A DNA stretch of 63,438 nucleotides, filler included, from Octopus bimaculoides (GCF_001194135.2; 4 parts of 3 records of this genome joined end to end with filler, not necessarily neighbours in it); one strand, 5' to 3'. Counted from the first letter of the whole stretch, positions 1-63,438 are shown. Notes: a model not told the origin generated them from the sequence alone. Program-made: numbers and translations.

Positions 1-114
1 TCTATCTATCTATCTGTCTATCTATCTATCTGTCTGTCTATCTCAACAATTTACATATCTTAACTTCTCTTCTCTAAACTCACACCTTCACTCTAACATA
101 TTAAACATGGATGA

Positions 115-150
<36 letters not shown>

Positions 151-629
151 GCACACACGCACACACACACGCACACACACACAAACACACACACACACAC
201 ACATAAACACACACATGCATGCACACACAAACACACACATGCCTACATATACACAGAGCTTGAGTTGCTGGATATTCCCTTCATCAGCCATTGACAGGTA
301 ATCACAATATTGTAGTCACCTTGAAATTCAGACAGTATCTGTGCTGCCAGTAGTGCAGTACTGGAAAACAATGAATTTACCAGACAAATCTCTGGGTTCT
401 TTCAACCTGTGTCATGCAAACTTAATTTTCCTCCTTTTATCCATGCAGTTCCCACCACCAAAATAGGGTGCAAATGAAACCCCTTTAGAAAGGGCAGAAA
501 CCCCTTTAATTATACACCAACTGTTATGTTGTACTTCTTGCCGGTGAGGCTTAGTTTGCAGCCATACCAACTCCACATCCAGACAAGAGTTAACAGTAAC
601 TGTGCATCATTTGCACCAACTGCTTTGTT

Positions 630-920
630 TTACAACTTCATCGTCATTATCATCATTGTGATCATGATCATCATGATTGACATTGTTGTTGTCATCGTCA
701 TCATCATCAACATCATCATTATCATCAGCATCATCATCATCATCATTGTCAGCATCATCATCATCATCATCATCGTCATCTTTGTTGTTGTGATTATCAT
801 TATCATCATCATCATTGTTGTTGTCATCATCATCATCATCTTCTTTGTTGTCGTCATCATCATCATCATCATCATTGTCATCATTTTAATTGTCATTGTT
901 GTCATCATCATCATCATTTA
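630..920. repeat. (CAT)n trinucleotide microsatellite; representative of dozens of simple repeats in the window
   Basis: Seen directly. Other large tracts: (CAT)n 3500-3720; (CTA)n/(TAA)n 3985-4190; (GTG/GTA)n 12640-13190; (GAA)n 16865-17128, 35990-36100 and 60220-60530; (TG)n/(TA)n 9830-10160, 21400-21690, 48360-48745 and 58330-58625; (GATA)n 37635-37690 and 38625-38665. Confidence 0.97.
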
Positions 921-1897
921 ACATCCACTTTTCCATGCTCGCATGGGTCAGACAGAATTAGGCAAGCGAGATTTTTCTATGGCTGGATATATTCTTCTTG
1001 ATGTCAACCCTCACCTGTTTCCAAGCAAGGAAATATGTTTCCTGTTTCCCCATAGCAAGACACATATTTCACAGAAGACTGGAAACAATCAGCTAATGAT
1101 GCTCATTTTCAAACATCGTGTGTTGTCTACAGAAGAGTACACACAAACGTGTGTACGTGCAAACACACACACACACACACACATGCAATGGTCTTCTTTC
1201 AGTTTTTGTCAACCAAATTCACTTACAAGGATTCAGTTAGTTAGGGGCTATAGTAAAAGACACTTGCTCAAGATGCCATGCAGTAGGATTAAACCCAAGA
1301 TTAATGGCTGGAAATCAAGTTTCTTATGCTTGCTTGCTTTTGAGAATTTATTCTCTGCTTTCAGCTTAGGTCTTTCTCTTGCATATCTTTGACATATCCA
1401 AATGGAAGCATTCTCAGCTTCTACTCTGTTGTTCTCAAGCCACAGAAGTATGAGACGTTTTGGCATAGCTGTTTTGGCACTGCGTATTTGGCATTGTTGG
1501 TCCGACTCTGACTTATTTGACATCAGATTACTCTACCAAATGTAATTCTTATTTATTCATATTGTTTGAATTAATCATACATTACCTCATAGTTCTGAAG
1601 TTTTGACAATGTGATTATTTATGTCTAGAATGACACAGTAGGATAGGTGTGAGAGGCAGGATTTGTATGGTATCAACATGAAACAGGTAGAATATTTGGG
1701 CTGGTTTAAACATTAAAGGATTAATGCTTTTCTTGTTTTAATATTTCTCTCATTCTCTCTCAACCTCTCTCTCTCACTATTTCTCTTTTTATATGTATGA
1801 AGAGAAAGTATTATGTTCAATCAATAGATTGTAATGTCCTTTTCTCTCTTTCTCTCTCTGTCTCTGTCTGTCTGTCTCTCTCACTCACACATATACA

Positions 1898-1943
<46 letters not shown>

Positions 1944-2329
1944 CACACACACACACATTCACTCTCTCTCTCTCTCTCTCTTTCTGCATGTATATATTTC
2001 TGTGCATGCATGCTTGTGTGTTTGCCTCCAGTGCCAAAATGTACTGTCACCAAAATATGTTGAATGTCCAGTCAGCCATGTCAAATCATCAGTGCCAAAA
2101 CAGCTGCACTCAGTTGTTTCAATCTGAGCCACAGCTCTACCACATCTCTATTATAATTTCTAAGTCAAATATGCGATAGGATCTAGACACAAACCACCCA
2201 CTGAATTCTGCAGCCACTGTACACAGCCATCCTTTCCAGCAGAAAACTCCATAAATTCTGGGTATTCTAGGCTCCATTGTTCATGCACCCACACCATCCA
2301 GACTTTTATTTAACTATACACAGCATAAG

Positions 2330-2738
2330 TGCAGGCATGGCTTGGTAGTAAGAACCTTGCTTACCAACTACATGGTTCCAGGTTCAGCCCCACTGCATGG
2401 TACCTTGGGTAGGTATCTACCACTATGGCCTCAGGCCTACTGAAGCTTTCTGAATTGATTTGGTGGATGGAAACTGAAAGAAGCCCTTCATTCTTAAATA
2501 TAATTGTGCGTGTGTCTTTGTGCCTGTGTTTGTCCTCCACCCCATCACTACTTGACAACTGGTGTTGGCATGTTCACATCCCTATAACTTAGTGGTTCAG
2601 CAAAAGAGACTGATAAATTAAGTTCCAGGTTTAAAAAAAAAATTAGTGCTGGGGTCAATTCATTTCACTGAAAATTCTTTAAGGCAGAACCCCAGCATGG
2701 ACACAGTTTAATGACTGAAACAAGTAAAAGTAAAAGAT
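2330..2738 (+). mobile_element. tRNA-derived SINE, family A, diverged full-length copy
   Basis: Same head (GCATGGC..GGTAAGAA..TTGCTT.CCAAC..CATGGTTCC.GGTTCAG) and 3' end (GACTGAAACAAGTAAAAG). Confidence 0.8.
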
Positions 2739-3129
2739 ATATACAGACAGGCATGGCTGTGTGGTAAGAGATTTGCTTCCCAATTATATGGTTTCAGATT
2801 CAGTCCCACTGCATGGCACCTGGGGCAAGCATCCTCTACTATTAATCAAGCTAATTAAAGCCAGCTTGTCAATATGTGTGTGTGTGTGTCTGTGTATTTA
2901 TGCATATGTGCATGTGTGTGTGTGTGTGTGTTTGGGCCTTCTTGTCTCTATTTACAACTAGCACTGAGTGCTAGTTGTAAATGAGTGTTATACCAGCAAT
3001 GTCATTCGTTTCCAATATCCTGCAAAAACATTTCTAACCATGGAAAAATATTGTTTGGAAACAAGCGAGAGTTAGCAACTGGAAGAGCATCCAGCCATAG
3101 AAAATCTGCTTCAGCAAATTTCAGTTGAA

Positions 3130-3292
3130 AAAGGCACTGAGCACTCTGCCTACAACACCAAGGCTAAGTTGATGGCCAAGATCAAGGAAGTATTCAAAGA
3201 TATTCTGAGAGACACAGTGAGGAATGGCATGTGCTAGGTTCCAGAGACATCTTGAGGTTGTGGTGGAAGCTGAGGGCAGCTGCTTTGAGTAA
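3130..3292 (+). mobile_element. Tc1/mariner transposase C-terminal remnant
   Basis: Reads NTKAKLMAKIKEVFKDILRDTV...RFQRHLEVVVEAEGSCFE*, the typical C-terminal RLEAVVEAEGGYFE motif. Confidence 0.65.
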
Positions 3293-3501
3293 ACACTTAT
3301 CTCCAAGCCATTTCTAGTTGGCATTTTTTGATTTTTTTAAAACACTTTTACTTTTATTTTTATTTTGGATATTTCCTTTTTGTTTTATGCAAACTGTCAA
3401 ATTTAGCTGGAATGTCCAATAAGGACAATTTACCAAAGAATTTGTGTTTTTTTTTGTTCATTACCAACAGCTGTAACAAACAAACGGATGACAACACTAT
3501 A

Positions 3502-3548
<47 letters not shown>

Positions 3549-3549
3549 T

Positions 3550-3581
<32 letters not shown>

Positions 3582-3984
3582 TATCATCATCATCATCATT
3601 ATCATCATCTCCAGCTTCATCGCCACTGCCATCATCCTTATTCCCATACATTAAAATTGCTAACAAGACCACCTTAACCACTATCAATCAATCAGTCATC
3701 ATCTTTTTCATCATCATTATTGTCATCATTGTCGTCATTGTCGTCATCATCATCGTCATCATCAACATTCTCCCTTTCACATCATAATCCCCACCAACAC
3801 CATTACCACCATTACCACCAGCACCACCACCATCCCTGCTGTCTACTACCACCAACACCGTCTCTATCATCTTCATCAAAACTGTCATCTTTGTTTTAAT
3901 CATCACATCTATCATTATTATCATTATTATTATCTCCACCACCCGTAATGTCCTATCAACTACCGCCCTTGTTGCAAACAGAAA

Positions 3985-4072
<88 letters not shown>

Positions 4073-4133
4073 TTGCTACTACTACAGCTGTTATTACTAC
4101 TGCTGCTGCTGTGTTACTACCACCACCACCACC

Positions 4134-4164
<31 letters not shown>

Positions 4165-6375
4165 TCATAATCATTATTATTATTACCTCTTCATTATTGA
4201 GAAACAACAAATTCACAATTTCATTGAACAACCAGAAAAAAACAATGAAAAAGTAATTAAATAAATCAATCAATTAGACCACAAATAAAGAAAGAGAAAA
4301 AAGAAATTAAGGAAGAGAAAAAAGAAAAAAAGAAATAAAGGAAGAGAGAATGGAAGAAAGAAAGAAAGAAAGAAATATAACACAAACAAAAAAAAGCAAC
4401 TCATTTACAATAAATACAAAAATTCCATGAGGAAGTAGCAGGGCGATGAGGGAGGTGGTATTGGTGTTGTTGGTGGTGGTGGTGNNNNNNNNNNNNNNNN
4501 NNNNNNNNNNNNNNNNNNNNNNNNNNNNNNNNNNNNNNNNNNNNNNNNNNNNNNNNNNNNNNNNNNNNNNNNNNNNNNNNNNNNNNNNNNNNNNNNNNNN
4601 NNNNNNNNNNNNNNNNNNNNNNNNNNNNNNNNNNNNNNNNNNNNNNNNNNNNNNNNNNNNNNNNNNNNNNNNNNNNNNNNNNNNNNNNNNNNNNNNNNNN
4701 NNNNNNNNNNNNNNNNNNNNNNNNNNNNNNNNNNNNNNNNNNNNNNNNNNNNNNNNNNNNNNNNNNNNNNNNNNNNNNNNNNNNNNNNNNNNNNNNNNNN
4801 NNNNNNNNNNNNNNNNNNNNNNNNNNNNNNNNNNNNNNNNNNNNNNNNNNNNNNNNNNNNNNNNNNNNNNNNNNNNNNNNNNNNNNNNNNNNNNNNNNNN
4901 NNNNNNNNNNNNNNNNNNNNNNNNNNNNNNNNNNNNNNNNNNNNNNNNNNNNNNNNNNNNNNNNNNNNNNNNNNNNNNNNNNNNNNNNNNNNNNNNNNNN
5001 NNNNNNNNNNNNNNNNNNNNNNNNNNNNNNNNNNNNNNNNNNNNNNNNNNNNNNNNNNNNNNNNNNNGTTCATGGCTGGAATGCCTTCGATCATAGGCCT
5101 GCAACTACAACAACAATAGCAACAATAATGGCTACTAATATTAGCTTCATCATCATCATGAATGCTAAAGTTATCATCATCATTCTACCTCACCATCACC
5201 ACCACCACCACCACCACCACCACCACCACCACAATCACATATCATCATCAACACCATCATCATCATCATCATCATTGTTATCATTGTCATCATCAGTAAC
5301 ATTGCCATCACTTCTGCTGCTGTTACCACCCCTATTGTCCTTACCATTATCAATCTCATCAGCATCATTGTCATAATTGCACTCCCCACTACCCCTAAAT
5401 CCACTATCATCATCATCATCATCATCAATATCAACATCCTGACCATCACCACCACCACCAGTATCATCATCACCTCCACCATGGCCATCGTTCTCATCAC
5501 CATCATTACCATCACCAGCAGCAGCAGCAGCAGCACCACCACCACCACCACCACCACCTTCACAGTCATATTTCCCTTCTGGTGAGGATTGACTTGGTCT
5601 AGCATGCAGTTTATAACCTCAGTCTTATTATCATGGCATCTTCGAGACCCCAACATTCTGAGGCCAAATTACAACCTACCTATCCATATGGACGTAGGTC
5701 CACTATGCATAGGAAAAGGAAGGGGTGGTCACAGCTGGAGTATCTTTGTTTATTGGTCTACCAGATCACAGCTGAACTTCGGTAAAAGAACAACAATGAA
5801 ACCTATACATGGTTGTTCAGCTTCCTAATATTAGCAGTGAAGTCTCCCTTAAATCATACTGTATTGTCCAAACATAAATATTAGTTTCAAATTTTGGCAC
5901 AAGGCCACCAATTTCAGAGACTGAGTTAGTCGATTACATTGACCCCAGAGTTCAACTGGTACTTATTTTATCGACCCCAAAAGGATGGAAGGCAAAGTTG
6001 ACCTTGGTAGAATTTGAACTCAGAACGTAAAGAGAGACAAAATGCTGCTAAACATTTTGCCCAGCGTGCTAACAATTCTGTCAGTTCACCACCTTATGTC
6101 CAAACCTAAATATAGAAAGGTGGCAGATATATTGCAAGTGATAATCCTCACTGGAAGCTGGAATTTAGCAGGAGTCTAAAGTGAGGAGAGAAGCTGGGAT
6201 TTGCTTATGGTGAAAAGTATATGAAATGGAAAGAAAACAAAACACCATTGGCAGCCATACAAACAAGCAGAAAGTCCCTTCACAATTATGTAAGTTTTCA
6301 AGTCTTGATTGTCAAATCCAAACAGGTACGTCAATAAAGCATAAGTCACTTGAGACTTACACAAAACTTATAGAC

Positions 6376-6798
6376 TTAAGTGGCAAATATACTTCACCTT
6401 GTCATGCAGTTACTGTTAATACCTCGTTTAGAGATTTAACATTGCTTGTTTTCACTTTTTCGAGATCAGTGAATAATTTCACTGGAAAAAGTTATATATA
6501 TTTGCAAAGAAATATCTTTCGCATCGAAGGTCGGCGATTGTCGTACGCTGAGGACGGGAAAATACCCAGAAACTCGAGTCCGTACGTATCGCAGATCAAG
6601 ATGGGAAAGATAACTTCCCTTTGCAAATACAGACAGGACACAGATGTGTGTCGATAGCCAGCTGGAGGAGATGTTCTCCTGGGGCTAAAAGCAACAGTAA
6701 CATCCACCCTTAGGGGTCAGCCACATTTAAGTGGCAAATATACTTCACCTTGTCGTGCAGTTACTGTTAATACCTCGTTCAGAGATTTAACATTGCTT
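6376..6798 (+). mobile_element. Hammerhead-containing retroelement unit (non-LTR retrozyme-like or Penelope pseudo-LTR), about 1.2 monomers of 351 bp
   Basis: 72-bp direct repeat at 6376-6447 and 6727-6798 (2 mismatches, period 351). Flanking duplication CTTATAGACTTA at 6367-6378 and 6796-6807 partly overlaps the ends, so the TSD is 6-12 bp. Central hammerhead and many hairpins. Confidence 0.72.
6534..6592 (+). ncRNA. Type I hammerhead ribozyme motif (minimal, palindromic helix III)
   Basis: GCGAT-TGT-CGTACG (helix I), CTGAGGA core (6548-6554), C-GGG-AAAATA-CCC-A (helix II), GAAA, C-TCGA-G (helix III, palindrome CTCGAG), TC^ (predicted cut after 6580), CGTACG-T-ATCGC (helix I partner). Confidence 0.85.
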
Positions 6799-7862
6799 AT
6801 AGACTTATAGTTATGTAACTTCTTTTGTTCATATGATCAGTCATACATGCGTTTGTTTTAAGAACCATTCTTTTAATGTTAGCATTGTATGGATGAAGAG
6901 TGAAAAGAGGCAGGATTTTACAGCTGATGCTCTTCCGGTCACCATCCTTCACCTGTTTCAGGTAAGACACTTTTATATTCCACAAGTCTTCAAAATCACA
7001 GAATGACCAGTCATAATGTCAACAAGGAATGTCAACATTGGCATTGATTCACTTACATGATGACAAGCGAAATATCAACATTTATGCATATTCTTTATTT
7101 CACACACACATACACACATTCATGCATATAAATCTGCTTACTGCCAAGGTTACACCATTCACCTTTTTTTATAACTCTCATGCATCTATCACATATCTAT
7201 CTACTGTGTGATAGTTATCCATATCTCTTTCAGCTTACTTTTTTTTCACTCCCGCTTCCTTGCTCATCTCTCAGTTCTTCTTCTTCTTCTGAGGGAGCTC
7301 AGATTGGAGGAAAATGGAGAAAAATTGTTAATGGCCTATTCTTCATAAGGAGTAAAGGGAATCACCATTTCAGACTACCCAGTTCTTCAACCATTCCATA
7401 TTATATATCCCTCTCATTATCATCATTCATGCTTCTCATTCTATAAAGAGACTGGTAAGAAAGGAGAGGTGAGGTTTTGAGATTCCTTACATCATGTTGA
7501 GGATATGGCTATTGCTCTAGTGCCAGAACCAGGAAAAATGTACCCAGTATACTCTGTACAGTGTGAGATTGTGAGGGTCCTTAAGCCATGCGGAGGACAT
7601 GACAATTTTCTCATGCTAGTGGCATAAAAGAAAAGTGCACAATACATTCTATAAAGTGATTGGTATTAAGATGAGCATCCAACCATAGAAACCAGGCTAA
7701 AAATTGAGAATGTGAGTAAGATTAGGTACTCCATACAACCACATTTAGGTGAGCAGAACCCTCAAATTCATGCTGACACTGCCTGTGAAGGCCAACCCAA
7801 TTAATGCCAGCATGAAGAGTGGTAGTAAAATGATAATTATATATGTATATAAATGTGTGTGC

Positions 7863-7906
<44 letters not shown>

Positions 7907-8133
7907 NNNNNNNNNNNNNNNNNNNNNNNNNNNNNNNNNNNNNNNNNNNNNNNNNNNNNNNNNNNNNNNNNNNNNNNNNNNNNNNNNNNNNNNNNNNNNN
8001 NNNNNNNNNNNNNNNNNNNNNNNNNNNNNNNNNNNNNNNNNNNNNNNNNNNNNNNNNNNNNNNNNNNNNNNNNNNNNNNNNNATAGGGATAATTTCGAAA
8101 GGGAATGAAAAATAAAAACATTTACCAATCTAT

Positions 8134-8210
8134 ATTCTGTACCATGGTTTCAAGTCAATTTAGTAAGATAAAAATATATCTTACAATGGTCGGACTATCA
8201 TCAGCAGAAT
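8134..8210 (-). ncRNA. Type I hammerhead ribozyme motif (minimal, palindromic helix III)
   Basis: Minus strand: ATTCTG, CTGATGA, T-AGTC...(inner hairpin GTAAGATA/TATCTTAC)...GACT-T, GAAA, C-CATG-G, TA^, CAGAAT. Helix I is 6 perfect bp; helix III is the palindrome CCATGG. Confidence 0.8.
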
Positions 8211-8379
8211 GACCAGACAACATATGAAACACGAGTCACAGGGAGCATGGCCCGTGTTCATATGTTTAATTTTCCAAATTTACCGCGTATTTGCGGTTTA
8301 CCTAATCGGCAGCAAATACAAAAAATGCCGATTTTCTTTCAGAAATTAGCCAAAAAATTTTATCATTATATATATATAT

Positions 8380-8780
8380 ATATATATATAGTTCGAAGTT
8401 TCAGGTATGGAAACAAGGTCTAGAATCAAAGGGCCTTAGAGTTAACCCTGCACAAGTCTTAGTAAGTAAGAAGGCAGACAAATCACAAATCCCTGCTCTA
8501 TCTGTAGAAAAGGCATAGGTAGAAACTCCATAAGATGTACTTGGTGTAAGCTATGGACACATAAGAGGTGCAGCAATATCAGAAGTTTAATAGGGAAAAT
8601 AGCTTTCAGGTGTGGAAAATGCACAGGTACGATAGACAACGAAAATGTACAGAAAATAGACTCCATCATCTACCAGTGGGGTAATCTAGAGGTAGTAGAC
8701 AGCTTCTGTCATCTAGGTGACCAAGTTAGTAGCAGAGGTGGATGCTCCAAGAACGTAGCTGTGAGAATAAGAATAGTCGT
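8380..8780 (+). mobile_element. RTE-clade LINE RT fragment
   Basis: Degenerate match to the same family (LEVVDSFCHLGDQVSSRGGCS..VAVRIRI). Confidence 0.7.
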
Positions 8781-9016
8781 GTCATGCAAATGGCACGTAA
8801 AAGTACCCATTAGACTCTTGTAGCAGTTGGTGTTAGGAAGGGCATCCAGCCATAGAAACCATGCCAAATCAGACTGGAGTCTGATGCAACCTTCCAGCTT
8901 CTAGCCCTGGTCAAATCATCCAACCCATGCCAGCATGGATAACAGACGTTAAGTGATAATGATGATGATGATGATGATGAGAGTTAGTATATATTTATTT
9001 TATTTTTAGTTAGGTA

Positions 9017-9222
9017 GTTCGTCCGTTGTTGTCGGTGATGACCAAGGACATCACATGGAAAAGAAGATAGGCCATGGTGTTGTCTGGCTGTGGCCAATCA
9101 GTCCAATGCTTGCTTGGAAGGTTCTGTTACAGGTCAGGCACTGGTGATCTGAAGGTAAAGAGTTGGGCTGTGGATTTATGCAGCTCACGTGTTCTTTGTG
9201 CTCCTGCAAATCTTGTTCTGAC
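9017..9222 (-). mobile_element. RTE (BovB-like) LINE extreme 3' end
   Basis: C-terminal C2H2-like HQCLTCNRTFQASIGLIGHSQT followed by the short GTCATCACCGACAACAACGGACGAAC tail typical of RTE 3' ends. Confidence 0.65.
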
Positions 9223-9529
9223 ATACACATACACATATCTGTACACACACACACATACATGTATGTATGTATGTTCGTATGTATGTATTTACGTATGTAT
9301 AGACACAAAAATATATTTATTTGTATATTTTATATATGTAAACATGTATGCTAATACGTACTACGTCTATACACACGCATAATGGATCACACTCTCTCAC
9401 TCTTGTACATGTGTTTGTGTGTATACGCATACAAACACACAGCTTCAAAGTATATAGCACACACACACACATGCTGACAGACACACACCATGTACACATC
9501 CATATATGTGTACACATAGTGTACATGTA

Positions 9530-9735
9530 CTAAGTCGTAGTTACGGCCGGCAGCAGAATAAAATCGGCATTTCGTCCGACTGCACTGACGGTCTAAAGTT
9601 ATTTCCTGTAGAGTCTCCACATATCCTGACCAATCAGCTGATCTCATACTATATCCATTCCCTCTCTCCGTCACTACTGTATCAGTTGGTAGTGCACCTC
9701 CCTGTCGCCCCGCACTTCCCTCGTCCATGCCTCTC
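9530..9735. promoter_or_regulatory. CpG-rich non-repeat island with CCAAT, GC-box and ETS-like motifs
   Basis: TGACCAATCAG (about 9628), CGCCCCGC and CACTTCC (about 9705-9720), and CpG density far above the surrounding DNA. Confidence 0.3.
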
Positions 9736-10149
9736 TAATTAAGACAGAACTTATAAATATTACTGGAAAAAAAATCCATATAGCAATAATACTGCTCCAA
9801 TTAATACAAATAGTGATGCGTGAGCGAGTGTGCGTGTGTGTATGTGTGTATGTGTGTGTGTGCGTGTATGTGTGTGTGTGTGCGTGTGTGTGTATGTGTG
9901 TGTGCGTGCGTGTGTGTGCGTGCGCGCATACCTCCGTGTGTGTATGTGCATGCGTACGTCGTCTATGCGTATGCTTGTGCGTGCGTGTGTGAGTGCATGC
10001 GCACTTGTGTATCTATATATGCATGTGTAAATATACACACACACACATATATATTTAGAGAGAGAGAGAGAGAGATTATGACTATATTATATATTACGCG
10101 CGCACGCGTATGCGTGCGTACGTGTGTCTGTGTGTGTGTGTGCGTGTGA

Positions 10150-11345
10150 TGCATGCGTGTATGCATGCTTTGAATGTGTTGTAGTCTGGTCGCCAGAAAA
10201 CTCGGTTGATATGTTTTGTGAAAGCTCTGCAAGCCATGAACAGAGATGCCGTCAGCAAGGTGAGCGTTAACAATGAATTCTGTGACGAATGTTACGTGCA
10301 TGTAGGTGTCTAACAGAACTCTATCCTTAACTCCCTCCTGTTTATTGTAGGCCTCCAGGTCATTACAGAGGTGTTTACGAACTTAAACATCCTTGGGAGC
10401 TCTTGTTTGTTGATGCCCTAGTTCTTTTAACCGAATCTGTTTCAGAATCAGCGAAGAAATTATAGAGTCTAGAATGTAGAAGCCTCAAAGCAAACGTAAG
10501 AATGACAAATGTTTTCGTTAGTGGGCGAGAAGACAAGACTTCATTGCCATTTGGGAGGTGGCCAGACATGATATGCAGAAAATGTGTAGGCAGGAACCCT
10601 GTATTGTGTAGCAAATGTAAATTAAGGGGGCATGAAAGGGATGCGGTGGAGCCATAGGTATGCTGACAGGGAAGAATGATTTCATATACAGCAGACGCCC
10701 AAAAGTAGTTGGCAGTAAGAGCTCCCATGAAATAAATTCTTTCAAATTCTAGGAACGCTTTTAAGATGTAGCTAGTAGCTTCCGCTACCTTAGAGGTGCT
10801 GGTGATCTGAAAGCATTGTAGACAGTAATANNNNNNNNNNNNNNNNNNNNNNNNNNNNNNNNNNNNNNNNNNNNNNNNNNNNNNNNNNNNNNNNNNNNNN
10901 NNNNNNNNNNNNNNNNNNNNNNNNNNNNNNNNNNTATATATATATAACGGTTTAGGAAAAATGTCAGCATGCTTTTACCTATGCAGGTAACAAAGAGTTT
11001 CTTTCTTTGAGTAAAGGGCAGAGTGTATGATAATGTTTGTGTGCGACGTGTAATGTTGCATGAGCAATGAATTTGAGGATGTACACAGGCTGAAAGGAAT
11101 GGAAATGAACATGCTCCGCTGGATGTGTAATGTTAGTGTGCATGAACGACGGTGCAAACGAGCTGAGAGAAAAACTAAATAGTAGAGATATCAGTTGGGG
11201 TATGCAGCAGATAAGATGAAGCTGGTCTAACCATATGATGTGAATGAAGACAGTTCAGTAAAGAAGTGCCAAGTGATCCAAGTAGAAACTGCAGATGAAG
11301 TTCGAGGAAAACGTGAGAAGAAATAACGAAAGGTGGTCTGAAGAG
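10150..11345 (+). mobile_element. RTE-clade LINE RT fragments, interrupted by a gap
   Basis: Degenerate copies of the RT core (ALQVITEVF..PWELLFVD.L) and of the C-terminal ASMLRWMCNVSVHER segment. Confidence 0.65.
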
Positions 11346-11454
11346 CTTTACCTTACGAATGAACGGACGGATATGGAAATATATGTATACATGTTTATAT
11401 GTGTGTATTCAGCTATGTGTAGATAATGCTTATATACGTAAACATATACAAAAA

Positions 11455-11489
<35 letters not shown>

Positions 11490-12119
11490 ATACATACATA
11501 GGTGACTGCTTCCAGAAAATAAATCTTGCCCAGAGCTGTACAGATTCAGGTGCAAATACATAGACAACCTTGAATGACAGAAGACTTTATAGAAATGTGT
11601 GTGTGTGTGTGTGTGTGTGTGTTTTAAAACAACGGGGTCATAGCCAAGGATCGAAACCCGTTTCCAAGTTCATTTCCATTCTCGGATTGTGTACTTAAAA
11701 TCCATTTAACTTGTAAAATTTAGTATCATCTTAGGTGCAAATGTGGTGGATCTAGTGTGTGTGTGTGTGTGTGTGTTATTTGTTTCGGTCATTGAATTGC
11801 GGTCATACTGCAGCAGCGTACGGAAGGGTTTTAACCAATCAGACCGATCCCTATACTTATTTTTTAAAAAAACGTCTTTTACTTATTGTATCGTTCTTTA
11901 TGGCAAACCGAAAAGTTACCGGAATGTAAACAAACCAACACCGGTTGTCAATTGGTGACGGAAACACAAAGATGCACAACATACACACACACACACGCAT
12001 GCACACACATATACACGACAGACTTCTTTTGGTCTATCAAATCCATTCACAAGGGCTTTTGGGAGTTGGTTATAGCAGAAGACACTACGCCTACTAAATC
12101 ACGCGTATATATATATATA

Positions 12120-12410
12120 CAAATGTGCCCGATGCCAGCGCCGCCTTGACTGGCTTCCGTGCCGGTGGCACGCACGTAAAAAGCACCATCCGATCGTGGT
12201 CGATGCCACCCCACTCTGGCCCCTGTGCTGGGGGCACATAAAAAAGCACCCACTACATTCTCGGAGTGGTTGGCGTTGGGAAGGGCATCCAGCTGTAGAA
12301 ACACTGCCAAATCAGACTGGAGCCTGGTGCAGTCTCCTGGCTCGCCGGACCCCAGTCGAACCGTCCAACCCATGCCAGCATGGAAAACGGCCGTTAAACG
12401 ATGATGATGA
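12120..12410 (+). mobile_element. RTE 3' tail element (5'-truncated LINE end or LINE-tail SINE)
   Basis: GTAAAAAGCACCCACTACA...GGAAGGGCATCCAGCTGTAGAAAC...CCAACCCATGCCAGCATGGAAA...GTTAAACGATGATGATG. Further copies at 915-1110, 8780-8980, 15670-15925, 21700-21960, 23340-23718, 29700-29960, 31530-31795, 32590-32800, 43655-43870 and 55420-55710. Confidence 0.85.
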
Positions 12411-25494: not shown

Positions 25495-26220
25495 CTGCTG
25501 AGGTCAACTTTACCTTTCATCCTTTTGGGGTCAATAAAATAAGTACCAGCTGAATACTGGGAGCAAATATTATCAACTTACCCACTCCCTTCAAAATTGC
25601 TGGCCTTGTGCCAAAATTCTAAGCCAATATTTATATGCATCCTATATGAATAAATATTTTACTATTCCGGAGAAGGAGTACTCATCAAAGATTTCATTTA
25701 AACAGAAATGAGCTTTTATCAAATGAAAATCAACATATCTGATTGTCATGAGATACTGAACTTGTGTGTTTAGTTTCACATTCAATATTTTGAATATTCT
25801 GCCAAGGTCAACTTTCCCTTTCATTCTTTTAGCGTCAATAAAGTAAATACCAGTTGAACACTGGAGTCGATGTAATTGACTTATCGCTCCCTCAAAATAT
25901 CTGGCCTTGTGCCAAAACTAATATTTTTATGCATACTATATAAATAAATATTCTGCTACCAATAAAAAGATGTACTCATCAGAAATTGCATCTAAACAGA
26001 AATGAACTTTTAAGAAATTAAAATCAACATTTCTGATTGTCACTAGACAGTTTTTACATTCAATATTTTGAGTCAATATTCCACCAAGACTGACTTTGCC
26101 TTTCATCCTTTCAGGGTCAGTAAAATAGGCACCAGTTGAGCATTGGGGGTCAATGTAATCAGCTTATCTCACTTCCTTGAAATTGCCAGCCTTGTGCCAA
26201 AATTTGAAACCAATATTTTG
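25495..26220 (+). repeat. Degenerate tandem array of an approximately 290-bp unit (SINE family C 3' half + AT-rich spacer), about 2.5 copies
   Basis: GCCTTGTGCCAAAA occurs three times (about 25600, 25905, 26190). The spacer AATCAACAT.TCTGATTGTCA...TTCACATTCAATATTTTG occurs twice. Confidence 0.75.
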
Positions 26221-26504
26221 AGTCAGTGAGGAAACTATTATGTGGCTACTCAATTTGTCCGTAAAACAGTGAAATCTCCTTCAAATTACACCCAGCTGTC
26301 ATTATAAAACTAAGTACACATTGGATAATGTGGTCCTGGACACATTGTACATGAAATGGGGGGAAAAAAATGATAGGCTGCTGTTGACTGAAATGCTTTC
26401 TATTATAGATGTTTCGTCAGCGTTGACCTAAGGTTAACAAAAACAGCCTCCACTGCACAAAAAAACAACAAAAAACAAACAAGACAACAAAAACAACAAC
26501 AACA

Positions 26505-26567
<63 letters not shown>

Positions 26568-26777
26568 GTAAAAGCAGCAGTAATATTGAACGCTTTGATA
26601 GTGAAATTTTATTTCCAGATGAAAGAGCACTTATATCCTGTTGCATTATGGGTAATATAAGGGAATTATATAACTCTTGTTATTTTTATTTATTTTGATA
26701 TTTGTTTTGTTTTTAATGAAATTTTCTGCGGTCCTTAAAATATTTATTTATGTATATGCATGCATGTATGTGAGTGC

Positions 26778-26809
<32 letters not shown>

Positions 26810-26906
26810 GTGTGTGTGTGTTAGTGTGTACATACACGTGCATATATATATATATATATATATATACAAACACACACACACTCACATACACAAACACCCA
26901 CCAACA

Positions 26907-26952
<46 letters not shown>

Positions 26953-27087
26953 CAAACATACATACACATATATATGTACACACATATATATACACATACA
27001 TACATACATACCTGTCTCTTTCTTTATATAAATATATATATGTATATGTGTACATATGATGAAGATGATGATGATGATGATGATGAC

Positions 27088-27143
<56 letters not shown>

Positions 27144-27682
27144 GAATGATGCTGATGTTGACGATGATGATGATAATGTGTATACATACAAACAAATATT
27201 TTCAGAGAGAGAAGGAGGGAGAAAGAGAAACATATATGCATACAGATGTATATATATGTGTGTGTGTGTGTGTATATATATATAAGCACAAATATTTAGG
27301 CGGGCGGGTGGGTGTTTTGATCAACCTTATAGTATTTACATTTATAATCACAAATAGAAATGATCATTGTCTTGATATGAAATGTTTTTCAGTTCCAGTG
27401 CCAAAAGAAAGCCCTTCAGGGCTGTGAGCACTTCTACAATCACTGATACCAAGATTTTTATCAAAATAGACTTGAAAAGAACAAAAAAAAAAGATCCCTA
27501 TCACAACAATAACAACAACAACCATAACAATAATAATGGTTTCTAATTCATGTACAATGCCAGCAGTTTTGAAAGGAATGTTTGATCAATATTGATGATG
27601 CCAGGATTTAACTGGTACTTTATCTTATCATACCCAGGAGGGATAAAAGGCAAAGTTGTATGTATGTGTGTGTAATTCTATA

Positions 27683-27714
<32 letters not shown>

Positions 27715-28269
27715 NNNNNNNNNNNNNNNNNNNNNNNNNNNNNNNNNNNNNNNNNNNNNNNNNNNNNNNNNNNNNNNNNNNNNNNNNNNNNNNNNNNNNN
27801 NNNNNNNNNNNNNNNNNNNNNNNNNNNNNNNNNNNNNNNNNNNNNNNNNNNNNNNNNNNNNNNNNNNNNNNNNNNNNNNNNNNNNNNNNNNNNNNNNNNN
27901 NNNNNNNNNNNNNNNNNNNNNNNNNNNNNNNNNNNNNNNNNNNNNNNNNNNNNNNNNNNNNNNNNNNNNNNNNNNNNNNNNNNNNNNNNNNNNNNNNNNN
28001 NNNNNNNNNNNNNNNNNNNNNNNNNNNNNNNNNNNNNNNNNNNNNNNNNNNNNNNNNNNNNNNNNNNNNNNNNNNNNNNNNNNNNNNNNNNNNNNNNNNN
28101 NNNNNNNNNNNNNNNNNNNNNNNNNNNNNNNNNNNNNNNNNNNNNNNNNNNNNNNNNNNNNNNNNNNNNNNNNNNNNNNNNNNNNNNNNNNNNTATAGAT
28201 ACATACATATACATATATACATATATATGTATGTATATAAATATATATATAGAATATATAGACTGTATG

Positions 28270-29315
28270 ACGCATTTGTGTAAACAGCCATGCTACATGG
28301 CAGAGAAACATGGGCCGTGACTGCTGAGGACATGCGTAAGCTTGCAAGGAATGAAGCCAGTATGCTCTGCTGGATGTGTAATGTCAGTGTGCATACACGA
28401 CAGAGTGTAAGTGCCCTGAGAGTAAAGTTGGATTTAAGAAGCATGAGATGTGGTGTGCAAGAGAAACGACTGTGCTGGTATGGTCATGTGTTGCATATGA
28501 ATAAGGACAACTGTGTGAAAAAGTGTTACACCCTAGCAGTTGAGGGAACCTGTGGAAGAGGTAGACCCAGGAAAACCTGGGATGAGGTAATGAAGCACGA
28601 CCTTCGAACATTGGGCCTTACCTAGGCAATGACTAGTGACTGGGACCTTTGGAAATATGCAGTAGGTGAGAAGACCTGACAAGCCAAGTAAGACCATAGT
28701 CCATGGCCTATGCCAGTGGGTGTAACCAGCCCATCTACGAATACCCCTCATTCATTGGACAATAAACCTTGCTTGTGAAGACCTATTGAGGCAAGTGTAA
28801 ACAAATCAAAATCGCTGACATGGCCGATGACTGTACCGCCTGATTGGCACTTGTGCCAGTGGAACATTAAAAGCACATCCAAGCATGATCGTTGCCAGGG
28901 CCATGGATTGGCTGCTATGCTGGTGACATGTGAAAGGCACCATTTGAGCTTGATCATTGCCAGTGTTGCCTTACTGGCACATGTGCTGGTGGCACGTGAA
29001 AAACAACATTTGAGCATAGTTTTTGCCAGTGCCGCTGGACTGGCTCCATTAGGTAGCACATAAAAACACCTTTTGAGCGTGATCGTTGCCAAAACCACCT
29101 AACTGGCCCTCATGCCAGTGGCATGTAAAAGCACCCATTACACTCTTGGAGTGCTTGGCATTAGGAAGGGCATGTAGCTGTAGAAACTTTGCCAGCTCAG
29201 ATTGAGCCTGGTGCAGCCTCTGGCTCACCAGTCCTCAGACAAACCGTTGAACCTATGCCAGTATGGAAAGTGGACATTAAATGATGATGATAAAGGTGAT
29301 GATGATGATGATGAT
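28270..29315 (+). mobile_element. RTE-clade LINE 3' end with long 3' UTR and (ATG)n tail
   Basis: MLHG.ETWAVTAEDMRKLARNEASML...RL.WYGHV...GRGRPRKTWDEV C-terminal RT motifs, followed by about 630 nt of UTR ending in GGACATTAAATGATGATG. Confidence 0.88.
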
Positions 29316-29375
29316 ATATATATATATATATNNNNNNNNNNNNNNNNNNNNNNNNNNNNNNNNNNNNNNNNNNNN

Positions 29376-29387
29376 TTAATTAATTAA
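29376..29387. other. Assembly spacer TTAATTAATTAA between N runs
   Basis: The identical 12-mer is flanked by Ns at three places (29376, 48788, 58788); it has stops in all frames. Confidence 0.9.
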
Positions 29388-30079
29388 NNNNNNNNNNNNN
29401 NNNNNNNNNNNNNNNNNNNNNNNNNNNNNNNAAGGAACTGTGTGGATGTAATTTGGGTGGAACAAATATCACATAAGAATGGAAAATGAACATTAAATGA
29501 TGATATATATTATCTCTCTCTCTCTCACTCTCTCTCTTTATATATATATATATATATATATACTATATATATATTATGTATGTATGTATGTATGTGTGTG
29601 TGTGTTTATGTATACATGTGTGTATATGCATCTGTATGTATGTATGTATGTATGTATGTATATGCATGTAAGTGTATCCTTGTCTTTTCATAAAGTTATG
29701 GTTCTAAACAAGCATCACCATCATGCAAACGATGTTGTTTGTTCCCAGTCATCTGGCCATAGGAAATATCAGTTTCCTTGGAAACGGATGAAGGTTAATG
29801 ACAGGAAGAGCATCCATTGAGCCACAGGAAAAAAGTGTGTCACAATAAAATTTAGTCTGAGCCATGCAAGCAATGGAATAGTGGATGTTAAATGATGATG
29901 ATAATGAAGATGATGATGATGATGATGATGATGAAGATGATGATGATGGTGATGATGATATAAACTTGGTATGGGAGAAATTAAGTGCTGTGCACAAGAA
30001 AGGAAGCTGCATTTCAGGTGACATCCTCACATTTAAGGACTCTCAGATTAAGAGAATTGACTAAATTGAATTAATGTAC

Positions 30080-30409
30080 CAACACATTTGTTTATTCTTC
30101 CTGCCATGAAATAGTCAGAGAGTCATATTCTCTCAGGAATTCAAGTAGAGATTTTGCTTAACTTCACCAACATGTTGTTCCTAGAACAAATACCCCTTTA
30201 TAGAACCAGAGACAATAGCACTGTAGATTTCTGCTTCACAAATAATGAGGAATTCCTCCATAATGTGAAGGTGATACCTAGATTCTTCTGTCAACATAAC
30301 ACAGTATAATCAACAATGTATGCTCAAAAAGAGATCATAACTCAACACATCACAAAGGTGATTCTAATTTTATTTAATCTAAAATTCTACAAGGCTTAGT
30401 GGAAATTTA

Positions 30410-30410
<1 letters not shown>
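30080..30410 (+). mobile_element. CR1-type LINE endonuclease fragment, highly degenerate
   Basis: Reads RDNSTVDFCFTNNEEFLHNVKVIP, homologous to RAGNILDLCFTNNIDLIHNVKVTP in the 56164-58290 element. Confidence 0.6.
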
Positions 30411-30707
<297 letters not shown>

Positions 30708-30743
30708 GTGTGTCATATATGTATGTATATATGTAGATATGTA

Positions 30744-30774
<31 letters not shown>

Positions 30775-30915
30775 NNNNNNNNNNNNNNNNNNNNNNNNNN
30801 NNNNNNNNNNNNNNNNNNNNNNNNNNNNNNNNNNNNNNNNNNNNNNNNNNNNNNNNNNNNNNNNNNNNNNNNNNNNNNNNNNNNNNNNNNNNNNNNNNNN
30901 NNNNNNNNNNNNNNN

Positions 30916-31288
30916 GACTGCGGCCATGCTGGAGCACCACCTTTAGTCGAGTAAATCGACCCCAGGACTTATTCTTTAGAAGCCTAGTACTTATTCTATC
31001 AGTCTCTTTTGCCGAACCGCTAAGTTACGGGGACATAAACACACCAGCATCGGTTGTCAAGCGATGTTGGGGGAGACAAACACAGACACACAAACACATA
31101 CACACATACATATATATATATACATATATACGACGGGCTTCTTTCAGTTTCCGTCTACCAAATCCACTCACAAGGTTTGGTCGGCCCGAGGCTATAGTAG
31201 AAGACACTTGCCCAAGGTGCCACGCAGTGGGACTGAACCCGGGACCATGTGGTTGGTAAGCAAGCTACTTACCACACAGCCACTCCTA
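30916..31288 (-). mobile_element. tRNA-derived SINE, family A
   Basis: High identity to 44858-45258. Further partial copies near 1190-1330, 2748-2960, 11790-12105, 12460-12620, 19000-19290, 22230-22350, 25160-25390, 31310-31480, 43005-43200, 52110-52300 and 63330-63438. Confidence 0.85.
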
Positions 31289-33799
31289 TGTATATGTATA
31301 TATATACACACAGATAGCTTGTTGCTTCCACACAGTTTCCATCAACCAAATTCACTCACGACGCATTAGCTGACCCAGAACTAGAGTAGAAGACACTTGC
31401 CAAAGATGTTGGACAGAAAGACTGAACCCAAAATCACATGGTTGCAAAGCGAGCTTCTTAACCACACAGCCATGCTTCGCACCTGTTATGTTAATGTGCA
31501 CTCGACTAGAGATTTCTATTCATCATATCCTCCTCCTCATCATCATCATCATCATTTAACGTCCATTTTCCATGCTGGCATGGGTTGGATGGTCTGACTG
31601 GGGATTGGCAAGCCAGGAAGATGCACCAGGCTCCAGTCTGATCTAGCAAGGTTTCTACAGCTGGATGCCCTTCCTAATGCCAACCACTCTGAGAGTTTAG
31701 TGGGTTCTTTTTACATGCCACTGGCATGGGAGCCAGTAAGGCAGCACTGGCATTGACCACCTTCGGATGGTGCTTTTTACATACCACGAGCACAGGCTTA
31801 TTGTATACAAATTTTTTTTCCCTGTCCTCAGTCATTATGTCTGGTCTTCTGTGTTAACATTTTACAGAGGGTCTTTGTTACAAGATCATTCCACCAGCAT
31901 TCTTTAATATTATGGCTGAGAACGCTTTCCATATCATTGCAACTTCTTATATGTCAGGCTTCAGAACTATTCTTTCCACTAATTGCTTCGTGTAATGTTT
32001 TGGACTATACATCATTCTTCAAAAGCAGATAATACCAAAAGGGTATTTCCAGACAGCTGCTTATGATGTGGGTAACATCTTTGATGTTAATTCTACAGTC
32101 AGCATCAATTGTCCAAGCTGTATTTCTTTCCCTTTTGTACATGTGGTATTTTATCTTATTTCCTGTTGAAGGATTGTAAAAGATTTCTCTTCAAAGTGAG
32201 AACTAAAATAGCAGTTCTTGGTCCAAGACACGCTACTCTGGATATTAATATGAAGCTTTCATACACTCTAACCATACATAAATTTCTGTTGATATGCTCA
32301 AAACCGTCCCTCAGAAATTTTATGTATGTTCATATAAGTGAGAGAAGAGAGATTAAATAAGCCAGCAGGCAAAAGTTAAGAGATCCAATTAAAATGAATT
32401 TTATAACAAGTCTGTTTCTGTCAGTATTGAACCTTCTCCTCAGTAAATGTTTCATTTGTATTCTTAAACTTGATTTAACGTTTATACAAGTAGCTTCTCT
32501 ACAAGAACTTGCTCTGCCTCATCCCAACCTCCACTTCTCTCATACTTTAATCCTTCGTCTATTCATCTATAAAACTGTTTCCTCACTTGGGGTTTGTAGC
32601 CTTGGAAGCTGTATGGCGACCTCAATAGAGTTGGTGGCATGAAAAAAGCACCCAGTACACACTGTAAAGTGGTTCGGCATTAGGAAAGGTATCCTATAGT
32701 CCTTGAGTCCATCAGACCCTGTCAAAACATCCAACCCTTGCCAGCATGGAAGATGGACATTAAATGATTATGGTGATGATGATGATGATGACAATGATGA
32801 TGAATTTAACATTTGTGTGTGTGTGTGCATGCATGCACACTTGTGAGAGAAAGAGAAAGAGAAAGAGTGTGAGTATCTCTTGAAAAGATGTAATATTAGT
32901 AATACTATATTAGCTGTATCCCTTTTCCCTTTTTCTAGTTCCTAAGAAACATCTGTAAATAGGGACCAGTATAATTTTTATTGCCAATATTGACCAACTG
33001 ATGCCAGCATGGATATCAAATGATGATGATGATGATATCTGCTATGAAATGAAAACAGACAACATATGAAAGAGCTGTTGGGAGTGAAGAGGTAGTAAGA
33101 GATGCAACCAGTGCGTAACTATGGCACCAGCTGCCTAATTAACCTAATCAACTAGTTGTTTTTCACAAATGAGTGGCTTGTACTTTTACACATTATTAAC
33201 CTATCTTTCATGCTTAAATGACTGATGAGGGAGTCTCTATACAGCTCACATTCATTTGACATACTGGAAGTAGCAGCCAAATTTCTCTCAAATTATGCCC
33301 TCCCTACCATCATTATCACAAGCAACTAAAAAATAGGATATATTTGATACCTTAGTCCTAGATGTGTAAAGCTTGAGATAAATGGAACTATCTGATTAGA
33401 GATCTGCTCATTTTGAACTGACCTGGGGTTAAATAACACTGAGAATTAGTGGTCCTTTTTATTTTGCTTTTTGTTAAGGGTACATGTCTGTGGAGTACTT
33501 GGTCACTTGCACATTAACTTCAAGAGCAGGCTGTTCCAGTGATTGAATCAACTGGAACCTTCATCATCATAACCAAAAGAGTGCCAGTATAATATTTTTA
33601 ATATGTTTAGTGTAGGATATAGGATAAAGTACATCTAAGTGCAAAGGGAAAATTTCATTAAGCTTCTTAGCATTTTGGGATTGCAGTTACATGACTGGGT
33701 GAAGGGAGATTCTGAATGCTAAGATGTGACAAAGAAAATTTGCAGTAAAGAAAATTTGCAGTAAAGAAAATCTATCTATATGTGGATGAATGACAGGCC

Positions 33800-34780
33800 A
33801 CTTGTTTGGAAAATGTGAGTCACTTTTGGATGAAAGAGAAGCCACTTATGTGGGAAAAAGAGGCTACTGTGTGGAAAAGAGAGGTCACTGTGTATTGGAA
33901 AGTGCACCAACATATGTGGGAAAGAGACATCATTTGTGTGGGAAAGAGACATCGTTTGTTTGGGAAAGAGGCATCATTTGTGTGGGAAAGTGACATATTA
34001 TATGTGGAAAAGAAACATCATTTGTGTGGGAAAGAGACATCATTTATGTGGGTGACATCGTTTGTGTGGGAAAGAACATCGTTTGTGTGGGAAAGAGACA
34101 TCATTTATGTAGGGAAAGTGACATCATTTGTGTGGGTAAGTGACATCATTTGTGTGGGTAAGTGACATCGTTTGTGTGGGAAAGAGACATTGTTTGTGTG
34201 AGAAAGAGACATCATTTGTGTGGGAAGGAGATATCATTTGTGTGGGAAAGAGATATCATTTGTGTGAAAAAGCGACATCATTTGTGTGGGATGAGGGGAC
34301 ACTAGTTTAGATAAAAAGAACACTATGAGAAAGAGAGATCACGTGAGCAAGAAAAGAGAAATGACTTATGTGAGAGAGATAGGCCACTTATGTGGGAAAG
34401 AGAGGCCACTTGTGGAAGAAAGAGAGTCACATGTGAAAGAGAGGTTACTTGTGTGAGAAAGAGGGATTATTCTTGTGGAAAAGAGAGGCCATTTGTAAGG
34501 GGAGAAGAAGGCCAGTTAAGAGAAACCACTTTTGTGGGAAGGAGAGGTGACTTGTGTAAGAAAGTGAGACACTTGTGCAAGAAAGAGAAGTTACTTATGT
34601 GGAAGACAAGGTCTCTTATGTAGAAGACAAGGTCTCTTATGTGGAAGACAAGGTCTCTTAAGTGGAAAAAGAAACCATCTGTGAGGAAAAGATGCCATTT
34701 GTGTGGAAAGACTAGGCCGTTTATGTGTGAGAGAGAAAGAGGCCACTTGTTTGTGGAAGATCAGCCAATTTGACTGAAGA
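33800..34780. repeat. Minisatellite, 22-bp unit GACATCATTTGTGTGGGAAAGA, with degenerate flanks and a 21-bp sub-array
   Basis: Core array at about 33920-34290. TTATGTGGAAGACAAGGTCTC x3 at about 34603-34660. Confidence 0.9.
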
Positions 34781-36031
34781 AGGCAAATCACTTGTGCACA
34801 AATGTGTGTGCGATAGCTTTTTGAGTGTGAAATATAGGTCATCCGCATTGAAAAAAGTTCACTTCTGTCTAAAATGAAGGGCACACACGTAAGACAATGA
34901 AATAATTTTGTGGGAAATATAGCCCACTTGCTTGTAAAAGAGAGGTCATTTGTCAGTGAAATAAAAGTGAACTGTATTTAAAAGCAAGGTTATCAGAATG
35001 TATAGGAAATGCTATTTCAGTGAGAAAACATTACTTTATGTGCATAAAAGAAAAGCATGTATATGATATGAAAAGTTAAGATCATGTGTCAATGTGAGAC
35101 ACCTGTTTGCAAAATAAAGGCATGCGCATGACAGAGAGGATTGTCAAGAATGAGTTACCTGTAATCAAAAGGTTTGTGTACATACACACCATCTCTCTCC
35201 TTCCCTCTATATATATATATGCGTGTGTGTGTATTTATGTGTGTGTATGTATGTGTGCTTCTGTGTATGGATACATATTTATAAATGCATGTGATAGTGA
35301 TGTTGGTGGTGGTGAGGTCGTCATCGTTGTCGTCTTCGTCGTTGCCATTGTGGTGGTGGTGGTGGTGGTGGTGGTGGTCTGTAATCTCATGTGAATGCTT
35401 TATTAAGGAACGTGTAAAAAGAGACTTATGTCATGCAAAAGAGACGTTTCTTAAGTATAAAGGAGGAAGTCATTTTGTTTTTTTTCTTATGTTTGGTTTC
35501 CTACATGTGAATGTAGAAATGTTAAGAACAAAAATGAAACGAAACAATACAAAATGTGGGTGTCAAACACGAGGTTCAGCATTGTAAAGTTCTTTCAGAA
35601 ATCGAGGGTGGAATATAAGAAGCAAAAATAAGAAAAGGAAAAAAAAACAAAGAGAAATAATGTTTAAAAAGAAAATAAAAGGTAACGAGACAAAAGAAGA
35701 AAATATATAGAATTGGGGGAAAATAAAAGTGGGCACTTTTCTAGTGTGGAAACAGCATTGATTTAGGAAACAGATGGGTGCAAACAACAGTTAGAGAGAA
35801 AAAAAATAAATGATAATAAAAAGAAAATGGAAAATGGAAGACCGAGCTGCACTGTTGTAGCCATAGTGATGTTGGTATTTGGTGTTGCTGGAGGAGAAGG
35901 GGAGAAGGGGGAGGAGGGGTGAGAGGGAAAAGAGAGGAGGAGGAGATGTGAGTGGTGGTGGTGGTGGTGGTGGTAGCAGAGGAGGAGGAGAAGAAGAAGA
36001 AGAAGAAGAAGAAGAAGAAGAAGAAGAAGAA

Positions 36032-36103
<72 letters not shown>

Positions 36104-36911
36104 AGCAAACAGAAAGAAAAAAAGAAAGAAAGCAGAAGTTAAACAACAAAGAACTGTAACTCATGACGAAGTCTGCAGAAGTCATTTGGAAACCTGAGGG
36201 GTTTTTTATATTTTTTATTTTATTATGCTATCTTGGAGAAAGAATATAAAAATAGTTCAATCATCATCATCAGCAGCAGCAGCAGCAGCAACAGTCTTTT
36301 GTTTTTGGTGTTGCTTTTATTTTTATCATTTATTTTTTTATTTTGGAAAACGAAAAAAATAATGGAATTTAAATAATAATAATAATAATAATAATGATAA
36401 TAATAATAATAATGAATAAATAGTCTTAAACAAAAAAAAAAGAAGAAATCAATAAATCAATCACAGTGTTATTCTANNNNNNNNNNNNNNNNNNNNNNNN
36501 NNNNNNNNNNNNNNNNNNNNNNNNNNNNNNNNNNNNNNNNNNNNNNNNNNNNNNNNNNNNNNNNNNNNNNNNNNNNNNNNNNNNNNNNNNNNNNNNNNNN
36601 NNNNNNNNNNNNNNNNNNNNNNNNNNNNNNNNNNNNNNNNNNNNNNNNNNNNNNNNNNNNNNNNNNNNNNNNNNNNNNNNNNNNNNNNNNNNNNNNNNNN
36701 NNNNNNNNNNNNNNNNNNNNNNNNNNNNNNNNNNNNNNNNNNNNNNNNNNNNNNNNNNNNACACTTTATATATACGTGTGTGTGTGTGTGTGTGTGTGTC
36801 AGTCCAGCCTAGCTTTACTAAGAACTGAATAAATAACAAGGAAATTTCATTTACAATCAAAAGAAATAAAAAATTTTTTTTTATATTTTGAAAGTAGTTT
36901 ATTTAACAGAA

Positions 36912-36959
<48 letters not shown>

Positions 36960-37645
36960 ATGTGTTTGCATACATACGTTTGCAGACATGCGTACACAGG
37001 CATATATGCATATGTAAGTATATATATATATACATATCTATATATATATATACACTCACACATAACTGCATAACATGTACGCATATACATATTTGTTCAC
37101 ATATACATGCATTTGTAAACACACACACGCAAATATAAAAGGAGTACTGTGTGAGCTAGAAAGGTATGAAATATAAATAAAAGTGAGAATATATGGGAAA
37201 GTTTAAAGGAAAAGGTGAAATGGACATGGAAAAACCCCTCATTAGCTACAGGGTATAGAATCAGTGCAGTTTTGACATGATTAATTCCACAGCACTACTC
37301 TTCTAAACATGCTGCTGGATAATAAACATCATTGCCATGATGGACATTATATGACTTAAAATATGAAGAACAACTAGTGATATGTAAACAAATAGATATT
37401 TTCACCTATAGACTCAACATGCACTCGGCACTGTGGGAAACTCTCTTCACATGACATGGCAAGGGAAAAAACAACAGTTATACAGTAAGTGCAGTGGAAT
37501 AACATTGTATAATAATTGCATGCTTTTGTAGCATGATGACATTAATTGTATAAGCACCAACTAAACAAGATCAGGGCACAAATAAACACACACACATATA
37601 TATGTGTATGTACAATAACACACATACACACAGATAGATAGATAA

Positions 37646-37688
<43 letters not shown>

Positions 37689-38619
37689 CATTTCTTTTAT
37701 TAGCCACACAGGGCTCAACGAAGATGGGACAAATACAATGTAGAGCTTTTCTTTTTGGGAGGGGGAAGGAAAAAAANNNNNNNNNNNNNNNNNNNNNNNN
37801 NNNNNNNNNNNNNNNNNNNNNNNNNNNNNNNNNNNNNNNNNNNNNNNNNNNNNNNNNNNNNNNNNNNNNNNNNNNNNNNNNNNNNNNNNNNNNNNNNNNN
37901 NNNNNNNNNNNNNNNNNNNNNNNNNNNNNNNNNNNNNNNNNNNNNNNNNNNNNNNNNNNNNNNNNNNNNNNNNNNNNNNNNNNNNNNNNNNNNNNNNNNN
38001 NNNNNNNNNNNNNNNNNNNNNNNNNNNNNNNNNNNNNNNNNNNNNNNNNNNNNNNNNNNNNNNNNNNNNNNNNNNNNNNNNNNNNNNNNNNNNNNNNNNN
38101 NNNNNNNNNNNNNNNNNNNNNNNNNNNNNNNNNNNNNNNNNNNNNNNNNNNNNNNNNNNNNNNNNNNNNNNNNNNNNNNNNNNNNNNNNNNNNNNNNNNN
38201 NNNNNNNNNNNNNNNNNNNNNNNNNNNNNNNNNNNNNNNNNNNNNNNNNNNNNNNNNNNNNNNNNNNNNNNNNNNNNNNNNNNNNNNNNNNNNNNNNNNN
38301 NNNNNNNNNNNNNNNNNNNNNNNNNNNNNNNNNNNNNNNNNNNNNNNNNNNNNNNNNNNNNNCTATAACAGTAAGTGACTCTCTTTTGCCTTTTTGTTTT
38401 CTTTTTTTTTTCATAGATAGATTGATAGATAAATAGGTAGATAGATAGATAGATATGTTTCTTTATTAGCCACACAGGGCTCAACAAAGATGGGACAAAT
38501 ACAATGTAGAGCTTTTCTTTTTGGGAGGGGGAAGGGAAAAAAGTAGGGGGGTGTCGATCAAAAGGGATCATAGGAAGGAAAAAAGGGGGGAGTTCAATCT
38601 AAAGGGATCAAGAAAAAAA

Positions 38620-38665
<46 letters not shown>

Positions 38666-38898
38666 GGTGTCCATAAATTAATTTTACAATTTGAAACATT
38701 CAGTAAAAAATGAAAAATAAGGATAACTGAGCAGAGTTTATTGGAAATGATAGTTAAATAAATAAAGCTTTATTAGAAACATTAGAACACTTCCATGTGT
38801 TTTGATGTTTCTATTAAAAGTTGATTGATAGATCTCAATTATAATAGACAACATTTTAATGGATAAAATAAATTGTAAGATAATCTAAGAACACCCTG
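38666..38898. mobile_element. Tc1/mariner-type MITE, old
   Basis: Imperfect TIRs GGTGTCCATAAATTAATTTTACAATTT / AAATTGTAAGATAATCTAAGAACACCCTG. Confidence 0.55.
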
Positions 38899-39211
38899 CA
38901 TCACAAACCACAGCATGTGACAACATGTTACCCATAAACCAATAATAATATGAACAAAATATAATACAATACATAGATAAACAAATGGAATACTACATAC
39001 GTTAACAAAATTTAATTAAACACAAAAAAAAAATACACACACACACATGAACAAATAAATAAATAAAAACAAATACAAACGAACACGTATTAACAGAGTA
39101 TATANNNNNNNNNNTTAAGATTAATGTAATATAAAGCTGAAGCAAATTAACACCAAATATACAGTGCGTGTGTTTTTATTGGCTAAACTGGCAATATGAC
39201 CATCCCCAAGT

Positions 39212-39253
<42 letters not shown>

Positions 39254-39731
39254 TTAGGGTATCTAAGAGATACTACCATGCTTGAAATAGCAGTCAAACT
39301 TTGATTCTAAAACCATATTCAATGTTTATACAGCACCAGGAGAAAAGACAAAGAGACAAAATAAACTAGCAAAAAATTACTGGATAATTCCAGATCCTGA
39401 ATTTCTCATTGCCAACCTTCACCGTACTGGTAGCATCCCTGTACAGAGCTTGTACAGCTCTCACCAACCACTCATCTATCCCTAGTTTCTGCATTGACCA
39501 CCAGATAAGGGATCAGGGGACCCTGTCAAAGGCTTTCTCCAAGTAGTCTGGATGGGACTTTGCACCAGCCGCAGATTTGGTCTGTGGCACTCAGTAAGCT
39601 GTCCTGCAGGAATTCCCAGTTGCCTCTATGTCACAAGTCTGGGGTGGCTTATTCACAATTTTAAAAACAAAAAGTAGAAATATGGAGACTAATCAGCTCT
39701 AGTATTGCTAGAAATAAGACTCTTATTTCTA

Positions 39732-41375
39732 TCAGGTCATCCCATAAGTTCTGTCCGATCTTACCTTTTTTAAAATTGAATGAAATTTAATTGTATTTTA
39801 GAATGTCTAATGGAATTAAAAATTATTTTTATGCATTTGTGTACATTTAAACTAATTAAATATTATCTTACAGAATAATAGAATTAAAATTTCTTTTATT
39901 AAAATCCTTTCTGACAAGGAAGTATCCAAAGAGCATTTGAGGCACATAATGCTTTATGAGTACAAAAAAAAAGGAAACTCTGCAGCCAAAGCAACTTGAA
40001 ACAAACACTCAGTTTATGGTAAAGAATGCTTGAATGAAAGNNNNNNNNNNNNNNNNNNNNNNNNNNNNNNNNNNNNNNNNNNNNNNNNNNNNNNNNNNNN
40101 NNNNNNNNNNNNNNNNNNNNNNNNNNNNNNNNNNNNNNNNNNNNNNNNNNNNNNNNNNNNNNNNNNNNNNNNNNNNNNNNNNNNNNNNNNNNNNNNNNNN
40201 NNNNNNNNNNNNNNNNNNNNNNNNNNNNNNNNNNNNNNNNNNNNNNNNNNNNNNNNNNNNNNNNNNNNNNNNNNNNNNNNNNNNNNNNNNNNNNNNNNNN
40301 NNNNNNNNNNNNNNNNNNNNNNNNNNNNNNNNNNNNNNNNNNNNNNNNNNNNNNNNNNNNNNNNNNNNNNNNNNNNNNNNNNNNNNNNNNNNNNNNNNNN
40401 NNNNNNNNNNNNNNNNNNNNNNNNNNNNNNNNNNNNNNNNNNNNNNNNNNNNNNNNNNNNNNNNNNNNNNNNNNNNNNNNNNNNNNNNNNNNNNNNNNNN
40501 NNNNNNNNNNNNNNNNNNNNNNNNNNNNNNNNNNNNNNNNNNNNNNNNNNNNNNNNNNNNNNNNNNNNNNNNNNNNNNNNNNNNNNNNNNNNNNNNNNNN
40601 NNNNNNNNNNNNNNNNNNNNNNNNNNNNNNNNNNNNNNNNNNNNNNNNNNNNNNNNNNNNNNNNNNNNNNNNNNNNNNNNNNNNNNNNNNNNNNNNNNNN
40701 NNNNNNNNNNNNNNNNNNNNNNNNNNNNNNNNNNNNNNNNNNNNNNNNNNNNNNNNNNNNNNNNNNNNNNNNNNNNNNNNNNNNNNNNNNNNNNNNNNNN
40801 NNNNNNNNNNNNNNNNNNNNNNNNNNNNNNNNNNNNNNNNNNNNNNNNNNNNNNNNNNNNNNNNNNNNNNNNNNNNNNNNNNNNNNNNGGTGGCGAAAAA
40901 TGGATCTTCTATAGAAATGTTAAACATCATAAACAGTGGCTTGGTAAAAGGGAAAAAGCTCAACCACAACTGAGAATGGAAATTTATGGAGAAAAGGTTC
41001 TTCTCTCTATTTGGTGAGATTGCAAAGGAGTAATTCACTTTGAATAGTTGCTACCTTTTGCAACAATCAATACACAATTCTACTGTCAGCAATTAGAGTG
41101 CCTGAACCAAGCTTTGAAGAAAAAAAGACCCGCTTTAGTTGAATCTAAAAGGAGTGATGTTTCATCAGGACAATGTACGACACCACACTGCAAAGATCAC
41201 ATCACAGAAGATCGAAGAGCTTGGTTGGGAAAAAATTCCTCATCCACCTTATTCTCCCACCCTTGCTCCTTCAGATTACCATTTGTTTCGTAGTTTACAG
41301 AATCATTTGGGGGACATAACTTTCGCAAACCAGGAGGAGGTCAAAACTGACATTTCAGAGTTCTTCGCTTTGTAA
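39732..41375 (+). mobile_element. Mariner (DD34D) transposon, disrupted and split by a gap
   Basis: TA + TIR-like TCAGGTCATCCCATAAGTTCTGTCCG. N-terminal HTH KEHLRHIMLYEYKKKGNSAAKAT. Catalytic region EKWIFYRN, LLSIW.DCKGVIHFE, FHQDNVRHH and HPPYSPTLAPSDYHLFRSLQN. Confidence 0.92.
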
Positions 41376-42428
41376 CTATACGGGTGACTAGGCTNNNNNN
41401 NNNNNNNNNNNNNNNNNNNNNNNNNNNNNNNNNNNNNNNNNNNNNNNNNNNNNNNNNNNNNNNNNNNNNNNNNNNNNNNNNNNNNNNNNNNNNNNNNNNN
41501 NNNNNNNNNNNNNNNNNNNNNNNNNNNNNNNNNNNNNNNNNNNNNNNNNNNNNNNNNNNNNNNNNNNNNNNNNNNNNNNNNNNNNNNNNNNNNNNNNNNN
41601 NNNNNNNNNNNNNNNNNNNNNNNNNNNNNNNNNNNNNNNNNNNNNNNNNNNNNNNNNNNNNNNNNNNNNNNNNNNNNNNNNNNNNNNNNNNNNNNNNNNN
41701 NNNNNNNNNNNNNNNNNNNNNNNNNNNNNNNNNNNNNNNNNNNNNNNNNNNNNNNNNNNNNNNNNNNNNNNNNNNNNNNNNNNNNNNNNNNNNNNNNNNN
41801 NNNNNNNNNNNNNNNNNNNNNNNNNNNNNNNNNNNNNNNNNNNNNNNNNNNNNNNNNNNNNNNNNNNNNNNNNNNNNNNNNNNNNNNNNNNNNNNNNNNN
41901 NNNNNNNNNNNNNNNNNNNNNNNNNNNNNNNNNNNNNNNNNNNNNNNNNNNNNNNNNNNNNNNNNNNNNNNNNNNNNNNNNNNNNNNNNNNNNNNNNNNN
42001 NNNNNNNNNNNNNNNNNNNNNNNNNNNNNNNNNNNNNNNNNNNNNNNNNNNNNNNNNNNNNNNNNNNNNNNNNNNNNNNNNNNNNNNNNNNNNNNNNNNN
42101 NNNNNNNNNNNNNNNNNNNNNNNNNNNNNNNNNNNNNNNNNNNNNNNNNNNNNNNNNNNNNNNNNNNNNNNNNNNNNNNNNNNNNNNNNNNNNNNNNNNN
42201 NNNNNNNNNNNNNNNNNNNNNNNNNNNNNNNNNNNNNNNNNNNNNNNNNNNNNNNNNNNNNNNNNNNNNNNNNNNNNNNNNNNNNNNNNNNNNNNNNNNN
42301 NNNNNNNNNNNNNNNNNNNNNNNNNNNNNNNNNNNNNNNNNNNNNNNNNNNNATATATATATATATATAAATGCAGAGAAAAGTTCAAAGAAAATCCTAG
42401 CTAGCATAGTGTAAATAAACCAATTTAC

Positions 42429-42503
42429 CTGTCAACAACTGGTTGAGCAACATGCTTAAAGATAACATCTTGCTGGATGTCTTGGTTGAAGACATTTTGG
42501 AAC
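42429..42503 (-). CDS. KIF6: Kinesin-9 (KIF6-like) coding exon, equivalent to vertebrate KIF6 exon 3
   Basis: Minus strand reads ttcttcttgtttaattatttcag | 75 nt | gtaaat. Translation (K)FQNVFNQDIQQDVIFKHVAQPVVD is the kinesin motor segment just before the GYNGTIFAYGQTGSGKT P-loop. Phase is compatible with the upstream exon. Confidence 0.88.
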
Positions 42504-43220
42504 CTGAAATAATTAAACAAGAAGAAATAAAAATTATGATAGAAGCAAGCCAGATAAGGCAAAAATCTCTAGTAGTTCTAAGATACGTAGGTTTTGAAAA
42601 CTTTGCCAGAGGCGAGCTTCACATCGAACAAAAGCACATTTCTTTGATACGTGCATCAGCATTTATACATATTTATGGTACATGCATATATGTGTGTACT
42701 TACCTCTGTGTTTGTATGTGTATGTGTTATGTGTGCATGTTTCTGTAAGCGTGTGTATGTGTTGTTCGAAGCAACTTCCACGTAATTGTGTTGTTTACCA
42801 TCAAAGTTTTCCCATGTACAGATTTAACTTTTTTATATTATGTTATTCAGAGTACATATGAAGGTGTTTATATCCTAGTAGCTAACATGTTCCTTTCCTG
42901 CCTGCTTCTATAGTCTCTTTTATTTATGGTGTAGTTTTCTTTCCTTGATGCACCGACTCAACCTACACGTTCTATCATAATTTCTTATACACTATTCACA
43001 ATAGGCATAGGCATGGTCGTACGGTTAAGAGGTTTGCTCATCAGCCATGTGGTCCTAGTTCAATCCCGCTGTGTGGCATGTTGAGTAAATACCTTTTACT
43101 ATAGCTCTAGGATGACCAAAGACCTGTGGGTGAATTTGGTTCTTGGAAATATAAAGAAGCCCATCATATTTACATGTGTGTGTGTGTGTTTGAAAAAAAT
43201 TAATAGAAATGGTTTTTCTA

Positions 43221-43410
43221 AGGTGGTGAGCTGGCATTTCGTCTGCCATTACGTTCTGAGTTCAAATTCCGCCGAGGTTGACTTTGCCTTTCGTCCTTTC
43301 GAGGTTAATTAAATTAGTACCAGTTACACACTGGGGTTGATATAATCGACTTAATCCCTTTGTCTGTCCTTGTTTGTTCCCTCTGTGTGTAGCCCTTTGT
43401 GGGCAGTAAA
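43221..43410 (+). mobile_element. tRNA-derived SINE, family C
   Basis: GGTGGTGAGCTGGCA...GAGTTCAAATTCCGCCGAGGTTGACTTTGCCTTTCGTCC. Other copies at 5880-6095 (-), 25410-25630, 46285-46410 and 51750-51940. Confidence 0.8.
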
Positions 43411-44032
43411 GAAATAATAAATGACTTTTCTGATAATTTTTCCACTTTAATAATGAAAGTTTACAAAAGGTGACTCTGATAGGAGTTTCAAATATATAAT
43501 TATGTACCAAGGACTTTCTGTTTCTCATTCTGTTGAAGAGCTTAGGTTCAAAACATAAAAGTCTTTCTCACCTTTCCGAGCGTGAAGCTAATACACCTGC
43601 TTGTTGTTCATACACTTCTGTTCATCTTTTGTTTTTCTGTAAATTTCAACTATATCATCATCATCATCATCATCATTTAACGTCCGTCCGCTTTCCATGC
43701 TAGCATGGGTTGGACGATTTGACTGGGGACTGGCGAACCAGATGGCTACACCAGACTCCAATCTGATCTGGCAGAGTTTTTACAGCTGGATGCCCTTCCG
43801 AACGCCAACCACTCGGAGAGTGTAGTGGGTGCTTTTTACGTGCCACCGGCACGAGGGCCGGTCCGGCGGTACTAGACACATATATGATGTAGAAAAGGGC
43901 ATCTAGCCATAGAAGCCATGCCAAAACAGACAAATAGAACCTGGGCAGATCTTCAGCTGGCCAACTCCAGTCAAACCCTCCAATCCATGACAGCATGGAA
44001 GTCTCAGGAAAGCCTAATATAGGAAAGTTTAA

Positions 44033-44228
44033 CCCTTCAGCATTCAGATTGTTCACATAGTTTTGAATCAATCATACATTTTCTCATATGTTTGAGATTT
44101 CACTGATATGATTGTTTCTATTTTACACTGACATTGTAGAGTAGGTGTGAAAGGCAGGATCTGACCAGTTTGAACATAAAACAGGGAGAATATTTTGGTC
44201 AGACATGGCCAGTTTAAAGGCAAAAGGG
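44033..44228. mobile_element. TTAA-flanked MITE (piggyBac-like ends)
   Basis: TTAA-CCCTT...AAGGG-TGAA ends. A second degenerate copy lies at about 1510-1722. Confidence 0.55.
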
Positions 44229-44290
44229 TGAAGAAACATTTAACTATTTTAGAGACCAACAACAGAATATAAATTATAAATGATTCTCAC

Positions 44291-44403
44291 TTGAACTTAT
44301 ATAATTCTTTCTTGTTGTTTACAAATCCATCTGCAAACTCTTTAGGGATAACAAATTGGACGATTGAACTGCCATCAGCTTGATCATTTTCAATCTCAAA
44401 GAG
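44291..44403 (-). CDS. KIF6: Kinesin-9 (KIF6-like) coding exon, equivalent to vertebrate KIF6 exon 2
   Basis: Minus strand reads polypyrimidine tract + cag | 113 nt | gtgaga. Translation LFEIENDQADGSSIVQFVIPKEFADGFVNNKKELYKF(K) matches the KIF6 motif DGFVNNKRESYKFK as I recall it. The exon ends in phase 2 (AA), completed by the G of the next exon to give AAG. Confidence 0.88.
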
Positions 44404-44475
44404 CTGGGGGTAAGGAAAAAATAAATAAATAAGTTAATCAATAAATATGTAAATAAGAGGTATTACACACACATA

Positions 44476-44692
44476 CAAAGGGGTGCTGAAAAGTTCTTGG
44501 TTTTGGGTAAAAGAAAATACAAGAGGAGCAATTATTTATGATTTTATTCTACATATTCCTCTCTCAGATTCACACACTTATTGCAGCAGTCCTTCATTTT
44601 TTCTAAGCCCTGTAAAAGAATTTGGATGGTTGGGCCTCTGGCCAGGCCCTTCACAATGCCCTTAAAGCCTGGAACTTTTCCGTACCCCTTCG
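44476..44692. mobile_element. Mariner-derived MITE
   Basis: TA-flanked imperfect TIRs (CAAAGGGGTGCTGAAAAGTTCTTGG / CCTGGAACTTTTCCGTACCCCTTCG). Confidence 0.8.
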
Positions 44693-44857
44693 TATATAAT
44701 ATAGTGAATTGAAAAACTTTGATTAACTAAGGTTATCTTTGTGAAGAGAAGACAGCAATTCCCTTTAGCACATATTTAAAATTTGAAACAAAACAACTAA
44801 GGGAGATAACTCTAATAATATCAACTAATCCAAATTTTTGGAAAATAATATACTCTT

Positions 44858-45258
44858 ACTCTTTTACTTGTTTCAGTCATTTGACTGTGGCCATGCTGGA
44901 GCACTGCCTTTAGTCAAGCAAATCAACCCCAGGACTTATTCTTCGGATGCCTAGTACTTATTTTATCGGTCTCTTTTTGCCGAACCGCTAAGTTACAGGG
45001 ACGTAAACACACCACCATCGGTTGTCAAGTGATGTTGGGGAGACAAACACAGACACACAAACATATACACACACATATATATATATATACATATATACGA
45101 CGGGCTTCTTTCAGTTTCCGTCTATCAAATCCACTCACAAGGCTTTGGTCAGCCCGAGGCTATAGTAGAAGACACTTGCCCAAGGTGCCACGCAGTGGGA
45201 ATGAACCCAGAACCATGTGGTTGGTAAGCAAGCTACTTACCACACAACCACTCCTGCG
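44858..45258 (-). mobile_element. tRNA-derived SINE, family A, full length
   Basis: Minus strand has A-box TGGTTGTGTGG and B-box-like GGTTCATTCC, an internal (TA/TG) microsatellite and the 3' end GAAACAAGTAAAAGAGTA. Near-identical to 30916-31288. Confidence 0.85.
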
Positions 45259-46001
45259 CCTATATGTATATTCCTATTATTAACAGCCAATCTTTTATTT
45301 GCCAAAGGATTATTAAATAAATAATTACACTCTTGAGACAAGTCCAAGGAATTGGGTAATTGTTTTGTAGTTTATTTACTAATCCTTTAGTATATAAAAA
45401 AACATTGGCTATCGATAATAGGAAAGTACCGAATAAAGTTCATGTGAAGTGGGATAGTATAGAGATGATAAGAGAAGGAAAGAAAGGTGTGTCGCATATA
45501 TTTGAATATATAGTTAGCTAGTTCACATGAGTAGAAGCCATTATAGATGAGGTACAAAGAAGAGGTAGTGTTTTGAACTACTGGATGAAGTCTGTCACTG
45601 ATTTAATATTTGTAAATCAATCAGATAGTTAGATGTAGATCTTGTCTTTAAAGTCAACTGGTGAATGCAACAGACATGTATTGATTTTCTTAGATCTCAC
45701 CAGTGAATCATATTCAAAACCTAAATGGTTAGATGAAACAGTGATCAACATATATTGAAATAGAAAGAATGTAGTGTCACTGATTATGAATATCAACAAC
45801 AAAGCTGAAGGAACATACATCAGTGTTCTGCATACTAAATACTCAGTCAATACACTTTCATGTAAGCTGCACGTTCAGCTGAAAAAGCTGCAAAGTAAAC
45901 AAACAAAATAAATGTGTTTGAGACCGTCTTTCAGTGTTGTGATCTTACCAACAACCTATCTACATCAGATTCCATTTTTAGAAAATGGTAGTGAATTAGC
46001 A

Positions 46002-46277
46002 CAGGGGTTTTCAAACTTTTTGACTTGCGGACCCCTTTATATTTCAGGCTTTACCTTAGGGACCCCCTTATAAATGCTTATGAAATTTATACATAAATAT
46101 TTGCTTGAAATAACAATATATTTTTACATTTATTTATTTCACAGTATTTAATTAATAGGTTTATTGTCAATTAAAAGATTTTGATTAAAAAATATATATA
46201 AAATCAAATTGCCCACAAAAAGTATTTGCTGTCCACGGACCCCCTGTGGTCCGGGGACCACAGTTTGAAAACGCCTG
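46002..46277. mobile_element. hAT-type MITE
   Basis: 16-bp TIR CAGGGGTTTTCAAACT / AGTTTGAAAACGCCTG (1 mismatch) and a perfect 8-bp TSD AATTAGCA (45994-46001, 46278-46285). Confidence 0.92.
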
Positions 46278-46734
46278 AATTAGCAGAGTCATGAGAGTCT
46301 AGGAATATGAATGCCTTGCAGTATTTGTTCTAGTTCTCTGTATTCCGAATTCAAATTCTTCCAAGGTCAGCTTTGGCTTTCACCTTTCATGGTTCAATAA
46401 AATAAAATGGCTGTTCATGATATTGAAATAGGTGAAGTATTTAGCACAAGATCTGGAGATAAGATGGTGTAGAGATGACAGGCTTCTGGTGTGTCAGGTA
46501 GATATAAATGGAGGTGGTATGTAGTTAGCTAGTACAGAAGAACAGAGGCTATTACAGTAGTGGCAGAAGATGGACAAAGAGAAGATAGTGCCTTGAGATA
46601 GTGGACGAAGCTCATCTATGATTGAATCTTTGTTAATCAATCAAATAGCCTTCTTTTGAATACACATGTGCAACAGAAACACCTCAGGGGTTCAAGCACT
46701 TCTCACGTGTGGATTTCATTGAAACTTGGAAGAA

Positions 46735-47530
46735 TCATCATTTAATGTCCATTGTCCAAGCTGGCATGGGTTGGACGGTTTGACCAGGGCTGCTAAGTAG
46801 GAAGGCTGCACCAGACTCCAGTCTGATTTGGCATGGTTTTCTATGACTGGATGCCCTTCCTAACACCAACCACTCTGGGTGCTTTTACGCCTCCACCGGC
46901 ATGAGTACCATTTGTGTGACATCAACATCTGCCATGACTGTGATTTAGCTTGGCTTGATGAGTCTTCTTCTGAAGCATGACGTAATGCTAAAGGGCTTAG
47001 TCATTGCTTCCCTGAGGCCCAACACTCGAAAGGAATTCAGCTGCTGTGCCTCCATGAGGTCCAACACTCTAAAGGAACATCGACCACTTTGTCACCATGA
47101 GGCCCAATGCTCATACAGTGCTCTTTACATGCCACCAGCATGGGTGCCAGTTACATGACACCAACATCAGCCATGACTACAATTTCACTTGGCTTGATGG
47201 ATCTTCTCAAGCACAGCATATTACCAAAGGTCTCAGTCACTAGTTACTGCCTCTGTGAGACTCAAAGTTCAAAGACCAGCTTCACCACTTCGTCCCATGT
47301 CTTCCTGGGTCTATCTCTACCACAGGTATCTTCCAGTTAGAGATCAGTACTTCTTTACACAGATGTCTTTGTCCATACGCATCACATGACCATACCAGTG
47401 CAGTCGTCTCTCTTGCACACCACATCTGATACCTCTTATGCCTAACTTTTCTCTCAAGATGCTTACACTCTGTCAAACATGCACACTGACATTGTACATC
47501 CAGTGAAGCATACTGGCTTCATTTCTTTCA
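46735..47530 (-). mobile_element. RTE-clade LINE 3' end and UTR
   Basis: Reverse-complement match to 28330-29315, including the RHGTKW/RKTWDEVV segment and the tail. Confidence 0.75.
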
Positions 47531-48029
47531 GAGGCTGGCGAGAGATGAGAGAGGAAGATATTTTAAAACCAGTGACATAACCCAAATGCTTGCAACCAGC
47601 TTAACTCTGCACCCAAGGATGAAATGGCAATATTAAACCATTCATCAAATTATGTGGAATTTTCACACCAAAATTTAAAGTGAAAAAAATGGTAAATTTT
47701 TTCAAATCACATTTTTACCAAAAAGATAGGTGGATATAGACACCAAGACGACTCTGGAGGACAAAAAATTTCATATGAAATACAGCTGGATTTACAAAGA
47801 CAGCAACAATGTTTGAAAGCTTATACTATGTTTATATTATATACTACTTCAGCTTGTCTGTTGGAAAATACGGCAATATTGTCTTTTCCACACTACATAA
47901 TTATTTCTAATTGCTCTGTGCATTAAATATATTAATACTAATTTAACTATTACTTTTCATGCAGATGGCATCTCTGAGTCATTTACTTTACTTAGTAGGT
48001 GCTGATATTACATAGGAAAACAGTTTGCG

Positions 48030-48062
<33 letters not shown>

Positions 48063-48844
48063 CATATAAAGAAATCAAAAACTGTACATAAATACATCAA
48101 CACTAAATGCTAAATTTATTAAAACTGTCTCTGTTTATCATCACCAAATGAATTCTTCATCACCCAACATTTCCAAAATAACATAAAAGATATGAAAAAT
48201 TAAAATTCATTTTAGTATATGAAAATAATAATTACTGTACAATTATGATAATGTTAATTTGTTTGTTTACCATACAACCAACAAAGACAGCTATACAATA
48301 AAATGTATTAAGTGCAATAGAACACCTTAAACAAATACACGCACACACATGAATATACATACAAATATAAACATACAAACATAAACATACAAACATATAT
48401 ATACACACATATACATATATATACATATATATGCATATGTATACATACACATATATATATGTATATACATACATATATAGATACATATACATGCATATAT
48501 ATGTACATACATATATATATACATACATACATATACAAACATATATATGTACATACATATATATATATACATACATACATATACATACATATATATAGAT
48601 GTACATATAGATATATATATACATACATACATATACATACATATATATATACATATATATATATATATACATACATACATATACATATATACATATAGAT
48701 ACATACATATACATACATATATATATATATATACATACATACANNNNNNNNNNNNNNNNNNNNNNNNNNNNNNNNNNNNNNNNNNNNTTAATTAATTAAN
48801 NNNNNNNNNNNNNNNNNNNNNNNNNNNNNNNNNNNNNNNNNNNA

Positions 48845-49215
48845 CTGGCTTCATTCCTTGCGAGCTTACGCATGTCCTCAGCAGTCACAGCCCATGTTTC
48901 ACTGCCATGAAGCATGGCTGTTCGTACACATGCGTCATACAGTCTGCCTTTTACTCTGAGTGAGAGTCCCTCTGTCGCCAGCAGAGGTAAGAGCTCTCTA
49001 AACTTGGCCCAGGCTATTCTTATTGTAGCAGTTACACTTTCAGCGCACCCACCCCCACTACTAACTTGGTCACCCAGATAGCGGAAGCTATCAACTACCT
49101 CTAGTTTTTCTCCCTGGAATGAGATAGAAGTTGTTTCCTGTTTGTTTACAGTGTTTATTGCACCTGAACATCTGCCACATACAAAAACTAACTTCGTAGT
49201 TAATCTGCCTTTGAT
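48845..49215 (-). mobile_element. RTE-clade LINE RT fragment
   Basis: LEVVDSFRYLGDQVSSGGGCAESVTATIRIAWAKFRELLPLL...KGRLYDACVRTAMLHGSETW. Same family as 28270-29315. Confidence 0.88.
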
Positions 49216-50469
49216 ATTGCTATATATGTATATATATATGTGTGTATGTATATATATGTGTATGTATACATATGTATGCATATATTTATGTATACATCTA
49301 TATATATATATATATAATATAATTTATATAAGGGCATTACTATACAGTAATGCCTCACGCTTAGAGGGACTTTATAAGTCAAAACTACCAAAATAAGCAC
49401 ATATTTATCGAACGCGAGGAATGTAACTTTTCAAAGCTAACCTCCTAAAAACTTCTAACTTAACGGCAAACCACTGGTTTCATAATTAATACAGCAAAAC
49501 TATGCAGTAAGCTGCATCTTTTATTCATCAGTACACATATGGTCGAGACACATAAAGAATAAACAAAAATCAACATACCCTGATGTACCCAACACAGTAC
49601 AATGACTTCTGTTCGTCCTTATATATCCGTGAAAGAGGCGGGCTTATCAAGTTACATTTCGGCAACATGTATATTATATATATTTATGGGANNNNNNNNN
49701 NNNNNNNNNNNNNNNNNNNNNNNNNNNNNNNNNNNNNNNNNNNNNNNNNNNNNNNNNNNNNNNNNNNNNNNNNNNNNNNNNNNNNNNNNNNNNNNNNNNN
49801 NNNNNNNNNNNNNNNNNNNNNNNNNNNNNNNNNNNNNNNNNNNNNNNNNNNNNNNNNNNNNNNNNNNNNNNNNNNNNNNNNNNNNNNNNNNNNNNNNNNN
49901 NNNNNNNNNNNNNNNNNNNNNNNNNNNNNNNNNNNNNNNNNNNNNNNNNNNNNNNNNNNNNNNNNNNNNNNNNNNNNNNNNNNNNNNNNNNNNNNNNNNN
50001 NNNNNNNNNNNNNNNNNNNNNNNNNNNNNNNNNNNNNNNNNNNNNNNNNNNNNNNNNNNNNNNNNNNNNNNNNNNNNNNNNNNNNNNNNNNNNNNNNNNN
50101 NNNNNNNNNNNNNNNNNNNNNNNNNNNNNNNNNNNNNNNNNNNNNNNNNNNNNNNNNNNNNNNNNNNNNNNNNNNNNNNNNNNNNNNNNNNNNNNNNNNN
50201 NNNNNNNNNNNNNNNNNNNNNNNNNNNNNNNNNNNNNNNNNNNNNNNNNNNNNNNNNNNNNNNNNNNNNNNNNNNNNNNNNNNNNNNNNNNNNNNNNNNN
50301 NNNNNNNNNNNNNNNNNNNNNNNNNNNNNNNNNNNNNNNNNNNNNNNNNNNNNNNNNNNNNNNNNNNNNNNNNNNNNNNNNNNNNNNNNNNNNNNNNNNN
50401 NNNNNNNNNNNNNNNNNNNNNNNNNNNNNNNNNNNNNNNNNNNNNNNNNNNNNNNNNNNNNNNNNNNNG

Positions 50470-51030
50470 ATTTCACTTGCCTCAATAGGTCTTCACAAGC
50501 AGAGTTTAGTGTCCAATGAAAGAAAGGTATGCCTAAGTGGGCTGGTTACACCACTGGCATAGGCCAGAGGTTATGCTCTCACTTGGCTTGCCGGGTCTTG
50601 TCAAGCACAGCATATTTCCAAAGGTCTTGGTCACTAGTCATTGCCTCGTTGAGGCCTAATGTTCGAAGGTCGTGCTTCACCACCTCATCCTAGGTCTACT
50701 TCTTCCACAGTTTCCCTCAACCGCTAGGGTGTGACACTTTTTCACACAGCTATCCTCATCTATTCATACCACATGACCATACCAGCACGCTTCTTAGGTC
50801 CAACTTTTCTCTCGAGGCACTTACACTCTGTCGAATATGCACACTGACATTACACATCCATCGGAGGATACTGGCTTCATTCCTTGCAAGCTTACGCATG
50901 TCCTCAGAAGTCATGGCCCATGTTTCACTGCCATGTAGCATGACTGTTCATACACCTGCGTCATCCAGTCTGCCTTTTACTCTGAGTGAGAGGCCCTTTG
51001 TCACCAGCAGAGGTAGGAGCCCTCTGAACT
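50470..51030 (-). mobile_element. RTE-clade LINE 3' fragment
   Basis: MLHGSETWAMTSEDMRKLARNEAS plus the start of the 3' UTR; matches 28270-28800 in reverse. Confidence 0.85.
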
Positions 51031-51080
51031 TTGCCCATATATAAAAACACACACATATATATGCATATTTGGGTGCATTA

Positions 51081-51579
51081 CCAACTGTAAACAAAATGAA
51101 ATATGAAAACAAGCGAGCCAAATACGCAAATGAGAGAAAAAAATTGAAAACAGGACAAGCAACACAAAGAATGACCCTTCATCAGTTGCTGGCTGCCTAT
51201 CCACTCCTCATTTTGAGCATTCAACGACAATATGAGTCTTTGAAGACAGTTGCTCCCATAACTTCCAAAATAAAATTTGGATTTTATGGAGAGTCAAAGT
51301 TGGGGACAAAAAGAGGACAGTGGTGACATACAAGGAAACCAAACACAAATAAACATGGAGTGTTATTAGATCAGAATGAGGGGGGAAATAGTTTTCTGTT
51401 TTTGTTCCCAACTTTGACCCTCCATAAAATGAAAAACTCATTCTGAAAGTTATGGGAGCAACTGTCATTGAATACTCGAAATGAGGAGCAGGTAGACAGC
51501 TGACAACTGATGAATGGCTGTCCCTTGTGTTACTTGTCTGGTTTGCAATTTTTTTCTCTCTTCTGTTGTTTACAGTTGG
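51081..51579. repeat. Old imperfect inverted repeat
   Basis: 51081-51310 (CCAACTGTAAACAA...TTCATCAGTTG...CAGTTGCTCCCATAACTT...GTCAAAGTTGGGGACAAAA) is the reverse complement of about 51398-51579, with two insertions in the left arm. Confidence 0.8.
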
Positions 51580-52332
51580 TGGCGTCCAGGATCCATATAT
51601 GCACACACACACACGCACGCACGCACGCACGCGCGCATGCGCACACACACACACACACACACTAGCTGGGGCAGTGAAAAATTCACAGAAAATATAAAAA
51701 TGTAAGTATCTGGTGCTGGGAGAAATGTTTCTATATTGTGACAGTTAAAGGTAGTGAGCTGGCAGAATCGTTAGAATGTCAGACGAAATGCTTAGCGATA
51801 TTTCCTCTGTCTTTACATTCTGAGTTCAAATTCTGCTGAGGTCGACTTTGCCCTTCATTCTTTTAGGGTTGATAAAGTAAGTACCAGTTGTATACTGAGG
51901 TCGATCTAATTGAATCTAATCTCTAATTGCCTATAGTAGAAACATATATTGCAACAGTTACAGAATATAGAAAGAAGGGTAAAGCCGATAATTATATAAT
52001 CCAACCAAAATATCTGTTACGCAAAAGTAAACAAAATTACTATTTAACCTTAGAATATGTCGTACATATTCAGAGAACCCTCTTGGTTTAGTGGTATGGA
52101 AGGTTTCTCTTATAATCTTTTACTTGTTTGTCATTTGATGGTGGCCATGCAGGAACACCACCCTTTAGTCAAAATTGACCCCTGAACTTATTCCCTGTAA
52201 GCCTGGTGCTTATTATATCAGTTTCTTCTGCTGAACAACTAAGTTACAGGAATGCAAACACCAACATTGGTTGTCAAGCAATGGTGGTGGGGGTACCAAC
52301 ACAGTCACATTCATAGATACATTTGTGTGTGT

Positions 52333-52704
52333 GAGGAGGTACAATGGCCCAGTGGTTAGGGCAGCAGACTTGCGGTCATAGGATCATGGTTTCGATTCCC
52401 AGACTGGACGTTGTGTTTATTGAGCAAAAGCACCTAAAGCTCCACGAGGCTCCAGTAGGGGGTGGTCGTGAACTCTGTTGTATTCTTTCACCACAACTTT
52501 CTCTCTTTCTTCCTGTTTCTGTTGTACTTGTATTTCAAAGGGCAGCCTTGTCATACTATGTGTGATGCTGAATTTCCCCAAGAACTACGTTAAGCGTACA
52601 TATGTTTATGGAGTGCTCAGCCACTTGCACATTAATTTCATGAGCAGGCTGTTCTGTTGATTGGATCAACTAGTATCCTCGTTGTCATAACCAACAGAGT
52701 GCCA
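52333..52704 (+). mobile_element. tRNA-derived SINE, family D
   Basis: A-box TGGCCCAGTGG, B-box GGTTTCGATTCC. The 3' body GTGCTCAGCCACTTGCACATTAATTTCA..AGCAGGCTGTTC is shared with 33460-33590. Confidence 0.75.
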
Positions 52705-53584
52705 CAATATATGTGTGTGTGTGTGCAAATGGAACAACTCTGTGTGGTTGTTTAATTTGCTAAAAATAACAGCCAAATCTCTCTCATACTATACTCTTGT
52801 TAGTATTAAGGAAAGGGTGAAAATAGAATTAGTATTTTTGATTTTATTTGGCTCTATGAATTTAATTTTTTTTAATGCTTTCATCTATTATTTGATACAA
52901 GAAAAAAAAGAAATTGGAAAAATCCTGACCAAAACACAGAAATTGTAACTTAGCAAAAATATAGAAAGAGAAAGAAAAGGTTGTATTCCAAAGCGAAAAG
53001 ATGGCTTTTAGCTGAGGTGTAATTTTATAATTGCAACAAATTCAAAATTTAAATTTCGGAACATAAGACTAAACATGTTATCTGGTGTATGGCCGAATTC
53101 AAATGGGTAGAAGACCTAAAATAAATGTATGCGTGTGTGTGTGTGGTTGGGACTTTAATAGCCAGGGGCCAATTTCAGTTCAATCATAGAAAGGAATTCA
53201 GCCACTCCCTCTCAATTTTTCTCTCTTTTTTACCTCCTCTCTCCCTTGCTAGACACATGCATCAAATTTAAGTATCTTAATTTTCCCATTAAGATTGTTA
53301 CTGCTTTAGTGGAGAAGTAGGCATGGGTGTTGAGAAGTAGTAATACAACACATAGGTGGTGGTTTCAAATCTCTTCCAGAAATTACAAGAGATCTAATTA
53401 AAATTTTTTATTTAAGCAACAAAATTTCTTTCTCTTAAGCATAACACATGCATCATGTACGTACAAAAACCAAATTGGTATATTAACATCCACTCTTTTC
53501 TCTCGTTTGCATATTTTACTTGTTTGTTTTTGTACTTCATGTTGATGACGTCCTGCACCCATATATATATATATATATATATAA

Positions 53585-54460
53585 TCATCATTGTCGTTTA
53601 ACGTCCGCTTTCCCTGCTAGCATGGGTCGGACGATTTGACTGAGGACTGGTGAAACCAGATGGCTACACCAGGCTCCAATCTGATTTGGCAGAGTTTCTA
53701 CGACTGGATGCCCTTCCTAACGCCAACCACTCAGAGAGTGTAGTGGGTGCTTTTACGTGTCACCCGCACGAAGGCCAGTCAGGCAGGTACTGGCAACGGC
53801 CATGCTCAAGATGGTGTATTTTCTGTGCCACCTGCACAAGAGCCAGTCCAGGGGCACTGGCAACGATCTCGCTTGAAAATCCTACGAAGGCCAGTCAGGT
53901 GGGTACTGGCAACGGCCATGCTCAAGATGGTATATTTTCTGTGCCACCTGCACAAGAGCCAGTCCAGGGGCACTGGCAACAATCTCGCTCGAAAGTCCTT
54001 AGACATGCCGCGGGCACAAGTGCCAGAAAGGCGATGCTGTTCACAGGTGCCGTCACAAATTCGCTTTTGCTTGCCTCAATAAGTCTTCGCAAGCTGAGTT
54101 TCGTGTCCAATTTAACTCGATTTCGATTTCACTTGTTCAACAGGTCTTCGCAAGTGGAGTTTAGTGTCCAACGAAGGAAGGTACACCTAAGTGGACTGGC
54201 TGAGGCCTTAGATTTAGATCTCACTTGGCTTGCTGGGTTTTCTCATGCACAGCATTTGACAGAGTATCTACAGCTGGATGTCCTTCCTAAACGCCAACCA
54301 CTCAGAGAGTGTAGTGGGTGCTTTTACATGCCATCGGAATGAAGGCCAGTCATGCGGTACTGGCAATGGCCACACTCAAAATGGTGTATTTTATGTGCCA
54401 CCCGCACAAAAGCCAGTCCAGGGGCACTGGCAACGATCTCGCTCAAGACCACTAAGTGGA
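53585..54460 (-). mobile_element. Composite of RTE 3' UTR/tail copies with an internal tandem duplication
   Basis: (ATG)n-tailed UTR sequence. An approximately 116-bp block (GAAGGCCAGTCAGG...GCAACGATCTCGCT) occurs twice from about 53770, and again in a second fused copy at about 54340-54445. Confidence 0.8.
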
Positions 54461-55711
54461 CTACTAATGTGCTAGAAGAAGATCACATGTAATGTGTCTT
54501 TTAAAACTGAATAGTTCTCAAAGAAAAAATCTAGCGAAGCAAAACATACGGGCGAGACTAGTGAAAATTACAGAAATAAATACAAAGAATATCTGTAGAC
54601 CAGTTTCTAAATTAATATTTCCTTACCGAAAATATCTGTTTCTCTTCAGGACGGACTACGAACGAAATATAATTCCCAGAATCATGTACTAGTTGTTCCC
54701 AACGAATGAAGAACGTGCACATGGTTCTGTTAATTATATAGGGTAAGATTCAAAAGTCTTTGTTTTGGCGCGCTAAATCCAGAAATATCTCTGTAGAAAA
54801 TAATTTCTGCATCGAATTTACCAACTTTGNNNNNNNNNNNNNNNNNNNNNNNNNNNNATATATATATATATATACATATTTTGTATATTATTATTTAATT
54901 GAACGCTACGCATCCATTTCCAAGTAAGTTTATCTTAACCTTTTTGATGCGACTCTACTCTATACTCTTTTCTCCCTCATCCTTCTCTAATTCCCTTTTT
55001 CTCCCCTTCACCTTTTCTATCTATCTTTCTTTCCCCCTCTTTCTCCTTTTGTCTCTCGTTGCTCACACGTGATCATTGTCCATCTTTCTTTTCCTACATG
55101 ACGTTCTAAGGACTGGGCGTCTTCCATCTCTCTCTTCTAACTTTTCTAAGAAAATATTTCTTCCACCATTCACTATTTTTACCCTCGAGGAATTCAGCCA
55201 CTACCTCTCACTTCCTCTCCCCCTTGCTCAACACACATGTATATATATATACACACACACACACACACATATATACACACACACACATATATATACACAT
55301 ATATATACACACACATACACACACATATAGATATATGGGAGAATTTATGAGAAAACAACAGACGAAGACATATGGTGTAAACAACAAATGGATGTATTAG
55401 TATAACGCACGGGAACAGAGAGTGTAGTGGGTGCTTTTACGTGCCACTGGCACGAAGGCCAGTCAGGCGGTACTGGCAACGGCCATGCTCAAAATGGTGT
55501 ATTTTACATGCCACCCGCACAAGAGCCAGTCCAGCGGCACTGGCAATGATCTCGCTCGAAAGTCCTTACACATGCCATGGGCACAAGTGCCAGAAAGGCA
55601 ACACTGGGCACAGATGCCATCCCGATTTCGCTTTCGCTTGCCCCAATAAGTCTTCGCAAGCTGAGTTTCGTGTCCAATGAAGGAGACGACGTTGGCATGG
55701 GTGCCAGTCTT

Positions 55712-55998
55712 GCGCTGGTTAATATTTTTTTCAGTGATTTAGGTTGCATTTTACTTTTGATAATTTTGTGTGAGTTAAAATTTTGTTCATTGTATTATCT
55801 TTTGTGAGGATGGGTAGATTTTGGATGATAACGTTAAAGGTTTCGTTGTTTCTAGGTTTATGTGTGGAGATGTATGAGAGTATTTTTAAGTCTGGTTTAG
55901 TAGTTTGGTTGACTTCCCTTAATGTTTGTATGTCTATTTCCTTAGCTTGCTTAATTTCATCATTTATTAAACATATTGGGTAATGTCTTTTGATTAGT
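55712..55998 (-). mobile_element. Penelope-like element ORF fragment (RT thumb/linker region upstream of GIY-YIG)
   Basis: Translation SEFRSILIKRHYPICLINDEIKQAKEIDIQTLR...LSYISTHKPRNNETFNVIIQNLPILTKDNTMNKIL resembles the PLE 'L..RGYP..LI...I.KA' and 'Y/FISTH.P' linker pattern. Recognised from memory, not by search. Confidence 0.6.
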
Positions 55999-56018
55999 AT
56001 TGATCTGAACTCAGATAT

Positions 56019-56053
<35 letters not shown>

Positions 56054-56163
56054 TACATACATACNNNNNNNNNNNNNNNNNNNNNNNNNNNNNNNNNNNN
56101 NNNNNNNNNNNNNNNNNNNNNNNNNNNNNNNNNNNNNNNNNNNNNNNNNNNNNNNNNNNNNNN

Positions 56164-58290
56164 NTCGTTGGATTGCCTCAAGTTCTGAGATTAATTTGAC
56201 ACTGATTGGTGACCCTAGCTGAGAGCAATAATCAAAGTGGCTTGGGACAAGTGTCCTCCAAAGTACCATCATGGTTTCCTGATCTCTTGTTCTAAAAGTC
56301 CTAAGAATCCATCCGGTCAGTCGCCTGCATTTCATTGACAATTTAACAACATGAACATAAAAGGACGTATTATTACTCATGTAAATGCCCAGGTCTCGCA
56401 CTGACAGTGCGTCTCGGATTGCAGTCCCTCCAGGTCCAGTGTATTTAATGGGTACTGCATTTAGTTTTGCATGCTGATAGCACAAGGCTTGAAACTTTTC
56501 AGCATGTTATTCTTTTCTGCATGTTATTCTTTTCAGCCCACTTGTATATTTCATCCAGCTCACATTGCAGGTGCATTGTGTCTTCAGATTTCTGTATTAC
56601 CTGTGAGACTTTTGTATCATCTGCATAACTTGTGATCGTGGCTCTCTGTATGGCTGAGGGCATGTCTGAGAGGGCCGTTATGAACAGTAGTGGTCCCAAA
56701 ACATTGCCTTGCGGAACACCGCTCACTATTTGCGTGTCATTGGAGGTGGCCCCATTGGCTACTACCAACTGACTTCTATCCTTCAGAAAGTCATGAAGCC
56801 ATTCTCCCAATTTTCCAGCTATACTGAGATCACACAGTTTGTGACATATCATTCCATAATCGACTTTATCAAAGGCCTTTGCAAAGTCGAGATATATCAC
56901 TTCCACATTTGAGTGGTTCAGTTGCTGTTTCAGCACCCAGTCATAGTGTTGTAAGAGGTGAGTCAGGCAACTTCTTCCTGTTCGGAAACCATGTTGGATG
57001 TCAGGCAGCAAGTCATTTTCTTCAAGGGAGGCGATTAGTTTTCTTCTGACTATTCTTTCCATGTCCTTGCTGATGTGCGAGGTCAGAAAAGTAGGTCTGT
57101 AGTTCTTGGCCTCCACTCTGCTACCTCCTTTATGAATAGGGCATATTTTACCCTCCAGTTTTCTTGGGAGTTTGCCAGATGCAAGGAAGCTCTGAAAGAG
57201 AGACTGTCGCGGTCTTGCTAGGACTCATTTACATACTTTTAGAAGGATTGCTGGGAATCCATCAGGGTCAGCAGCTGAGTTTGGGTTCATTTCATCTATA
57301 GCCCTTATTACATCGTCTTCCTTTATATTGATGTAATCGATCATCATTGCCTCTGTTTTTATATCTGCAGTGGTAAAAAAGTCAGTTGGATTACTGACTT
57401 GAAAGTGCCCTAGGGGTGGAGTGAAAACACTTTTGAATTGCTCATTTAGTATTTCAATTTTCCTCCTTGGGTTTCCAGTGAGTGCACCACCTTTTTCAAG
57501 GAGTGGCCCTATCCTGCAGTGCACTGAAGCTGTTTCTTTGGCAAACTTGTAGAAAGCTCTGGGGTTAGATTTTATATTGTCTATTGCCTTGGCTTCTTTG
57601 ATGCTCTTTCTTTTTCGTGGGAGAGTTGCAGATTATTTTCAATCTCCAGCAGTTGTATTTTCATGCGGGACTTTTCACTGCTTTCAATTTGTTTGTTTAG
57701 GCGATTTGAAACGTTTGTATGCTGTCTCATAAGAATTTTCCTCTCCCTCGGGATTTTGTTCTTGTGTACAGTGGCCTTTCTCTCCGGGACACATTTGTAG
57801 CATATGGCTTGCATTACAGACATGAATTGTTTAAGTTTCATGTCGATGTCTGGTGAGGAGAGACATTTAGGCCAGTTTTGTTTGAGGGTCTCTTTCTCAA
57901 TTTGTTTCCAGTTTGCCCTATGGAAGTTCAAATTCGAAAGATTCTGAGAGTTTCTTGTAGGCTGCATGTCCATGATTTCCTTTGGTCCGTACATGGTCAG
58001 CTCTACCATGCTGTGATCCGAGAGTAGCATTGGTGTCACTTTCACATTATGGATGAGATCTATATTATTTGTGAAGCAGAGATCCAGTATGTTACCTGCC
58101 CTGGTTGGTTGGAGTACTATTTCCATGTACAAAGTGTTGGCGAGGTTCAGGAGGGAATGCACCTGTCCTTGTTCGTATCGCGTCAATCCTTGGAGAGAAA
58201 GGCCCTCGGGCCATCTGACATTGGGCAGATTAAAGTCTCCCATAAGAAGTATGTATTGTTCTAATGTGACTAGAACTTCTTTCTTGTAAG
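56164..58290 (-). mobile_element. CR1/L2-type LINE, disrupted APE endonuclease + RT
   Basis: APE motifs LLMGDFNLP, QPTRAGNILDLCFTN and SDH. RT motifs NYRP..LTS, QHGFRTGRSCL, YLDFAKAFDKV, GVPQGNVLGPLLF and YADDTK. Broken into four ORFs by frameshifts and stops. Confidence 0.92.
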
Positions 58291-58342
58291 GCAATCTTCA
58301 AACTTGCCTACATGATTTGGAGCATCTGTATATATGTATGTG

Positions 58343-58385
<43 letters not shown>

Positions 58386-58539
58386 ATGTATATATATATA
58401 TGTATGTATATATATTATGTGTATATGTATGTATATATATATATGTATGTATGTGTGTATATATATATATATATATGTATGTATATATGTATGTGTGTAT
58501 ATATATATGTAAATATATATATGTATGTATATGTGTATG

Positions 58540-58626
<87 letters not shown>

Positions 58627-58873
58627 TATATCTTAATATATAAATCTGAAATTGTGTGTTTGTGTGAAGCCTTTTTGAATGTTTATAGAAATCCACATTT
58701 TCCACTTTTTCGTAAAAATTTTTACATCAATGGAATTTTCTCGNNNNNNNNNNNNNNNNNNNNNNNNNNNNNNNNNNNNNNNNNNNNTTAATTAATTAAN
58801 NNNNNNNNNNNNNNNNNNNNNNNNNNNNNNNNNNNNNNNNNNNGTGTGTGTGTGTGTGTGTGTGTTGATGTGC

Positions 58874-58913
<40 letters not shown>

Positions 58914-59051
58914 TAAGCTACAGTTATTAATTTAAAGCAGGTTCAAGAATGTATAGTATATTCTGTGGTAGACGGATCCAACGCAGAGAGTAGAGTCAAA
59001 TCTATTTCAAAATACTAGCTGTCAAGAACTTACATTACATTATATAATACA

Positions 59052-59082
<31 letters not shown>

Positions 59083-59383
59083 CCATATATTTCGTTTTGG
59101 GATTTCGTTTGCAAGANNNNNNNNNNCATATCCATATATTTCGTTTTGGGATTTCGTTTGCAAGATTCTTTATGTGAGTTCGTGTGTTGAAGCATATTGT
59201 TTTGTCTGGGGAGGGTCATTCTCTTTTAGTGCCTTATAACTTAACACACACACACCGGTAACATTTCCACTCATTTCCTTCTTTATTTCTTTTTAAACAG
59301 CTAGCCCACTCATTAACAGATACTTACCACACAGGCATAAAATGTAATTCTAAAAGTTACGCTCTATAGACTCAACATAAATA

Positions 59384-59550
59384 CGAGAGAGTGCTGAAAA
59401 GTTCTTGGCTTTGGGTAAAAGAAAATACAGGAGGATCAGTTAATCATGATTTTATTGAACATATTCCCATCTCAGATTCACAACTTACTGCAGATTGCAA
59501 CAGTCCTTCATTTTTTTTAAGCCCTGTAAAAGAATTCGGAAGCTTGGGCC
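59384..59550. mobile_element. Truncated copy of the same mariner-derived MITE
   Basis: Aligns by eye with 44476-44640. Confidence 0.75.
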
Positions 59551-59914
59551 CCTAAACAAGTCTTCGGCCATTCTTTTTTGATGAATGTGGACAGCACTCA
59601 GTACATGATGTTGAGTTTAGTCGTATATTTGTTCATTTAAACTGAAGTTTTGTCCTCTGATTGAGTTTCACCTTCCACTATCTTTCAGGTGACTGCATAG
59701 TCACCTGGTATGAAAAAAAGATTGGAGAAACTGAAGGAGTAAAGAAAATCATAAAGAACACCACAATAACAACAACAACAACAACTTAATACCAACAACA
59801 GCAACAACAGCATAAACAAATCGCAGATGATGAAAATAGCTACATCACTTCAAAAATAAAAAAAGATAAATAAGACATTACGTAGAAACATGAGTAGATA
59901 AGGGAAGCCATATA

Positions 59915-59960
59915 AATTGGCAGCCATCTTAGCGAAGAGCGAGAGATAACCTGATACGCG
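59915..59960 (-). promoter_or_regulatory. Candidate promoter/5' end with a YY1-type AAGATGGCTGCC motif
   Basis: Local CpG enrichment and AAGATGGC oriented on the minus strand, the same direction as KIF6. Motif only; no transcript evidence. Confidence 0.3.
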
Positions 59961-60460
59961 AAAAGAGGAAAACCCCATAAAATAAACAAAAATAAAACAA
60001 CAAAATCAACAAATAATTGTAATAAACAAGCTGATATCCTCGTGTGATATTTATTATTTAGAAAATTTCATCCAACACACAATTTTTCTTTCCTGACAGT
60101 GACATATTCCATGTCGCAGTGTGATTGATAAACTGAATGTGTCGTCTGCTCTTAGATTTCCATCGTCTGTCTTCCTGTTTTCTACAGTTTTTAGCTTCAA
60201 CACCGTCTACCAACCAACTTCTTCTTCATCATCATTTTCTTCTTCTTCTTCTTCTTCTTCTTCTTCTTCTTCTTCTTCTTCTTCTTCTTCTTCTTCTTCT
60301 TCTTCTTCTTCTTCTTCTTCTTCTTCTTCTTCTTCTCCCCCTCCTTTTTCTTCTTCGACTTCTTCGTCTTCTTTTTCTTTTTCTCTTTCTCCTCCTCTCC
60401 TCTTCCTTCTCCGTCGTCACTTTCCTTTCGACTTTTTCTTCTACTTTTCTTCTTTTTCTT

Positions 60461-60537
<77 letters not shown>

Positions 60538-63153
60538 CCTTTCTATTATAGGCACAAGGTCTGGAATTTGTGGGGACACCACCCTCTCTGGCTTGAGCAG
60601 GTATTCCGCAGACTTTGATCCATGTCCGTTGATTCTACATCAACTAGATTTATTATGGTTTTACGGTCAAAAAGAACATAACTTTAATTATGTTTCTTTT
60701 TTCTTCTTTTTCTTTCACCCTTCCACTTTTTGCATACACCTTCCTCTCTTTTTTTCTCGTGATTTCTCTTGTTAATTTGTCCTGATTTGCAACGTGTATA
60801 GGTCATGTGTTCAGAGCCTGAAGTAAGATCCGGCCTACATATGTTTCATAGCGAGCGGAACCTCGGAAGTGGTAAATATCCAAGCGATGCGTATACTGCA
60901 GGCCACTCTTCATTACAATGATTTCTTGATTAAATGAAAGTTTACATTGTCGTAAGGAGGTACATGTAAGATTCAATGAGAATGTGTAGAAAGCACAGTA
61001 GGAGCGGAGAATATAAATGTAGAGGGAAATTAGGATTAAAAGAAGAAAAAGAAAAACATAAGGGAGTGAGAAGAAAAGGAATTTAAGCAAGGTCATTTGA
61101 CCGTTAGTATTCAATAGGGCTATTTTGGCTGAATCACAGAAATTAGCAAGGGGAGTGGTGTTTGAAAAAAGAGATAATGTGGAGAGGAGAGGGTGAGGAA
61201 ATATTTTTGGTGAAGGGGAGAAAAAAGTATGCATGAAGAAAGCAAGATAGAATGGGCATGAATCGTGGCGGGTATTATTAGCAATCAATTAAGGAGTGTA
61301 TATTATGTGCGGTGAGTGTGTTTACAGTATGAAGTAGTAGAGGTGTATATTGGCGTATTTGCTTGTAAGTTTACAATGGGTGGGGGTAGGAGGAGAGGCA
61401 GGTGAAATATGAGAAAAATGCTTTTATAAATGGTAAGGAAAGATGCAGAGAAAAGTATGTAAACGATAATAAGGAATTAAAAGGAAGAATAAGAGGTAAA
61501 AAAAAACGGATTTTATAAATGGTAAGGAAAGATACAGAGAGAAGTATGCCAATAACAAAGAGGAATTAAAGAGAAGATATAATGTTGGTTTAATAAATAG
61601 TGGTAGTGAGGGTAAATACGAGGGAGAATTTATGAAGGTTAGGGGGAAAAAGGTAGGGTAGAGTTGTTATTTGCATTTTCAGAATGGATTTAGTGATCGG
61701 TGTTTGCAAGTAAAACTTATACTGCTGCGTTCATTAAGACAATCTGTGGATTGCAATATATANNNNNNNNNNNNNNNNNNNNNNNNNNNNNNNNNNNNNN
61801 NNNNNNNNNNNNNNNNNNNNNNNNNNNNNNNNNNNNNNNNNNNNNNNNNNNNNNNNNNNNNNNNNNNNNNNNNNNNNNNNNNNNNNNNNNNNNNNNNNNN
61901 NNNNNNNNNNNNNNNNNNNNNNNNNNNNNNNNNNNNNNNNNNNNNNNNNNNNNNNNNNNNNNNNNNNNNNNNNNNNNNNNNNNNNNNNNNNNNNNNNNNN
62001 NNNNNNNNNNNNNNNNNNNNNNNNNNNNNNNNNNNNNNNNNNNNNNNNNNNNNNNNNNNNNNNNNNNNNNNNNNNNNNNNNNNNNNNNNNNNNNNNNNNN
62101 NNNNNNNNNNNNNNNNNNNNNNNNNNNNNNNNNNNNNNNNNNNNNNNNNNNNNNNNNNNNNNNNNNNNNNNNNNNNNNNNNNNNNNNNNNNNNNNNNNNN
62201 NNNNNNNNNNNNNNNNNNNNNNNNNNNNNNNNNNNNNNNNNNNNNNNNNNNNNNNNNNNNNNNNNNNNNNNNNNNNNNNNNNNNNNNNNNNNNNNNNNNN
62301 NNNNNNNNNNNNNNNNNNNNNNNNNNNNNNATAGTAATAACCACTCGACTGTATAACTCACCTTTACCCGAAAATATATGGTGAATTTTCCAAAAAAAGA
62401 TAAAGAAATCTAATAAAATTTATTTGGTTGCTTCTGACTGTCTGGTTATATATGCTGCACTGGGCACAAACGTACACATCCAAACTATTCCTTTATACAC
62501 TTTAAAATAAGTGTAAAACAAAGCAGAGTTTTCTCATAAATTTCAATGTTTCTGCTTGGTTTCCTTAGCAAAATTAATTCAGACGGAAATTTTTGTATTT
62601 TTGCTTCAACTTTAGCACTGATGCGGTGGTTTCTATTTTCAGTTTTGCGATGACGGTTGTCGAAACCCGACCGGAAGTCAGTTAGCAATCCAGGAACAGA
62701 CAAAAACATAATAATATAAATAATTATGACGACGACAACAACAACTACATTCCGCAACAAATACGACAGTAGCAGACCAATGTGAATTAACAGTACAGGT
62801 GAACTGAAATCTGACACAAACCATAATTATTTAGTTGCTACTTCAATATTCCTTTTTAGAATAAAACAAAAAAAATCAAACACAAAATACACAAAACAAA
62901 GCGAAATAATCTTTCTTTGCTTTCATCTTTGTTTTCTAGAATAGCTCACGTATATAGAAGCTCAGAAACGCGCTCACGAGTAATTACATTCGCGCACGCA
63001 CGCACGCACACACACACAAGCACAAACATACATATATACATACATGCATATACATGTTTATATGTGTGTTTGAGTGTGAGAGTGAACGTATAATATCAAG
63101 AGGTACCTTGCACTTTGTGAGTATTCCTACATAAAATATACATGAATATATAC

Positions 63154-63224
<71 letters not shown>

Positions 63225-63280
63225 TTAATAATGATAATAAAATTAGGGATAAAAATCCAAATTATTATCATTATCATTTA

Positions 63281-63315
<35 letters not shown>

Positions 63316-63438
63316 CAACTATCTGTTCATTCGACGAGCTTCTTTCAGTTTTGCGTATATTAAATCCATTCACAAGGCCTTGGTTGGCCCGAAGCTATAG
63401 AGGAAGACACTCGCCTAAGGTGCCAGGCAGTGGGACTG

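What the first reader, a model, noticed from the sequence alone, without database searches (positions are those of the whole stretch)
6367..6807. Retrozyme-like insertion: 351-nt hammerhead-bearing unit present as 1.2 copies between target-site duplications
Seen in sequence: a 72-bp direct repeat with period 351, a flanking 6-12 bp duplication (CTTATAGACTTA), no credible ORF, and a complete type I hammerhead at the centre (CTGAGGA...GAAA-C-TCGA-G-TC^). Established knowledge: non-LTR retrozymes of animals are small non-coding repeats carrying type I hammerheads, accumulate as circular RNA and are thought to be mobilised by Penelope-like elements; Penelope pseudo-LTRs carry similar ribozymes. 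Inference: a monomer-plus-fraction insertion is what reverse transcription running past its start on a circular or multimeric RNA would leave. I cannot tell whether such a family has been described in octopus.
Basis: partly seen in the sequence, partly recalled or inferred. Interest (0 to 1): 0.88.

Follow-up and report, generated by a model that had tools for sequence, protein, structure and literature searches.

The report
Hammerhead-ribozyme retroelement insertion in octopus DNA
A 351-base non-coding mobile element carrying a self-cleaving hammerhead ribozyme sits as about 1.2 head-to-tail copies between duplicated target bases in an octopus-type genome; it is a new example of an already described kind of element (animal "retrozymes"), not a new kind.

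Summary
A 72-nt direct repeat (70/72 identical, period 351) and an exact 12-bp flanking duplication bracket a 417-423-bp non-coding insert. The insert carries one complete type I hammerhead, with the predicted cut after 6580.

A structural descriptor expects about 0.002 such motifs by chance in the whole piece. Rfam Hammerhead_1 aligns end to end but below threshold (20 vs 34 bits). Textbook hammerheads with the same helix III, found in metagenomes, also miss that threshold.

The ribozyme has the canonical metazoan layout: helix I 6 bp, helix II 4 positions with one C.A mismatch, and helix III 2 bp plus a palindromic UCGA loop. Two copies can pair through an 8-bp ACUCGAGU helix. The unit folds far better than shuffles (z about -7).

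No ORF, RT, GIY-YIG, tRNA head or LTR features are present. The host is an octopod, and Penelope-like elements are annotated in Octopus vulgaris.

Best reading: a non-LTR-retrozyme-type insertion copied from an RNA longer than one unit (circular or multimeric).

Not testable here: copy number in the genome, conservation, expression and cleavage. The gap-rich assembly may also have collapsed a longer array.

Verdict: a new member of a known kind, of moderate-to-low interest.

The parts
6367..6378 (.). Left copy of the target-site duplication CTTATAGACTTA. The unambiguous core is ATAGAC 6370-6375. The last 3 nt (TTA) could equally be the first bases of the element.
6376..6798 (+). Whole insert as defined by homology: 423 nt, or 417 nt (6379-6795) if the duplication is 12 bp. 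That is about 1.2 head-to-tail copies of a 351-nt unit.
6376..6726 (+). One full 351-nt unit: 41.9% GC, 14 CpG (observed/expected 0.91), no coding capacity with relatives. Linear fold -117.8 kcal/mol (z -7.6); circular fold -112.4 kcal/mol (z -6.75, 60% paired).
6376..6447 (+). 5' copy of the 72-nt terminal direct repeat (a miniature pseudo-LTR).
6727..6798 (+). 3' copy of the 72-nt terminal direct repeat (start of the second unit), 70/72 identical to the first.
6499..6629 (+). Long hairpin arm with the hammerhead at its tip. Helix I is extended by the pairings 6534-6538/6588-6592, 6513-6525/6600-6612 and 6499-6509/6619-6629. Of the 14 CpGs, 11 lie in 6520-6590.
   Evidence: (I7, I8)
6542..6586 (+). 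Type I hammerhead ribozyme, 45 nt. Helix I is 6542-6547 / 6581-6586; the core is CUGAGGA 6548-6554; helix II is CGGG/CCCA with loop AAAAUA, 6555-6568 (C6555.A6568 mismatch); GAAA is 6569-6572; helix III is AC/GU plus the UCGA loop, 6572-6579; C17 is 6580. The predicted cut is between 6580 and 6581.
6572..6579 (+). Palindrome ACUCGAGU (helix III plus loop 3). In a cofold of two ribozyme domains it forms an 8-bp intermolecular helix III, the double-hammerhead conformation.
   Evidence: PMC4209133 for the principle
6796..6807 (.). Right copy of the target-site duplication CTTATAGACTTA. The unambiguous core is ATAGAC 6799-6804. The first 3 nt (CTT) could equally be the last bases of the element.

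Best explanation
This is a retrotransposed copy of a small non-coding, hammerhead-bearing retroelement of the animal non-LTR retrozyme type, inserted in an octopod genome. SHOWN: a 351-nt unit is present as about 1.2 head-to-tail copies, bounded by a 6-12-bp target-site duplication. It carries one canonical metazoan type I hammerhead on the + strand at the tip of a long hairpin. It has no ORF with relatives, no RT or endonuclease, no tRNA head and no LTR/PBS/PPT features. INFERRED: the + strand RNA was the transposition intermediate. Reverse transcription was primed on a nicked target, with 3-nt microhomology CTT at the right junction. It began at an internal position of the unit (about unit position 69-72), ran once through the intact ribozyme cut site (6580|6581) and ended about 1.2 units later, with microhomology TTA. 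The insert ends are not at the cut site and the insert exceeds one unit, so the template must have been longer than a monomer with a sealed 6580/6581 junction. That means either a ligated circular RNA copied by rolling-circle reverse transcription or an uncleaved multimeric transcript of a tandem master array. The evidence does not separate these two. The weak 2-bp helix III with a palindromic loop implies that the ribozyme cleaves mainly as a dimer in multimeric transcripts and stays silent in the monomeric circle. The likeliest supplier of RT and endonuclease is a Penelope-like element. This is inferred from the literature and from the pseudo-LTR-like partial-tandem layout. Such elements are annotated in Octopus vulgaris, but none lies within about 5 kb of this locus. 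As assembled, this copy has a single ribozyme and cannot release a unit-length RNA, so it is a dead-end offspring copy. It is fairly young: 2 differences in 72 nt between its repeats, an identical duplication, and CpGs largely intact.
For: Repeat and duplication. Hammerhead well beyond chance: 0.002 expected per 26 kb. Rfam RF00163 gives a full-length alignment, 20 bits, E 0.0056 on 77 nt. The segment lengths match the Rfam consensus one for one (6 / CUGANGA / 4+6+4 / GAAAC / 4 / GUC / 6), and loop 2 AAAAUA compares with consensus CAAAUA. Yardstick: about 18 clear hammerheads with the same GAAACUCGAGUC in metagenomic contigs also miss the Rfam gathering score, and only L003 passes, at 34.9. 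Double-hammerhead cofold with an 8-bp helix III, -44.9 kcal/mol. Fold z of -7.6 linear and -6.75 circular, similar to the L003 hammerhead unit at -6.3. CpG observed/expected is 0.91, against 0.33 for the rest of the piece, 0.18 for the flanks and 0.28 in an O. vulgaris sample. No tRNA; no Pfam domain in nearby open segments. Host is an octopod. An unrelated hammerhead element shows the same unit-plus-fraction layout: L016, 174-bp repeat at period 1091. Literature: definition of non-LTR retrozymes and larger TSDs (PMC7229834); canonical vs minimal hammerheads and dimer logic (PMC4209133); PLE partial tandems, variable TSD and non-autonomous derivatives (PMC8557442); dispersed monomers and relation to PLE pseudo-LTRs (10.64898/2026.07.22.740005); PLE families in O. 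vulgaris (PMC13282606).
Against: Only one copy is available. No relative of the unit was found in the window, in 40 kb of O. vulgaris and Argonauta DNA, in metagenome, viral or prokaryotic collections, or as a called ORF. None of these collections is suited to finding octopod repeats, so this is absence of a test, not a negative result. Rfam scores the ribozyme below its gathering threshold. Helix II has a C.A mismatch at 10.1/11.1, so this copy may cleave poorly. The CpG excess is only at about the 95th percentile of 351-nt tiles and is concentrated in the GC-rich ribozyme arm. No RNA or cleavage data exist. The PLE link is by analogy only.
Confidence: 0.75

Rival explanations
1. Same kind of element, but the locus really holds a longer tandem array (2.2, 3.2 ... 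copies) that a short-read assembler collapsed to one pass through the repeat. In that case the locus would carry two or more ribozymes and could itself release unit-length RNA.
For: The piece has 2975 N in many gaps next to microsatellites, typical of short-read scaffolds. A tandem array entered at unit position 1 and left at position 72 collapses to exactly 0.2 or 1.2 copies. Non-LTR retrozymes are typically tandem (PMC7229834).
Against: The two 72-nt copies differ at two sites, so the assembler did keep first and last copies apart. No N gap lies inside 6367-6807. Dispersed monomer-type copies are common in other animals.
Confidence: 0.2
2. It is a fragment of an autonomous Penelope-like element: a heavily 5'-truncated partial tandem or solo pseudo-LTR, whose terminal region happens to contain this sequence.
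For: PLE insertions are often 5'-truncated partial tandems with variable TSDs, and their pseudo-LTRs carry hammerheads (PMC8557442, PMC4209133). Retrozyme consensus sequences in Xenopus match PLE termini. PLEs exist in Octopus.
Against: The repeat period is 351 nt, not the 3-4 kb of a PLE unit, so the template was periodic at 351 nt. No RT or GIY-YIG lies between the duplications or within about 5 kb. The ribozyme is the canonical type (helix I 6 bp, helix II 4, helix III 2 bp plus palindromic loop). It is not the metazoan PLE min-HHR, which has helix II 7-8 bp, helix I 4-5 bp and no helix III. Cephalopod Naiad PLEs lack hammerheads.
Confidence: 0.1
3. It is a remnant of a satellite or tandem array shaped by DNA-level events (unequal crossing-over, deletion, segmental duplication), and the flanking 12-bp identity is coincidental.
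For: Hammerhead repeats were first known as satellite DNAs (newt, Schistosoma), and the window is rich in tandem repeats.
Against: The flanking duplication abuts both ends exactly and is the only 12-nt match at that spacing among 23,268 positions; even a 6-nt match occurs at 8e-4. Element boundaries are sharp, with CpG observed/expected 0.91 inside vs 0.18 in the flanks. No other unit fragments are nearby.
Confidence: 0.04
4. The hammerhead is a chance look-alike, or a decayed and inactive motif in an unrelated repeat.
For: It is below the Rfam gathering score (20 vs 34 bits; no hit at all in the wider scans). There is a C.A mismatch at the base of helix II. No conservation data exist.
Against: The descriptor expects 0.002 per 26 kb, or about 1e-5 for a given 351-nt stretch on one strand. 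Every segment length equals the canonical one. Helix I is extended by about 30 further base pairs. Genuine hammerheads with the same helix III also fail the Rfam threshold. Axolotl retrozyme ribozymes with a U.U mismatch at the base of helix II still cleave as dimers (PMC7229834).
Confidence: 0.03

Closest known systems
[quoted passage not shown]
   Same: Unit size (351 nt, close to the axolotl 330/350-nt units), low GC (42%), non-coding, and a canonical type I hammerhead. Helix III of 2 bp plus a tetraloop is like the invertebrate and Amex2 motifs. There is a mismatch at the base of helix II, as in Amex2. Other shared features are head-to-tail continuity, a TSD longer than 4 bp, and strong RNA self-structure.
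   Different: Only 1.2 copies and one ribozyme at this locus, rather than dimers to multimers. No sequence similarity to any retrieved hammerhead element outside the core. Expression, circularity and copy number are unknown. No report for cephalopods was found in the searchable literature.
Monomer derivatives of non-LTR retrozymes (Li, Clavereau & Pollet 2026 preprint, 10.64898/2026.07.22.740005)
   Same: A dispersed copy with a single ribozyme away from arrays, read as non-transposing offspring of active tandem copies, with a proposed dependence on Penelope-like elements.
   Different: That work covers vertebrates plus a few insects and one coral. Junction anatomy (TSD, microhomology, unit-plus-fraction) is not described in the sections read.
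Penelope-like elements and their non-autonomous derivatives (Craig et al. 2021, PMC8557442; Cervera & de la Pena 2014, PMC4209133)
   Same: A partial-tandem insertion gives terminal direct repeats (pseudo-LTRs), the TSD length is variable, and the repeats are associated with a hammerhead.
   Different: No RT/GIY-YIG ORF, a period of 351 nt instead of kilobases, and a 72-nt repeat that lacks the ribozyme. The ribozyme is the canonical type, not the PLE min-HHR. There is no inverted 5'-truncated copy and no 30-40-bp tail.
Satellite-type hammerhead repeats (newt satellite 2, Schistosoma Sm-alpha; Rfam RF00163 Hammerhead_1)
   Same: The same 45-nt architecture segment by segment, loop 2 AAAUA, and a palindromic loop 3 allowing the double-hammerhead.
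   Different: Helix sequences differ and the Rfam score is below gathering (20 vs 34 bits). It is not a long array here.
Plant LTR retrozymes (Cervera et al. 2016, PMC4918200)
   Same: A non-autonomous retroelement whose RNA is cut by hammerheads and circularised, with terminal direct repeats.
   Different: The plant elements have type III hammerheads inside roughly 350-bp LTRs, PBS and PPT, 4-bp TSDs, GC >55% and 600-1000-nt circles. None of these holds here.

Membership tests
Non-LTR retrozyme (animal) | Type I hammerhead with complete catalytic core (CUGANGA, GAAA, UH cut site) and helices I-III | tested here: met
   Descriptor hit at 6542-6586, 0.002 expected by chance per 26 kb; full-length Rfam RF00163 alignment.
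Non-LTR retrozyme (animal) | Canonical metazoan architecture: helix I about 6 bp, helix II 4 bp, helix III 1-2 bp capped by a 2-4-nt palindromic loop (PMC4209133) | tested here: met
   Helix I is 6 bp. Helix II is 3 bp plus a C.A at 10.1/11.1. Helix III is 2 bp plus UCGA. The one mismatch is noted.
Non-LTR retrozyme (animal) | Short unit (about 150-450 bp), low GC (<45-50%), non-coding, no LTR/PBS/PPT | tested here: met
   351 nt and 41.9% GC. No relatives for the longest frame. No Pfam hit. No tRNA or PBS-like feature (and sequence reading).
Non-LTR retrozyme (animal) | Head-to-tail tandem copies (dimers to multimers), so that two ribozymes flank a unit | tested here: inconclusive
   Head-to-tail continuity is present, but only 1.2 copies and one ribozyme. 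The gap-rich assembly may have collapsed copies. Monomer derivatives are accepted in the 2026 preprint.
Non-LTR retrozyme (animal) | Target-site duplications, when present, longer than the 4 bp of plant retrozymes | tested here: met
   6-12 bp.
Non-LTR retrozyme (animal) | Multi-copy family in the host genome with a conserved ribozyme | not testable with these tools
   No eukaryotic genome collection is searchable by DNA. Indirect routes failed.
Non-LTR retrozyme (animal) | Expression as linear and circular RNA of unit length; self-cleavage | not testable with these tools
   Needs RNA-seq, Northern blots and in vitro transcription.
Penelope-like element / solo pseudo-LTR | RT plus GIY-YIG ORF between or next to the repeats | tested here: not met
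   417-423 nt between the duplications with no such ORF. Open segments within about 5 kb give no RT or GIY-YIG.
Penelope-like element / solo pseudo-LTR | Metazoan PLE min-HHR (helix II 7-8 bp, helix I 4-5 bp, no helix III), located inside the pseudo-LTR | tested here: not met
   The motif is canonical, and it lies in the unique part, not in the 72-nt repeat.
Penelope-like element / solo pseudo-LTR | Partial-tandem insertion with terminal direct repeats and a TSD of variable length | tested here: met
   72-nt terminal repeat plus a 6-12-bp TSD. This shows that it works like a PLE-type insertion, not that it is a PLE.
Penelope-like element / solo pseudo-LTR | Sequence similarity of the unit to the terminus of a PLE of the same genome | not testable with these tools
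   No octopod PLE consensus library is available here.
Rfam RF00163 Hammerhead_1 | Bit score at or above the curated gathering score (34) | tested here: not met
   20 bits and no hit in wider scans. The threshold is also missed by about 18 clear hammerheads used as a yardstick.
Plant LTR retrozyme | Type III hammerheads within LTRs, PBS, PPT, 4-bp TSD | tested here: not met
   Type I motif outside the repeats. No PBS next to 6448 or PPT before 6726. TSD is 6-12 bp.
SINE | Pol III head derived from tRNA/5S/7SL and a simple-repeat or A-rich tail | tested here: not met
   ARAGORN finds nothing in 5800-7400. The element ends in ...AACATTG(CTT) with no tail.

The most novel reading that the evidence does not exclude
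This is a young copy of a still-active retrozyme family of octopods, a group in which none has been reported. Its roughly 351-nt circular RNA would be reverse-transcribed by rolling circle, starting internally by microhomology. The junctions of this insert would then be a direct genomic footprint of the circular intermediate, and of Penelope-type target-primed integration acting in trans. A more remote variant is that the frame with 116 of 117 codons open reflects translation of the circle.
Probability: 0.3. Interest if true: 0.55.

Novelty: new member of a known kind. Interest (0 to 1): 0.35.

Why it matters
How animal retrozymes move is still inferred rather than shown. The circular RNA, the rolling-circle reverse transcription and the Penelope-like helper are all proposals. 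A clean, young insertion with both junctions readable is the kind of datum that constrains that model. Here the insert is more than one unit long, its ends lie away from the ribozyme cut site, and there is 3-nt microhomology at each end. A genome-wide collection of such junctions in octopods could show whether initiation sites are random around the circle, as expected for a circular template, or fixed, as expected for a linear multimer. It would also extend retrozymes to cephalopods, whose repeat-rich genomes and brain-expressed retroelements are under active study. On its own, one copy adds a lineage to a known class and does not change the picture.

Tried and rejected
1. Exact look-ups of ORFs crossing the element (6226-6657 +, 6492-6707 -) and of a LINE ORF found nothing on record.

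2. A protein search with the 116-codon open frame of the circularised unit gave 14 word-sharing candidates, none significant. I ran no further search on minus-strand frames because the prior chance of success was low.

3. DNA pattern scans:
- The family-specific hammerhead pattern found nothing in metagenome contigs.
- The generic pattern found 81 loci, none related to the unit outside the core.
- Viral and prokaryotic genome collections gave nothing.

4. Sequence strings of the ribozyme in full-text papers and in the supplements of PMC7229834 and PMC13282606 gave nothing relevant. One broad literature query was badly targeted and uninformative.

5. A search for a paralogous empty site in the window failed. 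The flank repeat (5874-6096, copies at 25.4-26.2 kb) ends about 270 bp before the insertion site.

6. A sample of 40 kb of O. vulgaris and Argonauta chromosome DNA held no copy, as expected for so little sequence.

I replaced them with selected open segments.

8. My first descriptor script wrongly rejected the palindromic helix III and reported a shifted parse. It was corrected.

9. I looked for a TSD around the comparator element in L016 and saw none clearly.

10. I rejected the coding reading: a frame with one stop or fewer occurs in 3.8% of shuffles and has no homologues.

11. I rejected using the CpG excess as strong evidence of youth. It is only at the 95th percentile and is concentrated in GC-rich stems.
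Full report
OBSERVATION.
- The segments 6376-6447 and 6727-6798 are a 72-nt direct repeat, 70/72 identical, with start-to-start spacing of 351.
- CTTATAGACTTA occurs exactly at 6367-6378 and 6796-6807.
- The outer three bases of each 12-mer overlap the ends of the 72-nt repeat. The target-site duplication is therefore between 6 bp (ATAGAC, unambiguous) and 12 bp, and the insert is 417-423 nt, or 1.19-1.20 units.
- At the same spacing elsewhere in the piece, a 6-nt flank match occurs at 8e-4 of positions. The only 12-nt match among 23,268 positions is this one.
- The two repeat copies differ at 6404/6755 (CAT vs CGT) and 6429/6780.
- No other copy of the unit lies in the 29-kb piece.

THE RIBOZYME. 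On the + strand the parts are:
- helix I, 5' strand: CGUACG, 6542-6547
- core: CUGAGGA, 6548-6554
- helix II: CGGG / loop AAAAUA / CCCA, 6555-6568
- GAAA: 6569-6572
- helix III: AC / loop UCGA / GU, 6572-6579
- cut-site nucleotide: C17 at 6580
- helix I, 3' strand: CGUACG, 6581-6586

My first descriptor script mis-handled the palindromic helix III. The corrected one finds this motif and no other in the piece. Across 1500 dinucleotide-preserving shuffles it expects 0.002 motifs of this quality per 26 kb on both strands.

Rfam gives no hit at gathering scores on the whole piece, nor at E<=10 on 601 nt. When the 77-nt stretch is scanned alone, RF00163 Hammerhead_1 aligns over its full length (1-45) to 6542-6586 at 20 bits, against a gathering score of 34, with E 0.0056.

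To judge that shortfall I scanned metagenome contigs for any CUGANGA-N12-16-GAAACUCGAGUC. About 20 of the 82 matches are clear type I hammerheads, with 5-7-bp helix I and 4-5-bp helix II. Only the two in L003 reach the Rfam threshold, at 34.9 bits. A sub-threshold score is therefore not evidence against a hammerhead of this type.

Segment by segment the motif has the lengths of the Rfam consensus. Its loop 2 (AAAAUA) differs by one base from the consensus CAAAUA.

It also matches the published definition of the canonical metazoan type I hammerhead: helix I 6 bp, helix II 4 bp, and helix III 1-2 bp capped by a 2-4-nt palindromic loop (PMC4209133).

The one blemish is a C.A opposition at the base of helix II (6555/6568). 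It could be a CpG-to-CpA decay of this copy, which is inference only. Axolotl retrozyme ribozymes with a U.U mismatch at the same place still cleave as dimers (PMC7229834).

ACUCGAGU (6572-6579) is a perfect palindrome. Two ribozyme domains cofold into a double hammerhead with an 8-bp intermolecular helix III, at -44.9 kcal/mol. This is the classical arrangement: cleavage in multimeric RNA and silence in the monomer.

THE UNIT AS AN RNA.
- The 351-nt unit folds to -117.8 kcal/mol, against -81.4 +/- 4.8 for shuffles (z -7.6).
- As a circle opened at the cut site it folds to -112.4 kcal/mol (z -6.75, 60% paired).
- A bona fide hammerhead unit from a metagenome (L003, 662 nt, assembled with an exact 613-nt terminal redundancy) gives z -6.3.
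- The hammerhead sits at the tip of a long arm in which helix I is continued by three further helices (6534-6538/6588-6592, 6513-6525/6600-6612, 6499-6509/6619-6629).
- No other Rfam family matches either strand.

WHAT IT IS NOT.
- Not coding. A 143-codon ORF reads in from the flank, and one frame of the circular unit has a single stop. Such a frame appears in 3.8% of shuffles, and its translation has no relatives among 5.8 billion clusters and no Pfam match.
- Not a SINE. There is no tRNA-like head and no tail.
- Not an LTR element. There is no PBS after 6447 and no PPT before 6727, the ribozyme lies outside the repeats, and the TSD exceeds 4 bp.
- Not attached to a Penelope-like ORF. Nothing coding lies between the duplications, and the open segments within about 5 kb give only weak zinc-finger matches typical of LINE debris.

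HOST AND SURROUNDINGS.
- A LINE-derived ORF at 18554-18901 has its best relatives in Octopus bimaculoides (76%), O. vulgaris (82% over half its length) and Argonauta hians.
- The window shares many interspersed repeats with an O. vulgaris chromosome sample at 65-90% identity.
- The piece is AT-rich (38% GC without N), full of microsatellites and has 2975 N.
- It is strongly CpG-depleted: observed/expected 0.33 overall, 0.18 in the flanks, and 0.28 in the O. vulgaris sample. The unit has 14 CpGs (0.91). This fits a fairly recent insertion, but only weakly. The value is at about the 95th percentile of tiles, and 11 of the 14 CpGs lie in the GC-rich ribozyme arm.

MECHANISM. Shown: an insert of 1.2 units with a TSD, whose ends lie at unit positions about 1-4 and about 69-72, while the ribozyme cut site is at unit position 205 and is crossed once without interruption.

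It follows directly that the template was not a ribozyme-cleaved linear monomer, because the ends of such a monomer would lie at 6580/6581. The template was longer than one unit, with that junction sealed. It was either a ligated circle copied past its starting point or an uncleaved multimer from a tandem master locus. The data cannot separate these two.

Inferred: target-primed reverse transcription of the + strand RNA, with 3-nt microhomologies (CTT on the right, TTA on the left) at initiation and resolution.

The enzyme source is inferred from the literature. Penelope-like elements insert as partial tandems that create pseudo-LTRs with TSDs of variable length, and they have non-autonomous derivatives that do the same (PMC8557442). 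Retrozymes co-occur with such elements and are related to their pseudo-LTRs (10.64898/2026.07.22.740005). Thirty-one Penelope-like families are listed among the putatively active elements of O. vulgaris (PMC13282606).

An unrelated hammerhead element found in one metagenome family shows the same unit-plus-fraction layout: L016, with a 174-bp repeat at period 1091 around one ribozyme.

As assembled, this copy has one ribozyme and cannot release a unit-length RNA. It would be a dead-end offspring copy, like the dispersed monomers described in vertebrates.

CAVEATS AND RIVALS.
- The main caveat is that only one copy is available. No tool here searches eukaryotic genomes by DNA. All indirect routes were negative but carry little weight. 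The ENA assemblies that do carry octopod repeats are low-coverage metagenomes in which only very abundant repeats assemble.
- A second caveat is the assembly. A short-read assembler can collapse an n.2-copy array to 1.2 copies, so the copy number is a lower bound. This would not change the class, only whether the locus is itself a source.
- The Penelope fragment or solo pseudo-LTR reading is disfavoured by the 351-nt period, the missing ORF and the canonical rather than minimal ribozyme. A sequence relation to a Penelope terminus remains untested.
- A DNA-level satellite remnant is disfavoured by the exact flanking duplication and the sharp boundaries.
- A chance motif is disfavoured by the descriptor statistics and the surrounding structure.

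COMPARISON AND NOVELTY. The element works like, and by every testable criterion belongs with, the animal non-LTR retrozymes (PMC7229834). The tandem criterion is inconclusive at this locus, and the family-level, expression and cleavage criteria are untestable here.

I found no paper on hammerhead ribozymes or retrozymes in octopus or other cephalopods in the searchable library. The recent O. vulgaris repeat annotation does not mention them. Subscription literature is not covered.

This is a new member of a known kind. A specialist would not be surprised, since such elements are widespread in metazoans including molluscs. The modest added value is a cleanly bounded young insert whose junctions bear on the still-unproven rolling-circle model.

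Scores: interest 0.35; confidence in the main reading 0.75.

Noticed in passing
L003 (Ga0049110_10014201) 1-1275: A 662-nt unit assembled with an exact 613-nt terminal redundancy. It has one type I hammerhead per unit (Rfam 34.9 bits), no ORF above 87 codons and a circular fold z of -6.3. It looks like a circular or tandem hammerhead RNA (retrozyme- or viroid-like) in an environmental sample.
   Followed up: partly
L010, L012, L016, L018, L024, L027, L031, L035, L044, L052, L058, L063, L064, L077-L080 (Ga0126336 and Ga0099820), plus L047 (Ga0126342), which matches only across the roughly 55-nt ribozyme: About 18 dispersed copies of a 0.9-1.1-kb element carrying AGGAGCAA-CUGAUGAGGUUCACUGAAGAACC-GAAACUCGAGUC-UUGCUUGA. 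L016 (174-bp repeat, period 1091) and L080 (229-bp repeat, period 1428) show a unit-plus-fraction layout. These clear hammerheads all miss the Rfam Hammerhead_1 gathering score. The host of the sample was not identified.
   Followed up: partly
window 25494-26042, 5874-6096; L082 3473-3926: An octopus interspersed repeat of about 220-290 bp. It is present as a 294-bp-period tandem (1.8 copies), as an inverted copy about 270 bp upstream of the insertion, and in O. vulgaris. It is probably a SINE-like family.
   Followed up: no
window 14557-15218, 17131-17895, 18058-18922, 28284-28622, 8470-8820: Degenerate non-LTR (LINE) retrotransposon fragments: RVT_1 at 17605-17898, and zinc-finger and C-terminal pieces. 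Relatives are annotated as uncharacterised proteins in O. bimaculoides, O. vulgaris and Argonauta hians.
   Followed up: partly
window 6376-6726, frame +0 of the circularised unit: 116 of 117 codons are open (single TAG at 6655-6657). This happens in 3.8% of shuffles, and the translation has no relatives. It is probably chance.
   Followed up: yes
window 9750-10000: A CpG-rich (GTGTGCGT)-type microsatellite block with CpG observed/expected up to 1.67, in an otherwise strongly CpG-depleted piece.
   Followed up: no
window, many sites (e.g. about 4440-5070, 7910-8080, 16400-16890, 27710-28190): Runs of N next to microsatellites, 2975 N in all. This is the signature of a short-read scaffold, so tandem copy numbers in this piece are lower bounds.
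   Followed up: no
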